The notes under the pieces are model-generated. The model was given only the letters and a program-made list of their open reading frames with translations, had not been told where the DNA came from and made no database searches. Position numbers and translations under genes: made by a program. DNA of 64,000 nucleotides from a virus. This document shows, piece after piece, positions 1 to 64,000 of this stretch (positions are counted from its first letter, which is position 1; each line of letters begins with the position of its first letter). The stretch is taken from positions 41,640 to 105,639 of the IMG/VR virus record IMGVR_UViG_3300026484_000436, one strand, 5' to 3'.

Positions 1-54
1 AGCAGCAATCATTTCAAGTAATTTTTCTTGTGTTTCATAAGTTTGAACTGCCAT
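1..54 (-). CDS. 5' end of a gene running off the left edge (MAVQTYETQEKLLEMIAA...), probably structural
   Basis: ATG at 54 with AAGGA Shine-Dalgarno; frame open to the window edge. Confidence 0.6.
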   Translation of the reverse strand, partial: MAVQTYETQEKLLEMIAA

Positions 55-77
55 TTAATATCCTTTTTTTGTAATAT

Positions 78-101
78 GGGACGATTTTTTAAAATCGTCC
101 C
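78..101. terminator. Inverted repeat (terminator or 5'-UTR stem-loop)
   Basis: gggacgatttt-tt-aaaatcgtccc between the stop at 130 and the next RBS. Confidence 0.55.
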
Positions 102-129
102 TCAATTGTATTTAATTTTTAAAGATTTT

Positions 130-795
130 TTATGCTCTTTCCACAGGTTCTCTTGGTGCATATTTATCAATTAAATCTTTTTCATAGTTAATCATAATTG
201 TAAATGGGAAAGCATTTGGATAATTCCCATCATCATCTTGTTCTGCCCCATCTACATATTTTACATTCAATTCAGCAAAGTGTCTTAAATCTCTTGCAAT
301 AACTTTTGCAGATTTCTCATCAACTTTTAATGCTTGGAGTGTTACTGGTGCCATAACCTCCCCATTTAACGAAACCATAACCTGATATTTAGATGTATCT
401 GGGAAATTATATTGACCTAAATCAATAACTACTTCTCCAGAATCACTATTAAAAAGATACTCATAAGTATCTGTTTTTCTAATTACATTTATAGCATCGA
501 CTAACTTATTAACAATATCTATAACATCTAAAAATTGGTCTTCGGCATCACCTTCACCTAAAAGTTCTTTAAGTGCTTTAACTTTTGCCTTTAAATCATC
601 TAAATCTCCACCTGCTAAATCATCAATTTGACCTTGCAAGTCGTTTAATGCATTCTCAACATCTCCATCTAGACTATTATGTTTAGATGCTAAGTTCGTT
701 ACATTTTCATATAAATCTTTAACTGTCTGAAATACACCTTTTGAATAATCTTCAGGTGTAAGTGTTACTAAATCGTTACTTAAATCGTAAGACAT
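130..795 (-). CDS. Putative virion structural protein (coiled-coil N-terminal half, beta-rich C-terminal half)
   Basis: 221 aa ORF, AAGGA SD, TTAAATA motif at 827-833, tail-gene context. Confidence 0.5.
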   Translation of the reverse strand: MSYDLSNDLVTLTPEDYSKGVFQTVKDLYENVTNLASKHNSLDGDVENALNDLQGQIDDLAGGDLDDLKAKVKALKELLGEGDAEDQFLDVIDIVNKLVDAINVIRKTDTYEYLFNSDSGEVVIDLGQYNFPDTSKYQVMVSLNGEVMAPVTLQALKVDEKSAKVIARDLRHFAELNVKYVDGAEQDDDGNYPNAFPFTIMINYEKDLIDKYAPREPVERA

Positions 796-836
796 TTCTC
801 TTTCCTTTATTTTATATTCTCATAATTATTTAACGA

Positions 837-1259
837 TTAAGAATCGCAACTTTTGTGATTTTCACAATCCTCGCAAGTCATTAAATCGTCATTATGAGCG
901 TGAATAGTCGTATTGTCAAAATATGCCATAACTTCCTCTTTTTTAATTTCATAACAAGGAAACAAATCTCTTAAATTGATATTACAATCATTTCTTTTTA
1001 AAAAATCCATTTTATTATGTATAATTTTTAAATCTGTAGATTTTATTATATCAATTTTATTTTTTAATTGGGCAATATGTTCTATAAGACCATCTATATT
1101 TGTACCATCCAATTCTGGAATTTCATCAAAAAACCTTTGTAATGGTGCTAATAAATACTTATCATTTTCGAATAATTTTTTTGAATTTATATTTAAGGAT
1201 TTTCCTGATATTGAATTGCTATCAACTTTTATTTTGTCTAAATTTGTATGTGGTAACAT
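837..1259 (-). CDS. Hypothetical tail-associated protein
   Basis: 140 aa ORF with SD, in the tail operon. Confidence 0.5.
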   Translation of the reverse strand: MLPHTNLDKIKVDSNSISGKSLNINSKKLFENDKYLLAPLQRFFDEIPELDGTNIDGLIEHIAQLKNKIDIIKSTDLKIIHNKMDFLKRNDCNINLRDLFPCYEIKKEEVMAYFDNTTIHAHNDDLMTCEDCENHKSCDS

Positions 1260-1271
1260 AATTTTTTACCT

Positions 1272-1724
1272 TTAATCTTCAACTTTTTCAGTCGTCAAGT
1301 CCCCATCCTTTATGAATACACGATAAACATCTTCATCTTCTCTAAGGAAAAAATCATTTTGAATGGGTTGTCTATAAGTAAATTTATACCAAGCAATTTC
1401 ATCAGATAACGATTTATTATTTTCGCCAGTCATTGACACATAAAAGGATCCATTTGCTAAAACAACATCTCCCTTCTTGTATTTTTTTGTAGATGTATAT
1501 ATTTCAAAATTACCTTCAAAAATTCCAAGAAGAGATTTGTTTAGTTGAATAATTTTTTCTAAAAAGATTTGATTCACTAAAATTGATTTTCCTGCTCTGT
1601 TTAAATTTTTACCTGTAAATGAAGTATATAAATCTTCTTCAGAACCTTCATAAATCCAAAAATCTGTAAATTCTGAATTTACGATTGGTAAGTTATCGTC
1701 GATTCTATCATAATTTTTATTCAT
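1272..1724 (-). CDS. Tail-fibre-associated protein with a small CBM5/12-like motif
   Basis: YKKGDVV-x3-G-x-FY...W motif; N-terminal YEG...NLN motif shared with neighbours. Confidence 0.5.
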   Translation of the reverse strand: MNKNYDRIDDNLPIVNSEFTDFWIYEGSEEDLYTSFTGKNLNRAGKSILVNQIFLEKIIQLNKSLLGIFEGNFEIYTSTKKYKKGDVVLANGSFYVSMTGENNKSLSDEIAWYKFTYRQPIQNDFFLREDEDVYRVFIKDGDLTTEKVED

Positions 1725-1733
1725 TTTAAACCT

Positions 1734-2351
1734 TTATTTATAATCATTATACAAAATAGTTATTTCCACACTTGGAATTTCATTTGTAATAGGGTTATTT
1801 ATAAAGTATTTAACATTTTTTCCTTCTATCCACCAACCTGAAAATTGAGTTTCATCTATTTTTTTATTTTCAAAAAAAGGCAACCCATCCATTGAAGCAC
1901 CTATCGGTGGTATTTCAAATAAAAAACTATTTATCTTACCCATAACTTTTATATTATTAGAAATAGTTTTTAATTCTATATTATCATAAATTGAAATGTT
2001 ATTATAAAAATTAACTTTTTTATCTTTTTTAAATTTATAAACAATTTTTGAATACCCCACTTGTATTTTATTAGAGTCTTTTTTAAACATTTCATATAAT
2101 TCCCGTTTAATTATATATTGAGGTTTAAAACAAAAATTTGCCGCAGAAATAGATTTATAGAAAAATAAATCTTTTTCCTGAAATGTTTTTAGTTCGGGGT
2201 ATGGGAAGTCTATATTTTTCACTAATTTTAAGTTGAATTGATATCTATCTAATATATTATCATAAACTTTCTTTTTTAAATTATTTATGACATCTATTAA
2301 AGATAATAATTTTTCTGAATAATTAATCTTATTTTCATCTACTAAAATCAT
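1734..2351 (-). CDS. Tail-fibre-associated protein, paralogue of 2354..2977
   Basis: Shared IPPxGxSxxGxP...FSGWWIE motif; start moved to the ATG at 2351 behind GGAG. Confidence 0.55.
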   Translation of the reverse strand: MILVDENKINYSEKLLSLIDVINNLKKKVYDNILDRYQFNLKLVKNIDFPYPELKTFQEKDLFFYKSISAANFCFKPQYIIKRELYEMFKKDSNKIQVGYSKIVYKFKKDKKVNFYNNISIYDNIELKTISNNIKVMGKINSFLFEIPPIGASMDGLPFFENKKIDETQFSGWWIEGKNVKYFINNPITNEIPSVEITILYNDYK

Positions 2352-2353
2352 TT

Positions 2354-2977
2354 TTATCTCCAAATTAGGATTTTAAATGAAATTTTATCACATTTTCCTA
2401 ACCATTGTTCTTTATCTGTTTTTTTCAAAAATATCTTTATTTGATTATTTTCAATCCACCAACCTGAAAAATTTGTAACAACTCCATTTTTATTTAGTGG
2501 GAACCCATTTAATGATATACCTACTGGTGGTATTTGGGTAATTAATCCATTATCCCCACCATTTTTTTGAGCGCACTCATCAAGTTTCACAAGAATTTCC
2601 AAATATGATGGAGTATAATTGAGAGTAGCAAGTGTCCCATACCAGAAATCTTTAGAATTGTCATATTCAAGTTGTTTCCACTCAATTATTTCAGAAGCAC
2701 TTAATGGTTTCTTTTCATTCGCTTCTAAAATACTTTTTTTAATATCATCTATTAAAGGGCTCATATAATCCTTCATCGATTGTAAAAATTCTTCATAAGA
2801 ATGTCCATCAATCATAGAAGCATTTTTAGCATAATAAACAGATAATCTATTTCCATCATTATCTGTAACTATATTACCCACATTTTTTATGTTTCTTGCT
2901 GCATAATCAAATTCTTTTAAATTGTTAAGTGAATTTTCAATATCTTCAAGTTTATTATAAATATCTTGTATTTCCAT
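2354..2977 (-). CDS. Tail-fibre-associated protein, paralogue of 1734..2351
   Basis: Shared C-terminal motif; NASMIDGH fibre-like motif; start moved to 2977. Confidence 0.55.
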   Translation of the reverse strand: MEIQDIYNKLEDIENSLNNLKEFDYAARNIKNVGNIVTDNDGNRLSVYYAKNASMIDGHSYEEFLQSMKDYMSPLIDDIKKSILEANEKKPLSASEIIEWKQLEYDNSKDFWYGTLATLNYTPSYLEILVKLDECAQKNGGDNGLITQIPPVGISLNGFPLNKNGVVTNFSGWWIENNQIKIFLKKTDKEQWLGKCDKISFKILIWR

Positions 2978-3276
2978 TATAACTCCCATTTTTTAATAGA
3001 TCCAAAATCATTGAATAATTGGATAAATTCATCACTTTTTTCTATATCAAGATTGCTAAAATAATAATCCATTATTTTTTCGCAAGATTCTTTTGGTGTA
3101 TTTTCATTTATCTTGTCAATTATTTCCACAAGATAATTCATATCGTTAAATAATTTAATATCATTTTCAAGTAATTTTTCAAATTGTTTATTAACAGTTT
3201 CTGCTGTTAAAAAAACCTGTACAGGTTTTTTATCTTCATAAAATAAGAAGACATCTAAGTCATTAACAAAATTCAT
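2977..3276 (-). CDS. Small tail-fibre-associated protein
   Basis: FYE...LLENDIKL motif shared with neighbours; ATG at 3276 behind GGAGG. Confidence 0.5.
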   Translation of the reverse strand: MNFVNDLDVFLFYEDKKPVQVFLTAETVNKQFEKLLENDIKLFNDMNYLVEIIDKINENTPKESCEKIMDYYFSNLDIEKSDEFIQLFNDFGSIKKWEL

Positions 3277-3841
3277 ATTCTTCCTCCAAGAAAGTATTTT
3301 CACCTTGGCAAAAATCAAAAGGAACATTTTGATATAAAGATGATTCCGATATTATTGTGGCAGGATTTGTTCCATTATTATTTATATAAGGGTCTGGAAA
3401 AATACTTGGGTCATATGGCACTTTTGTTCCATCAGGTAGTAACACATATATTATTTTACCAGTCAAATCATCTTTTATATAAATTAAAGTATCTTCTGAA
3501 TTAAAAGTATTTGCTTCTTTAACAATTTTATTGATAAAACATTTTCCAGAATTGTCAAGGTACCACTTAAAATAGTTGAAAAAATCTTTTATTTTATCTA
3601 ATTCATTGCCGATTATTTTAAACTCTTTTTCTATGAAATAATCGAATGTGATTCTTTCATCTTCTGCTTTTTTCATTTTTTTCTTAACAATCTCTAAATT
3701 TTCGTCAAGTATGAAATCATTTTCAAGAAGATGATTAAATTTTTCAAAATAATTTTCGTCATTAAAAGAAGAGAATGAATTTTGGGAATTTCCTGTATAG
3801 TAAAACTCAAAATCCTCTAAATTCCATTTTAATTTTTTCAT
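3263..3841 (-). CDS. Tail-fibre-associated protein
   Basis: 192 aa; FYYTG...LLENDFIL paralogous N-terminus. Confidence 0.5.
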   Translation of the reverse strand: MKKLKWNLEDFEFYYTGNSQNSFSSFNDENYFEKFNHLLENDFILDENLEIVKKKMKKAEDERITFDYFIEKEFKIIGNELDKIKDFFNYFKWYLDNSGKCFINKIVKEANTFNSEDTLIYIKDDLTGKIIYVLLPDGTKVPYDPSIFPDPYINNNGTNPATIISESSLYQNVPFDFCQGENTFLEEEYEFC

Positions 3842-3850
3842 TCAAATCCT

Positions 3851-4990
3851 TTAAAATAGTTTTACAATGCTATTTACCTCATCAATTACAACCCCTAAGG
3901 TATCTATTGTTTTTATAAGTGAAGTTTTACACATACCCGGATTTTCAAAATCTGGTTCAACATATCTTCCTCTTTTAACATCATTTGAAATTTTTACAAA
4001 AATCCTCCCAACTAATGCTATTTCAGAAGTATATTTTTTTGTATCTCTAAAATTTTCATTTAAAAGTATAGCATAACTATCCGACACTATCCCAAGAACA
4101 GGTCCATTTGTAAAAATCGTCCCTTCTGTTTTCTTACCAACTTGAAGTAATGTCCCAGGTTCATATTTTTTATCCGTTTCATAAACTTCTGCGATATCTG
4201 CTTCTGTTCTACTATAAAAATGCCCCACAATTCTTTGTGCATTTATTTCATATATTGGATTTTCAAGTGTCCCTATTTTTGATGAATCATTTTCCGGTAT
4301 TATTTTTTTAATTATAACATTTTCTGAGTTTAAAATCAACTTATTATTGGATTTTATTTCGAGATTATCATAAGGGGAATTCGAATTGAGTTCTAAAAGT
4401 AAAGTGTTTATACCATCTTCATTTTTTAATTTTAAATTACCATACACATTTGCTTCATCATTGATATACTCAAATAAAACCCCATTTGAATTATCTTCTT
4501 TTACTTTAAATTTTGCTCCTGTACCTTCTGTATTAAATTCAATCAATTCTTCTTTAAAAACATAACTATCCGATATTTGAAATTCATCCGTCTGTAAAAC
4601 ACCAATTTTGGCATTATTTATTTTTGCGATTGTACTTGTTAATGATGTCGTTATAAGGTCATTTGAAATAGACTTATTGGCAGTTGTATTTTCCACAATA
4701 ATTTCATCGGATATGACTTTTTGTATTTCTGCTTCTGTAGATGTTATTTTTGTGATTTCAGCAGTTGATGCTTCAATATAATCTAAAAAGTTTTTTTTAC
4801 TATAAATTGTGTCTATAGATAAGGTATTGTCAGAAAACACCTTTTCAATTTTTATTATTCTATCATCAAGATTGTTTAAATCATATTCTATTTGATTTAT
4901 TATTGAATTTAAAAAAGACGATGATAAAACTGTTCTTTGAGTTTTATCGTCCCCTTCATAAAATTTTGTAAGTGTTTTGTAAGGTATCAT
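3851..4990 (-). CDS. Tail fibre/spike with a C-terminal peptidase G2-like (intramolecular chaperone) domain
   Basis: ADIAEVYETDKKYEPGT...GIVS...IALVGR C-terminal motif. Confidence 0.65.
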   Translation of the reverse strand: MIPYKTLTKFYEGDDKTQRTVLSSSFLNSIINQIEYDLNNLDDRIIKIEKVFSDNTLSIDTIYSKKNFLDYIEASTAEITKITSTEAEIQKVISDEIIVENTTANKSISNDLITTSLTSTIAKINNAKIGVLQTDEFQISDSYVFKEELIEFNTEGTGAKFKVKEDNSNGVLFEYINDEANVYGNLKLKNEDGINTLLLELNSNSPYDNLEIKSNNKLILNSENVIIKKIIPENDSSKIGTLENPIYEINAQRIVGHFYSRTEADIAEVYETDKKYEPGTLLQVGKKTEGTIFTNGPVLGIVSDSYAILLNENFRDTKKYTSEIALVGRIFVKISNDVKRGRYVEPDFENPGMCKTSLIKTIDTLGVVIDEVNSIVKLF

Positions 4991-5001
4991 TTATTTATCC
5001 T

Positions 5002-6171
5002 TTAAAGTTTCCAAAGGAGATTTACTAATGAATCTATTGCAGTATTATCATTATCTGAAACAGAAACAGTTATTTTCGTAATGTTTTCATCGTCATCTTT
5101 TGAAAATTGTAAAAAAACATTTTTTGGACTATCGTCAATTATGCCTGTTAAAATCATAAATGAAGTAGTTTCCAATTTATCAGTATCTATATTTATATCC
5201 ATAATTCCTGCATCATCTCCACTAAAAGAAATTGCCGTATCATCAATTTTTTCACTTTTAAAAATGACTTTGCACTTGTCTTTATCGCTGGTATCTATAA
5301 AAAATTGAATTTCTCCTGTAATGGGTTCTATTTTTGAATGATTTATATCTATTGATGTATCATCATTATATAAAACATTGTCTTTAATTATGGCATTATA
5401 TTTTTTTTCTATAAGATTTTCAGAATCAGTTTTCATAAAACCATCTTCATAAATAACATTTTTATCTAAATCTAATAAAGTATCATCATTATTTTTTAAA
5501 ACATTATCATCAATAATAACATTTTTATCAAGTTCTAAAATAACTTTATCATTTACAATTAAATTGTTATCATTTTTAATGACATTTTTATCCAGATCTA
5601 ATAAAGTATCATCATTATTTTTTAAAACATTATCATCAATAATAACATTATCTTTAACAATTTTGTAAAATTCATTTCCATCTTCATCAAGCATATAAAT
5701 ATAATTATCATCATTTATATATAAATTTATATTTTTTTGGGCATTTTCATTTATTTTATTTATTTCAAGTTTTATATTTCCATCATTATCAACTAAATTA
5801 TCCCCATCTAATTTGGCATTATTTGGAATTATTATTTCATTTACTACATCGTTTCCATCATCATCAATGGTTATAAACGACACATTTCCCGTATCTTCAT
5901 CAAGGTATAAATTGATGTATTTTTTTATTTCTTCTGGATAAGTATTGAAATCCACAATAATATCATTAGAAGTTTGTAATACATTATCAACTATTTTTCC
6001 AATCCTTTTTAAATCATCCAATGAAGGGTATAAAGACCCTAAATCAAAAGTTGTTTGGATTAAAGGGGCCAAATCAAAATAATTTTCGTTTTTTGAAGTC
6101 TTTATTTCATCCGCTTCTATTTTACCTTTTTTCTCATAATCAGGTTTTGCGAATCTACTATTTATACTCAT
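5002..6171 (-). CDS. Asp/Asn-rich tail-fibre-like protein with internal repeats
   Basis: 389 aa; 21/42-aa repeats (NVIIDDNVLKNNDDTLLDLDK). Confidence 0.55.
   Translation of the reverse strand: MSINSRFAKPDYEKKGKIEADEIKTSKNENYFDLAPLIQTTFDLGSLYPSLDDLKRIGKIVDNVLQTSNDIIVDFNTYPEEIKKYINLYLDEDTGNVSFITIDDDGNDVVNEIIIPNNAKLDGDNLVDNDGNIKLEINKINENAQKNINLYINDDNYIYMLDEDGNEFYKIVKDNVIIDDNVLKNNDDTLLDLDKNVIKNDNNLIVNDKVILELDKNVIIDDNVLKNNDDTLLDLDKNVIYEDGFMKTDSENLIEKKYNAIIKDNVLYNDDTSIDINHSKIEPITGEIQFFIDTSDKDKCKVIFKSEKIDDTAISFSGDDAGIMDINIDTDKLETTSFMILTGIIDDSPKNVFLQFSKDDDENITKITVSVSDNDNTAIDSLVNLLWKL
5456..5649. repeat. In-frame direct repeat, about 68 bp x2, offset 126 bp
   Basis: 5456-5523 vs 5582-5649 are near-identical. 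Confidence 0.85.
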
Positions 6172-6182
6172 TTTAAAACTCC

Positions 6183-7271
6183 TTAAATTTTTACAAGAAC
6201 TTCATCAGTTCCATTTTCAAGTGCTACACCAATAAGTCTTAAATTTTCAGGCATTGTCAAGATATTATCAATTGCTTTACCTTTTCCATTTGAATCAGCA
6301 ATAATATATTGTCCTTTTTTCGCTTCACCTATGATTTTAACTTTTACTTTTCCTTTTAGTGCAATAAGTGCTGGATTATCATAATTTCCTTTACCAAGGA
6401 TTGTCCCAGGTTTTTCAGAAATTACACCTAAAAGTTTTCCACCATTATATAAAGTCCCATTGACATTAAGATTTTCAGCAACTTCCAAGATTGTACCAAC
6501 TTCATACTTTTCATCAGCAGAATAGTACTCAGCAATATCCTCTCCTACAGTTTTAAAATCTCCTGCCATAACAGTTGAATTATCAACTTCTCCATCTGCA
6601 TAAAATAAAAAAGTGTTAGGTGTGTCGCCATCGTTTGAATCATCATAAACAATCGCATCTTGTAAATCTTGACTTCCAAAATTATAATACGATTTTAAAG
6701 CATAAAATGCACCCGTTCTGATAAAAGAATTATCATAGTTATCTCCAACTTTAAAGTCTAAATAATCTACTTTTTCTTCATCAACTGTATCTTCAATAAC
6801 TTCAAGTTTAGAGTCAATATCATTAAATTTTATTTCTTCTACATTTAAAGTATGTATTTTTAATTTTTTAAGATTCCCATCGTCATCTTTTAAAGTCATA
6901 GTTTCATCATTATAATCTAGATTTAAACCATTTAATTTTATTTTTATTGTATCGATTTTATAAGAATCTATAATAATCTTATTTTCATCGTCTTTATTCC
7001 TTAAAGTGATTTTTTCACTGCCACTTTTTAAAATAGCGCCATTAAAATTAAAGGTTCCAGACACATCAAAATCATTAGTTTTTAAGTGTGAAGCAGTTGA
7101 GTTGCCACTCTCAAAATCTTTAATTGTTTGGTCTAATTTTTCATCGTTTTTTTCTAATTGTTTTAAGGGTAAATTCAGGTTCGTCCCATTAAAAGGTGTA
7201 TATCTGTCAGGGTCTGAACCTTCATACCACAAAAACATATTATCTTGTGTGTAAGGTATATAATTTGCCAT
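6183..7271 (-). CDS. Tail fibre/spike with a C-terminal peptidase G2-like domain, paralogue of 3851..4990
   Basis: EDIAEYYSADEKYEVGT...GVISEKPG...IALKGKV. Confidence 0.65.
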   Translation of the reverse strand: MANYIPYTQDNMFLWYEGSDPDRYTPFNGTNLNLPLKQLEKNDEKLDQTIKDFESGNSTASHLKTNDFDVSGTFNFNGAILKSGSEKITLRNKDDENKIIIDSYKIDTIKIKLNGLNLDYNDETMTLKDDDGNLKKLKIHTLNVEEIKFNDIDSKLEVIEDTVDEEKVDYLDFKVGDNYDNSFIRTGAFYALKSYYNFGSQDLQDAIVYDDSNDGDTPNTFLFYADGEVDNSTVMAGDFKTVGEDIAEYYSADEKYEVGTILEVAENLNVNGTLYNGGKLLGVISEKPGTILGKGNYDNPALIALKGKVKVKIIGEAKKGQYIIADSNGKGKAIDNILTMPENLRLIGVALENGTDEVLVKI

Positions 7272-7285
7272 TTTAATCCTTTTTC

Positions 7286-7840
7286 TTATTTATCGCAAGT
7301 TTTCTTAAAATAAATTGTCCAACTAAATTTTAGTTTCATTTCATAGTTTTTGTATATTGCTGCTCTCGTTTTTCTTGAAAACATTATATTTTTGTCATCC
7401 TTATCGTCATTACCTGTATTTTTATAAACACTTTCTGATAATAGACCATATTCTGTAATAAGTTGTTCTCCATTTGAACCATTACATTCGTCTTTTTCAA
7501 GGACGATTGAAAAAGTTACACCATAACCACCCACATCTTCGTAAGTTTCAACATCAATTTCTTTTCTAAAAACTTCATTTTCTAATTCGTAGTCATTACA
7601 ACTTGGTGGTCTAACATTTTTTAAATCATCGTTCTCATCAAGATTCATATCACCCAATACTATATATTTAATACCTTTTATGTCTTCGCCTGCCATAAAT
7701 CTACTAAATAAATAACCACTATCTGAAACGATTAAGTTTTTTTCTTGAAAAATTGTTTCAATTACATTGTCTTCATCGTCAAGTCTTTCACACTTGACAA
7801 TACCCATCATATTCTTTTTAGTAAATATATCTAAAAGCAT
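7286..7840 (-). CDS. Baseplate/tail-fibre attachment protein
   Basis: KNLIV-x2-G...ITEYGL...FSRK...WTIYF pattern typical of myophage tail-collar proteins; start moved to 7840 behind AAAGGA. Confidence 0.55.
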   Translation of the reverse strand: MLLDIFTKKNMMGIVKCERLDDEDNVIETIFQEKNLIVSDSGYLFSRFMAGEDIKGIKYIVLGDMNLDENDDLKNVRPPSCNDYELENEVFRKEIDVETYEDVGGYGVTFSIVLEKDECNGSNGEQLITEYGLLSESVYKNTGNDDKDDKNIMFSRKTRAAIYKNYEMKLKFSWTIYFKKTCDK

Positions 7841-7896
7841 CTTTGTTCCTTTAAAATTACTTTTATTTATATTTAATAAAAACCACAAAAGAATTT

Positions 7897-10029
7897 TTAT
7901 TCTTTTGTGAAAAATTTCCTAACAACTATTTGGGCATTTCCTTTACCTACAAAATACTGCTCCTTGAGATTCATAACATATTTTTCATCATCAATTAAAA
8001 TATCGTTACCACCTATTTTCCAAGTTTTACCTTGATTTTTATATTCATCTTTTATTAACCATTCTCCTGAAAACATATAAGTACCTGGAGGTTCTTCGGA
8101 ATCTTTGATATAATCTTCTGCATCATCTCTATTTGATATATCACTTGTATTATTCACATATCTAAAAGTGTCTTTTTCAACTAACTGAAATACTTTATTT
8201 TCATAAAAAGATTTATTTTCATACTTTTTTATATAAACGACATCTTTCTTATTTTTTAGTTTTAATGAGAAATGAGAACTCATTCCGCAAAATACTTCCA
8301 CAAGGATATTTTTTGATTTATCAAGACAAGTCTTTCCAACAACTAATTCATTATAGTTATAATCGCCAAAATCATTAGACCCATATACCTTAATATCCTC
8401 TTTTTTATTATCAACAGTACCACTTGTATTTAAGTTAGAGTTTTTAACCATTTGCACATCTACTCCAACCTTCGTATCATAAGGATTGAAATATCCATCG
8501 GAAAAAATTGCCAACTCTTCTGAATTAGATTTATTAAAGTTATAAATTTCATTGAAGTTTAAGTCTGTTTCAATTGCTGTTTCTTCTATATTTTTTTGTT
8601 TATACACATCTTTTACATCTAATTCTAAATCTACATCAAATTCAATTTCTGGAGAAATAATATATTCAGATACCAATTTAGATGATAAGTTTTCAAAATA
8701 CTTATTTAAGAAAAATGGCATTCTTTCTTCTAAAATTTTGTTTAAAGTGCCTAAATTTTGTCTAAAATCCATAACCGATTTTTCGTCGTTCAAATCAAGT
8801 ACAACATCATAGTCTATATAGCATTCTTTTGAAGAACCTTCAAGTTTTAAAGCACTTGACTTAATTTCATCACCTGGTATTTTAAAACTCTTAGCATTTG
8901 AAATTTTAAAGTTCCTATCATTATTTATTTTTAATGTTACTTCTCTAAAATCAAAACCTTTTATATCTTGAAGATGTTTAAGGTATTTTTTAACATCATC
9001 AAGTATTTCTATTCTTCTATTGACTAATTTATCCACATAGTAACCATTTAAAGACATATAAATATCGTTTTCAATGGTATTATTTACAAAATATAATCCT
9101 GCATATTCATTCCCATCTAATTCAAAATTCATACATCTATCTAAAGCAACTTTTTCCCAATCAACCCTAATATATTTGTCAATCTCTTCGGTTATAACAC
9201 ATTTGAAATCATTTTTAAATTTTTGATAAAGATTATAGTTAGTATTAAACACTTCCATAATCTCATAATAATTATCTATATTATAGTTAAAAAAGTAATT
9301 CAAAAAATTAGTATATTTAGTATTTTCATCTCTAAATGTTATCTTTTCAAAAATATTTGCTTTACTTATTAAATTTATATCCCTATACGAACCTTTCATT
9401 TCTAGATATGAATCAAGTATTTCAGGTTCTAAGATATTATAATAATTATCAAGTGTTCCAGGTTGGTAGTTGATAGTATATGCTTTAAATTGATAATCAT
9501 TCCTGTTTATATCAAACTCTGGTAAAATGTCATTAACTTTTTTCAATAGCGATTCTGTCATCGAAAATATATTTATAGGTATAGTTTCTGTATATTCTTT
9601 AATATAATCCAATTCTAATTCGACACCATTGGAAGCAGTTATCTCAAATTTTTCAACTTCAAAAAAATTAAATCCACTTATAGGTTTATAATTTTTTAAG
9701 ATTACAACATTATCTTTATTATAATAAATGCTCATTAATTGACGATTTGAATACTCAAAAGAGTGCCCATTTATGATAAGAGTAAAAGAATCTTTTACAT
9801 TCCTATTTAGGAGGGAAATACTGATAAAACCTTCATTTTTGCCTAAAAATCTTTTAAGTGATGAATTATAAAATCCATCATTTTGTTTTTCAAATCTTAA
9901 ATTATTCTTAAAATTTACAATTTTTTTAGATTTATTTTTATAAGATGTTAAAAATTCGGGAGATTTGTATGACCTCCCGAATTTTTTTAAGTTTTCAAAT
10001 TTTACTCTCCAATCGATGTTTAAATTCAT
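7897..10029 (-). CDS. Large baseplate wedge-associated protein (gp7-like by position)
   Basis: 710 aa, directly downstream of the gp6-like gene; positional inference only. Confidence 0.4.
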   Translation of the reverse strand: MNLNIDWRVKFENLKKFGRSYKSPEFLTSYKNKSKKIVNFKNNLRFEKQNDGFYNSSLKRFLGKNEGFISISLLNRNVKDSFTLIINGHSFEYSNRQLMSIYYNKDNVVILKNYKPISGFNFFEVEKFEITASNGVELELDYIKEYTETIPINIFSMTESLLKKVNDILPEFDINRNDYQFKAYTINYQPGTLDNYYNILEPEILDSYLEMKGSYRDINLISKANIFEKITFRDENTKYTNFLNYFFNYNIDNYYEIMEVFNTNYNLYQKFKNDFKCVITEEIDKYIRVDWEKVALDRCMNFELDGNEYAGLYFVNNTIENDIYMSLNGYYVDKLVNRRIEILDDVKKYLKHLQDIKGFDFREVTLKINNDRNFKISNAKSFKIPGDEIKSSALKLEGSSKECYIDYDVVLDLNDEKSVMDFRQNLGTLNKILEERMPFFLNKYFENLSSKLVSEYIISPEIEFDVDLELDVKDVYKQKNIEETAIETDLNFNEIYNFNKSNSEELAIFSDGYFNPYDTKVGVDVQMVKNSNLNTSGTVDNKKEDIKVYGSNDFGDYNYNELVVGKTCLDKSKNILVEVFCGMSSHFSLKLKNKKDVVYIKKYENKSFYENKVFQLVEKDTFRYVNNTSDISNRDDAEDYIKDSEEPPGTYMFSGEWLIKDEYKNQGKTWKIGGNDILIDDEKYVMNLKEQYFVGKGNAQIVVRKFFTKE

Positions 10030-10038
10030 AACATTCCT

Positions 10039-11703
10039 TTACTCCACAAAATTGACATCAATACCATAAAATACTAAATACTCATATTTCTCAGAGTTTA
10101 TGATATCTTCATTTGCTATATTTTTAATATATTGAACTGGATAAACTTCAACTCCATTATCCACGCTTTTATATTTTGTAACCTCAGAAATTATTTTATT
10201 TACTTCCAAAGAACTATTCATTTTATATTCATACTTTTTAATTACTTTTTTGATATAGTTATAAACTTCATCTTGAAACTTATTATTAACTAATTTAACC
10301 TCAAAACTTAATCCTGTTATTTTCGGTATTCCTGGAATATACACTATATTTATGCCTACAATAGAAACTCTTTTCATAAAATTATCCAAATAAAGCAACT
10401 CAGAAGTCGTTAAGTTTTTTCTAATAGGTTCATCCCCTTTTTTAACATAATAAACATTTAAGATGCAACTTTGACTCTTCATAAAATCATTTAATTTTAT
10501 AATTTCTATATTCTCACCTGATACTGAAATTTCCCTTTCAAGAAATTTTTGTTCTATATATAATTCCACCTCATTTTCAGGGTTCGTTACCATCCTTGGG
10601 GTAACTATTAAATTCATTTTTAATAAGTCGTAAAATCTTTTTATAAAGTCGTTCATAGATTCATAACTATACTTTGATAATTTTATTACGGAACCCTCTA
10701 TTAAAAGTTTATATTCTTTTTCGCCATCAAAATCATCCATTTCTTTAAATTTCAATTGCCACCCTGCTGGTATATTTTGCTCGGGTTCTAAATAAACATC
10801 ATCAAAGATATTTGAATTTAAAATATGATAATAATAGTCTTCTTTTGTTACTGCTCTTCCGTTGGTTGTTTTTAAAAAGGGTGCCATAATTTTTATTTTA
10901 TCAAGTGTATCTTCATCTAATCCATAAAAATAAATATCTTTAAATTCAAAATTAAAATTCATTTTAATTTTAAAATCATTAGATTTTAATTTACCATCTG
11001 TTTCCATATAAATAAATTTAACTTTTTTTAAGTTTGTTCCAAAATTATTTTCTAAGTCATTTATATAAATAAATGCCTCTTTATTTGTTTTAGACCAATT
11101 TACGATTTTGTTATTTAGTATATAATCTTCAAACATAGTAGATAATCCAACGATTTCAAGGTCATCAATTATTGCTAACATATTATCATTATCTACACTT
11201 CTTAAAAATTCAGATTTTAGTAATAAGTTGTTTTTCTTATTAAAAAAAGTTTCGATTTCTACTTCTTGTTTAATTCCTATTTTTAAATTTACAAAATCAT
11301 TATATTTTATTTTTTTAGGTTTATCCAAATACACTATATCATAATTTTTTTTATCTATCGTAACTTTTCCTAAAACTTGCCCTAATTCTAAAATTATATC
11401 TTCATTACCTAAATAAACAAATGAAAATTCGGGTGCCTTTGCTCTTTGAAATCTATATCCTAATGGATAAGCGCTTTCAAAAACCGATGTTTCAAGTTTC
11501 GCTTTTTGTAAATATGTTTCTTCTCGGTACATTTTATTTTTGAATAAAGTCATAGAAGTATAACCTGCTAAAAGCGAAGCAATTAAATCAGTCGTAGAAT
11601 TATCCATTTTCGCTTGGATTTCCTTAAAATTATCAAGTGATTTAATATATTTTAAAAAATTTTCTTTTATTTCGTTAAAATCGACTTTTTGAATATCTAA
11701 CAT
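10039..11703 (-). CDS. Baseplate wedge subunit, T4 gp6-like
   Basis: N-terminal DFNEIKENF, ETYLQKA..ETSV...LGY and RAVTKEDY motifs. Confidence 0.8.
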   Translation of the reverse strand: MLDIQKVDFNEIKENFLKYIKSLDNFKEIQAKMDNSTTDLIASLLAGYTSMTLFKNKMYREETYLQKAKLETSVFESAYPLGYRFQRAKAPEFSFVYLGNEDIILELGQVLGKVTIDKKNYDIVYLDKPKKIKYNDFVNLKIGIKQEVEIETFFNKKNNLLLKSEFLRSVDNDNMLAIIDDLEIVGLSTMFEDYILNNKIVNWSKTNKEAFIYINDLENNFGTNLKKVKFIYMETDGKLKSNDFKIKMNFNFEFKDIYFYGLDEDTLDKIKIMAPFLKTTNGRAVTKEDYYYHILNSNIFDDVYLEPEQNIPAGWQLKFKEMDDFDGEKEYKLLIEGSVIKLSKYSYESMNDFIKRFYDLLKMNLIVTPRMVTNPENEVELYIEQKFLEREISVSGENIEIIKLNDFMKSQSCILNVYYVKKGDEPIRKNLTTSELLYLDNFMKRVSIVGINIVYIPGIPKITGLSFEVKLVNNKFQDEVYNYIKKVIKKYEYKMNSSLEVNKIISEVTKYKSVDNGVEVYPVQYIKNIANEDIINSEKYEYLVFYGIDVNFVE

Positions 11704-11706
11704 TTT

Positions 11707-12066
11707 TTACCTTTGTATTATAGTAAATGATTCACTTAAACTATAAACCCCATCCAATCCATTTATTTTAAATACCAATTTTAAAATATATAATCTTGAA
11801 GTAGAGTCTATTGATATATCAGTTTCATCCAAAAGAGTAATCTCAGGGACAAATTTTAAAAGGCAATTTTTTAGTTTTAATTTAATTGCCGTTAAATGCC
11901 AAACTTCAAGAGTCCCAAAAAGATATTCTCTTAAATCACAATCAAAATCTCTACAAAAAAACCAATCACCTTGTATTGATTGTAGTAATAATTTGATTTT
12001 TTGAGTTATAGCATCGACATCATTAACAAATAAATTGTCTGAAATTGATAAATCCGTATAAACCAT
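11707..12066 (-). CDS. Baseplate wedge/sheath initiator, gp25-like
   Basis: YTDL...DAITQKIKLLL...GDWFF..DF pattern; adjacent to gp6. Confidence 0.75.
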   Translation of the reverse strand: MVYTDLSISDNLFVNDVDAITQKIKLLLQSIQGDWFFCRDFDCDLREYLFGTLEVWHLTAIKLKLKNCLLKFVPEITLLDETDISIDSTSRLYILKLVFKINGLDGVYSLSESFTIIQR

Positions 12067-12085
12067 TTTTTCCCTTTTGATGTAT

Positions 12086-12928
12086 TTAATTCAAGTTTAT
12101 TGTGGCACCTTTTATATTAACATTGGCACCGGCAGTTAAATTTATGTTACCCGCCACTTTTATGTTTAAATCCCCATTGACTTCTAGAGTATCATTTAAA
12201 CCTATTTTTGTACTTCTATTACCCTTTATATCAACATTCATATTTTTTAAAACTTGTAAAATAAAATCATCATTATATTCTTTTTTAACTAATTTATCCA
12301 CAACCTCTAACAATTCTTCAAGAATATGATTATATTTATTTTTCAAAAATATATTATCGCTATTCCCCGAAACCATAAAATTTCTATCTTGCATAACATA
12401 ATAAATTTCCGTTCCTGGTACTTTATATTCACTATTCCCTTTTCCATCCACTTTTTGATAATAACCAGTATGATGAACTCTCCACCATTCGCCTGTGGTA
12501 AAATTAAATTTTTCAAAATCATTTTGTTTATTTATTGTCATCTTAGTATTAGGGTAATCTTGTTCTGAAGAATAATTTATATCGGACATATCTGTTATAT
12601 TTGTGTATTTTACTTCGACTTGTTTAACTGTCGTATGTTTGATGTCTTTTTCAGCATCTTGCTGTTCGTGATTATCAGAAACAGCAGAATCAGTTTCTTG
12701 GGCAGAATGATTTGCCTCATCTTTTGCCTTAGTTTTTAATTTATTTTCTTCACTTTTTTGCTTTAACGAAAGCATTTTTTTCGCATTATTTGTCAATTTC
12801 TTTGATTGCTCGTGTAAAGGTTTTGATATAGATTTTAATTTATCCCTAACTTCGTTTTCAAGTGGATGACCCTTTAAGTTATTTTGCCACTCATCTAATT
12901 TTTTATTTACATCACAGAACAAACCCAT
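12086..12928 (-). CDS. Baseplate central spike, gp5 C-terminal beta-helix portion
   Basis: YPN...HHTG motif, V-x-G-N beta-helix repeats, ends GATINLN. Confidence 0.75.
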   Translation of the reverse strand: MGLFCDVNKKLDEWQNNLKGHPLENEVRDKLKSISKPLHEQSKKLTNNAKKMLSLKQKSEENKLKTKAKDEANHSAQETDSAVSDNHEQQDAEKDIKHTTVKQVEVKYTNITDMSDINYSSEQDYPNTKMTINKQNDFEKFNFTTGEWWRVHHTGYYQKVDGKGNSEYKVPGTEIYYVMQDRNFMVSGNSDNIFLKNKYNHILEELLEVVDKLVKKEYNDDFILQVLKNMNVDIKGNRSTKIGLNDTLEVNGDLNIKVAGNINLTAGANVNIKGATINLN

Positions 12929-12940
12929 TTATTCTCCCTT

Positions 12941-15421
12941 TTAACAACTTGGCATATTAAGTTTAAACTTTGGAAACGATAATGAAAAGTTAAATTTTAA
13001 TCCATCAAAATGAAATTTTGGTGCTGCTATTTTACAATTCAAACCATCTTCAAGCATTTTTTCAAACATATCTTCATATATTTTTTCCTGTTCTTCTGCC
13101 CATTTTTTAACCCCATCTTTCATAGAGTCCATAAATGATTTTCCATCATTATTACATAAATCGTTTGGACTCAACCCAAACATACCTAATGCTCCTGATA
13201 TTGAATTTTTGATTGCTCCTATCATATCTGCACCAAATTGGTCTATACTTCCCACGAAATCTGCAATAGCATTACCTAGATTATCAATCGTATCTCCGAT
13301 TGTATCTAATAAATTCAATAACATTCCTAAAAGGCATAAAAGTGCCTTTAATAAACATAATAAAGCACTAATCATATCAAATAATGCCTGTATAGGTCCT
13401 AATATAGAATTTACAATGTCAGCAAATTTATTGATGTATTTTTGTAAAAAGTCTTGTGCTCTTTTTAAATTATCATCTAACCACCCTTGAACTCTTGCTA
13501 TACCTTTATTGACCCATTCTGATAATTTATTGGCATATTCTTGTAATTTATTTTGAAATTTTTGAGCATACCCCATCAATTTTTCTGAAAATTGATTAAT
13601 CTTTGAAGACCATTGTAAAAATTTATTTCTTAAATCTTCAAGGAATGTAGTTTTTTCTTTTTTAAGTTTTTTTGGTTTATCATCTGGTAATTTTTTATTA
13701 CTTTTTGAATTACCACATTTTTGTTCTTCAGGAAAATTATCCACATCCGGCAAATCGTGTATATTCTCGTCCATAATCAATGCTATTTCATTAAAATTAT
13801 TTAATGTAATTTCTCCAAAGGCAGTAACTATTTCCTCAAGATGATTATACTCTATTTCTTTTTCTACTTGTTTAAATTTATCAAATGTTACTTTTTCAAT
13901 GTCTAAGACTTTTGATAAATCAGTTGTTTTTTTCTTAGGAATGTTATCATTGAAATCTGCTGGAAACCTTAAATTATTGAGATTATTTTTTGAAATAACA
14001 TCAATGGGTTTTTTAACTTCTATGCCAGGTAAAGTTGAAATTAACTTATCTATTCCCTTTGTCATTTTCGAAGATTGTAATTCTTCTTTAATTTTTTTTG
14101 ATAATAATTCAATTTCTTTATCAATTTTTATTAAATTATTGTTACTTTTAAAAACAAACTCTGTGGCATTCATTGTAAAATTATTCTTTTTTAACAACTC
14201 GTTTATTTCTTCAATGGATTCAAAAAACCCTGTTCCTAAAATTTCTTCAAGTGTCATTTTTTTAGACATATTTAAAAGACTATAAAATTTAAAATTATCC
14301 TGTAATTCAATCGATGCTTCTTCACTTTTTTCATCAATGGTATTTATAATTGTATGAATACTACTAAAATCAAGAACATCTAAAAATAAACGAATATAAG
14401 CATAAATTGATTTTTCAAAATAAACGATAGAACCGAATTTATCAAATACTTCTTTTTTCAAAAGAGGTTTAACATACTTGAAAGATTGATAACCACTTAA
14501 AAATATCTTAAAAATAGTTTCATATAATTTTCTTTCGATTTCATAATTTTTAAGAATGTAAATTATAGGCAATAAATATAAAAAATCTCCTTGAAAACTT
14601 TTATCTTTTAATAATTTTTCTACAATAAATACCTTTTTAACACCAATATCTATGAAATCTTCAATTAAATTGTATTTTAATTTTTTTGGTATAAAACTAT
14701 AAATTAAGTCAATATATTTATTTTTACTAACAAAATAATTGGGTAATAACTCTTGTGAAAAATTTAAAAATTCCCCATAACCATTTAAAATCTCATCAAG
14801 TTGCGAAGTCAAACCATAAAAGTAAGTATTTTCAAAAGGAAAGACATTTGATAACTTCATCTCTTTTTCTAAATATGGTAAAATTTCTTCATTTTTTTCA
14901 CTCATTTCTTTTATAATTTTGTCTTTTTGTTTATCATTTATAGGTTGGTGTTTCACAAAGGTTGAAACTTCAATAGGTTCATCCATATTAAACAAATCAT
15001 CTGTTTGATTTCTTTCAAGTAATGATATTAAAAACCCATTTTTTTTATTTAGATTGTACTCTTCTATAAAATAAAGAGTCATCATTTTAGCAATGTGTAA
15101 AAAATTAACATATTTGGCAAATTCAAGTGTTAAATCTTTTGGCATAAGATAATCATTTTTTAGTTGAAACATCAACTGATAACCATTTTCAATTTCCCCA
15201 AGAATTGCCATTTTTTGTTCTTCAGGTAAATTTTTAAAATGGTATCCTTTAATCATTTTACTAATGAATTCAGTATTTTTTTGAAAATTATAAAGATTTG
15301 TGATTTTTCTTTCTTCAAAAAGTGTTATAACACCATTCATAAAAATTATATATTCATATATATTATTATATTTTTCAAAATGATAAGTATTGCTACCATA
15401 TTTCTCATAAATTTTTTCCAA
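12941..15421 (-). CDS. Large helical protein with an amphipathic/hydrophobic C-terminus, between the two gp5 halves
   Basis: 826 aa ORF; ~11-residue amphipathic repeats and a Leu/Cys-rich hydrophobic stretch. Confidence 0.5.
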   Translation of the reverse strand: MEKIYEKYGSNTYHFEKYNNIYEYIIFMNGVITLFEERKITNLYNFQKNTEFISKMIKGYHFKNLPEEQKMAILGEIENGYQLMFQLKNDYLMPKDLTLEFAKYVNFLHIAKMMTLYFIEEYNLNKKNGFLISLLERNQTDDLFNMDEPIEVSTFVKHQPINDKQKDKIIKEMSEKNEEILPYLEKEMKLSNVFPFENTYFYGLTSQLDEILNGYGEFLNFSQELLPNYFVSKNKYIDLIYSFIPKKLKYNLIEDFIDIGVKKVFIVEKLLKDKSFQGDFLYLLPIIYILKNYEIERKLYETIFKIFLSGYQSFKYVKPLLKKEVFDKFGSIVYFEKSIYAYIRLFLDVLDFSSIHTIINTIDEKSEEASIELQDNFKFYSLLNMSKKMTLEEILGTGFFESIEEINELLKKNNFTMNATEFVFKSNNNLIKIDKEIELLSKKIKEELQSSKMTKGIDKLISTLPGIEVKKPIDVISKNNLNNLRFPADFNDNIPKKKTTDLSKVLDIEKVTFDKFKQVEKEIEYNHLEEIVTAFGEITLNNFNEIALIMDENIHDLPDVDNFPEEQKCGNSKSNKKLPDDKPKKLKKEKTTFLEDLRNKFLQWSSKINQFSEKLMGYAQKFQNKLQEYANKLSEWVNKGIARVQGWLDDNLKRAQDFLQKYINKFADIVNSILGPIQALFDMISALLCLLKALLCLLGMLLNLLDTIGDTIDNLGNAIADFVGSIDQFGADMIGAIKNSISGALGMFGLSPNDLCNNDGKSFMDSMKDGVKKWAEEQEKIYEDMFEKMLEDGLNCKIAAPKFHFDGLKFNFSLSFPKFKLNMPSC

Positions 15422-15432
15422 TTTTCAATCCT

Positions 15433-15747
15433 TTAAGTCATCGCAGGTGGTATTGAAGAAATTGATTCAACTATAATTCCATTCATAATATCTTCTTCTG
15501 GGAAATATACAATTACTCTAGAGTCTATATTAGGTGTATCATTTTTGGCATTTGCCCCACTTTTGGGTGCCATTTTAATATAATACCAAGGTAAATCTTC
15601 TTTATCAATTTCATCTGTAACCCCATCGATTTGAACTTTTAATCTATTTGCTTTCAGTGGGTCAGCATCATCTACAACAGTTGATTGAAAAAAATTACCT
15701 TTTAAAAAATTTTCAATTAATAATTCTCTTTTATCTGTTAAAATCAT
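15433..15747 (-). CDS. Baseplate spike gp5 N-terminal OB-fold domain, stand-alone
   Basis: VVDDADPLKANRLKVQI...LPW...P-x3-SRVIVYF. Confidence 0.75.
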   Translation of the reverse strand: MILTDKRELLIENFLKGNFFQSTVVDDADPLKANRLKVQIDGVTDEIDKEDLPWYYIKMAPKSGANAKNDTPNIDSRVIVYFPEEDIMNGIIVESISSIPPAMT

Positions 15748-15764
15748 TTCTTCCCTTTATATTT

Positions 15765-16883
15765 TTATTTAATATAAAAATCGCGAGAACAACTTATTAC
15801 AAATTTTTCAAAACCCTTATTTGAAATACTCATCTCTATACCTGTTATTATATAATTGCCTTCGATGGCAAGCGAATGCTCTAATGATTTTTTAGTTATA
15901 TCCTCAAATTCAATCAATTTTAATAATTCAATTTTTGTAAAATCACTAAGATTGTCAAGTGTTATTTCTAAATCAAATGTCTCTAATTTGTTCCTTAAAC
16001 TTATATTAAATCTTCTTGAATAGTTATATTTCTCGTGTGTATTCATATTGTCATTTAACACTTTATATGGATAATAAGGTACTTTATCATAAGGTTCCCC
16101 TGTAAAAAGTGAATTCGTAGGGATATCTTCTGCTATTATTTGGTGGGTTGGTATTTGAAAATTTTGTGCCTTTCTTTCTGGACTTAATTTATAACTATAA
16201 ATATCAAAATTTCCTGAAAAAATAAAGTTAGTGAATTGAATTTCATCACTTTTTTTGCTTTTCATATTTGTAATTTTTAAAGGTTTTTGTTTAAGAATGT
16301 TTGAAAAGGTATTTATCTTAAATTTCTTTTCAGGTGAAATAAATCCTAAAGATAAATCATTATCAAAATATATATAGTCATATAAATACTCTAAAAATTT
16401 TTTTTCTGTTATATTGTATCTTAACCAGGTTTGCATATCATCACTCGCCCCTTTCGTTGTCAAATCGACAAATTCAATATTCTTCAATTCAGACATAACT
16501 TCAAGAGCACTTTTTTCTTTGAATGCTTCTTGTTTAAAATCATTTTGAAAAAAATCTGTTAAATCTACTAAGCAATTCAATGTAACATTAAACATTCCAA
16601 CTTCGTTTTTTGTGAAAATAAAACTCGAAATTTGAAAAAACATTTTTTTGATATACCTATCATTAGCAGCAATATCAACCTCAACAGGGGCACCTTGAAA
16701 CATTATCTTAGACAATCTATCATAAGTTAGAGTCAAGTGTATTGAAGCATAAGGTAAATTTTCTGGGTGTAACTTATAACTTATTCCAATTGACTTAAAT
16801 TCGATTTTTTCTATTTTTAAATTATTTATTGTAATCTTATTTTGAAAATTTTCATCATTTGATAAAACATAATTTTTACCCAT
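15765..16883 (-). CDS. Baseplate hub protein (gp27-like)
   Basis: 372 aa, precedes the gp5 OB gene; C-terminal GNYIITGI...SRD motif. Confidence 0.55.
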   Translation of the reverse strand: MGKNYVLSNDENFQNKITINNLKIEKIEFKSIGISYKLHPENLPYASIHLTLTYDRLSKIMFQGAPVEVDIAANDRYIKKMFFQISSFIFTKNEVGMFNVTLNCLVDLTDFFQNDFKQEAFKEKSALEVMSELKNIEFVDLTTKGASDDMQTWLRYNITEKKFLEYLYDYIYFDNDLSLGFISPEKKFKINTFSNILKQKPLKITNMKSKKSDEIQFTNFIFSGNFDIYSYKLSPERKAQNFQIPTHQIIAEDIPTNSLFTGEPYDKVPYYPYKVLNDNMNTHEKYNYSRRFNISLRNKLETFDLEITLDNLSDFTKIELLKLIEFEDITKKSLEHSLAIEGNYIITGIEMSISNKGFEKFVISCSRDFYIK

Positions 16884-17161
16884 TATTTACCTTTTTGATT
16901 TTTTATTATATAATCTTTTATAAGTGTTTTAACCGAAATCATATCAGGAATTTTCACTACATTGACTTCGAATGGATTTATAATATCATTATAAAGAGCA
17001 ATAACCCACCACATATTCAAATCAGTGTAATGCTTTAATGCTAATGTGTCAAGATTATCTTCTTCAATTGAAATGTAATTTAATTTTTTTAATTTATTTA
17101 CAAAATCATTGCTCAAAAAATCATACATTCCGTTTTCGTAGTTAAAAATTTGTCCAATCAA
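16883..17161 (-). CDS. Baseplate wedge protein, gp53/LysM-like
   Basis: LDTLALKHY...WWVIALYNDIINPF. Confidence 0.75.
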   Translation of the reverse strand: MIGQIFNYENGMYDFLSNDFVNKLKKLNYISIEEDNLDTLALKHYTDLNMWWVIALYNDIINPFEVNVVKIPDMISVKTLIKDYIIKNQKGK

Positions 17162-17178
17162 TTCTTTTCCTTTTTATA

Positions 17179-17207
17179 ATTATATCATAAAAATACTTAA
17201 AAGTCAA
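17179..17207 (-). promoter_or_regulatory. Sigma70-type promoter
   Basis: TTGACT-17 nt-TATAAT with extended TG. Confidence 0.75.
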
Positions 17208-17213
17208 GTATTT

Positions 17214-17999
17214 TTAACTAAATGCTGTTTTTATTTTGAAAATTTTAGCATATTCATCTGCGAATAGACTTCTATAAAATTCAAAACTTAAATCTACTTC
17301 TATGAAAATAGGATTCCCTTCTTCGTCCCTATCATTTGATATTCTGGCATTGCCACTTTTTAAATACAACCCTCCTGGAATTTCAAGTATGTTATTTATA
17401 GTAACTTGAAATAATTCAGTATCCAGGTCAAGTACAGGATTTAATTTTGTCTTTCCTGCATCATATAGATATTGAGTAGTTGGAGCATTTAATGCCAAGA
17501 GTTTATCTTTAATATCTCCCGTATCCATCGCCCCTACTGTAGGTTTGGCAAGTGTTCCCCTTGTTATGAATTTAATAATATCATCATAATTTATAACATC
17601 AAACATTCCAGGAATTACAAAAAATTTTAAATTAAAAGCAATTTTCCCTTCACTGCTTTTATAAAGTTGAATTGATTCTGCCATAGATTCTCCAATAGCA
17701 TCTTTTGCCATTGTATTCGCAGCACCTTTAACTACACCATCCAATCCAAATTTTTTAACGAATGGGATATTACTCGCAAATTCCCCTGCCATATTCGCAG
17801 CACCCCTTGCTATTTTTGTCGCACCACCTGTTAAAGGAGCACTATCTGTCGTCATTGAAGTTGAAAAACCAAAATCTTCATTATATAATCCATAAATAGT
17901 TTTACACTCCATTTTTTTAGGTGGTATTATTGTAACACCATAAGTTTTAAAAATATCACTTTTCGTTTGACCTTCAATTTGAAGAAAATTTGTAGTCAT
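17214..17999 (-). CDS. Tail tube initiator / baseplate protein (gp48/gp54-like)
   Basis: Position after the tape measure; C-terminal GNP..IEVDLSF motif. Confidence 0.5.
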   Translation of the reverse strand: MTTNFLQIEGQTKSDIFKTYGVTIIPPKKMECKTIYGLYNEDFGFSTSMTTDSAPLTGGATKIARGAANMAGEFASNIPFVKKFGLDGVVKGAANTMAKDAIGESMAESIQLYKSSEGKIAFNLKFFVIPGMFDVINYDDIIKFITRGTLAKPTVGAMDTGDIKDKLLALNAPTTQYLYDAGKTKLNPVLDLDTELFQVTINNILEIPGGLYLKSGNARISNDRDEEGNPIFIEVDLSFEFYRSLFADEYAKIFKIKTAFS

Positions 18000-18011
18000 T
18001 ATTCATCTCCT

Positions 18012-21000
18012 TTATAATAAGGCAAAAGCACTCATTAAATTTTTATTTATAGTATAGTTATTCACTATATTATGTGTTTGTGATGAAGCATCCATTATAC
18101 CACCACTACTTTCTTTTGTCGCCGTCGCTGCTGCGGCACCTCCTGTTAAAACCTTTCCTTTAATAGTATCAGATGTAGTTGTATCTGCTTTTTGTTTTAA
18201 ATCAGGTGAATCTGGATCTTGTGTTTCGACATCTTTACTTTCTACATCCTTTACTTCTTTTGATTCTTCAGGGTCAACCTCAGGTTCTCCATCAGGTGTT
18301 TCAGGTAAATCGTCATCATCGAATATATCAAACCCTAAAAATTGTTTTGAAATTGCATCTTTTAAAGGTATTTTATCGTGAAGTGTCATATAAGCAATTT
18401 TTGCAGCATCATATGCCAATAATCCTGCTCCCACGAATGGGACTGCTCTTGCTGCCATTTTTGCTGATAACTTAGCGGCAATTTTTGCGCCACCTTTTTT
18501 ACCAAACTTCTTAAAAATTTTACCTTTGATTTCTTTTAATTTACTTAAAATTGATTTACCTGAAGGTTTTTTCACCTTTTTACCGATTTTCTTTTTTGCA
18601 TCGGGATTTTTAGATTTACCTGATGTTTTTTTCTTGTCTTTTCCTTTATCATCGCCTTTATCTTTCGAATTGTCAGAATCGCCAAATTCATCATCGTCCG
18701 TATCAATTTCCGGTGTTTCACTTTTAAAAAGATTTAAAGGATTTAATTTTGAAGAAAATTGTTTTACTTTACCCCAAGCACCTTTAATTTTACCCATAAA
18801 TTTTTTACCTAATCCACTAACTTTTGATAAAAGTTTTTTCCCGGAATCCATAAATCCATTCATAACAATACCAAGAACACTACCAATTAGACCACCCACA
18901 CCAGATTTGCCATCTTCATCTTTTTTTGGATCTCCTTTTGTGCCTAATTCTCCTGTTTTATTTACTTCTTCTTTTTTACCCCATTTATTTTTCATAAAGT
19001 CAAGGATTTTGTAACTTATTGTAGAAATTTCCGATAAATAATAATCATTTGTCGCGACAGGTTTGGGAATTTTAGTTTCAACTTTACTCGGTATAGGTTC
19101 CATTTTTGGATTTTTAGATCCAACTTCGGGTGTTCCAACATCTCCATTTATGGTATTTTTTTCAACATCATCCTCATTCCCATTTTTAGTGTCATCAGGA
19201 GTTGTAGGAATACCTAATTTTTTTGCTTTCATTTTTTCAAGCACTTCATTATGAAAATCTGTATTTTTATAGTTTTCTTTCATTTGTGCTATTTTTGATG
19301 TTACAGGTTGTGCTATATTGACTATCTTATCTTTAACTCCACCTGCGAATTCTGAAACTTTATCTTTCGCTGTGTTTATTTTTTCGGCAGTCGATTGATA
19401 AATTTTCGAACCTTGAATTTTATCTTTAATTTTAGAACCTATACTTTTTGCTTTATTGAAAAATCTATCTTTTAAAACACCTGCTGCTGAAAATAAATAA
19501 TCTTTTGTTTCTTTCGATTTTTGATATAATTTTGAATTTTTTATTTTTTCGGCAATTTTTCCTGCACCTGATAAAACTTTTTTACTTAATTCCTCACCTA
19601 AAACACTTCCCCATTCTTCAAGTGAAGAAGTTTTATTTAATGATTCAACCATTTCATTTTTTGAATTTATTTTATTTTTTTCTTCTGGGTCATCTTTATG
19701 TTTAGATTTTTCAAGTAACTCTTTCTTTTCTTGTTCTGATAATTCATCTTTTTTTAGTTTTAATTCTTCAGCAGCAATCAAATCAATATTCTCAAGATAC
19801 CCTAATTGTTTTTCGGCATATTCTTTTTGTGTTTTTTGGTATTCTTCAAATTCATTAAAATAGTCTTGTTCTAATTCTTTTATTTTTTCATTTAACTTTT
19901 TAGTATCATCTTTATAAACTTCTTCAAGGATTTTTTTATCTTCTTCAAGTTGTTTAGATTGATTTTCTTTAAAAGTTTCAATATCTTTTTTATAAGTTTC
20001 AAGTAAGTAATTTTGAAGTTTTTCCTGTTTATTATCCAATGTTTCATTTAGTTGGGTTACTTTTTTATCGTACTCTTCTTGAATTTCTTCAAGTTGTTTT
20101 TCTTTTGCTACTTCAAGATATTTCTGTTTCTTTTTCAATTCTTCATTGGATTCAATTAAAACTTCTTTTAATCCATTTATTTCACTTTGGATGTCTTCTT
20201 TTGATTTTTGTTCTAATTTTTTTTCAAGTTCTAATTTTTCGTTTTTATATTCTTCAAGTTGTTTTTTAGTGTCCCCACCTAAACTTTCTTCTAATTTTTG
20301 AAGAGTTTCGTTTGATTGGGCAGTTGCTGTTAATTTTTGTGCTTCAAGATTATTATTAAATTCTTCAATTGCTTTTAAATACTCTTCACTATTTTTATCC
20401 TCATATTGAGATTCAAGTTCTTCAAGTTGCTGTTTTGAATTTTCATCAATTTCTTTTAATATATTTTCAAGTGATTTATTCTGTTCTTCAACTTGCGAAA
20501 AATACCCATCTAACCCTTGATATTTTTCACCCAAACCTGCTAATTGTTTATTAACTTCTTCGTGAGAAACGGAACCTTCAAGTTGATTCAATAATTCAGT
20601 TACTTTTTCTTTATATTGTTTTGCTTCTTCTGAATTATCATTTAACAAAACTTGACTAATATCTTCATCCGAAATTTTTAAGTTATTTGCCTCTTTAATT
20701 TTTGAATCTCTCTCGGTCTGGAGATTCATTATTCTTTTCTTATGGGCATTTTTTAATCTATTCACATTCTCAAAATTATTTTTCAAATATTCGGAAACAT
20801 CTGCATCTTTTTGATTTTCAATAAGTTTTAAAATGCTTTTTGCTGACATTTCAAAACCGACCATTTCAAGTGCTTTAGCAACTTGACCCTCACTTATTTT
20901 CTTTTCATTTATATAAGGGAATATATATTGTTTAATTTCTTCAATTCTTCCACTATCATTTTCTGGGTTAAGACTTTTGAAATCTTCTTCAACTATTTTG

Positions 21001-21287
21001 AGAATTTCTCCCCAAAGTTTTTTATCGTCATAAATAGGACCAGAAAGTGATTTTAAAAATTCATCCCATTTACCATTTTGACCAGGTGTTCCACCACTCG
21101 TCCCACCTGTAGGATTAGGATTGGGTTTCGGTGGTGGTGTCCCACCTGTCCCACCAGTAGGAGTTGGTGTTCCTCTACCTGTAGGATTAGGATTAGGTTT
21201 TGGTGGTGTTCCACCACCTGCACTTCCGCCACCAGTAGGAGTTGGTGTTCCTCCACCTGTTCCTGTTCCACCACCTGTATCTGCCAT
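18012..21287 (-). CDS. Tape measure protein
   Basis: 1091 aa coiled coil, Lys/Gly-rich segment ending ARAVPFVGAGLL; follows the assembly chaperone. Confidence 0.65.
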   Translation of the reverse strand: MADTGGGTGTGGGTPTPTGGGSAGGGTPPKPNPNPTGRGTPTPTGGTGGTPPPKPNPNPTGGTSGGTPGQNGKWDEFLKSLSGPIYDDKKLWGEILKIVEEDFKSLNPENDSGRIEEIKQYIFPYINEKKISEGQVAKALEMVGFEMSAKSILKLIENQKDADVSEYLKNNFENVNRLKNAHKKRIMNLQTERDSKIKEANNLKISDEDISQVLLNDNSEEAKQYKEKVTELLNQLEGSVSHEEVNKQLAGLGEKYQGLDGYFSQVEEQNKSLENILKEIDENSKQQLEELESQYEDKNSEEYLKAIEEFNNNLEAQKLTATAQSNETLQKLEESLGGDTKKQLEEYKNEKLELEKKLEQKSKEDIQSEINGLKEVLIESNEELKKKQKYLEVAKEKQLEEIQEEYDKKVTQLNETLDNKQEKLQNYLLETYKKDIETFKENQSKQLEEDKKILEEVYKDDTKKLNEKIKELEQDYFNEFEEYQKTQKEYAEKQLGYLENIDLIAAEELKLKKDELSEQEKKELLEKSKHKDDPEEKNKINSKNEMVESLNKTSSLEEWGSVLGEELSKKVLSGAGKIAEKIKNSKLYQKSKETKDYLFSAAGVLKDRFFNKAKSIGSKIKDKIQGSKIYQSTAEKINTAKDKVSEFAGGVKDKIVNIAQPVTSKIAQMKENYKNTDFHNEVLEKMKAKKLGIPTTPDDTKNGNEDDVEKNTINGDVGTPEVGSKNPKMEPIPSKVETKIPKPVATNDYYLSEISTISYKILDFMKNKWGKKEEVNKTGELGTKGDPKKDEDGKSGVGGLIGSVLGIVMNGFMDSGKKLLSKVSGLGKKFMGKIKGAWGKVKQFSSKLNPLNLFKSETPEIDTDDDEFGDSDNSKDKGDDKGKDKKKTSGKSKNPDAKKKIGKKVKKPSGKSILSKLKEIKGKIFKKFGKKGGAKIAAKLSAKMAARAVPFVGAGLLAYDAAKIAYMTLHDKIPLKDAISKQFLGFDIFDDDDLPETPDGEPEVDPEESKEVKDVESKDVETQDPDSPDLKQKADTTTSDTIKGKVLTGGAAAATATKESSGGIMDASSQTHNIVNNYTINKNLMSAFALL
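21075..21280 (-). repeat. GC-rich Gly/Thr/Pro repeat at the tape measure N-terminus
   Basis: GTPTPTGG...PPKPNPNPTG occurs twice. Confidence 0.85.
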
Positions 21288-21290
21288 TTA

Positions 21291-21401
21291 TTATCCTTTT
21301 TCTTGTTCTTCATTATAAATTGTAACCATATTTGAAATATCATAATAAAATCTACCTTCAGGTATAAAAGTATTAAACATTTTTAAAAAACTTAACTCCA
21401 T
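21291..21401 (-). CDS. Small ORF (36 aa from ATG; frame open from 21440), probable second part of the tail assembly chaperone
   Basis: Fills the gap between chaperone and tape measure; MELSFLKMFNTFIPEGRFYYDISNMVTIYNEEQEKG; no clear SD. Confidence 0.5.
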   Translation of the reverse strand: MELSFLKMFNTFIPEGRFYYDISNMVTIYNEEQEKG

Positions 21402-21420
21402 TTTCAATATATTTCTGTAA

Positions 21421-22551
21421 TCATAGTCTGGGATATACCTTTAAATCGACTATATCTATATCAATGACATATTCTTTTTTACAATTTGGGCAAGTTAAAA
21501 TTATGTTTTCTAAATCTATATCAAATCTAACAATCTGCTCATCTAATTTTAACACTTCTGAAGGCATTGAGTATTTTATAACATCAATCTTTTGCTGTAA
21601 AATCATATCCTCATTTTTTATATATAATGCTTTTACAATCGTTTCGTCAGAAGTATTTAATTCATCTTGCAATCTTTCAAGATTTTTTTCGAGAAAAATA
21701 TAATCACGAATTGTAAGTGGTGCTAATTCTAATTCAACACCTTCAAGATTGAAATAAATAGGCACTTCGACATTTGAATCCTCAACCCTAAATGCCAAAT
21801 CTGCAAGTGTTATTTTTGAATTTATAACTGTATTACATTTAACCCTTAAATTGTCTGGATTGCTTTTAAGTTTATCTATTTCCTTTTGAAGTTCCCCAAT
21901 TTCTTTAACTAATTTTTCAATATCACTTTCTGCCTTTTTCAAATTTTCGTCTTTGAAATTAGGTAAAGTCATATTTATATTCTCTAAAATAATTTGTTTG
22001 TTTTTTATCATTTTTTCGTTTTTTGTAATTTTTGGGTTGTCAATTATATTATCACATCTAAAATTCGGACTCCAAGAATGTTCTGGGTTTGTATAAAGAT
22101 TTGAAATTGTAGTTGCTAAAACAAAATCTGAAATTTCCATATCTTCGATAGTCATATTTGGGTCTTCAAATTTTATGGCATTTCTAAAAACCTTTACACC
22201 TTCAGCAATTGAATAATCATTATTGAACTTTGATAATTCTCTAACCTCATCAAAAAACAATCCTCTAACATAAAATGCTTTATTTGACCCATAACTTCTA
22301 AACATTGAAGGGGTTTCTTCAACTTTTTGATATTCTATTTCTTTTTCGATTGTCCCCAATTTTACTTTTTGTTTTTCACTCGTAATTTTTGGGAATTTAA
22401 TATCTACTTCTTCTTTTGCTACTTCGTATTCATATTGTTTTTCTTTCATAGTTTTTGAAGATCCAATATCTACTTCATATTGTTCTTCCTTCGTAGTTTT
22501 TGGGATTTTAATATCTTCTTCTATTATTTCATATTCATTTTGTTTTTCCAC
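21421..22551 (-). CDS. Baseplate hub/tail assembly chaperone (gp26/gp51-like)
   Basis: PLTIRD and C-terminal CPNC motifs; upstream of the tape measure. Confidence 0.6.
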   Translation of the reverse strand: MEKQNEYEIIEEDIKIPKTTKEEQYEVDIGSSKTMKEKQYEYEVAKEEVDIKFPKITSEKQKVKLGTIEKEIEYQKVEETPSMFRSYGSNKAFYVRGLFFDEVRELSKFNNDYSIAEGVKVFRNAIKFEDPNMTIEDMEISDFVLATTISNLYTNPEHSWSPNFRCDNIIDNPKITKNEKMIKNKQIILENINMTLPNFKDENLKKAESDIEKLVKEIGELQKEIDKLKSNPDNLRVKCNTVINSKITLADLAFRVEDSNVEVPIYFNLEGVELELAPLTIRDYIFLEKNLERLQDELNTSDETIVKALYIKNEDMILQQKIDVIKYSMPSEVLKLDEQIVRFDIDLENIILTCPNCKKEYVIDIDIVDLKVYPRL

Positions 22552-22601
22552 TTTTTAATCCTTTTATTTATATTTTATAATTATACAATATAATGTAATA
22601 A

Positions 22602-23726
22602 TTATTTACTTGAATTCAATTTTTCCAACTCAATTTTTGATAATCTACAATCATAAAATTTAATTTCGGATAAATACCCACCGAATGAATTAGTATCATC
22701 ATTTAAATTTCTTCTCCCACTAATGGTACCTCCACTTATTCCATCAACATTTAATTCTCTATAAAAAAATATCCATTTATTAAATGGTAAATTCAAATCG
22801 TGATATGAATCATCTCCAATATATGTTTTACCATCTATATAATACTTTGAATTTTTATATAAATACATCCTACCACTTTTTTCGAAACTCTCAACATTGA
22901 CACCATCTCCTCTAAAATCGAAAAATTGACCTGAATGTGGTGTAGTTTTATACAAATACATTGAAATTGCTTTAAATGACATTTTATTTTCGATAATTAT
23001 CCTATCGACATCATCATTAAAATACCTACCATATCTATTATCCACCAACTCATATTTTTCTTCCCCTTTTGATTTTAATACCAAATCACTTTTTGTGGGT
23101 TCTTTATCATCTCGTTCAAAATCAATATATGACTTAGCAAAACAGGATTTTTTAAAATAACTTGAAATGCACTCTTGATTTAAGCACTTATCATAAAAAT
23201 CTATTCTTCCAATCATACTTCCATCAGCAACATAACTTGATAAATGACTATCAACAGAACCACCTGCAAAAATTGTCGATTCTTTTTTATAAAATGAATC
23301 GTCAGTGTATATTCCTTTGGCAATGATTTCAGCATCATAATACAATTTTATATTCTTTCCATCAGATGTAACTGCTACTAAAAACCATTTATTTAAGTCT
23401 ATAGATTTATTTCCTTTTAACCATAAAGTATTATGGTGCTGTCCTTCGGTGTAAAAATCAAGAATACCCCCATTATCTTTATATGAAATTTGTATTCTAA
23501 TTGAGTTTTCACTATTATCCAAAGAATGACTTTGAAAATTTATTAAAAATTGATTATCATCTGTTATTGATGTTATATAAACAGGAAACACTACACTCCA
23601 TTTTGTTTTATACATATTTTCAATAGGTCTTTTTTCAAATTTCACACAAGATTTCCCGTCAAATAAAGCACATTTCCCATAAATGCCTGATGAGATTTGT
23701 TTTTTGCCTATCCATTCAATTTTCAT
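22602..23726 (-). CDS. LamG/ConA-like domain virion protein
   Basis: ALFDG, NKWFLVAVTSDG..IKLY and EIKFYD..LS motifs (two domains); start moved to 23726. Confidence 0.7.
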   Translation of the reverse strand: MKIEWIGKKQISSGIYGKCALFDGKSCVKFEKRPIENMYKTKWSVVFPVYITSITDDNQFLINFQSHSLDNSENSIRIQISYKDNGGILDFYTEGQHHNTLWLKGNKSIDLNKWFLVAVTSDGKNIKLYYDAEIIAKGIYTDDSFYKKESTIFAGGSVDSHLSSYVADGSMIGRIDFYDKCLNQECISSYFKKSCFAKSYIDFERDDKEPTKSDLVLKSKGEEKYELVDNRYGRYFNDDVDRIIIENKMSFKAISMYLYKTTPHSGQFFDFRGDGVNVESFEKSGRMYLYKNSKYYIDGKTYIGDDSYHDLNLPFNKWIFFYRELNVDGISGGTISGRRNLNDDTNSFGGYLSEIKFYDCRLSKIELEKLNSSK

Positions 23727-23727
23727 T

Positions 23728-24234
23728 TTAGTCCTTATAAAGTGAAAAATTATATTCTTCACTTATTTTCTTTAACTCTTTTGTAAGTTTTCCTGACTTA
23801 GGAAATTCAGGAAATTTTTTGATATAATCATTTTCAAACATTTTTTTAAGTTTATTATACTTGCTTTTCATAATTTTGGGTTCTTTATGTTCTCTTGGAT
23901 GTATTACTATTTCATCATCTGATTTGTTTTCGTGCCTTTCAATATAATCTGCTAAACTTCTTAAAATATCACTTAATTTAAAATTGTCTTTCAAATCTCT
24001 TGATGTTCTCAACCATTGATTTTCTATTTTACCTAATAATACATTTATTTCAGAATGTATTACACCACGACAATAACCCGTCTTTTCATAAAACGACTTA
24101 TGCTCATTATGAATATGGTCTAATACCTGTTTATTGACAGGTATATTGACTTTTAAAACTTCACATTTATTATTTTGATAATTATACAATAAATTTCTAA
24201 AATTCTTAACTTCTGATTGTTTTAAAATTTTCAT
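23728..24234 (-). CDS. Recombination endonuclease VII-like nuclease (T4 gp49 family)
   Basis: LDHIH...CRGVIHSEINVLLGKIEN...ADYI. Confidence 0.75.
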   Translation of the reverse strand: MKILKQSEVKNFRNLLYNYQNNKCEVLKVNIPVNKQVLDHIHNEHKSFYEKTGYCRGVIHSEINVLLGKIENQWLRTSRDLKDNFKLSDILRSLADYIERHENKSDDEIVIHPREHKEPKIMKSKYNKLKKMFENDYIKKFPEFPKSGKLTKELKKISEEYNFSLYKD

Positions 24235-24235
24235 T

Positions 24236-25984
24236 TTACTCCTTTATTTCTTCGTACCATATATCTTTATAAGCATTTTCAATTAAAATTTTTCTTGATG
24301 TTAAGTCAGAATCTCTACAATCACTATTAGAAGATCCACAATTATCACATTTCCAATGGTCTAAAACAAGATTATTACCAACCACATAAATCTTTTTAAA
24401 TGGATCCCAACTTCTTCCTTCCGCTGAGCAATAATCGACACCAGTGTGCTTTATATAAAATGTTTTATTATGTCTTCTATTTTTGCAACTTTTACTCATT
24501 GTATCATCTTTATCCAAATCTGCTAATTGTCTATTTTTATTACAATTCGGATAATAATTAACAACTTCATTATAAGCATCTATTATATTTTGCCTATTAG
24601 TTAAAACTTTGATGTTTTTTTCAAAATAATTTTCATTTTTATTATCAACTGATTCATAAAATTCGGTAATTAAAAATAGAGGTTCATCTTTATACCACAC
24701 TTTAAATGTTTTTGAATTAATTTCATCTACTTTCTTTTTTTCTGTACTTATATAAGTTTTGAAATTTTTCAATTTACCATAAAACTTATTTCCACTTTTT
24801 GTTTCAAATCCACCACCTACTTTATCTTGGTCTATACCTAGCATAAGATAATTTTCATTATTATTTTCAACCTGTTCTCCACTCATCTTATATTCATCAT
24901 CATTTAAAAATAATTTTCTGTTACCAAAATCGACTTTTAAATGGTACCATTTATTATGATTTAATTGCTCTTTAAAAACGATATGTTTTAGGTGTCCAAG
25001 GTAAATTTCTTTCCCATTATTACAAAATCCTATAAGAATAGCATTGTCACTATTTCTTGTAGCGATGCTAATCATATCATTTGTACGGGAAAAATTTTCT
25101 CCATAAAAATCGATCTCATAAACTCTGTTTGCCATATTATCCAAATTTTGATAAGATGCTCTTCTAAAATGTCCAGAAGAATTTTCCTCGTCTGTAAAAT
25201 CTAAAACACATACTCCATCTTCATTTAAAACTTGAAGACCCCCTTCAATTTTCATTTTTTCAGGTTTATTATCTTTTTCAAAAATATAATAATCGTTCGA
25301 GCATTCAACTTTTTGTATTTTTTTACTATCCACCCCACAAAAAGTTTTAGCAATACATTTTTTAGTATCTTCATCTAAAATTTTATCATATAATCTTATA
25401 TTATCTATTTCTATAATTCCTTTTTCATCGGTATATTTTTGCACAAATTTACTATCTCCAAACGACATATATTTTCTTGGTACCCTTGGTATATCTTTCT
25501 CATTTTTATAATCAAGTGTTATAACCTTTTCATTATTGACATACACATTAACGACTTCATTTGAAGATTCTATCAAAAAACAAACAAAAGGAGCATCTTT
25601 TAATTTATTAATATCATTTATTTTTAGGATATTAGATATTATGACTCTTTTTGTAATGAATTTATTTGATGAAGTTCCATTCCCCACTCCTCCATATAAA
25701 TAATAATCTTCCCCTTTCTCGAATATTATAAAAAATAAAGTCGATGAAGATTCGTCATCTTCATTAATTGTAGAAATAAAATCATCACTCAAATTACAAA
25801 CAGCAATCATTTTATTATTTCTATCCATATATGTTCGAGCACACATCACAATCGTGAATTCATCTTTTAAAACATTTATAGGACTCTCAAAACGAATACA
25901 ATTATCTTTACTAATATGTGCCATCTTCCCACTTTGTCCTTCAATAAATTTAGGGTCATTTCCGACCCACTCATATTTTCCCAT
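24236..25984 (-). CDS. LamG/ConA-like multi-domain virion protein with a Cys-rich C-terminus
   Basis: IDNIRLYDKIL, NKWYHL, LGIDQD..GGGF...FYGKL motifs. Confidence 0.7.
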   Translation of the reverse strand: MGKYEWVGNDPKFIEGQSGKMAHISKDNCIRFESPINVLKDEFTIVMCARTYMDRNNKMIAVCNLSDDFISTINEDDESSSTLFFIIFEKGEDYYLYGGVGNGTSSNKFITKRVIISNILKINDINKLKDAPFVCFLIESSNEVVNVYVNNEKVITLDYKNEKDIPRVPRKYMSFGDSKFVQKYTDEKGIIEIDNIRLYDKILDEDTKKCIAKTFCGVDSKKIQKVECSNDYYIFEKDNKPEKMKIEGGLQVLNEDGVCVLDFTDEENSSGHFRRASYQNLDNMANRVYEIDFYGENFSRTNDMISIATRNSDNAILIGFCNNGKEIYLGHLKHIVFKEQLNHNKWYHLKVDFGNRKLFLNDDEYKMSGEQVENNNENYLMLGIDQDKVGGGFETKSGNKFYGKLKNFKTYISTEKKKVDEINSKTFKVWYKDEPLFLITEFYESVDNKNENYFEKNIKVLTNRQNIIDAYNEVVNYYPNCNKNRQLADLDKDDTMSKSCKNRRHNKTFYIKHTGVDYCSAEGRSWDPFKKIYVVGNNLVLDHWKCDNCGSSNSDCRDSDLTSRKILIENAYKDIWYEEIKE

Positions 25985-25995
25985 TTTTTATCCTT

Positions 25996-26568
25996 TTAAA
26001 TTATTTTATTGCCATATTCAACATTATTTTCCGCAGTTATTGAAACTATTTTATCATAAATAACAAACGATTCATCCCAGTAAGATTGACCTGCTTTAAG
26101 ACGAAATGAACCGTCAAATGTTTCTTTTGAAGCAGTGAATTCATAATATACCTTAAATAATTTTGAATCCCTGCTCGTATCTTGACCCTTACAAACAGAA
26201 TTTGTGCTGAAAATAACATCGGCGGGTATTTCTATACTTCTATCTTTTGATATTAAACCATCCCACTCTGAGTTAAAATAAAATGTATCATTTATATCTA
26301 AAAAATCTAATGTCATAGGATCTTTTAAACTTGAATCTATAGGATCTATTGATGCCGTCTTCCCAATATATAAATTTAAAAAATACTTTCTTCCTATTGT
26401 AAGATTTTTTATCGTGAATGATATAGAAATAGGATTATCATAGTAAATATCATACCCATCTAAATTACAATTTGAAGAAAAAGATTTATTTAGAATTACT
26501 TCGATATTTTTTTCTTCGTTACTCCTTTTTTTTTTCTTCTTTTTCTTCCTCATTTGACTCTGTTTCAT
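25996..26568 (-). CDS. Probable C-terminal part of the upstream LamG protein, separated by a frameshift in an A10 run
   Basis: No SD/ATG pairing; overlaps the upstream stop; joins in frame if one A is removed. Confidence 0.5.
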   Translation of the reverse strand: MKQSQMRKKKKKKKRSNEEKNIEVILNKSFSSNCNLDGYDIYYDNPISISFTIKNLTIGRKYFLNLYIGKTASIDPIDSSLKDPMTLDFLDINDTFYFNSEWDGLISKDRSIEIPADVIFSTNSVCKGQDTSRDSKLFKVYYEFTASKETFDGSFRLKAGQSYWDESFVIYDKIVSITAENNVEYGNKII

Positions 26569-27547
26569 TTTCTAAAACTTTATCTTTATCTTCATAAAGT
26601 TCCCATATTTCTTCTTCACTTAATTCTTTTTTACATATACCAAATTCCGACATTAGACCTTCAAAAAAGTTATTTACTATGCCATCAGAATTCCAATCTC
26701 CACCAATGATAAAATCTTTATTTCCTGATGATAAGTCTATATTTTCAAGTGTAGTCTTTAACTTACCATTTTTAAAAATTTTACCATTACTTTGTATTGT
26801 TATCATTGTCCATTCGTCATCTTCAATATCATACTCATATTTTTTCTCATCATCATAATAAAAAATTAAATCCCGTTCGTGTCTTATTATATTAAAAAGA
26901 TTATTAAAATCACGACTTGCAGAAACTAACGATTGATATTTATCTGTTTCCCCATCAACTTTTATCCAAAAATTTATGGTAAATTCTTCTAAATAATCAA
27001 AATTTGTTTTTAAATAGGTGTTCCCATCAAAATCAAATGCTTCACTAATAATACCCTCTCCATACTTCTCATTCCCTTCAACCTCAATAATTACATTGTT
27101 ATTCTCATCTTTAACATTTTTATCAAATTTCAATAACATAAATTCACATTCAATTATTTCATCTTCAAAATTTTCTTCAACTTTTATCTCGGTTTTTTTA
27201 GTAACAACTTCAGCACTATCAATTCTATTTCCAAATATATCATATAAATTATCTTCAATTAAAAAAACTAACCTTTTCAAGTCAAGAATTCTATCTTCAC
27301 AATCTAAAATTACATTTGTCTTAATAATATCATAATAATAATTTTCATCAATTTTAGGAGGTTTGGGAGAAGTGTTTTTATTATCAAATCGTTTTTTTGT
27401 ATAAACTTCACCCAAAAGATTTTTTATTTTATCTTCACTTTTAAAGGCAATATATTTTACAGGTATTTTGATATTATCTCCACTCCTATAATTTTCTGTC
27501 ATTTCGATTTTATCGGCAATAAGCAATTCATATCCTTTATTTTTCAT
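26519..27547 (-). CDS. LamG/ConA-like domain protein
   Basis: AFDFDG, FTINFWIK, EWTMIT, FEGLMSEF...LSEEEI. Confidence 0.75.
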   Translation of the reverse strand: MKNKGYELLIADKIEMTENYRSGDNIKIPVKYIAFKSEDKIKNLLGEVYTKKRFDNKNTSPKPPKIDENYYYDIIKTNVILDCEDRILDLKRLVFLIEDNLYDIFGNRIDSAEVVTKKTEIKVEENFEDEIIECEFMLLKFDKNVKDENNNVIIEVEGNEKYGEGIISEAFDFDGNTYLKTNFDYLEEFTINFWIKVDGETDKYQSLVSASRDFNNLFNIIRHERDLIFYYDDEKKYEYDIEDDEWTMITIQSNGKIFKNGKLKTTLENIDLSSGNKDFIIGGDWNSDGIVNNFFEGLMSEFGICKKELSEEEIWELYEDKDKVLENETESNEEEKEEKKKE

Positions 27548-27552
27548 TTTTA

Positions 27553-27574
27553 TTAAATACTTTTGATTATTTAA
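27553..27574. promoter_or_regulatory. Paired TTAAATA late-promoter-like motifs, one per strand, for the lysis cassette (+) and LamG cluster (-)
   Basis: TTAAATA on + at 27553-27559 and on - at 27568-27574 in a 42-bp divergent gap. Confidence 0.45.
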
Positions 27575-27589
27575 TTAAAAGGTTAAGGA

Positions 27590-28138
27590 ATGGAATCAAT
27601 TTATCAAAAATACCCCGAAAATTTTTTAAAGGCACTTGAAAAAACCTTGAAATTTGAAGGATTATACAGTTATGACCCAGATGACCCAGGGGGAGAAACA
27701 TATTGTGGAATATCCCGTAAAAATTTCCCAAGATGGGACGGATGGCATTCGATTGACTACTTAAAACACAAAATAAATTTAGAAACCCAAGAAGTACCTG
27801 AACTTGAAGAAAAGGTCGCAGATTTTTATTATCACAATTTTTGGGTTCCTTTATCTTTAAATGAAATTGAATCTTTCAAAAAATCAAAAATAATTTTTGA
27901 TGCAGGTGTAAATATGGGACTCCATAACACTAAAAAAATAACTCAAAAAGTGTTAAAAGTTACACCAGATGGGATTATAGGTCCAATTACATTAAAATCA
28001 TTAAAAGAAATTGATGAAAATTATTTCGTTGCTGAATTTAAACTTAAACGAATTGAGTATTATATTGAATTGACAAAAAGGAAACCTATTTTTAAAAAAT
28101 ATATTGTAGGATGGGTTTCAAGAGTTTTAAATAGTTAA
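27590..28138 (+). CDS. Endolysin, glycoside hydrolase 108 with a peptidoglycan-binding domain
   Basis: EGLYSYDPDDPGGETYCGI, DGIIGPITL, GWVSRV. Confidence 0.9.
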   Translation: MESIYQKYPENFLKALEKTLKFEGLYSYDPDDPGGETYCGISRKNFPRWDGWHSIDYLKHKINLETQEVPELEEKVADFYYHNFWVPLSLNEIESFKKSKIIFDAGVNMGLHNTKKITQKVLKVTPDGIIGPITLKSLKEIDENYFVAEFKLKRIEYYIELTKRKPIFKKYIVGWVSRVLNS

Positions 28139-28147
28139 AGGTAAAAA

Positions 28148-28474
28148 ATGGAAAATAAAGTTAAAGAGTTATCAGAAAAATATGTAGATTATTGGGCAAA
28201 GCATAATATAACATCAAGAATAGGGATATTTTTATTCGTTTTTGCTTATATTTTTGCTATTGTCTTTGTTATGTTACATCCAGTGGCACCAGCAATTGCT
28301 CAAATTGTTATATCAACATCAGCATACATTGCTTTATTGAGTGTGATGTCAGTAGTATTAGGTAATAATGCTTTGGTTAAAATTATTGAGGTTATTTATG
28401 GGAACAAAAAAGTTAAGAAAACACTTGACGACACAATAGATAACCAAAATGAAAAGTTACCCAAATTATATTAA
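28148..28474 (+). CDS. Putative holin
   Basis: Two hydrophobic helices, charged C-terminus, follows the endolysin. Confidence 0.7.
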   Translation: MENKVKELSEKYVDYWAKHNITSRIGIFLFVFAYIFAIVFVMLHPVAPAIAQIVISTSAYIALLSVMSVVLGNNALVKIIEVIYGNKKVKKTLDDTIDNQNEKLPKLY

Positions 28475-28542
28475 CCTTAAACGAAACTTGAAGAAGTAGA
28501 ACTTCTTTAAGGTGTTTTTAAGATTATTAAAAAGGATAAATA

Positions 28543-28968
28543 ATGAATTTTATAAGTAAAATAATATCATTTTTTGGGTTAATAGGTGGATTGTTTTTAG
28601 CAAAAAAGACTTATGATTTATCAAATGAAGTGGAAACAAAACAAACCCAAATTGACAATCTAAAAATTGATAATGAAAAGAAAGACATTGAAGTTGAAAA
28701 TTCTAAAATTGAAAAAGAACAATTAAAAAATGAAGTTAAAGTTGAAAAAGTTGAAGAAAAAATAGATTCTTTAAAAAAGATTGATAAAGGCATAAAACAT
28801 TACGAAGAAAAAAATAATGAAAAAATAAAATCTTTTAAAAAAAAGTATAATTATAAAAATAATTATAAAAAAGAAACTATTACTGATGAGCAGGTTGAAA
28901 AAATAAATAAAACGATTGAGGAAGTAGATTCAAAAAAAGATGGAGAAGAATATGAAATTAATCTTTAA
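28543..28968 (+). CDS. Putative i-spanin
   Basis: N-terminal TM anchor plus periplasmic coiled coil. Confidence 0.6.
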   Translation: MNFISKIISFFGLIGGLFLAKKTYDLSNEVETKQTQIDNLKIDNEKKDIEVENSKIEKEQLKNEVKVEKVEEKIDSLKKIDKGIKHYEEKNNEKIKSFKKKYNYKNNYKKETITDEQVEKINKTIEEVDSKKDGEEYEINL

Positions 28969-29302
28969 AATTTTAGGAATGTTTTTAATTGGTATTTTGT
29001 TTTTAGGGTGTCAAGAACCAGAACCCAAAAAAGTGTTAGTAGTTAAAAAAGTTTATATTAAAGAAAAGGTTCCTGTTTTATCACAATTTTCTGTAGGAGA
29101 ATACAAATTGAGTGCCATAAATAAAGGTGGTAAAATTTATATCAAAGAATGGGATGCCACTATTGATAAAAAGGAATTTTTGAAGTTTATAAAATACATA
29201 AAATCATTAAAAATGACTTTATTACAATACAAAAAAGAAGTAGATATTTATAATGATTATGCTAAAAATCATAATAAAGAGTTGAACTCAACCCTAAAAT
29301 GA
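28952..29302 (+). CDS. Putative o-spanin lipoprotein
   Basis: Signal peptide with LFLG-C lipobox; overlaps the i-spanin 3' end. Confidence 0.65.
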   Translation: MKLIFKILGMFLIGILFLGCQEPEPKKVLVVKKVYIKEKVPVLSQFSVGEYKLSAINKGGKIYIKEWDATIDKKEFLKFIKYIKSLKMTLLQYKKEVDIYNDYAKNHNKELNSTLK

Positions 29303-30223
29303 TTTAACTAATTCATCAAGAAAAGACGAAATGTCTTTCTTGGTATTGAATACTGCCCCGAATGCAACTCCGTGCCCTCCAGGGTTACCATTGTGTTTTT
29401 CTATTAAGTTAAAAATTGTTTCTCTTTTATCTTCGTTATTTACCCTCACACTTATTGTCATTGATTGGATATTAACATTGACACTAATCTCATAATCAAA
29501 AAACTCCGAATAGTGATTTGCATACTTAAAATCAAAACTTATTAAAAATTTACCTTTATTTATAATTATACCTTTTTCTTGTAATTCTTTAAAGGTTTTT
29601 TCAATTTTACCAGCATAACTTTTCATTAAGTTTTTTTGATTATCATTTAATTTATAATTTTGTTTTATCATTTTTTCGGCAAAATCATAGTTAAATTCTT
29701 CCCAAAATAAATCATTTAACATATTTGCTATTTTGAATTTAGGATTATCTTTTTGCCAAATATCATAAATATCTATCAATTCTACTAATTTTTTAAGATT
29801 TTGTCTTGGTACAGAGTCGATATCTTTAATAAATAATTCAAATGTTTTTAAGGTCGCACTCTTTGTATCATCTATAAAAATTTTAGCGCTGAACTCATTT
29901 TGGATTTTTTCTAAGTATGTTTTATCATCGTATAAATGGTGGTCTATATAAATAATCTTTCCTTTAAAATTATGCTTTTTTAAAGTATCGTATAACTTTT
30001 TTTGATGTTCTTTAATAAAATTTAAGTCAGTTATTATAAAAGCATCATAATAGGTTAAATCTTCAATTTTATCTAACATTTCGGGAATTTTGTTATATCC
30101 CATATTTTTAAAATTCAATTCAGCAGTTTTATATTTTCCTATTGGATTAAACTTTTCGTTTATCACTAATTGGCACCCATAACCATCTAAGTCAGCGTGC
30201 GAAAAATTGAGTATTTTTTTCAT
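29294..30223 (-). CDS. DHH/DHHA1 phosphoesterase
   Basis: SHADLDG, ITD, IDHH and GGH..AFG motifs. Confidence 0.9.
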   Translation of the reverse strand: MKKILNFSHADLDGYGCQLVINEKFNPIGKYKTAELNFKNMGYNKIPEMLDKIEDLTYYDAFIITDLNFIKEHQKKLYDTLKKHNFKGKIIYIDHHLYDDKTYLEKIQNEFSAKIFIDDTKSATLKTFELFIKDIDSVPRQNLKKLVELIDIYDIWQKDNPKFKIANMLNDLFWEEFNYDFAEKMIKQNYKLNDNQKNLMKSYAGKIEKTFKELQEKGIIINKGKFLISFDFKYANHYSEFFDYEISVNVNIQSMTISVRVNNEDKRETIFNLIEKHNGNPGGHGVAFGAVFNTKKDISSFLDELVKSF

Positions 30224-30241
30224 CTTCTCTCCTCTTTTAAA

Positions 30242-30700
30242 TTATTTATTATCAATATAGGAATCAAAATATCTATAAAGTATGTTTTCTTCAAGTTGAA
30301 TTCTTTTTATAATTATACTCATAATATAAACAAATTCATTTTTAAAATTTTTTATATTATTTTTATTTATATTTTGATATTTTTTTAAAAACCTTTCAAA
30401 TTTTGAAGTTATTTTTTCCATCTCTTTTTTAATTTCATTTATATAATTTTGAATTGTTATATCAGGGTTTCTTTTTTCAAAATTGTCCTCAATAATTTTA
30501 TAAAGTAACTCGTCTTCTTTTTGAAGATGGGCAGTTAATCCTTGTATAAATTCATTAAAATTTTTTGTTAAAAAATTTACATTTTCATAATCTGCTGCTT
30601 CAATAATTTTAAGATATATTTCATATAATTTCGCATGCTCGTTATGAAATTCTTCTGTAAGTTTTTTCTTAGCAAAAAACTTTTTGATATTTTTAATCAT
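30242..30700 (-). CDS. Hemerythrin-like (HHE) domain protein
   Basis: EHAKL, HLQKEDELLY and RIQLEENILY helices. Confidence 0.7.
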   Translation of the reverse strand: MIKNIKKFFAKKKLTEEFHNEHAKLYEIYLKIIEAADYENVNFLTKNFNEFIQGLTAHLQKEDELLYKIIEDNFEKRNPDITIQNYINEIKKEMEKITSKFERFLKKYQNINKNNIKNFKNEFVYIMSIIIKRIQLEENILYRYFDSYIDNK

Positions 30701-30727
30701 TATTTATCCTTCAATTTTGAAAAGAAA

Positions 30728-30985
30728 TCAATTGATTTCTTTTCTAATTGTTTTGACATTCATTTTTTTGTTTTTTAATCTTGTTTTAAGTGCTTTTTTC
30801 AAAATTAAGGCACTTTTACTTTTTCTTTTTAATGCTGCTTTTTTTGAACCCTTTTGTCTATTTTTTATTTCTTCTCTTGACATTTTTTCACAAGATTTTT
30901 TTCCCGTTTTAGGGTCTGTAACAATTTTATGGTCTTTCTTTTTGCAAGTGAATTTTTGTATCATTAACTCTGCTAATACATTCAT
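30728..30985 (-). CDS. Small basic protein
   Basis: 85 aa, Lys-rich, directly behind a sigma70 promoter and SD. Confidence 0.55.
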   Translation of the reverse strand: MNVLAELMIQKFTCKKKDHKIVTDPKTGKKSCEKMSREEIKNRQKGSKKAALKRKSKSALILKKALKTRLKNKKMNVKTIRKEIN

Positions 30986-30999
30986 CTCTTTCCTTTATA

Positions 31000-31028
31000 A
31001 TTATATCACAAAATAATAAAAAAGTCAA
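31000..31028 (-). promoter_or_regulatory. Sigma70-type promoter
   Basis: TTGACT-17-TATAAT. Confidence 0.75.
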
Positions 31029-32534
31029 TTATTTTTGATAAATTTCTTTAATTTCATCATAAAAATCCCAACTACAAGGTGGGGTATTTTTTTTGAAATA
31101 GTTATAGTCTTCTATATTATTTAAAATATTCGTGGCAGACACATCATCATCTCTTTTTAACTCAATAACATTGATATTATCATCTAAAAATTTTAGTTGA
31201 GATTTATAACTTTCTATTCTATCTGTTCCTGCATATATTGATTTTAATCCAATCCCAAAAATAGATTTTTGTAAAATTTTAGGAATTAAACCATTTTGAG
31301 TTGAAACGAACTCAATTTTTTCAATATCATCTTTAAAACAATTCGAAATAAGTTTTTTTCTAAATTCAAATGTTTTATCTTTACCCCTTGCAACAGTCAA
31401 TGCTAATATCAAATATTCATTTTCTAAAAGTGCTTTTTTAATTAATTGAAAATGCTTTTTGCTAAGAACTCTAAATTTACCAACTATCAACCCTGTTTTA
31501 GGTGCCATCATTTTTAAAACATTTAATTTTGAAGTTAAAAATAAGTCATCTTTAATGGTTGCCCAATTTTTCTTTGGATGAAGTATTGAATCCTTACTCA
31601 AATTTTTTATTGCTTTACTTATTTCCGAAAAAACATCTTCAATAGATTTATTTTTTGTATCGATTGTAGATAATATATTTTTGGCAGTGTCTTTTACATT
31701 TACCCAATAAATTGTTTCTTCTTCCATTGTTCCTCTTGTCGCATTTTTCATTGCCAATCTTTCTTCTTTTGATAATTGGTATTCTTGCTGAAATTTATAA
31801 GGTTTATCATTATACCAAACTACGAACCCTTCAGGTTTTCCACCAAATTTACTTTCTGCTTCTAAAAAAGTGTCAAGTAATAATTTAAAATATTCTTGTT
31901 TATTTTCAATTTTATCTAATCCATTCGGCAATAATTCACGAATTTTAAGCGATTTGACATTTTGTATTAAATTTGAATAAGGATATAAAACACCACCAAA
32001 AACAACAGGTGGAATATGAATTCCTAAAATGTTAGCATATTCTTCTCTTTTATTATCAAATCCAAAATCTGAGTTATCACAAATCATTATACCATTTTTA
32101 ACTTGACAATTAGACTTTCCATAACTCAATAAAATTAAATTATAAAGGTCAGTATAGTTGCTCATTAAAGTAGGTTTTTTAATTAAGTATTCACAAAAAA
32201 ATTGATATCCTTTAGGTAGTTTTTCAACATCGACCCTTTCTAAAATATCAAAAATAAATTTATATTGACTTGCTCCTAATGATTGTTTTGCTTCTTCATC
32301 ATCATTATACCCAGATTCATTTTTTGATAAAACATTACCCTTATAAGCAACTATCCAATTTTCACTCAAAAGTTTTTTATTATCTGCATCTTTTTTAAGG
32401 AAAAGTTGAATTTTAACACCATCTGTCTTTTCTTCAATTTTTACATTCGATGACAAGAAAGTGTCAATATCACTTTCTTTTTTTAATGCTTTTTTTAATT
32501 GTTTTATACTTATGTCCATTACTTTTGCCATCAA
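31029..32534 (-). CDS. Ligase-like nucleotidyltransferase fused to a cytidylyltransferase-like (HIGH) domain
   Basis: EEKTDG (motif I), EGFVV (motif IV); C-terminal VGKFRVLSKKH...AGTDR...VSAT. Confidence 0.65.
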   Translation of the reverse strand: MMAKVMDISIKQLKKALKKESDIDTFLSSNVKIEEKTDGVKIQLFLKKDADNKKLLSENWIVAYKGNVLSKNESGYNDDEEAKQSLGASQYKFIFDILERVDVEKLPKGYQFFCEYLIKKPTLMSNYTDLYNLILLSYGKSNCQVKNGIMICDNSDFGFDNKREEYANILGIHIPPVVFGGVLYPYSNLIQNVKSLKIRELLPNGLDKIENKQEYFKLLLDTFLEAESKFGGKPEGFVVWYNDKPYKFQQEYQLSKEERLAMKNATRGTMEEETIYWVNVKDTAKNILSTIDTKNKSIEDVFSEISKAIKNLSKDSILHPKKNWATIKDDLFLTSKLNVLKMMAPKTGLIVGKFRVLSKKHFQLIKKALLENEYLILALTVARGKDKTFEFRKKLISNCFKDDIEKIEFVSTQNGLIPKILQKSIFGIGLKSIYAGTDRIESYKSQLKFLDDNINVIELKRDDDVSATNILNNIEDYNYFKKNTPPCSWDFYDEIKEIYQK

Positions 32535-34559
32535 TCAATCCTTACTCATTATATTTTCGACTTGTTTATATGTTTTCTCAGAGTTATACTCAACCCTAAA
32601 TGTGTTTCCATTTTTATTCCATTGAATATGGTAAAAAGTCGGCACATCTTGAATATCTTTAATAAAATAAGTGTTTATAACAAGGTATTTATTTGTGTGT
32701 TTGAAAGATTTATCTATTGACGAAGTCATTTTTATTTCGAAATATAAAAGTTTATAATTTTCAACTATTTCTTTAATTTTTTTACCCACTTCATCTTCCC
32801 CACTAAACATATATTGACCTATATCTAATAATTCAACTTTTTTATCAACTAAATAATCTATAAATAAATTATTTTCAGTATTACCCATTTTTGAATTTTT
32901 TTCATATTTTTTTAATGAATTTGCTATTTCGATTTCACTTTTTTCATTAAATTTTGTTAAAAACTTATACAGATAATCCAAAACGAATACATTCACTACA
33001 ATTTGAGCAAATTCTGCTTCCGAAAATGGTGTATTATATGGCGATTCAATTTTTTTATAGTCTTCTAAATTATTTAGAATATTTTTAAATGTTTTTAAAT
33101 CATATACCATTTTATCATTATAACCCAGATATTTTGAAAAAGAAGCATAGTTGTTTAAAAAATTATCAATAATAGTATTACCTAATTTAATAATTTTTTT
33201 CGTTTCTTTGTTATCTACAATTTGTTTAATGCTGAATTTTGCTTCATTTATTCCAACTTTTTTAAAATAATTGGATACATTTTTTGAAATTTCTTTTTCC
33301 GCACTTTTAATGTTTAATAACGATTTTATAAAGTTTGATATATTACTAAAAAATGATTTTATATTAGAAATTACTTTTTTAGAAAATTCTATTGATTTTT
33401 TGAAAAAACCTTTTGCTGTATCCAGTATTCCTTCATCCAACTTGTTTGAATGATTTTCAACATTTAAACTATCAAGAATTCCATTACCTATATCATTTCT
33501 CACATCAGTCGTAATTTTTCCTATTCTTGCTTCTTTTTTTCCTTTTTTCAAAGAAACCTGCATAAAAAAGTACTCGTTACCTTTTTCGTCTATTGTTTTA
33601 TATGTGCCGTAAGTACCTTCAACTAATTCAGGAGCACCTGATTTAAAAAATCCATTTTCTAAATTTATGCCATTTTTTGAAAAAATTAATGCGACATCTG
33701 CTGTATTATTTTTTGCTGATGAACTTTTGTCAAGGAATGATGTTTGCCATTTATAAAAATCACCTATTTCAGAATGTAGTATTTTTATATTATAACCTTT
33801 GAGTTTTGACATATCTTCAACCAGAATATTTGAATCATATCTCGAATTGTCGTTTATATACATTAACAATTCTTTAACATAATATAAAACTTCTGACCTT
33901 TTTTCGTCTGTATCAAATTTATTGAATAAAGTTATCAATTTATAAGAATTTAATTTATCATCATTTTGTTTAATTTTTTCAAGTAAAGTATCCCACAATC
34001 CTTGAGAATTTTCAATCATAGATGTTTTTTCCAATTCAGGAAAAAATGGTAATTGATTTGTATAGTTTAATAAGTATCCTAAAGAAGCAAAGTATTCCAA
34101 AATATCAGTAACATCTTCAGATTTTAACTTGAACTCTTTTCCTGCACCTTTTTTATCCCAGGTATTTTTGCTTATATTATTGAAAGCAATGACATCGCCA
34201 TTATCTATTTCGATAAATTTTGAAAACCTTGAACCTGTTTTCACACTATCTAATTCTTTACAAAATTCTTTGATATTTACAGGGTCTTCAGATAATTGCT
34301 CGTAATAATTTGATGAAATTTTGGCAAATTTAATCATAGTATCTATACCACATTCAAAGAAAATTGCTTTAAGATACTTAAAAAATTTGTTTTCAACTAT
34401 TTTACCTGACTTGATATTTTTACCGACATTATATAAAATCTCTTTATTGTTTGTTACATCTTCAAATAATTTGGCAATTAAAGATACCTTTCTTGAAGAA
34501 GTATGAATAGGGGATTCATAAATTGATTGTTTAATTTCTTCAAAACATTCTTTTAACAT
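32535..34559 (-). CDS. Large protein with a possible PD-(D/E)XK-like nuclease core; MLKE leader
   Basis: NTADVAL...QVSLKK motif; N-terminus MLKECFEE. Confidence 0.45.
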   Translation of the reverse strand: MLKECFEEIKQSIYESPIHTSSRKVSLIAKLFEDVTNNKEILYNVGKNIKSGKIVENKFFKYLKAIFFECGIDTMIKFAKISSNYYEQLSEDPVNIKEFCKELDSVKTGSRFSKFIEIDNGDVIAFNNISKNTWDKKGAGKEFKLKSEDVTDILEYFASLGYLLNYTNQLPFFPELEKTSMIENSQGLWDTLLEKIKQNDDKLNSYKLITLFNKFDTDEKRSEVLYYVKELLMYINDNSRYDSNILVEDMSKLKGYNIKILHSEIGDFYKWQTSFLDKSSSAKNNTADVALIFSKNGINLENGFFKSGAPELVEGTYGTYKTIDEKGNEYFFMQVSLKKGKKEARIGKITTDVRNDIGNGILDSLNVENHSNKLDEGILDTAKGFFKKSIEFSKKVISNIKSFFSNISNFIKSLLNIKSAEKEISKNVSNYFKKVGINEAKFSIKQIVDNKETKKIIKLGNTIIDNFLNNYASFSKYLGYNDKMVYDLKTFKNILNNLEDYKKIESPYNTPFSEAEFAQIVVNVFVLDYLYKFLTKFNEKSEIEIANSLKKYEKNSKMGNTENNLFIDYLVDKKVELLDIGQYMFSGEDEVGKKIKEIVENYKLLYFEIKMTSSIDKSFKHTNKYLVINTYFIKDIQDVPTFYHIQWNKNGNTFRVEYNSEKTYKQVENIMSKD

Positions 34560-35776
34560 AGTATTTTGCCTTTAACTTCTAATAAACTTTCTTTAAATAA
34601 TTCACCCATCTCTCTTGCCCCATAATTCGCATAATAAGTTTTAACCATTTCTTCATCAAGGTATTTTTCAAGGTATGGAAATGCTTTAATAAAATAACTA
34701 ATTGCGCCATTTTTAATTTCATAATCAAGTTTGGCATTTCCTCTTTCCAATTCTTGACCTATATTTTTACCACTTTTATTCTCATATAAAAGTTGAGTAA
34801 ATCTTTCAAATGTTTTAATGATTTGATCTTTTGTAGCATATTTTTTTAACAACTCTATTACACCAACGAAACTCCAAAAATCACTAACTTCATTTTGAGT
34901 AGGTTCAATTTTGAAAATAACTTTTAAAATATCATTTATTTCTGTTTTATAGATACTTTCCGAAGTTTTAAGTTCTCTTAAAACAATTTTTCCATCAATT
35001 TTTGCTACTTCGTCATTACATTTAAGTTCTTCAAAAGCAACTCTAATACCTTTCGAAACACTAAATTTTAAGAAATGTAAATCTTTAGGTTTTCTTTTTA
35101 GTTTTTTCTCATAGTTGCCACAATTTGCTGAATTCGTTACCACTACATACTTATCCAAATCAATTTCAGACATAGAATGTGAAATACTTCTTAAAAGATA
35201 TTTATGAAAAACTGCTTTCACTCCGTTTTGTAAATCTTTAAAAGTTGAACTATGTCCAAATCTTGCGAACTCATCTGGACTATCATTTTCATATTTTGCG
35301 AATTCAAAATCTATTTGGGCATAAACTCTACCTGCTTTTGAATTATATTCAAAAAGTCCATTTATTTGGTCTATTATACTTCTAACAGAAGGTTTGTTAC
35401 ATCCTAAATAAACGAATTTTCCATATTTTTTACCTTCAATTCCTTGTAAAAAATACCATACTTCTTCTTTTAAATCTTCGGGAAGTACAATATCTATATC
35501 TCCACTTGAAGGTTTTAATTTTAACAATTCTTCTTCTTTACTAAGCATATTTGCATCCATTAAGTATGAAGTTGAACCATTGAAAATAATCGCATCATCT
35601 ATTAAACTATCTTTTTTCCATATTTTTCTTCCTGTATCTTTTTCAAAATCTTTGTTAAGTTGATGTAACAATCCACGAATATCTTCTTGAAATTGTTTTA
35701 AACCAATATCTTTAACAGGAATTTTGTCTGCTTTATAATTTTTTCCAAACTTATTTATTGAAACATTGCCACCCAT
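34553..35776 (-). CDS. Pol-beta-superfamily nucleotidyltransferase
   Basis: FNGST, SGDIDI and QIDF motifs; MGGNV start. Confidence 0.7.
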   Translation of the reverse strand: MGGNVSINKFGKNYKADKIPVKDIGLKQFQEDIRGLLHQLNKDFEKDTGRKIWKKDSLIDDAIIFNGSTSYLMDANMLSKEEELLKLKPSSGDIDIVLPEDLKEEVWYFLQGIEGKKYGKFVYLGCNKPSVRSIIDQINGLFEYNSKAGRVYAQIDFEFAKYENDSPDEFARFGHSSTFKDLQNGVKAVFHKYLLRSISHSMSEIDLDKYVVVTNSANCGNYEKKLKRKPKDLHFLKFSVSKGIRVAFEELKCNDEVAKIDGKIVLRELKTSESIYKTEINDILKVIFKIEPTQNEVSDFWSFVGVIELLKKYATKDQIIKTFERFTQLLYENKSGKNIGQELERGNAKLDYEIKNGAISYFIKAFPYLEKYLDEEMVKTYYANYGAREMGELFKESLLEVKGKILC

Positions 35777-35828
35777 AGTAAGGTCCTTTTGTTATTATTT
35801 AATAATGAATCATGTGATTTACATTATA

Positions 35829-35857
35829 ATTATACCATTTAAAAATAAAAAAGTCAA
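35829..35857 (-). promoter_or_regulatory. Sigma70-type promoter, with a TTAAATA motif at 35796-35802 downstream
   Basis: TTGACT-17-TATAAT. Confidence 0.75.
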
Positions 35858-35881
35858 GTGATTTTTCAAAAAATCACTTGA
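35854..35881 (-). terminator. Hairpin after the pilin-like gene
   Basis: tcaagtgatttt-tcaa-aaaatcacttga, 12-bp stem. Confidence 0.65.
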
Positions 35882-35888
35882 AATTTTA

Positions 35889-36305
35889 TCAATCCGTATT
35901 GCAAGTTTTATTTATTTCTTTTATCCTAAATACATAACTCAAAGATTGGTCGTTTTGATTAATTTGGACAACTTTTGTATCTCTTATAACTTTTAAACAA
36001 AGATTATCATTATAAGAAACATTAAAATCTTCGTAGTTGTATTCCACTTTGAATGGAGTTTCGTTTATATCTTTAATATAATTTTTTATGTTTTCACTTC
36101 TATCTATTATTTTTGATAGATTGTCTTCTTTTGTTAAAGTGTATTGCTCATTAGCAAATGTGGAAATTTGATGTCCCACTTCTGGAAAATTGGCAGTTTC
36201 GGCATTCTTTTTAGTTGTTAAAAACTTCGGTACAGCAACTGCTGCCAAAAGTCCAATTATTACAATGACAAAAATCAATTCTATTAGTGTAAAACCTTTT
36301 TTCAT
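35889..36305 (-). CDS. Type IV pilin / T2SS pseudopilin-like protein
   Basis: MKKG|FTLIELIFVIVIIGLLAAVAVPKF prepilin cleavage and N-methylation motif; start at 36305. Confidence 0.9.
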   Translation of the reverse strand: MKKGFTLIELIFVIVIIGLLAAVAVPKFLTTKKNAETANFPEVGHQISTFANEQYTLTKEDNLSKIIDRSENIKNYIKDINETPFKVEYNYEDFNVSYNDNLCLKVIRDTKVVQINQNDQSLSYVFRIKEINKTCNTD

Positions 36306-36318
36306 TTTAATTCCCCTT

Positions 36319-36687
36319 TTATTCAATTACCAAAAAGTCTGCTATAATTGTGTCAGTTGAACTTGGTGCTTCTGTAAATGATATTTTTTTATCAGAAAAT
36401 GTATAATCATCGTCTTTTAATTGTCTAACACCATTCTTAAACACCATTGGGTTACCTATAGGTGTATTTTCTAAATCGAAGTCTTTCGCAAAACCATTTC
36501 CTGAAAATTTTTCTGAAGACATTGAATAATTAACAGCATCTCCCCCAACATCGTTAAGAGTCGCAAGTTTAACTCCATCTAAAACAAGCGGTGCCGAAAT
36601 AGGTATATTTCCATCTGAATCTTTTTGAAATAATTCAAAATCCGCTGAACCTGGTAAAATTTGATTAGCATTCAATAAAGTTGCCAT
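36319..36687 (-). CDS. Virion structural protein with a small beta-sandwich domain
   Basis: VFKNGVRQ...DYT...ISFTEAP motif. Confidence 0.55.
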   Translation of the reverse strand: MATLLNANQILPGSADFELFQKDSDGNIPISAPLVLDGVKLATLNDVGGDAVNYSMSSEKFSGNGFAKDFDLENTPIGNPMVFKNGVRQLKDDDYTFSDKKISFTEAPSSTDTIIADFLVIE

Positions 36688-36710
36688 TATAATCCTTTAA
36701 AATAGTATTT

Positions 36711-36727
36711 TAAGGGGTTACCCCTTA
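36711..36727 (-). terminator. Short hairpin at a gene end
   Basis: taagggg-tta-cccctta. Confidence 0.4.
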
Positions 36728-37782
36728 TAACTATATTTAACAATGACTTTATCTAACGGATTTATGTTTGTGAAAATTATAGTTTTATTGTCATCTTGAA
36801 GTTTAAAATCTTCTTCATTGTCTTGAAGAATACCATTTTTATAGACAAATAAATGTTTAGAATCATCGATTGGGTTTTTTAATTCGATTTTGTTATCTAT
36901 AACATCTTTAAATTTTTCCTGAATTTCAATACTTAACGATTTTTTTATATTCTCAATTTCATTTTTGTTTATTGTAATGTCATCTGAATTTTGTTTAATT
37001 AAAGAAGTATTATTTTCAATTTTTGTTAAATTATCAGAAACCCCTTCATTAGCAACCGAAATTGAATCTTGATTGACTTGTATTGCCTTTGAATTATTTG
37101 AAGTTTTTTCTTCAAATTTGTTATTTATATCATCAATTTTTTCATCTATGATTTTTATATCTGTTTCAAGTGGTACTAAATCCGAACTTAAAATAATTTT
37201 ATCGAGGTCATTTGACCCTGCTTTAAATGTTTTTTCGTTTTCAATCCACACTAATTTTGCTGCTTCTTCATTGCCTCTATAAATTTCAAAACCACTCGTT
37301 TCAGCAATAATTTTTTCGTCATTTTCATTTAATGTTATTATATTATCTTTAATGAATGAATTTTTAGCATCTACTTTGACTTTTTCACCTTCAAAATAAA
37401 CATTATCCTTAAAATAAACTTTATTTGCAAATGTTTTCATACCCTTGATATTTTCGTCTTTATTTGAATGCACATAATCATCTTCTTCAAAATCAACTAT
37501 ATCTTTTTTATGGTGTGAATGTTCTATTTTGGCAAATTTTTCTTTTGCTTCATCTTTTTCCACATAATCTTTTGCCAATGAAACCACATTATTTTTAACA
37601 TCAAACTCGTTAGTCTGAAAATCATAAAAGGCAACTTTTTTGAAAATAAATCCATCTTCGTTTTTGTTTAATACTAATGCCTTACCAGCATTTCCTAAAT
37701 AAGCAGGAACATCAAGATATTTATCAAGATGTTTAAAAGTTAAATTCCTATAATATGTATTTATAAAATTTGATAAATCCAT
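36718..37782 (-). CDS. Fibre-like virion protein
   Basis: HSH metal motif, IKGMKTF, DNIITLN, coiled coil, C-terminal VYKNGILQ domain paralogous to the next gene. Confidence 0.6.
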   Translation of the reverse strand: MDLSNFINTYYRNLTFKHLDKYLDVPAYLGNAGKALVLNKNEDGFIFKKVAFYDFQTNEFDVKNNVVSLAKDYVEKDEAKEKFAKIEHSHHKKDIVDFEEDDYVHSNKDENIKGMKTFANKVYFKDNVYFEGEKVKVDAKNSFIKDNIITLNENDEKIIAETSGFEIYRGNEEAAKLVWIENEKTFKAGSNDLDKIILSSDLVPLETDIKIIDEKIDDINNKFEEKTSNNSKAIQVNQDSISVANEGVSDNLTKIENNTSLIKQNSDDITINKNEIENIKKSLSIEIQEKFKDVIDNKIELKNPIDDSKHLFVYKNGILQDNEEDFKLQDDNKTIIFTNINPLDKVIVKYSYKG

Positions 37783-37791
37783 AATTTACTC

Positions 37792-38181
37792 CTAAAATTG
37801 AGTAAAATTAGGTATCATATAAATTTCTGCTTCTAAAACATTATCATTAACATCTGAATCTCTAATATCTTCAACTTTTATTTTTAACTTTTCTTCATTT
37901 TTTGTAGTAGGTACTGGAATTCTATAATTCCCATCTTCACTTAATCTTCTTTTATAAGTTACTATTGCTGCCCCGTCGTCATATTGCACTGGAAACCAAT
38001 CATTAGCAGTTTTCTCATAGACATCAAACTTAATGTCCAAGGCATCTGAATTGTTTCTATCAAGTTTAATATAAATTAAACAATCTTTGCCAAGAGATGG
38101 TACAAAACCTTCACCTTTTGGATTTGATAAGTTGTCAATTTGAGCAACTAATTTTTTGTACTGGTCATAAATTTTAATCAT
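37792..38181 (-). CDS. Hypothetical (likely late) protein
   Basis: 129 aa, SD, TTAAATA at 38207-38213. Confidence 0.5.
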   Translation of the reverse strand: MIKIYDQYKKLVAQIDNLSNPKGEGFVPSLGKDCLIYIKLDRNNSDALDIKFDVYEKTANDWFPVQYDDGAAIVTYKRRLSEDGNYRIPVPTTKNEEKLKIKVEDIRDSDVNDNVLEAEIYMIPNFTQF

Positions 38182-38215
38182 ACTTGTCCTTTTAAGTGTT
38201 TTAAATTATTTAATT

Positions 38216-39139
38216 TCATTCAATTTTGCTAAGTTTTTTCATTTCATTTGCCAATCTTTGAAATTCCCATAAAGCACTTTTGTCTGTTCTTAATTTTATT
38301 AAATTTTCAAAATTTCTTTTAGGTAATGTTACTATCATTTCTGTTTTATATGCTTCTGGAATGGCATATTTTGTTTTGTCATTTTCGAAACCACTTTTTA
38401 TAAGATTTCTTAAATTTTCAAGTGCTTCAATGATAGAATGATTTATTTCAACTATTTCCGTTAAAATTACATATTTTTCTGCTCTTTGAATATCATATAT
38501 TTTCTCATTATCCTTATAAGTTATAAAAGGATCTTCATTTTTTAATTCCTTTAAAGTATATCTCGTACTTTTAACAGTTATTCCTAAAAAATCATCGTGT
38601 CTCACAAATTCTTGAAGTAATGCCCTTGATATATTTTTGATTCTAAAGGTATAAAAAATTTCATTTTTATATAATAAATCACAATAATTTCCAAAAATAG
38701 ATTTAAACTCATAATCTTTTGTTATAACATCTTTTGTTATGTATGTTTCTTTTTCATCTTCATTAAAAATTGCCTTATGACTTGATGGAATAATATCTAA
38801 GATTTTAGTTATAAGTTCTTTATAATCTGCATCATTAAAATGTTCTAAAATCCATCTACCATTGACACTTGCGATATGATTATCAATCAATACATACCCA
38901 TCATTCAATCTTTGAAATTCTAAAATTTCCGAAAGGTTTTCGCACTCAAAAGAATACCACAAATGTTCTGCCACAGACAAATGTTTTAATTTTCTAAAAA
39001 GTCTTAAAGCAAATGAAGTATCTTCTTCAGAAATTGAATCAGTTGGTACTTCATAATTACCACCTTTGTGGAAACTTTGCCAAGCAGTCCTACCAGCAAT
39101 AATTGCATTAGATAAAGGTGTATTATCATTTAAAGTCAT
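38216..39139 (-). CDS. thyX: FAD-dependent thymidylate synthase
   Basis: HLSVAEH, SRALLQEFVRH, VKSTRY, LRTDKSALWE. Confidence 0.9.
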   Translation of the reverse strand: MTLNDNTPLSNAIIAGRTAWQSFHKGGNYEVPTDSISEEDTSFALRLFRKLKHLSVAEHLWYSFECENLSEILEFQRLNDGYVLIDNHIASVNGRWILEHFNDADYKELITKILDIIPSSHKAIFNEDEKETYITKDVITKDYEFKSIFGNYCDLLYKNEIFYTFRIKNISRALLQEFVRHDDFLGITVKSTRYTLKELKNEDPFITYKDNEKIYDIQRAEKYVILTEIVEINHSIIEALENLRNLIKSGFENDKTKYAIPEAYKTEMIVTLPKRNFENLIKLRTDKSALWEFQRLANEMKKLSKIE

Positions 39140-39211
39140 TTTATCTCCTTATTTTAAATTCATGTGAAATTATAACAAAAAGAAAGTTAAAAATTAACTT
39201 TCCCAATGTTT

Positions 39212-40324
39212 TTAAGAAATATAAGCAGAAGTTAATCTTTTAATTTCTTCGATTCCACCATCAACGACACCTGATGAAGCAATACCACAAGCAGCAACAA
39301 TACTTCTCATAGTTAATTTTCCTTCACCTTCTTTCATCGCTTCAAGTAATTCTTCTTTATCTTCTAGTTCCATTTCAGGTACGATAAATTGTAATAATGA
39401 TTTAATTCTTTCTACAACATCTTCTCTTCTTAAGAAAACATCCATAAAAACACTTCTTGATTTAATTGCTGCTAAATCAGGGTCTTTAAGAAATTTATCA
39501 CCTGGTAAATTCGAAACGAAAATTATTTGACTATCAAATTCAAATGATGAAGGTAGTCTATATTTTTTACTTCCAATTAAACCGATTTTATCAGGGTCCT
39601 GAAATGCTAAATCTAAATTTGCCAAATATTCTTTTGCCTTTTCAGGCTCTAACCCATCCACATTTAAAGTCGCATTTGAAAACCAACTGATTTCTCTCAT
39701 TGTATCTGTATCCATTGCAGATTTAAGCATATTTATACAATCTCTATCGTTTAAGAATCCATCTGAATCATCGAAAACAATCGTCATATTTTTTCTGTAT
39801 TGGTATAAAATTCTATATAATCCTAATGCTGTTCCTTTAAGTCCTTTAAAATGTTTCCATTTCGCATCAGGTCCTTTTGGATCTCCATACATTTCTTTAA
39901 GTGCCTTAGACACATGGAATGTGTTATGATGAACGAATCCATAAGCATCACTATAAAGGTGATTATCAGTGTTAATAGCAATATCATATACAACTTGTTT
40001 AGGTAATTCTTCAATTTCAACGATTTTTTCGTTTCCATTTCTATTAACTAATACATCCTCTACTTTTATTTCACTTGTATCTGTCATTCCTCTTTCAGTT
40101 AAAATTCCGTGTGCTTTAGCAACTTCAACCACTTTTCCTGTTTCAGTAGTGATTTTTAAAACTTCATATTCTTTAATAATCATTCCTGAAATTTCCTGAA
40201 ATTCTCCATTTTCATCTTTTATTTTGAATTTTGTTTTAGGTGAATACATTTCATCAACTTTGAAAATATGCCCTTCTTTTTCAGAAATAGTATCAAAAAT
40301 TTCTTTAAAATTCATTTGTCTCAT
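39212..40324 (-). CDS. Split-intein C-fragment (134 aa) fused to the C-terminal part of a P-loop ATPase
   Basis: Intein blocks B (VAKAHGILT), F (VYDIAI..DNHLY) and G (GFVHHN|T), followed by Walker B IVFDDSD; own AAAGGA SD. Confidence 0.9.
   Translation of the reverse strand: MRQMNFKEIFDTISEKEGHIFKVDEMYSPKTKFKIKDENGEFQEISGMIIKEYEVLKITTETGKVVEVAKAHGILTERGMTDTSEIKVEDVLVNRNGNEKIVEIEELPKQVVYDIAINTDNHLYSDAYGFVHHNTFHVSKALKEMYGDPKGPDAKWKHFKGLKGTALGLYRILYQYRKNMTIVFDDSDGFLNDRDCINMLKSAMDTDTMREISWFSNATLNVDGLEPEKAKEYLANLDLAFQDPDKIGLIGSKKYRLPSSFEFDSQIIFVSNLPGDKFLKDPDLAAIKSRSVFMDVFLRREDVVERIKSLLQFIVPEMELEDKEELLEAMKEGEGKLTMRSIVAACGIASSGVVDGGIEEIKRLTSAYIS
39923..40324 (-). mobile_element. IntC of an atypically split mini-intein
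   Basis: Ends His-Asn with +1 Thr; no endonuclease domain. Confidence 0.9.
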
Positions 40325-40436
40325 TTATAATTCCTTTGTTTATTTTTTACTTTTATGCCAAAAACCTACCAAAAAATTGGACAGGTTTCCAATTTACCAT
40401 TTTTTAAATTTGTTATCTTGTAGATAAAACCCAAAA

Positions 40437-41270
40437 TTATAATCCTTCAACCTCAAGAACCATATTTTCAGATCCACATTTTCCCACACCTGCCATTCCT
40501 GCTACTATCAGACCTTTTTGTGCTCCTGTCGCAACAACTTTTACAAGAATTTCAATATCTTTAAAAATAAGTTCAGGGTCTGCATATTTTCTTTCTGCTA
40601 ATTTTTTCTCAGCAGTTTTCATTTGTTCTGTAATTGAATTATCTTCAGCAGAACCTTTTGTGATTTTGAATGATTTATATTCATCGTCGTCCCAAACACC
40701 TTCATCTTTCATAATTTTTTTAAGTTTTTGAGCAGAACTTCCACCTTGCATTGGGTCAATACCTTTTGCTATCGCATAAGCATTTATTTTTTTGTTTAAT
40801 TTAGGATTAAACTCTTCATTTACACTTTCTCCAATCGAAGCAGAATTATTTTCAAGTGCATCTTTAATTACACCAACCACTTCCACGATATTTAACCAAT
40901 CAGGAATATAAATTGTTTGTGAGGGTTGTCCGAATGATGAACTTCCATCAGGTCTCCAAAAATCGACTCTATTTACACTAAATTTATTTTTTAAACCTTT
41001 CGCTTTTGTTTTTCTATTAACAAATCCAAATCTAATCATATATCCATTTTTTGAAAGATATTGAAAACCTACACCTTTTTCTCCATCGCTACTTGTAAAA
41101 TCATTTTTGAAAAACGAATCTGTCATTTTTTTAAATTTACCAAATTTACTTTTTGAAAATAAACTTGCTAAAAGTTCTGAAACTTTTAATAGATTTTTTT
41201 CACTGAACGCTTCGTTTAAATACCCTTTCGAACTTAAACCTTTTGCTTCTAAAATAACATCTTTAAGCAT
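40437..41270 (-). CDS. N-terminal part of the P-loop ATPase plus a 13-aa split-intein N-fragment
   Basis: Ends LIVAGMAGVGK|CGSENMVLEVEGL*: a Walker A interrupted after Lys by intein block A. Confidence 0.9.
   Translation of the reverse strand: MLKDVILEAKGLSSKGYLNEAFSEKNLLKVSELLASLFSKSKFGKFKKMTDSFFKNDFTSSDGEKGVGFQYLSKNGYMIRFGFVNRKTKAKGLKNKFSVNRVDFWRPDGSSSFGQPSQTIYIPDWLNIVEVVGVIKDALENNSASIGESVNEEFNPKLNKKINAYAIAKGIDPMQGGSSAQKLKKIMKDEGVWDDDEYKSFKITKGSAEDNSITEQMKTAEKKLAERKYADPELIFKDIEILVKVVATGAQKGLIVAGMAGVGKCGSENMVLEVEGL
40440..40478 (-). mobile_element. IntN (13 aa) of the split intein
   Basis: Cys1 plus block-A-like CGSENMVLEV. Confidence 0.85.
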
Positions 41271-41318
41271 TTTTATCCTTTATTTTAAGTTTTGTTTATA
41301 TTATTTAAAATTCAATTA

Positions 41319-41990
41319 TCAAATATTTATGTTTATAATCTCATTTTTCTCATAAAAATCTGACTTGACATTCAATAAGTCTGCGATTTTTTGAATTTCA
41401 TTTTTATTTACCTCATTTAACCAATAAATTTTTTGAATTTTAAAATTTGTCATCAAACATTCATTATAGTTTGTTTGAATGTTTTCTTTTATAAATTTAT
41501 TAAAAATTTTGTACCCACCCTCATCCAACCAATCAAGTATTCTATTATAATAAGTTTCAAGTGGATTATCACTTTCTAATGCTTTTTTTGAAAAACCACT
41601 TAAAAAGAAATTTAATTTTTTGCCAGCAGGAAAATCCGTTTTTATCCATCTTCTTCCTTGTGTATCAGGAAAAGTATATAAGTCAGCATTACCTTCAAGA
41701 ATACAATCACCTTTAATTTTCACAAGAATAGGAGTACCACTTGAAATAACAGGTAATTTCATCAGATCATTTCCACCCTTAGAAAACCCAGAAATAGTTT
41801 TATCTGTTTTTTGTATTTTTGCTAAATCTTTGATATAACTATTTGTAGTCAAGTGATAACATTCTTTATCTTCAATTAGATAACCCAATTCTTCAGACAT
41901 TTCCTTAAAAAATGGTATAAAGTTATTTTTAATTAAAAAAGTTTCATCATATTGTTTAGTTGCCATTTTTTCGAGGATTTTTTTAAGCAT
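41319..41990 (-). CDS. Hypothetical protein with an MLKKILE leader; paralogue of 60392..61336
   Basis: DLYTFPDTQGRRWI vs DIWTKFDSQGRRWV; start moved to 41990 (GGAG SD, overlapping the upstream stop). Confidence 0.65.
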   Translation of the reverse strand: MLKKILEKMATKQYDETFLIKNNFIPFFKEMSEELGYLIEDKECYHLTTNSYIKDLAKIQKTDKTISGFSKGGNDLMKLPVISSGTPILVKIKGDCILEGNADLYTFPDTQGRRWIKTDFPAGKKLNFFLSGFSKKALESDNPLETYYNRILDWLDEGGYKIFNKFIKENIQTNYNECLMTNFKIQKIYWLNEVNKNEIQKIADLLNVKSDFYEKNEIININI

Positions 41991-42135
41991 TTTTAGGTTT
42001 CTCCCCAGAAACTTTTCTAACTTCTTCAAGTGGGTTTTCATCGATTCTTCCAAAAATATAATCCATTAACAACTTTTCATTATCTTTGTTTTTTAACCAT
42101 TCCTTAGCATACTCGCTTAATTTTTCGTGTTTCAT
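41983..42135 (-). CDS. Small hypothetical protein (50 aa) missing from the ORF track
   Basis: AAGGAG SD; MKHEKLSEYAKEWLKN...GEKPKNA*. Confidence 0.6.
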   Translation of the reverse strand: MKHEKLSEYAKEWLKNKDNEKLLMDYIFGRIDENPLEEVRKVSGEKPKNA

Positions 42136-42145
42136 TTATATCTCC

Positions 42146-42364
42146 TTATATGTAATTTATTATTCCTATTATATTAACAATAACATAAACAGCATTTAGT
42201 GTAATAAGATTTTTATTTTTAATATCATAACCAAATTTTAAGTAACAAAAACTGCTCAATAAAAAAATAAAAAATCCAATACCATTTATGCCTATATTTG
42301 ATGCTATTATAACTGCCCCTACAATACCAAAAAGTGTTCCCAAAAAGTCCCATTTAAGATTCAT
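42146..42364 (-). CDS. Small three-TM membrane protein
   Basis: 72 aa, hydrophobic. Confidence 0.6.
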   Translation of the reverse strand: MNLKWDFLGTLFGIVGAVIIASNIGINGIGFFIFLLSSFCYLKFGYDIKNKNLITLNAVYVIVNIIGIINYI

Positions 42365-43469
42365 TTTGTGCCTTTAATTTACTTATCATCTCCCTTGCTT
42401 TATTAAGTTTATCATATCTTTTGATATAATATTCTTTACATTTTTTAACTAATTCATCTTCATCTCTTGATTTCATAATTGCCCCGAAGAAAAATGCTTT
42501 TTTATGTTTAATCGCATATTCTTTTCTATCCATTGTTTCTTTTTCTTTAAAAATTTCAAGTGCTTCTTTTAGTCTATGGTTGAAATTGTGAGAAACTAAA
42601 TCTCTAACTTCTTCAACTTTTTTGAATTTATCGCCTTTTAAATTACTCATAATATCGTCGATATTTTCATTTATTATATGTTCTATAAGTTTGTTTTCAA
42701 CTAATTCATTTGGGCTTATTAAATGATGTAAAGCAAAATACCATTTTGTTTTGAATTTTCTAAATTGTGTTTTTCTGTTTTTTATGCTTTTATTTCTAAC
42801 AACCCACCCTTCAAGTCCTATAACTGTTTCTTGTAATTCTTCAAGTTCTTTAAGTGTATATTTATATTTTTTTGTAACATATTTTTCTGGAACTTTTGAA
42901 ATGATAAAATCATAATCCATATAATTACCATCTTTATCTCTTATTTGTAGGATTTTTAACTCGCTTTTATCATAATCTATAACTATTTGATTAAAAGGTG
43001 ATATATATTCCATTAAAGGAAAATATCCTTCTTTAATTAAACCTTTTAAAATTATTCTTAATTCAGGTTCATTATCCAAAATCATTTGAGCATTCATTGC
43101 TTGTTCTGAGTTGAATGTTCCTTTTGTTTTTAATCTTATGTTATCATTAATAAAAATAGGTTGAATTAAACTTCCATCTAATTTTTCTGTAACCTCAATT
43201 TCATTATCTGTATCCCATTTCGCATGCTCGTCCATTGTGAATGGATTTTCATTATGATTGAAAAACTTATGTAGTGAATACCACACTTTTCCCGTATCCA
43301 ATTCAATCGTTAAACCTCTTAATTCTTCTGAACCTTCAGGTAAAAAATCCGAGTAACTTCCCAATCTGTAATTGAAAATTCTAAATGTTTTATCTTCAAC
43401 TATTTCATCTTTATAATAAAATACATCTGAGTTGTTTTCAACTATTTTCATTGCTTTTTTTAAATTCAT
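42354..43469 (-). CDS. rnlA: T4 RNA ligase 1-like protein
   Basis: ELRGL, HKFFN..EN, EKLDGSLI, EGWVV, KFKTKWY. Confidence 0.9.
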   Translation of the reverse strand: MNLKKAMKIVENNSDVFYYKDEIVEDKTFRIFNYRLGSYSDFLPEGSEELRGLTIELDTGKVWYSLHKFFNHNENPFTMDEHAKWDTDNEIEVTEKLDGSLIQPIFINDNIRLKTKGTFNSEQAMNAQMILDNEPELRIILKGLIKEGYFPLMEYISPFNQIVIDYDKSELKILQIRDKDGNYMDYDFIISKVPEKYVTKKYKYTLKELEELQETVIGLEGWVVRNKSIKNRKTQFRKFKTKWYFALHHLISPNELVENKLIEHIINENIDDIMSNLKGDKFKKVEEVRDLVSHNFNHRLKEALEIFKEKETMDRKEYAIKHKKAFFFGAIMKSRDEDELVKKCKEYYIKRYDKLNKAREMISKLKAQNES

Positions 43470-43481
43470 TTGGTACTCCTT

Positions 43482-43685
43482 TTATTTTGAAAAAAATTTA
43501 ATAATTACGAATAATACACCTGTTATTTGTGGTAATGTTAATTCATAAAAAACAACTTGATGACCTATTAAAAATTGTATAATAAACCCTATACCATACC
43601 CAATGAAAAAAGTAATGACAGTTGCCAACAATATAATTCCTATTGTAATTGCTATTATTTCAATTGTTTCAATTGTTTCTCTCAT
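43482..43685 (-). CDS. Small membrane protein
   Basis: 67 aa, two hydrophobic helices, behind a strong promoter. Confidence 0.6.
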   Translation of the reverse strand: MRETIETIEIIAITIGIILLATVITFFIGYGIGFIIQFLIGHQVVFYELTLPQITGVLFVIIKFFSK

Positions 43686-43688
43686 TTT

Positions 43689-43752
43689 GTTTCCTTTTTG
43701 TTTTATTTCTTTTTATATTATAATTATAACAAAAAAACAAAAAGAAGTCAAG
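43689..43752 (-). promoter_or_regulatory. Sigma70 promoter-leader-RBS cassette, copy 1
   Basis: TTGACT(43746-51)-17-TATAAT(43723-28); near-identical to 58131-58195. Confidence 0.8.
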
Positions 43753-43769
43753 TAAAATTCAATTAAAAT

Positions 43770-43994
43770 TTAAACTTTTTTAAATTTTCTTTTGTTTTTA
43801 TACTTTTTTATTTTTTGATGCCATTTTAAACATTTAGGCCTATGAAATAAATTTATTAAAAAATTACTAAATTTTTTATATCTTTTTATTCCATCACTTG
43901 AATAATTTCTTTCTCTCGGGTCATTATACTTTTTTGAATTTAATAATTTTAATTCAAGTTTATATCTTTTACACGGATTTGTTTTTGTATTCAT
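43770..43994 (-). CDS. Small basic hypothetical protein
   Basis: 74 aa ORF in operon. Confidence 0.45.
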   Translation of the reverse strand: MNTKTNPCKRYKLELKLLNSKKYNDPRERNYSSDGIKRYKKFSNFLINLFHRPKCLKWHQKIKKYKNKRKFKKV

Positions 43995-44003
43995 AATAAG
44001 CCC

Positions 44004-44540
44004 TTATAAATGTATATCGTAAGTTTTTCTATGAAAATCCTGTAACCCATTTTCTCTAATTTCTTCTTTGTGTTTTTTAGTTACATAACCACTATGCTTT
44101 GTAAATTTAAAATTTGGATTTTCTTTTTCAATTTCTATATTCTCTAATTCCTTATTATATTTTGCTAAAATACTTGCTGCTGAAATTTCTGGTATTTTTG
44201 AATCGCCCTTAACTAATGTTTGGATTATTTCTACACCATAATTACAATTCCCATCATATATAAAAACATCATCATCAAAAAAAGTGGTAATTTCTTCAAG
44301 AGCAGTTTTTAATGTATTACTTAATCCATTATCATCTATATATTTGGCATTAAAACTTAAAACAATACTTTTAAATCTATTATCATTTTCAAGTTTTTCG
44401 CCCAACTCAAAAATCTTCTTTTTTGATAATTTTTTACTATCCATAACTAATTGTTTCCAATCTTCAGGCAAATCTTTGACTGCTGCAACGAAAAGACTAC
44501 CACCTACACATCCTCTACCTGATTCATCTATTCCAATCAT
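44004..44540 (-). CDS. rnhB: Ribonuclease HII
   Basis: GIDESGRG, DSKKLS, DGN, KGD, ISAASILAK, HRKTY. Confidence 0.92.
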   Translation of the reverse strand: MIGIDESGRGCVGGSLFVAAVKDLPEDWKQLVMDSKKLSKKKIFELGEKLENDNRFKSIVLSFNAKYIDDNGLSNTLKTALEEITTFFDDDVFIYDGNCNYGVEIIQTLVKGDSKIPEISAASILAKYNKELENIEIEKENPNFKFTKHSGYVTKKHKEEIRENGLQDFHRKTYDIHL

Positions 44541-44588
44541 TTTTATCTCCTTATTTTTATGCTCATGTGAAATAATCCAACCAAAGGG

Positions 44589-45716
44589 TTAGACATTTTT
44601 GATATATTCAAAATCGATTTTATCATTATATCCAATCGGATTTAATAAATAGTCAATTTCTTCACTCTCTTGTAGTGATTTTTCACTATTTCCGAAATTT
44701 AAAAATTTGCCAATCCATTTTAATGGATTTTCATTTATATCTGGATAAATCGACTTTAAACCAATTGCTCTTAAACGGACATTTGTTATAAATTTAACAT
44801 AATTTTTTGCGATTTCTGAATTTATACCCATAGGACTTCCATATTGATATAATTCATCGATCCATTTCATTTCTTCTTCACTTGCTTCCCAATACATATC
44901 ATATATTTTTGAAGTAATTTTTTCAAAAATACCTTTAAAATTCGGGTCTTTTTTAAGAATTTGAATAGTTTTTTGTGTAAAAGCAAGATGTTTATTTTCA
45001 TCTCTTGCAATAAGTTGAAGAATTCTTGAACTTCCTGCCAATTTATTAGTAAATTCTGTAATACTCCAAACACTCGCAAAACCTGAATAAAATCTGATAC
45101 CTTCAAGAATGTTAATGGAAATCATTGCTAAGAATATTCTTTCTTTAAATTCCTTCATCCAATCATTTGAAATAGGTATGCCTTTTTGATTTTTATAGAC
45201 ATATTCTATAACCCATTCGTATAAATTATTGTACTCTCTAATTACTGTATCTGTTTCTTTACCTAATTCTTTGTTATCCCAACTATTATCAAAAATCAAT
45301 TCTGGGTTTTCACTCATCATAAATTCAACCATATAAGAATAACTAAATGAATGGATCGCTCCTTCAAAAAATTGAATAATGTTTAAAGCACCTTCGAATT
45401 CAGGATTTGTAGTGATTTGCCCAAACATTAAAACAGGACTTCTCCCTTGTAGTGAATCAAGCATAACTAATTTCGAAATAACAGTAGTGAAAATATGTTT
45501 TTCAACTTTACTTAAATTTTGAAAATCTGCTTTATCATTTACGAGCGATATTTCTTGTGCTTGCCAAAATAAGTCTTTCATATCCTGATTTAATTTAGCA
45601 TAAAATTCATACTTTACCTTATCGTATCTTTGAGTGTTTCTCATACAACCAAAAAACAAAGGTTGTTCTTCCGTTTTTGTTTTTTGATTTGTATATAATT
45701 CTAATTTACAATCCAA
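44589..45716 (-). CDS. nrdB: Ribonucleotide reductase class Ia beta subunit
   Basis: LDSLQG, IHSFSY, LEGIRFYSGF, IARDENKH. Confidence 0.95.
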   Translation of the reverse strand: MDCKLELYTNQKTKTEEQPLFFGCMRNTQRYDKVKYEFYAKLNQDMKDLFWQAQEISLVNDKADFQNLSKVEKHIFTTVISKLVMLDSLQGRSPVLMFGQITTNPEFEGALNIIQFFEGAIHSFSYSYMVEFMMSENPELIFDNSWDNKELGKETDTVIREYNNLYEWVIEYVYKNQKGIPISNDWMKEFKERIFLAMISINILEGIRFYSGFASVWSITEFTNKLAGSSRILQLIARDENKHLAFTQKTIQILKKDPNFKGIFEKITSKIYDMYWEASEEEMKWIDELYQYGSPMGINSEIAKNYVKFITNVRLRAIGLKSIYPDINENPLKWIGKFLNFGNSEKSLQESEEIDYLLNPIGYNDKIDFEYIKNV

Positions 45717-45744
45717 TTTTATCTCCTTAAAAATTTTTCAATTT

Positions 45745-45975
45745 TTATATTTTTTTAACCTTACCTGCACTCATATCTGCTTGAATGGCATCATCAATTT
45801 CACTATTTGAACCCAATTCATTATATTTATTAGCATATTGTTTAACTAATTCATCAGGGTGCATATCCGAATCTTCAATAACCTCGAATTTTTCCTTATT
45901 CCATACGAAATAACCACTTTTAGCACTTACTTTTTTCTTTGCTTCGTCCATACTTTTTAAAATTTCTTTTAACAT
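45745..45975 (-). CDS. Small protein with an MLKEIL leader between nrdA and nrdB
   Basis: 76 aa; SD; TTAAATA at 45996-46002. Confidence 0.6.
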   Translation of the reverse strand: MLKEILKSMDEAKKKVSAKSGYFVWNKEKFEVIEDSDMHPDELVKQYANKYNELGSNSEIDDAIQADMSAGKVKKI

Positions 45976-46007
45976 TGTCTTCCTTTGTTTTAATTTATTT
46001 AATTAAA

Positions 46008-46033
46008 GTGGATGCTCTATAATGAGCATCCAC
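46008..46033 (-). terminator. Hairpin spanning the nrdA stop codon
   Basis: gtggatgctc-tataat-gagcatccac, 10-bp stem. Confidence 0.65.
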
Positions 46034-48470
46034 CCCCAGCACACCCAACTTCATCATCGATTTTTTGTAAAACTTCATTTTTACTATGGTCATCAGTCTT
46101 TCCTATAACATAATATAAAGTTTTAATACCATATTTATGTATAAAATAAATCCTTTTTAAAACTTCATTAAAAGGAATTTTTTTATCTGGGAATTTCGTA
46201 AAATCGACATTTTCATTAAGTGATATTGCTTGGTCCGTCCATTTTTGAATAACTGCTATAAGTTTCCAATACTCTAAAACATCACTATCAAGTGCCAGAT
46301 TTCTTTTATAAAATTTTTTATATTTTTTGATTTCTGGCAAAACACCATAAACATTTATTTTATTATCTTCTACTGAGTATTTTAATGACTTGGGCATATT
46401 TATACCACTAATCATTCCTGCTGGTCTTGAAGAATTTGAACTTGGTACTGCAGTTAAAATAGTTGAATTTCTTAAACCATTTGTTTTAATATCATTTTTT
46501 AACTTATTCCAATCTAATTTCGGGTCGTGCTTAACCAAATCATTTACATTTTTTTCATACCAATCTTCTGGGGTCAATCCATCACTATATCTTGTATCTT
46601 TAAAATAATTACAACTACCTTTTTCTTTTGCTATTTCATTACTTGCTTTTAAACCATAGTATAAAAATTCTTCCATAACATCATTAACTAAATCTCTTGC
46701 TTTTTGAGTGTTATAATCGGCATCATTTTTCGCAAGCAAATAAAATAAATTTCCAGGACTTATACCCAGTGCTCTTCTATTTTTTGTGAATTTTTCAAAT
46801 GATTCTATACCAAAATAATCTTGATAATCAATCTTTTCATCTAAAAACTTGACTAATAATTTCATATTTTTTTCAAAAAATTCTCTCCTTTCATCGACAT
46901 TCTCGGGTAGATTACCAAAATTTATCCCACCTAAAATACAACTAAATGTCTCTCCAAAATTGATTTTAAATTTTTTACCATTATCATCTAAAATTTTCTT
47001 TAATTCTTCTAAAATAGGTACATTTTCAAAATCCACAATTTCATACCTAAAATATCTATATAATTGGAACCATCTACCACTTGAATATAAATCATCTAAC
47101 CATTTTTTTGCTTTCTTTTTAGATTTTACTTTTATAATATAATCTTCATCAGGAAAACTTGGGCTTTGTATTTCGCAACATAAATTGCTTGTATTTACAG
47201 GTAACTTCCAAGCACTTTGATTTTGAAATGCATTAGCATTGACTAAATAATTTCTATTCGTTGAATATCTTTCATTCACAAAAATTTTAAAAAAATCTTC
47301 TGCTTTAATTGTTTTTTTAGTTTCAACTTCTTTCTCAAATCTTTCATACTCTTTTTTGAATTCTTCGGTTCCTATTTTATCCCATAAGTCATTGACTGTA
47401 TTTAGATGAAATAATGAAATATCTTCATCTTTTTCAAGTCTTTCGAATAATAATTTTAAGTCCATACTAAAAGCGTGATCTGCTTGTCTGACCGACATTT
47501 CTTCAGAACCTCTATTATTTTTCAACTTAACCAAATCCTCGTACTCGTAATGAAAAAATGGATAATACATTGTAGTAGAACCTGTCCTCCCACTATTAGG
47601 TTGAGTTGAACTTTTACTAATTTTTTCTTGAACTTGAAGATAAGGTATCGTCCCTGTATGTCCTTCAAAACCTTTTCCTATATCGGCACCCAACCCTCTA
47701 ATTTCCTCCTTTATACCAATACCTGCTCTTAACTTTGTGATAAGTTTAAACATCGATTTGGCAGAATTAGAAATGCTTTCAATACTATCCCCCGAATTCA
47801 AACCAGCACAACTTGTAAATCCTCTCATCGTTGTTCTAATACCAGACATATCTGGCGTTGGTAAAAATATATCAAAATTTGATAATGCTCTATAAAAATT
47901 TTTAATATACCAACTTCTTTCTTTTTTGTCTTCAATTCTTGCGAAAACATATAAAGGTATCATAAAATAAATTTCTTGTGGAGTTTCAACTGCTTTTCCA
48001 TCTCTTTTTATCGCATATTTTTTGAGCATTTGATTGATTCCTAAATAACCAAATTTATAATCGTTTTCAAAATCAATAACCTTTAAAAGTTTTTTTAATT
48101 CTTTTTCACTATAATACATAAATAGTTCTGGGTCATAAATTTTATTTTTAATTTGATTTTTTATTCTATCTAAATCAAATTTTGGAATAAAACTTCCATA
48201 TATTCTTTTATATAAATCTTGAAGTTCTGTTCTACAAGCGGCATATTGATAATCTGGATGCTCTTCATCTATCAAGTCAGCAATAGATAAAGTTAAACTT
48301 TTCTGAATTTCTTCCGTCGTAATTCCATCGTATAATCTTATTCTAAAATTATTAACAATTTCGTTTATATCACAATCTAACCCTTTAATCGCATATTTTA
48401 TATGGGTATAAATTTTATCGAAATTGAAAGGAACAAGATCTCCATTTCTTTTCTTAACTTTAATATCCAA
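46017..48470 (-). CDS. nrdA: Ribonucleotide reductase class Ia alpha subunit with ATP cone
   Basis: KKRNG ATP cone, TSC, SNLCCEI, GLRNS, KTLYY, C-terminal CAGGGC. Confidence 0.95.
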   Translation of the reverse strand: MDIKVKKRNGDLVPFNFDKIYTHIKYAIKGLDCDINEIVNNFRIRLYDGITTEEIQKSLTLSIADLIDEEHPDYQYAACRTELQDLYKRIYGSFIPKFDLDRIKNQIKNKIYDPELFMYYSEKELKKLLKVIDFENDYKFGYLGINQMLKKYAIKRDGKAVETPQEIYFMIPLYVFARIEDKKERSWYIKNFYRALSNFDIFLPTPDMSGIRTTMRGFTSCAGLNSGDSIESISNSAKSMFKLITKLRAGIGIKEEIRGLGADIGKGFEGHTGTIPYLQVQEKISKSSTQPNSGRTGSTTMYYPFFHYEYEDLVKLKNNRGSEEMSVRQADHAFSMDLKLLFERLEKDEDISLFHLNTVNDLWDKIGTEEFKKEYERFEKEVETKKTIKAEDFFKIFVNERYSTNRNYLVNANAFQNQSAWKLPVNTSNLCCEIQSPSFPDEDYIIKVKSKKKAKKWLDDLYSSGRWFQLYRYFRYEIVDFENVPILEELKKILDDNGKKFKINFGETFSCILGGINFGNLPENVDERREFFEKNMKLLVKFLDEKIDYQDYFGIESFEKFTKNRRALGISPGNLFYLLAKNDADYNTQKARDLVNDVMEEFLYYGLKASNEIAKEKGSCNYFKDTRYSDGLTPEDWYEKNVNDLVKHDPKLDWNKLKNDIKTNGLRNSTILTAVPSSNSSRPAGMISGINMPKSLKYSVEDNKINVYGVLPEIKKYKKFYKRNLALDSDVLEYWKLIAVIQKWTDQAISLNENVDFTKFPDKKIPFNEVLKRIYFIHKYGIKTLYYVIGKTDDHSKNEVLQKIDDEVGCAGGGCSL

Positions 48471-48520
48471 TACTTTCTCCTTTTTATAATTATATCATTT
48501 TTTGAACTAAAAATTAAAAT

Positions 48521-48859
48521 TTAGTCCCAAAATTTCATTATATCTCTTCCTAATTGACAGTAAAATTCCTTGTAATTTTCTGTTTTTTCGATTATTTCCA
48601 ATAAATCTTGTATTTTCTTTTTAACTTTTTTGTCGCCCACGAAATTTGAATCTACACCATAGTGTTTTTCCATATCTTTTAAAATAGTAATTACAAAATT
48701 ATTCAAGTACTCATAATCCCACCAATTATAACTATTCAAGTTGTCATCAAAAATATCCAAGTTTCTAATGTAATTTTGTTTTTGATGTTTATCTAAGAAT
48801 TTCTTTTTTTTGAGTTTCTTATTCAATTTTTTTAGTTGTTTTTTTGAAAATTTTTTCAT
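48521..48859 (-). CDS. Hypothetical protein
   Basis: AAGGAG SD before the ATG at 48859. Confidence 0.55.
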   Translation of the reverse strand: MKKFSKKQLKKLNKKLKKKKFLDKHQKQNYIRNLDIFDDNLNSYNWWDYEYLNNFVITILKDMEKHYGVDSNFVGDKKVKKKIQDLLEIIEKTENYKEFYCQLGRDIMKFWD

Positions 48860-48869
48860 TTTTATCTCC

Positions 48870-49655
48870 TTATATTTTAAATTCACAAGAACCTGTTCCA
48901 TTATATCCATAAGGACACCACTTACAAACTAATTTTGAAGGAGTTGGTTGATAATCTTCTGCTTTGTCTGAATTTGGTATTTTCATTCCCCTTAAAATTA
49001 AATTTTCTATCGTTTTTTGCAAATCATCCAGTGTAACTCGTCTTGTAAGTTTTTCATTATGGTCTAAATAATAATATCCTACAATGATTTTATCAAAGGG
49101 TCTTTTTTTCAAAATGACATTTAAAGCATAAGCATATAAATAAACTTGTAAAAAAGTTTCATCTGTATCTTTTGCGATGTTACCTGTTTTCCAATCTATC
49201 ACATATAAAGTATTGTCATCTGTACCATAATAATCTATATAACCGGCAAAATCACTTTTTCTACTATATCTATCTGAAACCTCAACTGTTCCATCAGACA
49301 TAAAATTCATACTAAATGGTGCTTCTGTTTCATAATCAAGACTCAATAATTTTTTAACGAATGGAGTTTCAAGTGCTAAGTCGCATTTTTTACTTGTTTT
49401 TTCATAATCGTCCTTTGATAATGTACTCGACTTGAATTGACAAGGTGTATGCTTGAACTTGCTTTCCATATATTTATGGGCATATTGTCCAATTTTGAAA
49501 AATTTTGGATTATATTCACTTTTAGGAACTTTCTCTTTAACGATATTTTGTAAATAATATCTATAAGGGCAACTCTCATAAACTTTTAATTTTGTTATGC
49601 TAAGACTCAATCGGTCTTTATATTTTTCTGTTTTTTCAAGTATTTCTTTAAGCAT
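48870..49655 (-). CDS. Cas4/AddB-like PD-(D/E)XK nuclease with a four-Cys Fe-S motif; MLKEILE leader
   Basis: CPYRY, H, E, GYID, IDWKTG, QVYLY, CKWCPY...C. Confidence 0.85.
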   Translation of the reverse strand: MLKEILEKTEKYKDRLSLSITKLKVYESCPYRYYLQNIVKEKVPKSEYNPKFFKIGQYAHKYMESKFKHTPCQFKSSTLSKDDYEKTSKKCDLALETPFVKKLLSLDYETEAPFSMNFMSDGTVEVSDRYSRKSDFAGYIDYYGTDDNTLYVIDWKTGNIAKDTDETFLQVYLYAYALNVILKKRPFDKIIVGYYYLDHNEKLTRRVTLDDLQKTIENLILRGMKIPNSDKAEDYQPTPSKLVCKWCPYGYNGTGSCEFKI

Positions 49656-49666
49656 TTATGACCTTT

Positions 49667-49951
49667 CTATTTATTTAATCCATAAACTTCACAATTCGTA
49701 GAATATCCATTTGAAAACATAAATCCAAAATTGTGCCCATCATCTAAGATACCTGTTATTTTTGACTTGTCAATATCAACGAAACCTTTTCCTTTGATAT
49801 GGCAAATTACTGAAACATTATCGTTACTTTTAATCTCGTTAATGTATTGTCTTTCTTCAAATGTACCTAAGTACCATAAACCATATAACAACCCTAATAG
49901 TCCTAAAAACTTATATCCAGGTTTTGTTTTTACTCTTTCAATTATTGTCAT
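49667..49951 (-). CDS. Small membrane-anchored protein
   Basis: N-terminal TM helix; behind a sigma70 promoter. Confidence 0.55.
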   Translation of the reverse strand: MTIIERVKTKPGYKFLGLLGLLYGLWYLGTFEERQYINEIKSNDNVSVICHIKGKGFVDIDKSKITGILDDGHNFGFMFSNGYSTNCEVYGLNK

Positions 49952-49978
49952 GTGAATTCCTTTTCATTTTATATTATA

Positions 49979-50007
49979 ATTATATCAAAAATAAAATAAA
50001 AAGTCAA
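49979..50007 (-). promoter_or_regulatory. Sigma70-type promoter
   Basis: TTGACT-17-TATAAT. Confidence 0.75.
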
Positions 50008-50022
50008 GTGAAAAATAACTTT

Positions 50023-50385
50023 TTAAAAGTTATTTTCCATAAATTCAATATGTACGATTAACTGGTCATTTGATAGAGCATTAAAAACTGTTTCAACGAA
50101 GTATTCTCCCCCATCAAGGTCAGCAGCATATTCATAGTAATAATCTTCAATGAATTTTTTATATTTATGTTTTGCATAAAGTTCATTTAATTCTGGATAA
50201 TTGTTTTCAAAATCCCCATCTTCCATAACCAATAAATCAGCGACTTCTTTTGCTTCTTTATCACTTAAACCACTTACAAATTCTTCAGCAACTGCCGAAA
50301 CACCAGCACCACCAATAATTTCTTGTAATCTTTCGTAAAGAGCATTTCTTTCAGATCCTAAACCTTCTAAAACTTCTTTAAGCAT
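50023..50385 (-). CDS. Acidic protein with an MLKEVLE leader
   Basis: AAAGGA SD before the ATG at 50385; TTAAATA at 50403-50409. Confidence 0.6.
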   Translation of the reverse strand: MLKEVLEGLGSERNALYERLQEIIGGAGVSAVAEEFVSGLSDKEAKEVADLLVMEDGDFENNYPELNELYAKHKYKKFIEDYYYEYAADLDGGEYFVETVFNALSNDQLIVHIEFMENNF

Positions 50386-50401
50386 TGATATCCTTTTGTT
50401 T

Positions 50402-51046
50402 TTATTTAATCTCAATTTTACAAATTTTTTCGAGTGTATTTTTATTTGTGAAATAGTTCAATCTTTTTATATTTTTATCATTCGGGAATAATATATAATA
50501 AACATTATTTTTTGTTTTTATAATACGATAATAAAATTTTGGAACTATCTCACCTCTTTTAAGTCTAAATTTTTCCCCACAATTTCCTGTAATCACTTGA
50601 ACTTTTCCATATTTTTTAGCAAGTAAAATTTCGAAATTTTCATATTTCCTATTTATAATTCTATTAACTTTTGGATATTGTGGGGCAATGTTAGACATCA
50701 AAAAAGTTTCTTTTTGTGCTTTCAAGTTGTCATTAAAAGCATTGTTACTAACTGTATGTCCCCTATCAATCTTAAACCCATTCAATTTTGATTTATAATC
50801 TGAACTTTTCGCATAAGGTAATTTCATAGACCTAACCTGTTTATCAATCGAAAAATACTTAATTCTTTTCAATGGGTCTTTTTCGACATTTTCTTTTCTC
50901 AATGTATAAACAGCATATCTTGGTATTTTACCTTCCACAGAATAGAAAAGTGTAAATTTTGATTTTTCTAACTTAACCAATTTTTCTGGGTATTGTATTG
51001 TTAAACCATTTAAAAAAATGGCAAAAAATAATAACAAATATTTCAT
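50402..51046 (-). CDS. Secreted DNA/RNA non-specific endonuclease (NucA/EndoG family)
   Basis: Signal peptide; DRGH, TFLMSNIAPQ...NR, VP..YY motifs. Confidence 0.9.
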   Translation of the reverse strand: MKYLLLFFAIFLNGLTIQYPEKLVKLEKSKFTLFYSVEGKIPRYAVYTLRKENVEKDPLKRIKYFSIDKQVRSMKLPYAKSSDYKSKLNGFKIDRGHTVSNNAFNDNLKAQKETFLMSNIAPQYPKVNRIINRKYENFEILLAKKYGKVQVITGNCGEKFRLKRGEIVPKFYYRIIKTKNNVYYILFPNDKNIKRLNYFTNKNTLEKICKIEIK

Positions 51047-51139
51047 TAGGATCCTTTCATAATTATAATATACTTATATTTAAAAATTAACTTTTTCTTG
51101 ATTTTTTAAATACTTTTGAATATAATAAAAGGCATTTTA

Positions 51140-51619
51140 ATGGATAAAAAAATCTTACAACTATTAGAAGATATAGAAAAAATTAGAATAACTTTAATAT
51201 CTAATCTTAACTCTAATTCATTAAATTCTCAAGAAATAAATGAGAGAATTATTGATTTGAGTTCTAAATATAAAGACCAAGATTTAAACGACTTATTAAA
51301 ATTTATTGTTTATATGAATGATAATCTAAATAATCTAAATAATAATACGAGTGAAGCATTTTTAGAAGCACTTGATAAATTATTAGATAAGAAAAAAGAA
51401 CTTATAGAAATAATTAGACATCAAAAAATTCAAGTAACACCGAAGAATAAAAATAATTTTAATGAATTCGTAAAATCAATAGGATGGCAGCATTCAATTA
51501 TAACTATTGGATTTATTGGAATGCTTATTGTCATTTTTTTATTTTTTCACCCAGAAAAAACAGAAACCATTGTAAATGGTGGAGTAGCAATAACAAAAAA
51601 TATAAAAGGCAAAAAATGA
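51140..51619 (+). CDS. Coiled-coil protein with a C-terminal TM helix; first gene of the two-component operon
   Basis: ATG at 51140 after AAAGG; ATGA overlap with the next gene. Confidence 0.6.
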   Translation: MDKKILQLLEDIEKIRITLISNLNSNSLNSQEINERIIDLSSKYKDQDLNDLLKFIVYMNDNLNNLNNNTSEAFLEALDKLLDKKKELIEIIRHQKIQVTPKNKNNFNEFVKSIGWQHSIITIGFIGMLIVIFLFFHPEKTETIVNGGVAITKNIKGKK

Positions 51620-52293
51620 GTTTCTTAAAAAACATTTTTAAAAAATTTTTAAAAAAACCAAATATTGTACCAGAAGAAAAAGGAAGTATTGAAACTGATT
51701 TAGATTATATAGAAGGTTATGATTTTTCAACCTTATGTGCTCAATGTATGTTTAGACAAAATTGTTCTAAGAATAGTCATTTTTGTGAAAAATGGCATAA
51801 AGAATGGGACAAATCAAAAAGGACATTTTTAATAATAGATGATAACTTTGGTATAGTCGCGATTATCAAAGATATAATTGATGAATTAAATGAAGAAGGA
51901 AAAATAGATCTTAAAGAATGGAATATTCTTTCATTTCAAGAAAAACAAGCAGGAATTCAATTAATAAAAGCACTTAAAATAGATAAATTAAAAGTCGATG
52001 CTGCTTTTATTGATATGACATATGGAAGTATTATTAGAATAAAAGATAAAAACATAAAAATAAATGGTATTCATATTTTTAAATTTTTAAAAGATATAAA
52101 CAAAAATTTAAAATTTAAGTTTTATACAGGAAATATATTAAATGATTACATAAGCAATAATAAAGAAATTATCGATTATTTTAAAAAAATAACAGGTGAG
52201 GATATTGAAAATTATATGATTTTAAAATCAGGAACAACAGATGAAGATTTAAAAGAGGAAGTTTTAAATCTTTTTCGAAAGGTTGATAAATGA
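51616..52293 (+). CDS. Stand-alone response-regulator receiver domain with an N-terminal four-Cys cluster
   Basis: FLIIDDN, AFIDM (phospho-Asp), NG, FYTG and LK motifs; CAQC-x5-C-x6-C. Confidence 0.75.
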   Translation: MSFLKNIFKKFLKKPNIVPEEKGSIETDLDYIEGYDFSTLCAQCMFRQNCSKNSHFCEKWHKEWDKSKRTFLIIDDNFGIVAIIKDIIDELNEEGKIDLKEWNILSFQEKQAGIQLIKALKIDKLKVDAAFIDMTYGSIIRIKDKNIKINGIHIFKFLKDINKNLKFKFYTGNILNDYISNNKEIIDYFKKITGEDIENYMILKSGTTDEDLKEEVLNLFRKVDK

Positions 52294-53462
52294 ACCTTAT
52301 TTCAAAACTTTTAATATCTTTTTTTGTATTTGTTATTTTTTTATGTTCTTCTTTATTTTTTGCATTTAATTATTTTGAGGTGAAGTATTTTACTGAGCAT
52401 TATTACTCAACTAAAAAAGTATCAAAAGATTTTCATTTAACGAATGAAAATAAATATACTGCTTTTTTAAAAAATAAAGAAATTGTATATTGTGATAAAA
52501 ATAAATGTATTGCTAAAAAAATAAAATTTAATGATTTTTTTATCATAACAACTATTATTAGTACAATTTTTACATTGATTTGGGGATATTATAGCCTTAA
52601 AACTATTAAAAAAAGTGAAGAAGAAAAATTTTTAGTAAAAAGTAGTAATCTTGAAGCATTAGCAACTCAAAATAGTATGACACTCTTAACGGAAAATATC
52701 CATCACGAACTTAATTCCCCTTTGCAAGTACTACAAAGGAATTGTAAAAAAACAAGAATGATATTATTTGAAGTTTTAAAAGAAAAGTATTTTCCTGATA
52801 GATTCATAAATGATGAACACGATTTAAAAAAGATGTTTATTTATAATCATATAAATTATATAAAAATAGGTGAGAAAAAAATTCAAGTGGATGCGATGTT
52901 TGACTTATTTATGTTATCTACAACTTCATTAGAACAAATTCAAGGTATTTTAATGAATATGTCTAATTTTAAGCAATTAAGATACACTAATGGAAATAAA
53001 TCCGTTTATGAAATAATTGAGGGAGCAGCGAAAATTTTAAATGTTACAATAGACACACCATTTAAAATTTATATAGAAGAGGGAATTGGAGATTATAAAT
53101 TAGACCATTCTAATGGATTTAAAAATGCCGATTTAGTGAATATCATCATAAATCACTTGAAAAACAGCGTTGAAGCAAATTCGACAAAAATTGATATAAC
53201 TATTGAAAATACCAAAGATGGATTTATGCTTTTAAATGTAAAAGATAATGGAAATGGTATTCCAGAAGAATTTCAAAAAAGTATTTTTCAACCAAATAAA
53301 TCCTCTAAAAAAGATACATTAGGTTTAAGAGGTAATGGGTTATTTTTAAATCAGAATTTATTGAAAATGTATGGCGGAGATATTCGACTTAAAAAGAGCA
53401 AACCTGGACAAGGGACAGAATTTGTTTTAAAACTGCCCATTATTCACTATAAAAACGATTAA
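52290..53462 (+). CDS. Membrane sensor histidine kinase
   Basis: Two TM helices; HHELNSPL H-box, NHLKNS N-box, DNGNGI, F-box, GNGL, GTEF. Confidence 0.92.
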   Translation: MNLISKLLISFFVFVIFLCSSLFFAFNYFEVKYFTEHYYSTKKVSKDFHLTNENKYTAFLKNKEIVYCDKNKCIAKKIKFNDFFIITTIISTIFTLIWGYYSLKTIKKSEEEKFLVKSSNLEALATQNSMTLLTENIHHELNSPLQVLQRNCKKTRMILFEVLKEKYFPDRFINDEHDLKKMFIYNHINYIKIGEKKIQVDAMFDLFMLSTTSLEQIQGILMNMSNFKQLRYTNGNKSVYEIIEGAAKILNVTIDTPFKIYIEEGIGDYKLDHSNGFKNADLVNIIINHLKNSVEANSTKIDITIENTKDGFMLLNVKDNGNGIPEEFQKSIFQPNKSSKKDTLGLRGNGLFLNQNLLKMYGGDIRLKKSKPGQGTEFVLKLPIIHYKND

Positions 53463-54031
53463 GAAATCCTCACATAATACTCTTTATTAAGGGTATTATG
53501 TTTAATTTTTATAATTCCCTTTGTAATATCTAACTTTTTAAGTACTTCATTTTGATAAATGTATTGTATATCATAACATTTTAAATTATCATCTATTTCT
53601 GAAACAATTTCATAATCACTATTAAATTTTACATTTTTCGGCATTGAAGCACTTTCTTCATCTTTAAAATAAACATCCTTTTTAACTATTTCATATTCTT
53701 TTATTTTTTTAACAAATTTATTTTTGCCAAATAGTAAATTAAAACTTGTAAAATATCTTTTCTCATCTAAAACAGTTAAAAGTTTAAAATAATCTACCCC
53801 ATCTTTAACGAAATGTCTAAATGGTACAAAAAAACATTTTTCAAATTTTTTGCCTTTTTTATAAAAAGTTTTTTTAATCATAATTATATTTTTTATAAAT
53901 TGATTTCCTTTTTTATTATCTTCGTGCCCATATAAAAAAGATAAATCTCCTTTTAATAATTCTTCAACATCGTTGAAATATGTTCTTTGTTTTAATGCTT
54001 CTCTAAAATGTCTATTTGCTAAAATTATCAT
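53459..54031 (-). CDS. Hypothetical protein
   Basis: 190 aa ORF with SD. Confidence 0.5.
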   Translation of the reverse strand: MIILANRHFREALKQRTYFNDVEELLKGDLSFLYGHEDNKKGNQFIKNIIMIKKTFYKKGKKFEKCFFVPFRHFVKDGVDYFKLLTVLDEKRYFTSFNLLFGKNKFVKKIKEYEIVKKDVYFKDEESASMPKNVKFNSDYEIVSEIDDNLKCYDIQYIYQNEVLKKLDITKGIIKIKHNTLNKEYYVRIS

Positions 54032-54056
54032 GTGTTACCCTTTTATTTTTAATTTA

Positions 54057-54081
54057 TTAGTGGGGTGTTACCACCCACTAA
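54057..54081 (-). terminator. Hairpin after the ParR-like gene
   Basis: ttagtggg...cccactaa stem. Confidence 0.55.
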
Positions 54082-54331
54082 TATCCATAATATCGTTATT
54101 TTCTTCAACGATTTCTTCTTTAACTTCCTCGTTTTTACTTTTTTTAGGAGTGTCTTTTTCAACGATTAACTCTTCAACTTTAATATCTTCTTCGCCTTTT
54201 AGTATCTTAAAATAACTTGTATCTTTTGCCAATCTTATACCAAAATTTATTATGGAAGTGATGTGAATTGGGTCAATTTCACCCAAAATCTCAACACTTT
54301 TATCATCTAATTTTAATTTAACTTCTTTCAT
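54068..54331 (-). CDS. ParR-like adaptor (possible ribbon-helix-helix N-terminus, acidic tail)
   Basis: Small gene directly after the ParM-like gene; beta-helix-helix pattern. Confidence 0.5.
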   Translation of the reverse strand: MKEVKLKLDDKSVEILGEIDPIHITSIINFGIRLAKDTSYFKILKGEEDIKVEELIVEKDTPKKSKNEEVKEEIVEENNDIMDISGW

Positions 54332-54340
54332 AATTTTCCT

Positions 54341-55264
54341 TTATAAGTAAGAATAACCTCTAACATTGTTAAACTCTAATGGGTCATCATCAATAACTGC
54401 ATTTGGTGGCAACTTGGCACCTTTTAAGAAATTTGCTCCACCACCTGAAATGATAACTAAATGTGATGAACCCAACATTTTTTTATCTTCAATTAAAACA
54501 CTTTGGAAAAGTTTCATAATGAATTTTCTTTTTTCGTCTTTTATGAATTTAACTACATCTTCGTGCTCGACACCATTAAACATAAAACTCTCATCGATAA
54601 CATACTCATTTATCTCACTATCAGAACATTGCATATTAAATTTATTTTCTATAAATGTTTTAACAGGCCTAACTAAACTTGAAACTCCGTGCCCAGGATA
54701 TGCTTTTGAAACTTGTTTTTGAAATTTCTTTTTAACAATCGATAAAACATTTATCGTATTAAAACCTATATCAATTATCGCAACTTTTTTGCTTGCTAAA
54801 TCAAACCCTTCTTTAACTTTTGAACCCTCTTTTAGATATCTCATATAAATACCTATACCTTGTGGTACGATTTTTAATTTTAAGTTTATCTCTTGTCCAT
54901 TTATGGCAAAATGAGATAATCTTTTTTCAAAATCAGGAATATGACCTAAATCATTTAATGCCAATCCTGTTTTAACCACGATTGGCATTTCTTTATTCGC
55001 AAGTTGAAATTTACTTAAAATATGATAAATGATTAACGGACTATATTTTAAAAGTTGTTTAAAATCAGTAGTAGTAAATGTTTCTCCCATTGAAGCATCA
55101 GAACCAACTATGTATTTTTCGCTTTCAAATTCATACACTTCTTGGTCGCCATAGTCGATTCCATTATCTGTATATAAACCCACGGCAGTTGGTATTTTTA
55201 CTTCTTTATTTTTATATCTTATTTTAGTATGACCATAACCAATATCTATTGAAATACTTTCCAT
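54341..55264 (-). CDS. ParM/StbA-family actin-like ATPase
   Basis: IDIGYGHTK, TGLA, PQG, IDIGFNTIN, ISGGGA, NVRGY. Confidence 0.88.
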   Translation of the reverse strand: MESISIDIGYGHTKIRYKNKEVKIPTAVGLYTDNGIDYGDQEVYEFESEKYIVGSDASMGETFTTTDFKQLLKYSPLIIYHILSKFQLANKEMPIVVKTGLALNDLGHIPDFEKRLSHFAINGQEINLKLKIVPQGIGIYMRYLKEGSKVKEGFDLASKKVAIIDIGFNTINVLSIVKKKFQKQVSKAYPGHGVSSLVRPVKTFIENKFNMQCSDSEINEYVIDESFMFNGVEHEDVVKFIKDEKRKFIMKLFQSVLIEDKKMLGSSHLVIISGGGANFLKGAKLPPNAVIDDDPLEFNNVRGYSYL

Positions 55265-55306
55265 TTATTCTCCTTTTTATAATTATATCATTTTTTATAA
55301 AGATAT

Positions 55307-55693
55307 TTAACTTTTGAAATGACTTCTTAGTGCTTCTATATCAATATCGTCTGAAATTATATTACTATAAATTTTATCTTCTTTTTTCAAAATGTGTTTA
55401 AAATTTGTTTTTATGAAATCTTTTAACTCTATTCTTTTTGAAATTGACATAAATGCCTTTCTAGATTTTTGAATATAGTTCAAAGTTGATTCAAGTCTTT
55501 CATTTACAAATGTTCTAGCAACTTCTTTTGCACCTGCTCGCATTCCTTGTGTTTTCAAATCCTTCCAAAAAATATCTAACCATCTATTTTTAACATCGTT
55601 TAAATCTTCATTGATTTTACCTTCCGAAATATCACTCGCCACTCTAATTAAATCTTTTTCGTATAAATCTAATAACTCATTTTTTACTCTCAT
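55307..55693 (-). CDS. Hypothetical protein
   Basis: 128 aa with SD. Confidence 0.5.
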   Translation of the reverse strand: MRVKNELLDLYEKDLIRVASDISEGKINEDLNDVKNRWLDIFWKDLKTQGMRAGAKEVARTFVNERLESTLNYIQKSRKAFMSISKRIELKDFIKTNFKHILKKEDKIYSNIISDDIDIEALRSHFKS

Positions 55694-55705
55694 TTTTCTT
55701 TCCTT

Positions 55706-55927
55706 TTAATAATGTAAATAATCTAAATCCATTGATTGTAACTTTTTAATTGCACTTTTATATATTTTTGAAATTGCTGCCGGAGAAACACCCATAAGAT
55801 AAGCAATCTCTTCATTTGAGTATTCTCTTGCCTCAATCAAACCTTCACTCATTAAAAAGTCAAGTAATTGCCATCTTTCTTTAACCTTTAAGTCCAACAT
55901 CATAAGTCTTATTTGATTCAAATCCAT
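55706..55927 (-). CDS. Small sigma70 region-4-like HTH protein
   Basis: YSNEEIAYLMGVSPAAISKIYKSAIKKL. Confidence 0.7.
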   Translation of the reverse strand: MDLNQIRLMMLDLKVKERWQLLDFLMSEGLIEAREYSNEEIAYLMGVSPAAISKIYKSAIKKLQSMDLDYLHY

Positions 55928-55936
55928 TTTTTGCTC

Positions 55937-56209
55937 CTATATATAGTATTCGATTGTATTTTCTTTTTCCACTTGATAAATATCTATAATTTTTATTTTT
56001 ACATTATCAAAGTTTTTAAATGTTTTTAAAAAACACTTTTTTCCTTTTTTGTTACCACAATAATAAACATTTAACCCATCTTCATTTTTATGAAAATATA
56101 AATCCATTTTACAGGTCGTTAAATGTTTATTTTTGAAACCATATTTTGCTGATAATTTTCTTAAAATATCTATATATGTTAAGAAAAAAAAGTTTTTCCA
56201 AAATTTCAT
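55937..56209 (-). CDS. Hypothetical protein
   Basis: 90 aa with AGGAG SD. Confidence 0.5.
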   Translation of the reverse strand: MKFWKNFFFLTYIDILRKLSAKYGFKNKHLTTCKMDLYFHKNEDGLNVYYCGNKKGKKCFLKTFKNFDNVKIKIIDIYQVEKENTIEYYI

Positions 56210-56218
56210 ATTTTCTCC

Positions 56219-56425
56219 TTATACACCATATGATTTATACAACTCATCTAAGTTTTCTCTAACTTTTTTAAGATTGAGTTTCTTTGATATTTCATCAATC
56301 ATTTTAAGTTGATTTTTCATATATATCTCATGTGATTCTTCTAATTTTTCAATATCACTCATCTTTATGTAATCCATTTTTTCAAAAATTGTCATCTCAT
56401 TGAAAACATCTAACCATTTTTTCAT
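56219..56425 (-). CDS. Hypothetical early protein
   Basis: 68 aa, behind a sigma70 promoter. Confidence 0.55.
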   Translation of the reverse strand: MKKWLDVFNEMTIFEKMDYIKMSDIEKLEESHEIYMKNQLKMIDEISKKLNLKKVRENLDELYKSYGV

Positions 56426-56450
56426 TTTATCTTCCTTTCTATTTTTTATA

Positions 56451-56479
56451 ATTATAACATTTTTACATCAAAAAGTCAA
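56451..56479 (-). promoter_or_regulatory. Sigma70-type promoter
   Basis: TTGACT-17-TATAAT. Confidence 0.75.
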
Positions 56480-56518
56480 GTGTTTTTTAAAGTTTTAAAT
56501 AAATTTAAAAGGAACTAA

Positions 56519-57133
56519 ATGATTATTTCTACACGGGGCAAATCTTTCAACTTGATAACATTTGACGATTTCACTCAATTTTTGAATGAAAATAACATAA
56601 ATATAGATGCTAATGCTTTTTTCACAAAATATAAAAATGAAAAAATGACTTTATCTAAATTTAAAAAGATTTCCGAAAATTATCAATTCACAAAAAAAGA
56701 GAAAATAGAAAAACCAAAAACATTTTCTGACAAAGATTTATTTAAGCAAAAATTTATCAAAATTGCCCCAGAACATTATGGTAACTATTTCAAAAGACTT
56801 AAAAGTGAAATTAAAGAATTGAAATTGAACCCACCTAAAAGGTTCAAAAAGTATATTTTATATTATGTACTAATTGATAACTTTTATGCTTTAATACTAC
56901 AACCACAAGACCGAAAATTTTATCTGGAAAATTACGATTGTAAAATTCTAGATAAGAAAAAAGGTTACTATTATGATTTGTATTATATAAAACATTCAAT
57001 TCTTAAATCATTCTTAAAATATAGAACGATTAAAGAATTAAATGGTAACTTTCTGTTCGAAGGATTTGAAGAAAATGTTATTGACTTCATACCTGACGAA
57101 CCACTTGAAAAAATTGATTATCTGGAAATTTGA
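56519..57133 (+). CDS. Hypothetical protein
   Basis: 204 aa, AAAGGA SD, TTAAATA at 56495-56501. Confidence 0.55.
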   Translation: MIISTRGKSFNLITFDDFTQFLNENNINIDANAFFTKYKNEKMTLSKFKKISENYQFTKKEKIEKPKTFSDKDLFKQKFIKIAPEHYGNYFKRLKSEIKELKLNPPKRFKKYILYYVLIDNFYALILQPQDRKFYLENYDCKILDKKKGYYYDLYYIKHSILKSFLKYRTIKELNGNFLFEGFEENVIDFIPDEPLEKIDYLEI

Positions 57134-57849
57134 TGTTTAATCTTTTTCCAAATTTTCATATTTTTTAATACTCTTTTATAATAAGTTTTGTTTTTCCAAC
57201 CACCATTATATCTACTTATTGCTCTAAACCAAGGATTACTATAATGTCTTCTTAAAGCAATTTCATAGTTTTGTATTAAATAAAGTGCTCCTACACTTAC
57301 ATTAAATTCTATATCAGATAATAGTAATTGTGCTAATTCTAAATCTTTTTTATAGTATTTTTTATAAGGACTAAATAATTTTTTATAGTGTCTTAATTCT
57401 CTATTTGCCCATCTTTTCACTTTTATGCTTCGTTCGTCATACTTGTTCTTATATCTATTCAAAATATCTTGATAGTATTCAATTTTAATAAGATATTTAT
57501 AATACTTTTTAAATGCAAACGGGTCTTTATGGATATATTCTTGAAATTGCTCATATACATCTTTATGGGCAATAATCATATGAATTGCTGTTTCTAACTT
57601 GACTTGCCCAACTCCTAATGATTTCATTATGAAAGGTTTTTCTTGCCCATTTATGTAATTATCCCCTATCAATTGCTTCCCACCACTTGATTCAGTCAAT
57701 ATAATTGCGACCATCGTATCATTAAAAATGTGCCCGTCTTTTGCCGAAAACCAAGACGCCACTTTATATGTCGTTTTTAAAACATTTGTTTGTGAAAAAC
57801 TTACCCCAAAAAGATTTGTGATAAGCAAAATTGAAATTAAAAATTTCAT
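57118..57849 (-). CDS. Secreted lytic transglycosylase (SLT-like) with a helical insertion
   Basis: Signal peptide; ILTESSGG, SLGVGQV, GALYL, RYNGG. Confidence 0.75.
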   Translation of the reverse strand: MKFLISILLITNLFGVSFSQTNVLKTTYKVASWFSAKDGHIFNDTMVAIILTESSGGKQLIGDNYINGQEKPFIMKSLGVGQVKLETAIHMIIAHKDVYEQFQEYIHKDPFAFKKYYKYLIKIEYYQDILNRYKNKYDERSIKVKRWANRELRHYKKLFSPYKKYYKKDLELAQLLLSDIEFNVSVGALYLIQNYEIALRRHYSNPWFRAISRYNGGWKNKTYYKRVLKNMKIWKKIKHQISR

Positions 57850-57858
57850 TTATACCCT

Positions 57859-58128
57859 TTAATCTAATAACTTTTTTAAGTCATATTCAACATTATACGA
57901 TTGGAATACAACGAACGGCATATTTCTCATTTTTTTACCACCTATTCTGCTTTTTATGAATTGAATTGCTTCAGCACTATTTGCATAGATTTCTTCAATC
58001 CCTCTTACGATATTTCCGTAACTATAATGAATTGCATATCTGGGATTACCGTACATATCTCTATTTATTTTTTCAACTTCTACTAAAATGTTTTTTCCGT
58101 TTTTGTCAGTTAAAGTTATTGTTTCCAT
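57859..58128 (-). CDS. Hypothetical early protein
   Basis: 89 aa; DMYGNPRY...FQSYN; behind the repeated promoter cassette. Confidence 0.6.
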   Translation of the reverse strand: METITLTDKNGKNILVEVEKINRDMYGNPRYAIHYSYGNIVRGIEEIYANSAEAIQFIKSRIGGKKMRNMPFVVFQSYNVEYDLKKLLD

Positions 58129-58130
58129 GT

Positions 58131-58195
58131 GTTTCCTTTTTTGTTTTATTTCTTTTTACATTATAATTATAACAAAAAAAGAAAAAGAAGTCAAG
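58131..58195 (-). promoter_or_regulatory. Sigma70 promoter-leader-RBS cassette, copy 2
   Basis: TTGACT(58189-94)-17-TATAAT(58166-71); near-identical to 43689-43752. Confidence 0.8.
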
Positions 58196-58664
58196 AGTTT
58201 TTAACTATTTTTTTATAAATTTCTTCAACTTTTCCTTTTAAAACACTTTTATCTTTTATTGAATTATCAATTTCATAATCAAAAAGTATTTTATCAATGT
58301 CGGTTTCTTTGATATTTTTATCTTTAATATGAATAATTTTAATGTCTTCATTTTTAAAAAATTCATATTCAACTAAAAATCTCAAATCAGAAATAACATA
58401 ATTTTTATTATCTTCAATTTGAGTAAGAACAGCATTTGCCCAAATGTTTTTATCTATTTTTTTCATTTCTTCAGCAAAATATATAAGTTTATCTCGGTAC
58501 ATTGATTTATATTTTTCAAACCATTTCAAGGGTATATTTAACATTCCACAAACCATTTCTTTAGGTTTATCGGCAAAGGCAAGTCGTGTAAAACCTTTCT
58601 CTTGAAAAATTTTTGCGACTTCATCTTTACCCACCCTTTTTTCTCCATATAACATAACTATCAT
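58191..58664 (-). CDS. Deoxynucleoside monophosphate kinase-like protein
   Basis: GEKRVGKD, FADKPK, ISDLRF..E. Confidence 0.8.
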   Translation of the reverse strand: MIVMLYGEKRVGKDEVAKIFQEKGFTRLAFADKPKEMVCGMLNIPLKWFEKYKSMYRDKLIYFAEEMKKIDKNIWANAVLTQIEDNKNYVISDLRFLVEYEFFKNEDIKIIHIKDKNIKETDIDKILFDYEIDNSIKDKSVLKGKVEEIYKKIVKNS

Positions 58665-60331
58665 TATGAACCTTTTAATTCGATAATTGCTTCTTTGACA
58701 TAAATCGGTAAATAATTACTTCTTTTAAAATTATTAAAATTTTTATCAAAAATATAAAAAATTGCTTCATCATCTTTATGTCTTACTGCTCTACCATAAC
58801 TTTGAATTATTCTATTCGCAGTTTCTTGCTGATACCATTTTGGGCACATTTGCATTTTTGTTTTGACATAACTATCTCCTAAACTTGCATAAGGTATTTT
58901 AGTTAAAATTTGCCATTTCGCAAAATTATCTTTAAAGTCGTGTCCTTCAAAAAGTGTAGGCCCAATCAAAATTTTTTTACCTTTATATTTGTTTATAGTA
59001 TAACTATCTTTTGCCACAACTATATCATTTTCAAATTTTGATTTTTCTTTAAAAATGTTAGCAAAATAATAACTTGATGTGTGTATTATGCCCATTTCAC
59101 CTTTATGTTTTTCGATTATTTTATCTATAATTTTAGAAGTTTTTTCGATTGCTTCTTCTTGATTTTTGTATGAAAAATCTACAACGGGTTTGAAGACGAT
59201 TTTTCTATTTTCGACAGGAAATGGACTACTGCATTCGTAACTATCATAAGATTTTATACCATTTTCTTCAGCATAAACTTCGATATCTCCTATCGTTGCT
59301 GATAAGTGAATAAAATAACTTCCTTTATCGAAAATAACATCTGAGACTTGATGAGCATATATAGGTTTTATCTGTATATGAAAACTTTGTCCCATAAATT
59401 CATCACCTCGTTTTTCAAGTTGGAAAATATAATCCCCTTTACTATATAACATAAGTGCTAATTTATTTGCAAGTGTTCCAAAAAATAGCGATAAATTATA
59501 ATAAAAAGGCACATCTAATAAATCATTTTCTTTAAAACTTTGTACTTCGCTTTCTAATAACTCGATTAAATTTTTTATATTAGAACTATTTATTTTTTCT
59601 CTTGAAATTATAATACCAACCATAGATTTGATGAATTTATTCAATTCGAGAAAAATTTCTTCAACTTTTAGATAATTGTTATTGAAACTATCATCCTTAA
59701 TGGCATTCATTTCGTTTTCATCTAAAACAATTGTTCCATAATTTATCAACTCATCTGCAAGTGTATGGCACTCATCGATTACGACTATTGAACTTTTTGC
59801 TTCTGGATAACTTATAAAGAAACTCATATTTGTTATTCTTTCAAACTCATCCAACCATTTTTTTCTTTGCACCAGATACGGACAATTTTCCTTTTTACAT
59901 CTTTTAGATTTAACCATTTTTAAACAATTATCCGTTGAATATGTCGTTCCAAAAGAGCAGACATAGTTTGTTTTTCCTTTTATATCGACTAATAATGGGA
60001 ACTCGTTGATGTATTGGTCTTGGAGTGCCTTTGTTTTTGCTAATATAACCCCTTGGTAATTATCTTTTTCAATATCGCTTCTTGCATCTAAAAATTCTTC
60101 CAAGATTTTAGTTATGGCAACTGCTATATAACTTTTACCTACACCTGTTGGTAATTGTCCAATAAAATGTTTATCGCCTTTTAGAAATGACTTGATTATT
60201 CTTCTAAATGTTTCCATTTGTTCTTTTCTTGGTACTTTTCCACCAGGAAAATGTTTAAGAATAATTTCATCAATTTTTTCATTTGAAAATTCTTTCAATT
60301 TTACTCCTTTTTGCTCGTTATTATAAAACAT
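58664..60331 (-). CDS. DinG/Rad3-family SF2 helicase with Fe-S cysteines
   Basis: PTGVGKS, four Cys, IDECH, SAT, EGHDF, QSYGRAVR. Confidence 0.9.
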   Translation of the reverse strand: MFYNNEQKGVKLKEFSNEKIDEIILKHFPGGKVPRKEQMETFRRIIKSFLKGDKHFIGQLPTGVGKSYIAVAITKILEEFLDARSDIEKDNYQGVILAKTKALQDQYINEFPLLVDIKGKTNYVCSFGTTYSTDNCLKMVKSKRCKKENCPYLVQRKKWLDEFERITNMSFFISYPEAKSSIVVIDECHTLADELINYGTIVLDENEMNAIKDDSFNNNYLKVEEIFLELNKFIKSMVGIIISREKINSSNIKNLIELLESEVQSFKENDLLDVPFYYNLSLFFGTLANKLALMLYSKGDYIFQLEKRGDEFMGQSFHIQIKPIYAHQVSDVIFDKGSYFIHLSATIGDIEVYAEENGIKSYDSYECSSPFPVENRKIVFKPVVDFSYKNQEEAIEKTSKIIDKIIEKHKGEMGIIHTSSYYFANIFKEKSKFENDIVVAKDSYTINKYKGKKILIGPTLFEGHDFKDNFAKWQILTKIPYASLGDSYVKTKMQMCPKWYQQETANRIIQSYGRAVRHKDDEAIFYIFDKNFNNFKRSNYLPIYVKEAIIELKGS

Positions 60332-60391
60332 TCATCTTCTCGCATGTAACAAAATTATACCAAAAAAGAAACAAAAAATTAAGAAGAATTC

Positions 60392-61336
60392 TTAACTTTG
60401 ATAACTTTTTAGTATTTTTTTCATTTCTTCAAGTGATATAACAATCGTAAAATCTTCATATCCTTTTGTAGATTTGAAAATTTCTTGAACCATTTTAAAA
60501 CCTTCAGATTTTTTATCATACATATCTTTTGAATTATGTTTTAAATACTTCCATTCTTCTTTTCCAAAATAACTTTTAAAATCTTTATAGTCAAGAATTG
60601 CTGTTCTAGCATTTTCAGCAGTTATAATCAAGTCGATTATTTTAAAATCATATCCTAAAATCTCATTATATCCATCAACTAAATCATTTTCACTATACTC
60701 TAAAAGACTTTTTAAGTCATCTTTATAATCAATTAAAACTTCTTCAGTAACATCGAAATAAAGTTTTATCAATTCCATTTTTGTTTTTTTCAAGTCATCT
60801 TCATTATATTTACACTCATTAGATACTATTGTTTTACCTATAAAACAAGATAAATCTTTACAAAATTCACAATTTTCTGTTTCGAACCAATCCGTATCCA
60901 TAATTCTTCTATGAATTTGTTCTCCCATAGTTTTCCAAAATCTTCTCACTCTACTATCTGCTATATTATCTGGTTCTACCCATCTTCTACCTTGACTATC
61001 AAATTTTGTCCAAATGTCTGCATTGTGATGAACTGCTTTTTTACCACTCAAAACAGCACAAACAGGCTCTTCAAGTTCTATACCATCTGCTCCTGAAAAT
61101 ATATCATCATTATTCCATTTATCAAAACAAGAAACTGTTTTTCTTTTATTTTGTAGTTTTCTAAGTTGTGGGACATTCAATAAATCTAACATATGAAAAT
61201 ATGTACCCTCTTCATCTCCGAAAATTCGTTCCATCATCTTTGGTGAGATTGGAACGAATTTTCTGGCGATAAATTCTAAAATTACCACACTTGAATCATC
61301 TTTTTCATTTAAACTTTCTAAAATACTTCTTAGCAT
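60392..61336 (-). CDS. Hypothetical protein with an MLRSILE leader; paralogue of 41319..41990
   Basis: Shared DxQGRRW and YNE motifs; TTAAATA at 61369-61375. Confidence 0.65.
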   Translation of the reverse strand: MLRSILESLNEKDDSSVVILEFIARKFVPISPKMMERIFGDEEGTYFHMLDLLNVPQLRKLQNKRKTVSCFDKWNNDDIFSGADGIELEEPVCAVLSGKKAVHHNADIWTKFDSQGRRWVEPDNIADSRVRRFWKTMGEQIHRRIMDTDWFETENCEFCKDLSCFIGKTIVSNECKYNEDDLKKTKMELIKLYFDVTEEVLIDYKDDLKSLLEYSENDLVDGYNEILGYDFKIIDLIITAENARTAILDYKDFKSYFGKEEWKYLKHNSKDMYDKKSEGFKMVQEIFKSTKGYEDFTIVISLEEMKKILKSYQS

Positions 61337-61371
61337 TATTTTATTCCTTTATGTTTCATCTTTTAAATTAT

Positions 61372-62460
61372 TTAAACAAATCCAACTTTTTTCTCAATTT
61401 TTTTATGTAGTAATGAAACATTTTTTTTCAGGTATTTTCTATCTATTATGTCATTTTTAACATCATCTATCATACTTCCTAAATCAGATTGGTAGTAAAT
61501 ATCTTTATAAGGTAATTTTTTGTCTGTGTGTTTTGCATAAATTTTTTGTGCTTCTTTATATTCAAGTGGTAAAAATTTTAAAAAATCAAATAATCTACCC
61601 TTCCTTTTTAATGCTTCATCTATTTCATCAATAGGTTGATTTGTAGTGATTATAATTTTTGTGTCATTTTTAATAACACCATCTGAAAACGATAATAATT
61701 TGCTTAAGAAATTATTTTTTGAAACATCATCTCTACTATCATCTCTTTTACCTAAAAGAAAATCTAAATCATCTAAGATTAAGTAGTCATTTCTTTTTGC
61801 TATTTCCCAAAAATCATCCATATTAAAAAGACTTATATCTTTCGCGAATAAAAAATTATGGTATTTTCTACTATCAGGCAATGTATTATTTTCCAATAAA
61901 TATCTCATAAGTAAAGCAATAAATTTAGATTTACCTGTTCCGGGTTCTGAGGCAAGTATTAGAATGTTTTCGTTACTTTTTATGAATTGTTCTATGAATA
62001 AATTCACATCAATGAATGGATAAAAATCTTTATCTATATTTGAAAAATCCTCGTGATACTTTTCTTCAGAACTTTCTTTTATACCACCTTGCATAAGACC
62101 CACTGTCGTTAAATTGATATAATCGTTATCATCAAAAGATTTATATTTTTTAGTAATTTCATAAATCCTATCTAATAAATCATAATCTTTACAATATATT
62201 TCACTATTATAAGTTTCTTTCCCCGATTGAAGACTAATGAATATATCTTCATTGACTAATATATAATAGTTATAATACCCCATATCATAATGATGTACCT
62301 TTGTTTTAAAAGTATTTGAAATTTCCTTAATAAACTCACTTAAACTTTGTTTTAAAATTTTTATACCACTATGAAAGGCATTAAATTTTAATAAATGCTT
62401 ATCCCAAATTGAATCGGTAATATCACTATTACCTGGACGATGCGATAAAATAAAATCCAT
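61372..62460 (-). CDS. AAA+ ATPase
   Basis: SEPGTGKS, LILDDLD, ITTN, ALKRKGRLFD, C-terminal VGF. Confidence 0.85.
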   Translation of the reverse strand: MDFILSHRPGNSDITDSIWDKHLLKFNAFHSGIKILKQSLSEFIKEISNTFKTKVHHYDMGYYNYYILVNEDIFISLQSGKETYNSEIYCKDYDLLDRIYEITKKYKSFDDNDYINLTTVGLMQGGIKESSEEKYHEDFSNIDKDFYPFIDVNLFIEQFIKSNENILILASEPGTGKSKFIALLMRYLLENNTLPDSRKYHNFLFAKDISLFNMDDFWEIAKRNDYLILDDLDFLLGKRDDSRDDVSKNNFLSKLLSFSDGVIKNDTKIIITTNQPIDEIDEALKRKGRLFDFLKFLPLEYKEAQKIYAKHTDKKLPYKDIYYQSDLGSMIDDVKNDIIDRKYLKKNVSLLHKKIEKKVGFV

Positions 62461-62482
62461 TTTTTGCTCCTTTTAATAAATT

Positions 62483-62725
62483 TTAATATAAATCTTTTCT
62501 TGATAATGTTTGAAGGATATCTTTAATTTTTACCTCATCTATAACTTCAAAATGACTTTTGAAATCTTTTTTAATTAAGTAATGTCTATCCCATTCCTCA
62601 TCAAAACCGATATAATTTTTATTAGATTTAAAAAATGTATATACTTTATCTTTTTTCCAAGATATTTCACCTTCGGGGTCTTTCATAATAAAATCTTTGA
62701 CACATTTCGCTAAAATAAGTTTCAT
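62483..62725 (-). CDS. Hypothetical protein
   Basis: 80 aa with AGGAG SD. Confidence 0.55.
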   Translation of the reverse strand: MKLILAKCVKDFIMKDPEGEISWKKDKVYTFFKSNKNYIGFDEEWDRHYLIKKDFKSHFEVIDEVKIKDILQTLSRKDLY

Positions 62726-62880
62726 TTTTTCTCCTTTAATTTTTTTAAAATAACCTATCTAAAATCACTAATCCTGATGTAATTAAATTGAATGTTAAAG
62801 ATTCATTCAACACCCCAAATGTTATTAGTTTCATTAAATAATCATCCCATATTTCCATTTCAATTCCTTTAATTTTTATT

Positions 62881-63060
62881 TCATGCGACATAACGAGAAT
62901 TGTGCTTTTCTTTTCTCGTATAAAGTTTTTTACTTTTAACAACTTTTCTACTCATATCTATTTCACCTCTTATTGCTTTGATGATATTTCCGTCCCTTCT
63001 TTTAACATTTTGTAACTCATTTTGAATTTGTTTCAAAGTTCTTTTTTTGTTCTTCTTCAT
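62881..63060 (-). CDS. Small basic protein (59 aa) missing from the ORF track
   Basis: AAGGA SD; MKKNKKRTLKQ...KKLYTRKEKH...; behind a sigma70 promoter. Confidence 0.55.
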   Translation of the reverse strand: MKKNKKRTLKQIQNELQNVKRRDGNIIKAIRGEIDMSRKVVKSKKLYTRKEKHNSRYVA

Positions 63061-63088
63061 AACTTATCCTTTATGTTTTATATTTATA

Positions 63089-63117
63089 ATTATATAATTT
63101 TTTGAAAGAAAAGTCAA
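63089..63117 (-). promoter_or_regulatory. Sigma70-type promoter
   Basis: TTGACT-17-TATAAT. Confidence 0.75.
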
Positions 63118-63413
63118 GTAATTTTATATAACTTTTTATATTTATTATAAAATTTATTGATTTTTGCCCATTCTTTATTTCTATTTTTAGTTGAATTTAG
63201 ATATATTTTTATAAAAGTTAGATAAAGGTTGATGTCTTCAACAGTTATTTCTTCTTCATATGAATAATCATCATCGTATATAGTGATTTTTTTATTTTCA
63301 ATCGCACTCATATAAAAATCAACACCCATATCAACTATTAAATTATATAATAATTCAAAATTTCTTTTCTTCTTTCTTTTTAAGTGAGATAATTTTTTCG
63401 TTATTTTGCTCAT
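63114..63413 (-). CDS. Hypothetical protein
   Basis: 99 aa, ATGA overlap with the upstream gene. Confidence 0.5.
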   Translation of the reverse strand: MSKITKKLSHLKRKKKRNFELLYNLIVDMGVDFYMSAIENKKITIYDDDYSYEEEITVEDINLYLTFIKIYLNSTKNRNKEWAKINKFYNKYKKLYKIT

Positions 63414-64000
63414 ACTTCATCCTTTAAAATACATTCATAAACACATATATAAGGGCCATTTCTTTTATCTATATGAAAATGTCCAAATATCCATAATTCA
63501 AATTCAACCAAAAGCAATACTTTATCCATAAATTTTGAAACAGGGTCTGACAATTTCAAAAACCCAACATTATCAGGCAAGTAATCTCTTATTAAAAATG
63601 AAGGACAAGTGTGCGAAAGAATGGAATAAAAATTCTTTTTATTTTTTGCTATTTTTAAAATTTCTTTCTTTTCACTTTTCTTTAAAGTTTCTTGTTCCCA
63701 CCAACTAACATTTGCCTTTCTATAATGTTTATCGATAGATTCCGCCCCCCTAATGCATAAAAATTCTTTATCTTTGATTTTTAATAGTGGATTTTTTATA
63801 AAATTGAACTCAACTTCCTTATATTTTAAAGTGTAAAATTCGCCTTCAATGTCGCCTTGTTTTTTAGTTACAGGAAAATTAAAAATGGCATTATAATTTT
63901 CGTGATTTCCCGGAACAATTATTAAAGTTATGTTTTTACCTTTTAGTTTTTCAACCCATTTATCAAGTGTAGGGGCATTATCCTTCAATCTATCACTCCA
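63410..64000 (-). CDS. Calcineurin-like metallophosphoesterase (5' end outside the window)
   Basis: GNHEN, GAESID, SHTCP, FGHFH; frame open to the window edge. Confidence 0.85.
   Translation of the reverse strand, partial: WSDRLKDNAPTLDKWVEKLKGKNITLIIVPGNHENYNAIFNFPVTKKQGDIEGEFYTLKYKEVEFNFIKNPLLKIKDKEFLCIRGAESIDKHYRKANVSWWEQETLKKSEKKEILKIAKNKKNFYSILSHTCPSFLIRDYLPDNVGFLKLSDPVSKFMDKVLLLVEFELWIFGHFHIDKRNGPYICVYECILKDEV

Follow-up and report, generated by a model that had tools for sequence, protein, structure and literature searches.

A probable naturally and atypically split intein in the Walker A motif of an NrdC.10-like phage ATPase

Introduction

Atypically split inteins with an N-terminal fragment (IntN) short enough to be synthesized are rare, and are wanted for protein semisynthesis and labelling. 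The closest described systems are broken at the S1 site, which is defined as a split right after beta-strand 2 (PMC13014065). One of these is VidaL, a natural S1 split in which the IntN is very short and the C-terminal fragment (IntC) is long and starts at helix alpha1 (PMC13014065). VidaL is Cys1-dependent, and construct sequences place it in a P-loop-like G/SGK context (PMC10264447 supplement). Another is the PolB16 intein OarG, a natural intein with an atypical, S1-type break that comes from metagenomic DNA of phage-like character (PMC10189870); it is cysteine-independent (Ser1/Ser+1), interrupts a PolB polymerase and has an IntC of 168 aa. Published natural IntN lengths run from 15 to 37 aa, with PolB16 described as 'record-short' at 15 aa and VidaL at 16 aa (PMC13014065, PMC10189870), and an artificially split intein, M86, works with an IntN of 11 aa (PMC13014065). 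Genes of T4-like phages are also broken by split inteins in AceL-TerL, GOS-TerL and the 'fractured genes'. Dassa et al. (2009) described a terminase intein that breaks at an unusual point, with a 122-aa C-part containing all motifs but N1 (PMC2677866), and AceL-TerL and GOS-TerL are split after alpha1 (the S2 site), with an IntN of 25-37 aa (PMC13014065). The known contiguous P-loop mini-inteins (DnaB site b, MCM site a, RFC-S site a; Novikova et al. 2016) are mostly cellular.

Here we analyse 64,000 nt of viral DNA (the window; IMG/VR record IMGVR_UViG_3300026484_000436, positions 41,640 to 105,639), in which an ATPase gene is broken within its Walker A motif. The interruption is very probably a naturally, atypically split class-1 intein at GxxGxGK/T of an NrdC.10-like ATPase, whose halves would be rejoined by trans-splicing. 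It resembles VidaL in its S1 break, very short IntN, long IntC from alpha1, Cys1 and P-loop context, and the folds match (Foldseek TMt 0.62 to the crystal structure 6VGV). The two are nevertheless distant in sequence (24% identity over 82 aa, pairwise E 0.002; phmmer against PDB sequences misses VidaL), and they differ in IntN length (16 aa in VidaL versus 13 aa), junction (SHN/S versus HHN/T) and site (G/SGK versus GK/T); in addition, the IntC of VidaL has Cys whereas that of the window has none. The VidaL sequence used here comes from a machine-read supplement (PMC10264447) that may hold small errors, its IntN being 15 letters there against 16 aa reported. OarG shares the S1-type break, but the window intein has Cys1/Thr+1, a P-loop ATPase host and an IntC of 134 aa. 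The TerL inteins differ in split point, IntN length and host protein. The likeness to fractured genes extends to genes lying between the halves in one relative (L111) and in the terminase of this same phage, whereas the window locus has 112 nt only. In contrast to the contiguous P-loop mini-inteins, the window intein is viral, split and from a predominantly split lineage. We place it, as a further member, in the atypically split class already known from VidaL and PolB16.

Results

Anatomy of the interrupted gene

The gene belongs to an uncultured, AT-rich T4-like phage, and all of its features are on the minus strand. ORF1 (40437-41270, 277 aa) comprises the N-extein (40479..41270), which covers residues 1-264 of a T4 NrdC.10-like P-loop ATPase and closes with the Walker A residues G-M-A-G-V-G-K (40479-40499), followed by a 13-aa IntN (40440..40478). 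Its C-terminal end thus reads ...GLIVAGMAGVGK, then CGSENMVLEVEGL, then the stop codon (40437-40439), and Cys265 (40476-40478), right after GVGK, is intein position 1. Beyond a non-coding spacer of 112 nt (40325..40436, 24% GC) lies ORF2 (39212-40324, 370 aa). Its N-terminal 134 aa (39923..40324) are a Cys-free IntC, matched to inteins by sequence and by model, that contains AKAH, VYDIAINTDNHLY and GFVHHN and ends GFVHHN/T; block B His72 is encoded at 40109-40111, block F Asp114 at 39983-39985 and His133-Asn134 at 39923-39928. The second Met of ORF2 (M4) aligns with the start Met of homologues, and the IntC may therefore be 131 rather than 134 aa. The C-extein (236 aa, 39215..39922; stop codon 39212-39214) starts TFHV, with Thr+1 (39920-39922) completing GxxGxGK-T, and carries the Walker B motif IVFDDSD (39761-39781). 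A preliminary description had given these ORF ends, the 112-nt gap, the intein blocks and the Walker motifs, together with the pairing of Cys1/Thr+1 with a Cys-free IntC, and all of this holds on re-reading.

Every frame of the spacer contains stops (five, three and two) and the spacer length is not a multiple of 3, and on these grounds a read-through or frameshift fusion of ORF1 and ORF2 was rejected. An in-frame TAA directly precedes the ATG of ORF2, with a Shine-Dalgarno sequence, AAAGGA (40332-40337), 7 nt upstream of that ATG. No Rfam family was found at the window locus and no terminator-like site in the region, the RNA fold of the spacer is not unusual (z = -1.3), and a group I intron or riboswitch at the locus was rejected for these three reasons. 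On the gene's strand, the listed promoter-like sites all fall outside the spacer. As first described, the window has no free-standing homing endonuclease gene between the halves, only the 112 non-coding nt.

The host ATPase and its uninterrupted relatives

The profile phrog_1250 matches ORF1 at residues 209-265 (profile positions 59-118, E 7e-4) and ORF2 at residues 135-219 (profile positions 118-198, E 6.6e-23). The two ranges abut at position 118; with the exact insertion seen in DNA (below), the interruption is far beyond chance. This profile is of a T4 NrdC.10-like P-loop ATPase, which bears out the earlier view of a host other than a terminase or polymerase; phrog_34574 also matches the N-extein, and the nrdC.10 genes of T4-type phages are tblastn matches at ~30% identity. 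With the exteins as queries, no Pfam family exceeded threshold (AAA_16 was a weak match only), nor did any family in a PDB sequence search. Once the halves are joined, GMAGVGK+T and IVFDDSD are both present in a protein of 264 + 236 = 500 aa, which agrees with uninterrupted homologues of 496-501 aa.

Several of these homologues (P0002, P0005 and P0008) read G-x-GK-TFH. The N-extein aligns to P0002 residues 1-264 and the C-extein is 93-94% identical to P0002. The phage contig L150 has the same gene unbroken (501 aa, GVGK-TFHV) within ~9 kb of synteny at 82-86% nucleotide identity. In the DNA alignment, window 43487-40479 corresponds to L150 1781-4793 and window 39925-37222 to L150 4790-7478, and exactly 556 nt are missing from L150 between the K and T codons. 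These 556 nt (39923..40478) are the whole insert, that is, IntN, stop codon, spacer and IntC, and their removal restores the conserved Walker A motif. The preliminary description had proposed a search for uninterrupted GVGKTF homologues, which L150 and P0002 have now supplied (GVGK-TFHV); the PHROG matches and the intein-free L150 place the split intein at Walker A GK/T, as it had stated.

Relative to L150, the N-extein has a dN/dS of 0.18 and the C-extein one of 0.07 (dS ~0.5), although part of the extein divergence may be older than the insertion. Judged by these ratios, both extein halves appear to be under purifying selection.

Residues, fold and point of breakage

Among solved inteins, phmmer relates the IntC to Npu DnaE (E 6e-4) and gp41-1 (E 1.4e-3). 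An AF2 model of ORF2, made without the 13-aa IntN, has a mean pLDDT of 79.5, and the top Foldseek matches listed for it, at probability 1.00, consist of inteins and a single intein-like BIL2 domain; they include gp41-1 (TMt 0.69, rmsd 1.8 A) and VidaL (6vgv, rmsd 1.7 A). The IntC is therefore predicted to have the horseshoe-shaped HINT fold, the lack of which in the joined fragments the preliminary description had said would count against an intein. The Pfam family Intein_splicing (PF14890) stays below its gathering score (13.2 bits versus a cut-off of 35.8, E 0.081); because that profile expects a whole intein, we take the shortfall to reflect a lack of sensitivity and not to contradict an intein.

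IntC residues H72, D114, H133, N134 and T+1 (T135) are invariant across 11 homologues, as are C1 and V10 of the IntN across five N-halves of this ATPase clade. Block B is AKAH, with Ala at the Thr position of the TxxH-type motif, and blocks F and G read VYDIAI...NHLY...GFVHHN/T. Cys1, the block B His, the block F Asp and the block G His-Asn with Thr+1 make this a class-1 intein.

The IntC model opens with a helix (6-17), and alignment with a contiguous relative, L125, which matches on both sides of the break, puts the break between CLAGTELVEVIIN and ...LTLPISELF, CLAGTELVEVIIN pairing with CGSENMVLEVEGL. The break is thus of the S1 type, right after beta-strand 2, with the IntN holding only motif N1 and the IntC starting from helix alpha1. 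At 13 aa the IntN is below the published natural range; the earlier suggestion that it may be at or below the natural minimum, however, does not stand, because the IMG/VR relatives L112 and L117 have N-parts of 12 aa. Since M86 works at 11 aa, an IntN of 13 aa is chemically feasible.

The IntN and IntC are both acidic (net charge -3 and -9), and they therefore lack the electrostatic steering seen in canonical split inteins. Co-folding of the two chains, also proposed in the preliminary description, gave a complex-prediction score of 0.53 versus 0.02 for the best control, a level reached by 58 of 80 complexes of solved structure and by 2 of 110 mismatched pairs; at scores up to 0.60, however, only 7 of the 80 solved complexes and both mismatched pairs passed. 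Agreement of contacts between runs was at least 64%, and the partner had a pLDDT of at least 46, its own fold being uncertain. Because split-intein complexes have already been solved, the pass may reflect likeness only, and it lends weak support to association.

A family of P-loop inteins

Relatives were collected by intein-specific DNA pattern scans of IMG/VR and one metagenome scan. The same split architecture is present in independent contigs, with N-parts of 13 aa (L102 and P0021), 12 aa (L112) and 14 aa (L111). Across the five N-halves compared in this ATPase clade, the tails are 12-14 aa and the N-halves are 24-42% identical. Because the architecture recurs in independent contigs, the break is no chance product of a single assembly. 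Each intein part is encoded in an ORF of its own with its own stop and start signals, and independent genomes share this layout, which marks the intein as naturally split. In L111 the intein halves are separated by a NUMOD3/DUF559 (Vsr-like) endonuclease gene. A profile search for further N-halves added only the protein of L112, and a regular expression for GK-C-tail ORFs found none in 80 ATPase loci, because most of these are uninterrupted.

In the wider family the insertion point is always after the P-loop GK, whether in helicases, Clp ATPases, clamp loaders or terminase. An IntC-first split is seen in 98 of 117 scorable representatives (~84%), and the commonest +1 residue is Thr (80/117). 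The window intein is not a one-off: its family is large, specific to the P-loop and mostly split likewise. The terminase of the same phage also carries a related split intein, with an IntN of 27 aa and with two ORFs of 540 and 211 aa in the gap; the 540-aa ORF has a weak Mom match only.

Discussion

From the anatomy of the locus, its homology, the precision of the insertion and selection on the exteins, we infer that the halves associate and splice. One transcript would probably yield both proteins, N-extein with IntN and IntC with C-extein. The IntN would provide no more than Cys1 and beta-strands 1 and 2, and would dock onto an IntC that starts at the alpha1 helix and whose HINT fold is already largely formed. 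Standard chemistry would then follow: Cys1 would form a thioester, Thr+1 would attack it, and Asn134, aided by His133, would cyclise and so free the intein. After a final O-to-N acyl shift, the P-loop of the 500-aa ATPase would be whole.

There are three other scenarios. The first, which we consider unlikely, is that a contiguous intein gained a stop and a frameshift, leaving a dead ATPase and two non-splicing remnants. Contiguous relatives do exist (L125, L081, L104 and L126, and also L022 at a neighbouring site), and a close contiguous/split pair, L081 and L089, illustrates that one stop in the linker suffices to split the intein. A decaying gene, however, would not be expected to show extein dN/dS well under 1, to retain all catalytic residues or to give ORF2 its own Shine-Dalgarno sequence and ATG. 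The repetition of the short-IntN layout in five diverged sequences and the prevalence of IntC-first representatives also argue against decay.

The second scenario, rather less probable still, is that the halves act without splicing, either as a non-covalent dimerisation module or with one half acting alone (e.g. N- or C-cleavage), and that the P-loop is never rejoined. There is a precedent in split NrdA, a fragmented phage enzyme reported to assemble non-covalently via domains derived from a mobile element (PMC3045599), and the family's preference for Thr+1 may be counted in its favour. On the other hand, the break is within GxxGxGK/T, and a HINT domain of 147 aa left there would block nucleotide binding; moreover, a pure dimeriser would not need the invariant C1, H72, D114, H133, N134 and T+1. 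The third, that the stop, gap and frame change are assembly or sequencing errors in a contiguous mini-intein, is very improbable even for a metagenome-assembled viral contig estimated to be 47% complete, because the gap is no point error (112 AT-rich nt with stops in every frame and a well-placed Shine-Dalgarno sequence) and independent contigs from other samples have the same break, with gaps of ~50-60 nt or an endonuclease gene.

The 13-aa IntN and its 12-14-aa relatives widen the published natural range (literature to 2026). It is conceivable, though we hold it with some doubt, that the NrdC.10-clade inteins, which have an IntN of 12-14 aa, no cysteine other than Cys1, Thr+1 and no need of an endonuclease, splice efficiently in trans, and that the break after beta-strand 2 is the prevailing, possibly selected, state in T4-like phages. 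If they do splice efficiently in trans, they would provide the shortest natural IntN tag known, with a single cysteine and many diverged homologues for consensus design.

Finally, we note that the GK/T position has been colonised by one intein lineage in many unrelated phage ATPases, and that this lineage readily switches between contiguous, split and split-with-endonuclease states. Its presence twice in one phage, in the ATPase and in the terminase, raises the question of how the pairs avoid cross-splicing. The GK/T lineage is split in ~5/6 of its representatives, in at least seven ATPase types, which would suggest that the split state prevails and is possibly selected. If it is selected, the split could be a switch, whereby the ATPases are inactive until both halves meet.

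The ATPase gene and its uninterrupted homologues

A gene for a T4 NrdC.10-like P-loop ATPase lies broken in two on the minus strand of the window. ORF1 (40437-41270, minus; 277 aa) begins with MLKDVILE (41247-41270, minus), where its homologues begin with MLKEVILE or MLKEIIE, and ends in GLIVAGMAGVGK/CGSENMVLEVEGL followed by a stop codon (slashes mark junctions between host protein, or extein, and intein). ORF2 (39212-40324, minus; 370 aa) opens with a 134-residue intein part that includes AKAH, VYDIAINTDNHLY and GFVHHN and contains no cysteine; TFHV follows directly and IVFDDSD further on. The 112-nt spacer (24% GC) has five, three and two stops in its three frames, with an in-frame TAA immediately 5′ of the ORF2 ATG and AAAGGA 7 nt upstream of that ATG. 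The preliminary description had reported the ORF ends, motifs, gap, TAA, AAAGGA and cysteine-free C-terminal fragment, and all are present. The two ORFs are probably co-transcribed, because the region lacks a terminator-like site and the spacer lacks promoter-like sites on the coding strand; there is also no Rfam match and nothing unusual in the RNA folding of the spacer.

The extein is about 30% identical to T4-type nrdC.10 genes (E 1e-7 to 1e-14) and also matches PHROG family 1250 (phrog_1250). In that profile, ORF1 residues 209-265 correspond to positions 59-118 and ORF2 residues 135-219 to positions 118-198; one match ends on the profile position where the other begins. No Pfam family scores above threshold, the AAA_16 match being weak, and a sequence search against solved structures gave no match for the extein. 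The source virus record, from IMG/VR, is 105,639 bp long and estimated to be 47% complete, and the window has 26% GC. Among the neighbouring genes, one encodes thymidylate synthase and another a homologue of RNA ligase/tail-fibre attachment proteins.

The preliminary description had proposed looking for uninterrupted ATPase homologues, and a protein search found three of 496-501 aa (P0002, P0005 and P0008), which in alignment read G-x-GK-TFH exactly at the window's GK ... HHN/TFH. P0002 is 94% identical to the window's C-extein. Its locus, L150, came from a metagenome scan. Synteny between L150 and the window extends for about 9 kb, with 82-86% of nucleotides identical, and the sole large difference within the gene is 556 nt of the window (39923-40478) that are absent from L150. 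The first alignment block runs to the final base of the Lys codon and the next one opens at the Thr codon; this is a presence/absence polymorphism as expected of a mobile intein. Relative to L150, the N-extein has a dN/dS of 0.18 and the C-extein one of 0.07, with dS about 0.5 in each. Both halves are kept under purifying selection, although some of the divergence may be older than the insertion.

At L152:5342-5628 (plus), the corresponding ATPase gene of a relative is broken after ...NMLKS by an insert of about 650 nt, within which lies a group I intron (RF00028, 66 bits, E 3e-16); self-splicing elements of several kinds thus accumulate in this gene.

Identity of the insert and predicted association of its fragments

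In a sequence search against solved inteins, the 134-residue part matched Npu DnaE (E 6e-4) and gp41-1 (E 1.4e-3), and the Pfam Intein_splicing profile matched the insert weakly. An AlphaFold2 model of ORF2 built with 11 homologues (mean pLDDT 79.5) has a helix at residues 6-17 and then beta structure. The Foldseek matches listed from the PDB are inteins and one intein-like BIL2 domain, with probability 1.00; they include P. horikoshii RadA, Npu DnaE, gp41-1 (TMt 0.69, rmsd 1.8 Å) and the VidaL intein 6VGV (TMt 0.62, rmsd 1.7 Å). His72 (block B), Asp114 (block F), His133, Asn134 and Thr+1 are invariant in 11 homologues bearing the C-terminal fragment (IntC), as are Cys1 and Val10 of the N-terminal fragment (IntN) in the tails of five N-halves. 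The exact junction, the sequence and fold matches, the invariant residues and the recurrence of the split thus support the earlier interpretation as a split intein, splicing itself being predicted.

Co-folding of the two chains, also suggested earlier, used the last 47 residues of ORF1 and the first 150 of ORF2. The score was 0.53, compared with 0.02 for the best control, with at least 64% of contacts shared between runs and partner pLDDT of at least 46. Of 80 solved complexes, 58 reach the mark applied, as do 2 of 110 mismatched pairs, and passes at 0.60 or under comprise 7 of the 80 and both mismatches. The prediction lends weak support to association of IntN and IntC, and may reflect likeness only, because split-intein complexes have already been solved. 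Since both fragments are acidic, association would have to come from completion of the beta-sheet and not from charge.

Recurrence of the split

Further C-halves with the same start (P0003-P0014) are 31-48% identical, and four other N-halves of this clade end shortly after GK, with CVAGNTMVEVQGL (P0021, 13 aa), CLGSETQIPVFGL (L102, 13 aa), CVYEDTKITVEM (L112, 12 aa) and CFCGETEMDVEFPL (L111, 14 aa), each before a stop codon. The split is thus a natural one and recurs. The halves of L111 are separated by a 361-aa ORF (L111:4464-5549, plus) that matches NUMOD3 and DUF559/REase_MTES_1575 (Vsr-like) and probably encodes a free-standing homing endonuclease; Dassa et al. 2009 (PMC2677866) described this arrangement as a 'fractured gene'. 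A contiguous relative, L125, reads across the break (GVGK/CLAGTELVEVIINHGSPLTLPISELF...), and therefore the window's 13-residue IntN represents beta-strands 1-2, with ORF2 starting at the following helix. By the definition in PMC13014065, such a break is at the S1 split position.

A wider family in P-loops

A degenerate DNA pattern for H-x-Y-x4-G-x-x-H-H-N-T matched 67 loci in IMG/VR, and in all 67 the motif is followed by residues usual after GK in a P-loop. Ten C-halves were scanned against Pfam, and in these the host-domain match begins at about profile positions 12-38, just past the P-loop. Hosts by Pfam are an SF2 helicase (ResIII, DEAD, Helicase_C), a DnaB-like helicase, ClpX-like and ClpA/B-like AAA_2 ATPases, the gp44 clamp loader and an AAA_25 ATPase; the NrdC.10-like clade and terminase are additional. 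Four loci have contiguous inteins. Where the N-half lies on the same contig, IntN is 12-14 aa in the NrdC.10 clade, 12 aa in one ClpX-like ATPase (L117:7168-9587, plus; split at GNSGTGK/CTAYETKIRVRM and a stop codon), and 21-55 aa at other loci, with a linker or helix after beta-strand 2. The 160-aa ORF between the halves of L117 matches no known family.

A tree of 53 IntC domains groups chiefly by host protein and places the window's IntC with L102, L111 and L112. Two gp44 clamp-loader loci, L081 and L089, have nearly identical inteins (branch lengths 0.08 and 0.04), the former contiguous (159 aa) and the latter split, with a stop codon in the linker that joins beta-strand 2 to helix alpha1 and hence a 30-aa IntN; switching between the two states is therefore recent and easy. 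A search of 1.84 billion representative proteins with IntC gave 120 matches at E ≤ 0.001. The C-terminal junction is recognisable in 117 (+1 residue Thr in 80, Ser in 31, Cys in 6) and lies inside the first 165 residues in 98 of these, which are thereby IntC-first, atypically split proteins.

A second insertion point, in the same P-loop but three residues closer to the N-terminus (GVGG/...HHN/TGKT), is seen at L019:1843-3942, split with a 13-aa IntN (CLSADTEINATME), and at L022:1744-3741, where the intein is contiguous (GKGG/CFSGDTKINIV...).

Comparison with known split inteins

That inteins favour P-loops as insertion sites is known (PMC4760082). For atypically split inteins found in nature, papers to March 2026 give an IntN of 15-37 aa, with PolB16 'record-short' at 15 aa and VidaL at 16 aa, and an artificial 11-aa IntN (M86) is functional (PMC13014065, PMC10189870). 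The earlier suggestion that 13 aa is at or below the shortest natural IntN holds against this published range, but not against the 12-aa fragments of L112 and L117: the window's IntN is shorter than any found published in the literature to March 2026, and is not the shortest in public metagenomes. VidaL has the S1 split and the fold in common with the window's intein, but the two are only 24% identical, over 82 aa, and VidaL is inserted at G/SGK rather than GK/T. The window's intein therefore belongs to a known class, the atypically split inteins, with a new host.

Outside the window, the same genome has a related split intein that breaks the P-loop of the terminase large subunit as well (L153; G000:C1:21193-25972). 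The N-half ends in GATGVGK/CLSKEQEIEIEMSEEDIKRFGLEEYIV and a stop codon (27-aa IntN), and is followed by a 540-aa ORF, a 211-aa ORF and an IntC that ends EIHHN/TKVST and is 33% identical to that of the window. Because one phage carries two related pairs, the question arises of their orthogonality. The mechanism would be ordinary; the dimensions of the intein and the size of its family are useful and moderately surprising.

Follow-up and report, generated by a model that had tools for sequence, protein, structure and literature searches.

The usual view of phages is that they depend on host sensors or on simple switches made of a single protein. Among cellular systems, the closest described counterparts of the locus treated here are the HK853–RR468 pair of Thermotoga maritima (PDB 3DGE, 4JAS) and the HisKA kinases with single-domain receivers such as Spo0F, CheY, DivK, and CpdR. 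A sensor histidine kinase on a phage genome has been described in the agr3 cassette (agrD, agrB, and agrC) of the Clostridioides difficile myovirus phiCDHM1, and this kinase is expressed in infection (PMC3901668). The cassette is a recent host acquisition of a known quorum-sensing family and contains no response regulator. In T4 lysis inhibition, holin T and antiholin RI constitute a membrane pathway in which an envelope cue sets the lysis time (PMC11413866); no phosphotransfer is involved. Divergent receiver-like domains have also been reported in jumbo phages as cREC, which according to that study never accompanies a histidine kinase and is instead associated with enzymes of NAD/ADP-ribose (PMC7824862).

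The locus compared with these systems lies in a 64-kb window (the whole stretch of DNA analysed, from IMG/VR record IMGVR_UViG_3300026484_000436), which contains no tRNAs; the presence of a Gp23-type capsid gene makes the source, an uncultured giant phage, T4-like in that respect. Three genes, g1 (helical membrane protein), g2 (stand-alone receiver), and g3 (sensor histidine kinase), form an island (Table 1), and it is probable that they constitute a self-contained, phage-specific, three-component phosphotransfer system working at the inner membrane. The likeness to HK853–RR468 is in the kinase, which aligns over DHp and CA, while g2 shares with the single-domain receivers the same output-less fold and the five active-site residues. 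The trio differs from this type in residing in phages rather than in bacterial chromosomes, in a receiver that fails the Pfam model and has a beta-hairpin after the phospho-Asp, an N-terminal amphipathic helix and a variable linker, and in an obligatory third gene, whose product is membrane-anchored and of no known family. Unlike phiCDHM1 agr3, the trio includes a receiver of its own, is without a counterpart in cells, and carries no autoinducer genes. With T4 lysis inhibition it has in common that it is phage-encoded and membrane-based and that it adjoins lysis genes in five relatives, but the two are unrelated in sequence and fold, and the link to lysis comes from gene context in those relatives and is absent in the window. 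In contrast to cREC, g2 is always beside a kinase.

Table 1. Features of the three-gene island and its flanks (positions in the window).
Feature	Position	Strand	Details
TTAAATA promoter-like motif	51106..51112	+	27 nt upstream of g1 ATG
g1	51140..51619	+	ATG 51140, TGA 51617-51619; 159 aa, helical; cytoplasmic N-terminal domain ~110 aa, one C-terminal TM helix, tail ~20 aa
g2	51616-52293	+	ATG 51616, stop 52291-52293
g2 N-terminal cationic amphipathic helix	51616..51657	+	MSFLKNIFKKFLKK; hydrophobic moment 0.76, net charge +5
g2 Cys cluster	51736..51786	+	C41-x2-C44-x5-C50-x6-C57; subfamily-specific
g2 REC domain	51814..52293	+	aa 67-225; beta-hairpin inserted after D133
g3	52290..53462	+	ATG 52290; 390 aa
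g3 membrane topology			TM1 ~aa 5-27; outside loop aa 28-82; TM2 ~aa 83-105 (TMs read from sequence)
g3 H-box ENIHHELNSPL	52692-52724	+	aa 135-145; phospho-His H139
g3 CA domain	53130-53441	+	aa 281-384; HATPase_c 3.9e-17, above cut-off
AT-rich terminator-like hairpin	53472..53501	+	13-pair stem, then T-run

The plus-strand island with ATGA coupling described in the initial annotation was found as such, with one ATGA overlap at the g1 stop and g2 start and a second at the g2 stop and g3 start. An SD-like AAAGG or GAAAGG is located 6–7 nt 5′ of each gene. For g1, the open-reading-frame list offers an alternative start, TTG at 51116; the ATG is likelier since homologue alignments begin there and AAGG lies 7 nt upstream. 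The same annotation had given the span as 51106–53462, whose end is right, being the g3 stop, while 51106 is no gene start and belongs to the TTAAATA motif, which it had correctly placed ahead of the operon. This motif is scarcer than chance in the window (45 copies vs 99 expected), and 19 of the 45, that of g1 included, occur 14–46 nt ahead of a gene start on their own strand (~1.6 expected). Judging from such placement, the copy ahead of g1 is real and not a chance occurrence, and TTAAATA appears to act as a promoter element across the window. A sigma-70-like TTGATT-17-TATAAT at 51098–51126, the best in the region with 10 of 12 pattern positions matched, overlaps it. On the other side, the hairpin begins 10 nt 3′ of the kinase stop, within the 3′ end of a convergent gene (53459–54031); it is the sole such site in the region and, on weak evidence, may be a terminator.

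The island lies on the minority strand, and the GC skew flips there. Two-component systems are typical of bacteria, and together these points could suggest that an ordinary bacterial two-component operon was captured from a host, came in as contamination, or was joined on by chimeric assembly. Nevertheless, the GC content of the island (0.22–0.25) matches that found elsewhere in the phage, its promoter motif is the phage's own, and the same trio is syntenic in ~25 IMG/VR loci, some of them in complete DTR phage genomes of 161–272 kb, in which no integrase was found. Wherever the region is present, g2 is upstream of g3, and nearly all loci have a g1-type gene ahead of g2. The pairwise identities of g2 and g3 correlate (r = 0.82; Mantel 0/2000). 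The three genes are evidently coupled in translation and passed on as a single unit in large phages that diverge widely. These IMG/VR relatives were found by family profile only, single-protein scans of IMG/VR giving no match; the genomic contexts of P0005, P0012, and P0009 were seen through IMG/VR loci only. At 50% identity the receiver family comprises at least 326 clusters.

Bacteria were scanned with one genome per species. No bacterial chromosome with the trio was found among the 185,579 species genomes; only four MAG contigs (≤5.8 kb) match the kinase beyond the CA domain, two of which (L028, L039) have g2 upstream of the kinase, and the nearest bacterial kinases match g3 in the CA domain only, at ~30–40% identity. 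The trio family appears common to hundreds of large uncultured phages and missing from bacterial chromosomes. It sits in phage genomes and not in bacterial islands, and capture or chimera was rejected on the GC match, the DTR genomes carrying the trio, and the empty chromosome scan; we regard it as extremely improbable. The proposal of a genuine phage-borne signalling module is supported by synteny and the complete genomes, and of the two origins that the initial annotation wished to see distinguished by phylogeny and by synteny in other phages, synteny and the genome scan favour an old phage clade over a recent capture or chimera. Its remark that such systems are rare applies to deposited phages, as 50,697 deposited phage records, searched by DNA and protein BLAST, contained no full-length match to the trio, but not to large uncultured phages, given the number of receiver clusters. 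Matches limited to the CA domain were to apparent bacterial contigs filed under phage names, judged by titles and annotations. A search of PADLOC, which covers anti-phage defence systems built with kinase and receiver parts such as Detocs, returned no match for any of the three proteins at E up to 0.01, and full-text literature searches found no paper describing the trio.

The kinase is complete, as first annotated, with the H, N, G1, F, and G2 boxes and two TM helices. H139, E140, N292, D319, G321, G323, G348, and G350 are invariant in 29 homologues. Across the loci, H139 and E140 are kept in 25 of 25 and the CA motifs in 24, the remaining one (L013) having alignment gaps at G321/G323. The g3 profile aligns with HK853 at E 2e-14, and the H-box matches its NIsHELRTPL. 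Pfam HisKA (PF00512) did not match g3 at E up to 1 and does so in only a few distant relatives (P0026); the NCBIfam matches are to the CA domain only, all far under cut-off. The loop between the TM helices measures 55 aa and contains C-x4-C. Evidently, g3 is an intact HisKA-type two-TM kinase, with this small loop as its sole input region.

For g2, the expected receiver active site (D75/D76, the phospho-acceptor D133, T171, and K204) is present in full. D75, D76, D133, and K204 are invariant in 27 sequences and T171 nearly so; DD-D-T-K was found in 24 of 25 relatives, L025 having DD-D-S with the Lys column gapped. The AF2 model (pLDDT 88.9) adopts a (beta-alpha)5 fold. In Foldseek, almost all matches listed are receivers, headed by Spo0F, CheY, and RcsB. 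A VIA structure search reached Z up to 12.9 (rmsd 2.6 Å over 128 aa), with the 50 matches shown being receivers bar one uncharacterised Rossmann-fold protein. The family profile retrieves CheY, Spo0F, and other receivers, although profile-to-PDB matching is weak (E ~0.01). Since, in addition, Pfam Response_reg (PF00072) matched neither the protein nor the genome even at E 1, the assignment as a receiver is based on the fold plus the five residues; g2 is likewise without a match in PHROGs, NCBIfam, and PADLOC. Sequence and model together support g2 as a divergent, stand-alone receiver with the full catalytic set. The best 150 of 365 family matches are 127–292 aa long and have no output domain, and sequence-model searches found no Pfam, PHROG, or NCBIfam domain in residues 1–66, in agreement with the early description of a receiver that keeps all catalytic motifs and has no DNA-binding output.

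An output-less receiver beside a kinase of the common HisKA type could also imply that g3 mainly phosphorylates or dephosphorylates host regulators, or that phosphate from host kinases is drained off by g2, with the envelope, motility, or stress regulons of the host rewired as a result and g1 only assisting the kinase; no other Response_reg match, hence no second receiver, was found in four complete trio-bearing genomes. The tight co-variation and constant adjacency of g2 and g3, however, fit a dedicated pair. In g2, a family-specific beta-hairpin lies beside the active site. Furthermore, the module-bearing loci span 20 to 42% GC and probably represent many hosts, which disfavours tuning to one host regulator. 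We consider crosstalk or a phosphate sink unlikely.

The g2 N-terminal helix has the consensus IKxxFxK, and the N-terminal 11-mers of 25 homologues rank at a median 97th percentile, each within its own protein. Conservation of this helix makes a site of action at the membrane probable, with the helix as a likely membrane-targeting element. Downstream of it, the Cys cluster was at first connected with a redox cue. C-x2-C-x5-C is common to FNR or WhiB-like proteins, and the cluster, binding Fe-S or Zn, might be the real input of the system; it is conserved in the window g2 and two close relatives, and L002 also matches. Most of 27 relatives have no cluster, however, and the pLDDT of the region is only ~73. 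About a third (~8–9 of 27) carry one, including about six with differing spacing (L002, L003, L008, L010, L011, and L021), for instance C-x2-C-x5-C-x9-C or C-x2-C-x7-C-x2-C. Such restricted occurrence and variable spacing make a general redox or Fe-S input improbable, and the spacing is more in keeping with a structural zinc knuckle than with a tuned Fe-S sensor.

The first gene, annotated from the outset as a TM protein, does have a C-terminal TM helix (~aa 117–137, nt 51488–51550, placed from the model helix H116–136 and the alignment). Its predicted structure is all-helical, with low confidence in the tertiary arrangement (pLDDT 74.5, pTM 0.37). No known family was found in Pfam, PHROGs, NCBIfam, or PADLOC, an ESM Atlas search gave no match, and Foldseek returned generic helical bundles only, all at E > 0.4. 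The alignment of 24 position-conserved homologues has no invariant residue. An Hpt-like role was rejected as there is no conserved His.

The neighbourhood of the module is heterogeneous: 86 upstream neighbours, scanned systematically with Pfam, showed no single dominant partner family. In four loci (L008, L009, L011, and L013) g1 has a phage ClpX-like gene (zf-C4_ClpX plus AAA_2) as its divergent neighbour, raising the idea that g2 resembles CpdR or RssB and delivers substrates to the ClpX protease in a phosphorylation-dependent manner. These loci look like a single lineage, though, and the gene is missing in G000 and in three of four complete module-bearing genomes, while in the fourth it is far from the module. 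The adaptor was therefore rejected as a general explanation, and we hold it to be very improbable. In 11–12 loci (~40%) the trio is joined by a small secreted protein, which carries a KGWxRV motif, and a DUF3373-like porin-like protein. DUF3373 is a putative outer-membrane porin family, TC 1.B.62 (PMC4827864). Lysis genes (holin, endolysin, or spanin) are within two genes of the module in five of 25 loci (L006, L007, L012, L021, and L027); the enrichment is rough, as the binomial value varies from 8e-4 to 0.045 with the assumed background and the loci are non-independent. In the source phage, the lysis cassette is at 27590–29302, 22 kb from the module. Lysis timing, one of the outputs initially suggested, finds modest support in the context of the relatives and none in that of the source phage.

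In the phosphotransfer system that we favour, g3 would read an envelope or extracytoplasmic cue, probably jointly with the small secreted protein and the DUF3373-like outer-membrane porin in ~40% of relatives. It is predicted to autophosphorylate on H139, from which the phosphate would pass to D133 of g2; adjacency, co-variation, and intact residues point to this transfer. The N-terminal helix would hold g2 at the membrane. As g2 has no DNA-binding domain, it would act by protein contact, most likely binding g1 (the only other partner that is invariant) at its cytoplasmic helical domain. Considering the lack of an invariant residue and the pTM of g1, its being the target rather than a kinase accessory is a guess. 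For the downstream process, control of an envelope event, e.g., lysis timing, is the best-supported guess, though a tentative one. It is possible, with similar reserve, that large virulent phages possess an autonomous envelope-spanning sensory pathway that reads conditions at the surface of the infected cell or beyond it and tunes an event at the membrane, for instance when lysis occurs. Equally tentative is the joint assignment of its parts in many relatives: a porin-like protein of the outer membrane, a small periplasmic protein, the inner-membrane kinase, a membrane-tethered receiver, and a tail-anchored effector.

It is very probable that large uncultured phages with the trio themselves sense something at the envelope of the infected cell. 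Three uncharacterised families, a receiver variant, a tail-anchored partner, and a secreted KGWxRV-motif protein, join the two-component repertoire, and the module is small enough for direct testing. A complete, dedicated trio kept intact in hundreds of large-phage lineages and absent from bacterial chromosomes would mean that these phages make an environment-dependent infection decision with their own machinery. If the envelope-sensing lysis reading is true, the pathway would represent the phosphorelay equivalent of lysis inhibition in T4, and its proteins would be ones that have no cellular family members.

The three plus-strand genes, g1 (helical, membrane-spanning), g2 (receiver) and g3 (kinase), are coupled by an ATGA overlap at each junction, as the initial annotation had described, and SD-like GAAAGG or AAAGG lies upstream of each overlap. 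For g3, Pfam returned HATPase_c (3.9e-17) and no match for HisKA. Alignment of 29 family members revealed invariant residues in the H-box (E135, N136, H139, E140, P144), N-box (N288, K291, N292, S293, A296), G1 (D319, G321, N322, G323) and G2 (R347, G348, G350), plus the F-box region, and the family profile aligned with HK853 over DHp and CA (E 2e-14); H139 falls on the phospho-His in this alignment. A 55-aa loop with C-x4-C lies between two hydrophobic segments (~aa 5–27 and 83–105), and neither HAMP nor PAS was found ahead of the H-box. The presence of all five boxes and both segments bears out the complete 2-TM histidine kinase proposed earlier. Matches in NCBIfam were confined to the CA domain, far under every cut-off, and g3 is therefore a member of no named kinase family.

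No match to g2 was found in Pfam, PHROGs or NCBIfam, and Response_reg gave none anywhere in the phage's genome sequence even at E 1. In the alignment of 27 homologues D75, D76, D133, G151 and K204 are invariant and T171 is nearly so; these columns hold the receiver active-site residues (DD-D-T-K). The best PDB matches of the g2 profile were CheY, PhoP and Spo0F (E ~0.01), in which DD and the phospho-Asp line up. The AF2 model (pLDDT 88.9, pTM 0.83) retrieved Spo0F, CheY-like and RcsB receivers in Foldseek with probability 1.0, and VIA-align superposed residues 67–225 on ComE, HupR, NtrC1, Spo0F and CheY (Z 10.8–12.9, rmsd 2.4–3.2 Å). Compared with ordinary receivers, the g2 family has a ~10-residue β-hairpin directly after D133. 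Residues and fold agree with a receiver having the full catalytic set, and g2 has no DNA-binding output. The first 11–14 residues of g2, MSFLKNIFKKFLKK, make a cationic amphipathic helix (hydrophobic moment 0.76, net charge +5), and in 25 homologues the N-terminal segment ranks at a median 97th percentile within its own protein, suggesting a membrane-targeting helix. The four cysteines reported for g2 (C41, C44, C50, C57) are present; the cluster occurs in only about one third of relatives with variable spacing, so a redox input is unlikely for the family as a whole, and the cluster is a subfamily ornament, not the input of the family.

The profile scan of IMG/VR gave 26 loci (numbered with the prefix L). 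Synteny, proposed earlier as a check, is kept: wherever a locus extends far enough upstream, a g2 homologue stands directly ahead of the kinase; a g1-type gene precedes g2 in nearly all, the frames usually overlap or abut, and the flanking genes differ from locus to locus. The DD-D-T-K set is kept in 24 of 25 loci (L025 has DD-D-S with the Lys column gapped), as are the kinase boxes (L013 is gapped at two G1 positions), and pairwise identities of g2 and g3 are correlated (r 0.82, Mantel 0/2000). The kinase–receiver core is very likely functional.

The module resides in complete or near-complete genomes of 161–272 kb, only some with a Gp23-type capsid match; direct terminal repeats are present in three, and two others are linear records, 97–100% complete by CheckV. 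The GC of the loci spans 0.20–0.42. No second receiver above the Pfam cut-off was found in four complete and one 97% complete module genomes. Host chromosomal copies, which the initial annotation had set against its own reading, did not emerge among 185,579 species genomes: matches beyond the CA domain were limited to four MAG contigs of 1.4–5.8 kb, two of which (L028, L039) have g2 ahead of the kinase. Capture and chimera were rejected because the module occurs in complete phage genomes and these short contigs are the only species-genome matches that go beyond the CA domain. The exhaustive profile search for the receiver family yielded 365 clusters, of which 326 have E ≤ 1e-10, with lengths of 127–292 aa throughout the best 150 of the 365; no cluster is named in any source, and no members were found in deposited phage genomes. 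The trio is an old phage-specific family.

Two secreted proteins are encoded after the trio in 11–12 loci, one small with a KGWxRV motif, the other of ~400 aa. The L018 copy of the latter matches DUF3373 (5e-10), which belongs to TC 1.B.62, a family of putative outer-membrane porins (PMC4827864), and in L013 the larger gene is split over two frames. Neither gene was found within the 105 kb of our own phage record. In two loci g2 and g3 are separated by the gene of an additional ~200-aa membrane protein, which has a hydrophobic segment at each end and no family match. In four related loci a phage-encoded ClpX-like ATPase (ClpX zinc finger and AAA_2) is divergent from the module; most module-bearing genomes have no such gene.

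Five loci have lysis genes no more than two genes away from the module: GH108 endolysin and 3-TM holin in L006 and L007; holin-like, i-spanin-like and lipobox o-spanin genes upstream in L012; M15 peptidase and a TM protein in L021; and, downstream in L027, a holin-like gene, two spanin-like genes and a probable endolysin of peptidase type, assigned by eye on its likeness to the M15 enzyme of L021. A rough binomial for this enrichment gave 8e-4 to 0.045 under different background assumptions, the loci being non-independent.

The source record is 105.6 kb (the window is its bases 41640–105639) and 47% complete (CheckV), with GC ~25% across the window, operon island included. It encodes a major capsid protein of T4 type (Pfam Gp23, E 2e-21) and no tyrosine integrase was found in it, so that 'T4-like, probably virulent' is a fair label. 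The minus strand bears almost all window genes, and the operon is one of three plus-strand islands. The second is a lysis cassette (27590–29302) 22 kb away, headed by its own TTAAATA.

The TTAAATA noted ahead of the operon (51106–51112) is non-random by count and position, and no chance word of AT-rich DNA. The window has 45 copies against 99 ± 11 expected, an under-representation; 18 copies and the operon copy have a same-strand gene start 14–46 nt downstream (~1.6 expected by position), and of the top-ranked A/T 7-mers listed none has a larger start-proximal fraction. The genes so headed are of mixed function (PD-(D/E)XK nuclease, secreted nuclease, actin-like protein, endolysin and others), and TTAAATA probably forms the core element in one class of phage promoters. 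A sigma-70-like TTGATT-17-TATAAT overlaps the operon copy.

The endonuclease gene divergent from the operon has its own TTAAATA at 51077. On the other side, a 190-aa gene contains, within its last codons, the sole terminator-like hairpin of the region; L002 has a 173-aa gene in the same position, alike in size and place. The ParM/ALP gene adjoins an 87-aa gene, and the same pair, conceivably a cassette for segregation or a cytoskeleton in a T4-like phage, follows the module in L002. From its weak helix-turn-helix match, a 73-aa protein could act as a small transcription factor of the phage.

Coordinates of the operon, its surroundings and features of related loci
Feature	Position	Strand	Basis or remark
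g1	51140-51619	+	sequence reading; ATG 51140 agrees with homologue alignment, AAGG 7 nt upstream
g2	51616-52293	+	sequence reading
g3	52290-53462	+	sequence reading
TTAAATA, examples	827, 35796, 41302, 49672, 51077, 55304, 61369	-	motif scan of window
TTAAATA, examples	27553, 51106, 56495	+	motif scan of window
GH108 endolysin with PG_binding_3 domain	27590-28138	+	
Holin-like 2-TM protein	28148-28474	+	
i-spanin-like, N-terminal TM and charged coil	28543-28968	+	
o-spanin-like lipoprotein	28940-29302	+	lipobox LFLGC
DNA/RNA non-specific endonuclease	50402-51046	-	Endonuclease_NS 8.4e-22; signal-peptide-like N-terminus
190-aa gene	53459-54031	-	convergent with g3, overlaps its stop by 4 nt
Actin-like ParM/ALP	54068-55264	-	ALP_N 4.5e-14; just downstream of operon
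73-aa protein	55706-55927	-	Sigma70_r4-like, E 9e-4, under cut-off
Secreted-pair extension	L003, L005, L008, L011-L014, L018-L020, L022, L027; ~8.8-10.5 kb in each		
ClpX-like genes	L008:5212-6450, L009:5146-6297, L011:4954-6129, L013:5250-6428	-	
Inserted ~200-aa proteins	L010:6948-7544, L021:7116-7727		

Among phages, the nearest precedent found is phiCDHM1, whose agrB/D/C set comes from its host and has no regulator (PMC3901668). The cREC domains of jumbo phages are divergent and reportedly never accompany kinases (PMC7824862). A few phage entries in BFVD are annotated as response regulators, so phage receiver genes have some precedent.

The model of g1 is all-helical, with a single TM helix towards the C-terminus followed by a short tail; this architecture is common to its position-conserved homologues, with no invariant residues, and neither family nor fold searches gave a match. 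The predicted placement of all three proteins at the membrane, together with the lack of a DNA-binding output, suggests that the module would act through protein contact on some process of the membrane or envelope, and g1 is the evident candidate for the partner. For that process lysis timing is the front-running, unproven guess, and the likeness to T4 lysis inhibition is functional only (PMC11413866).
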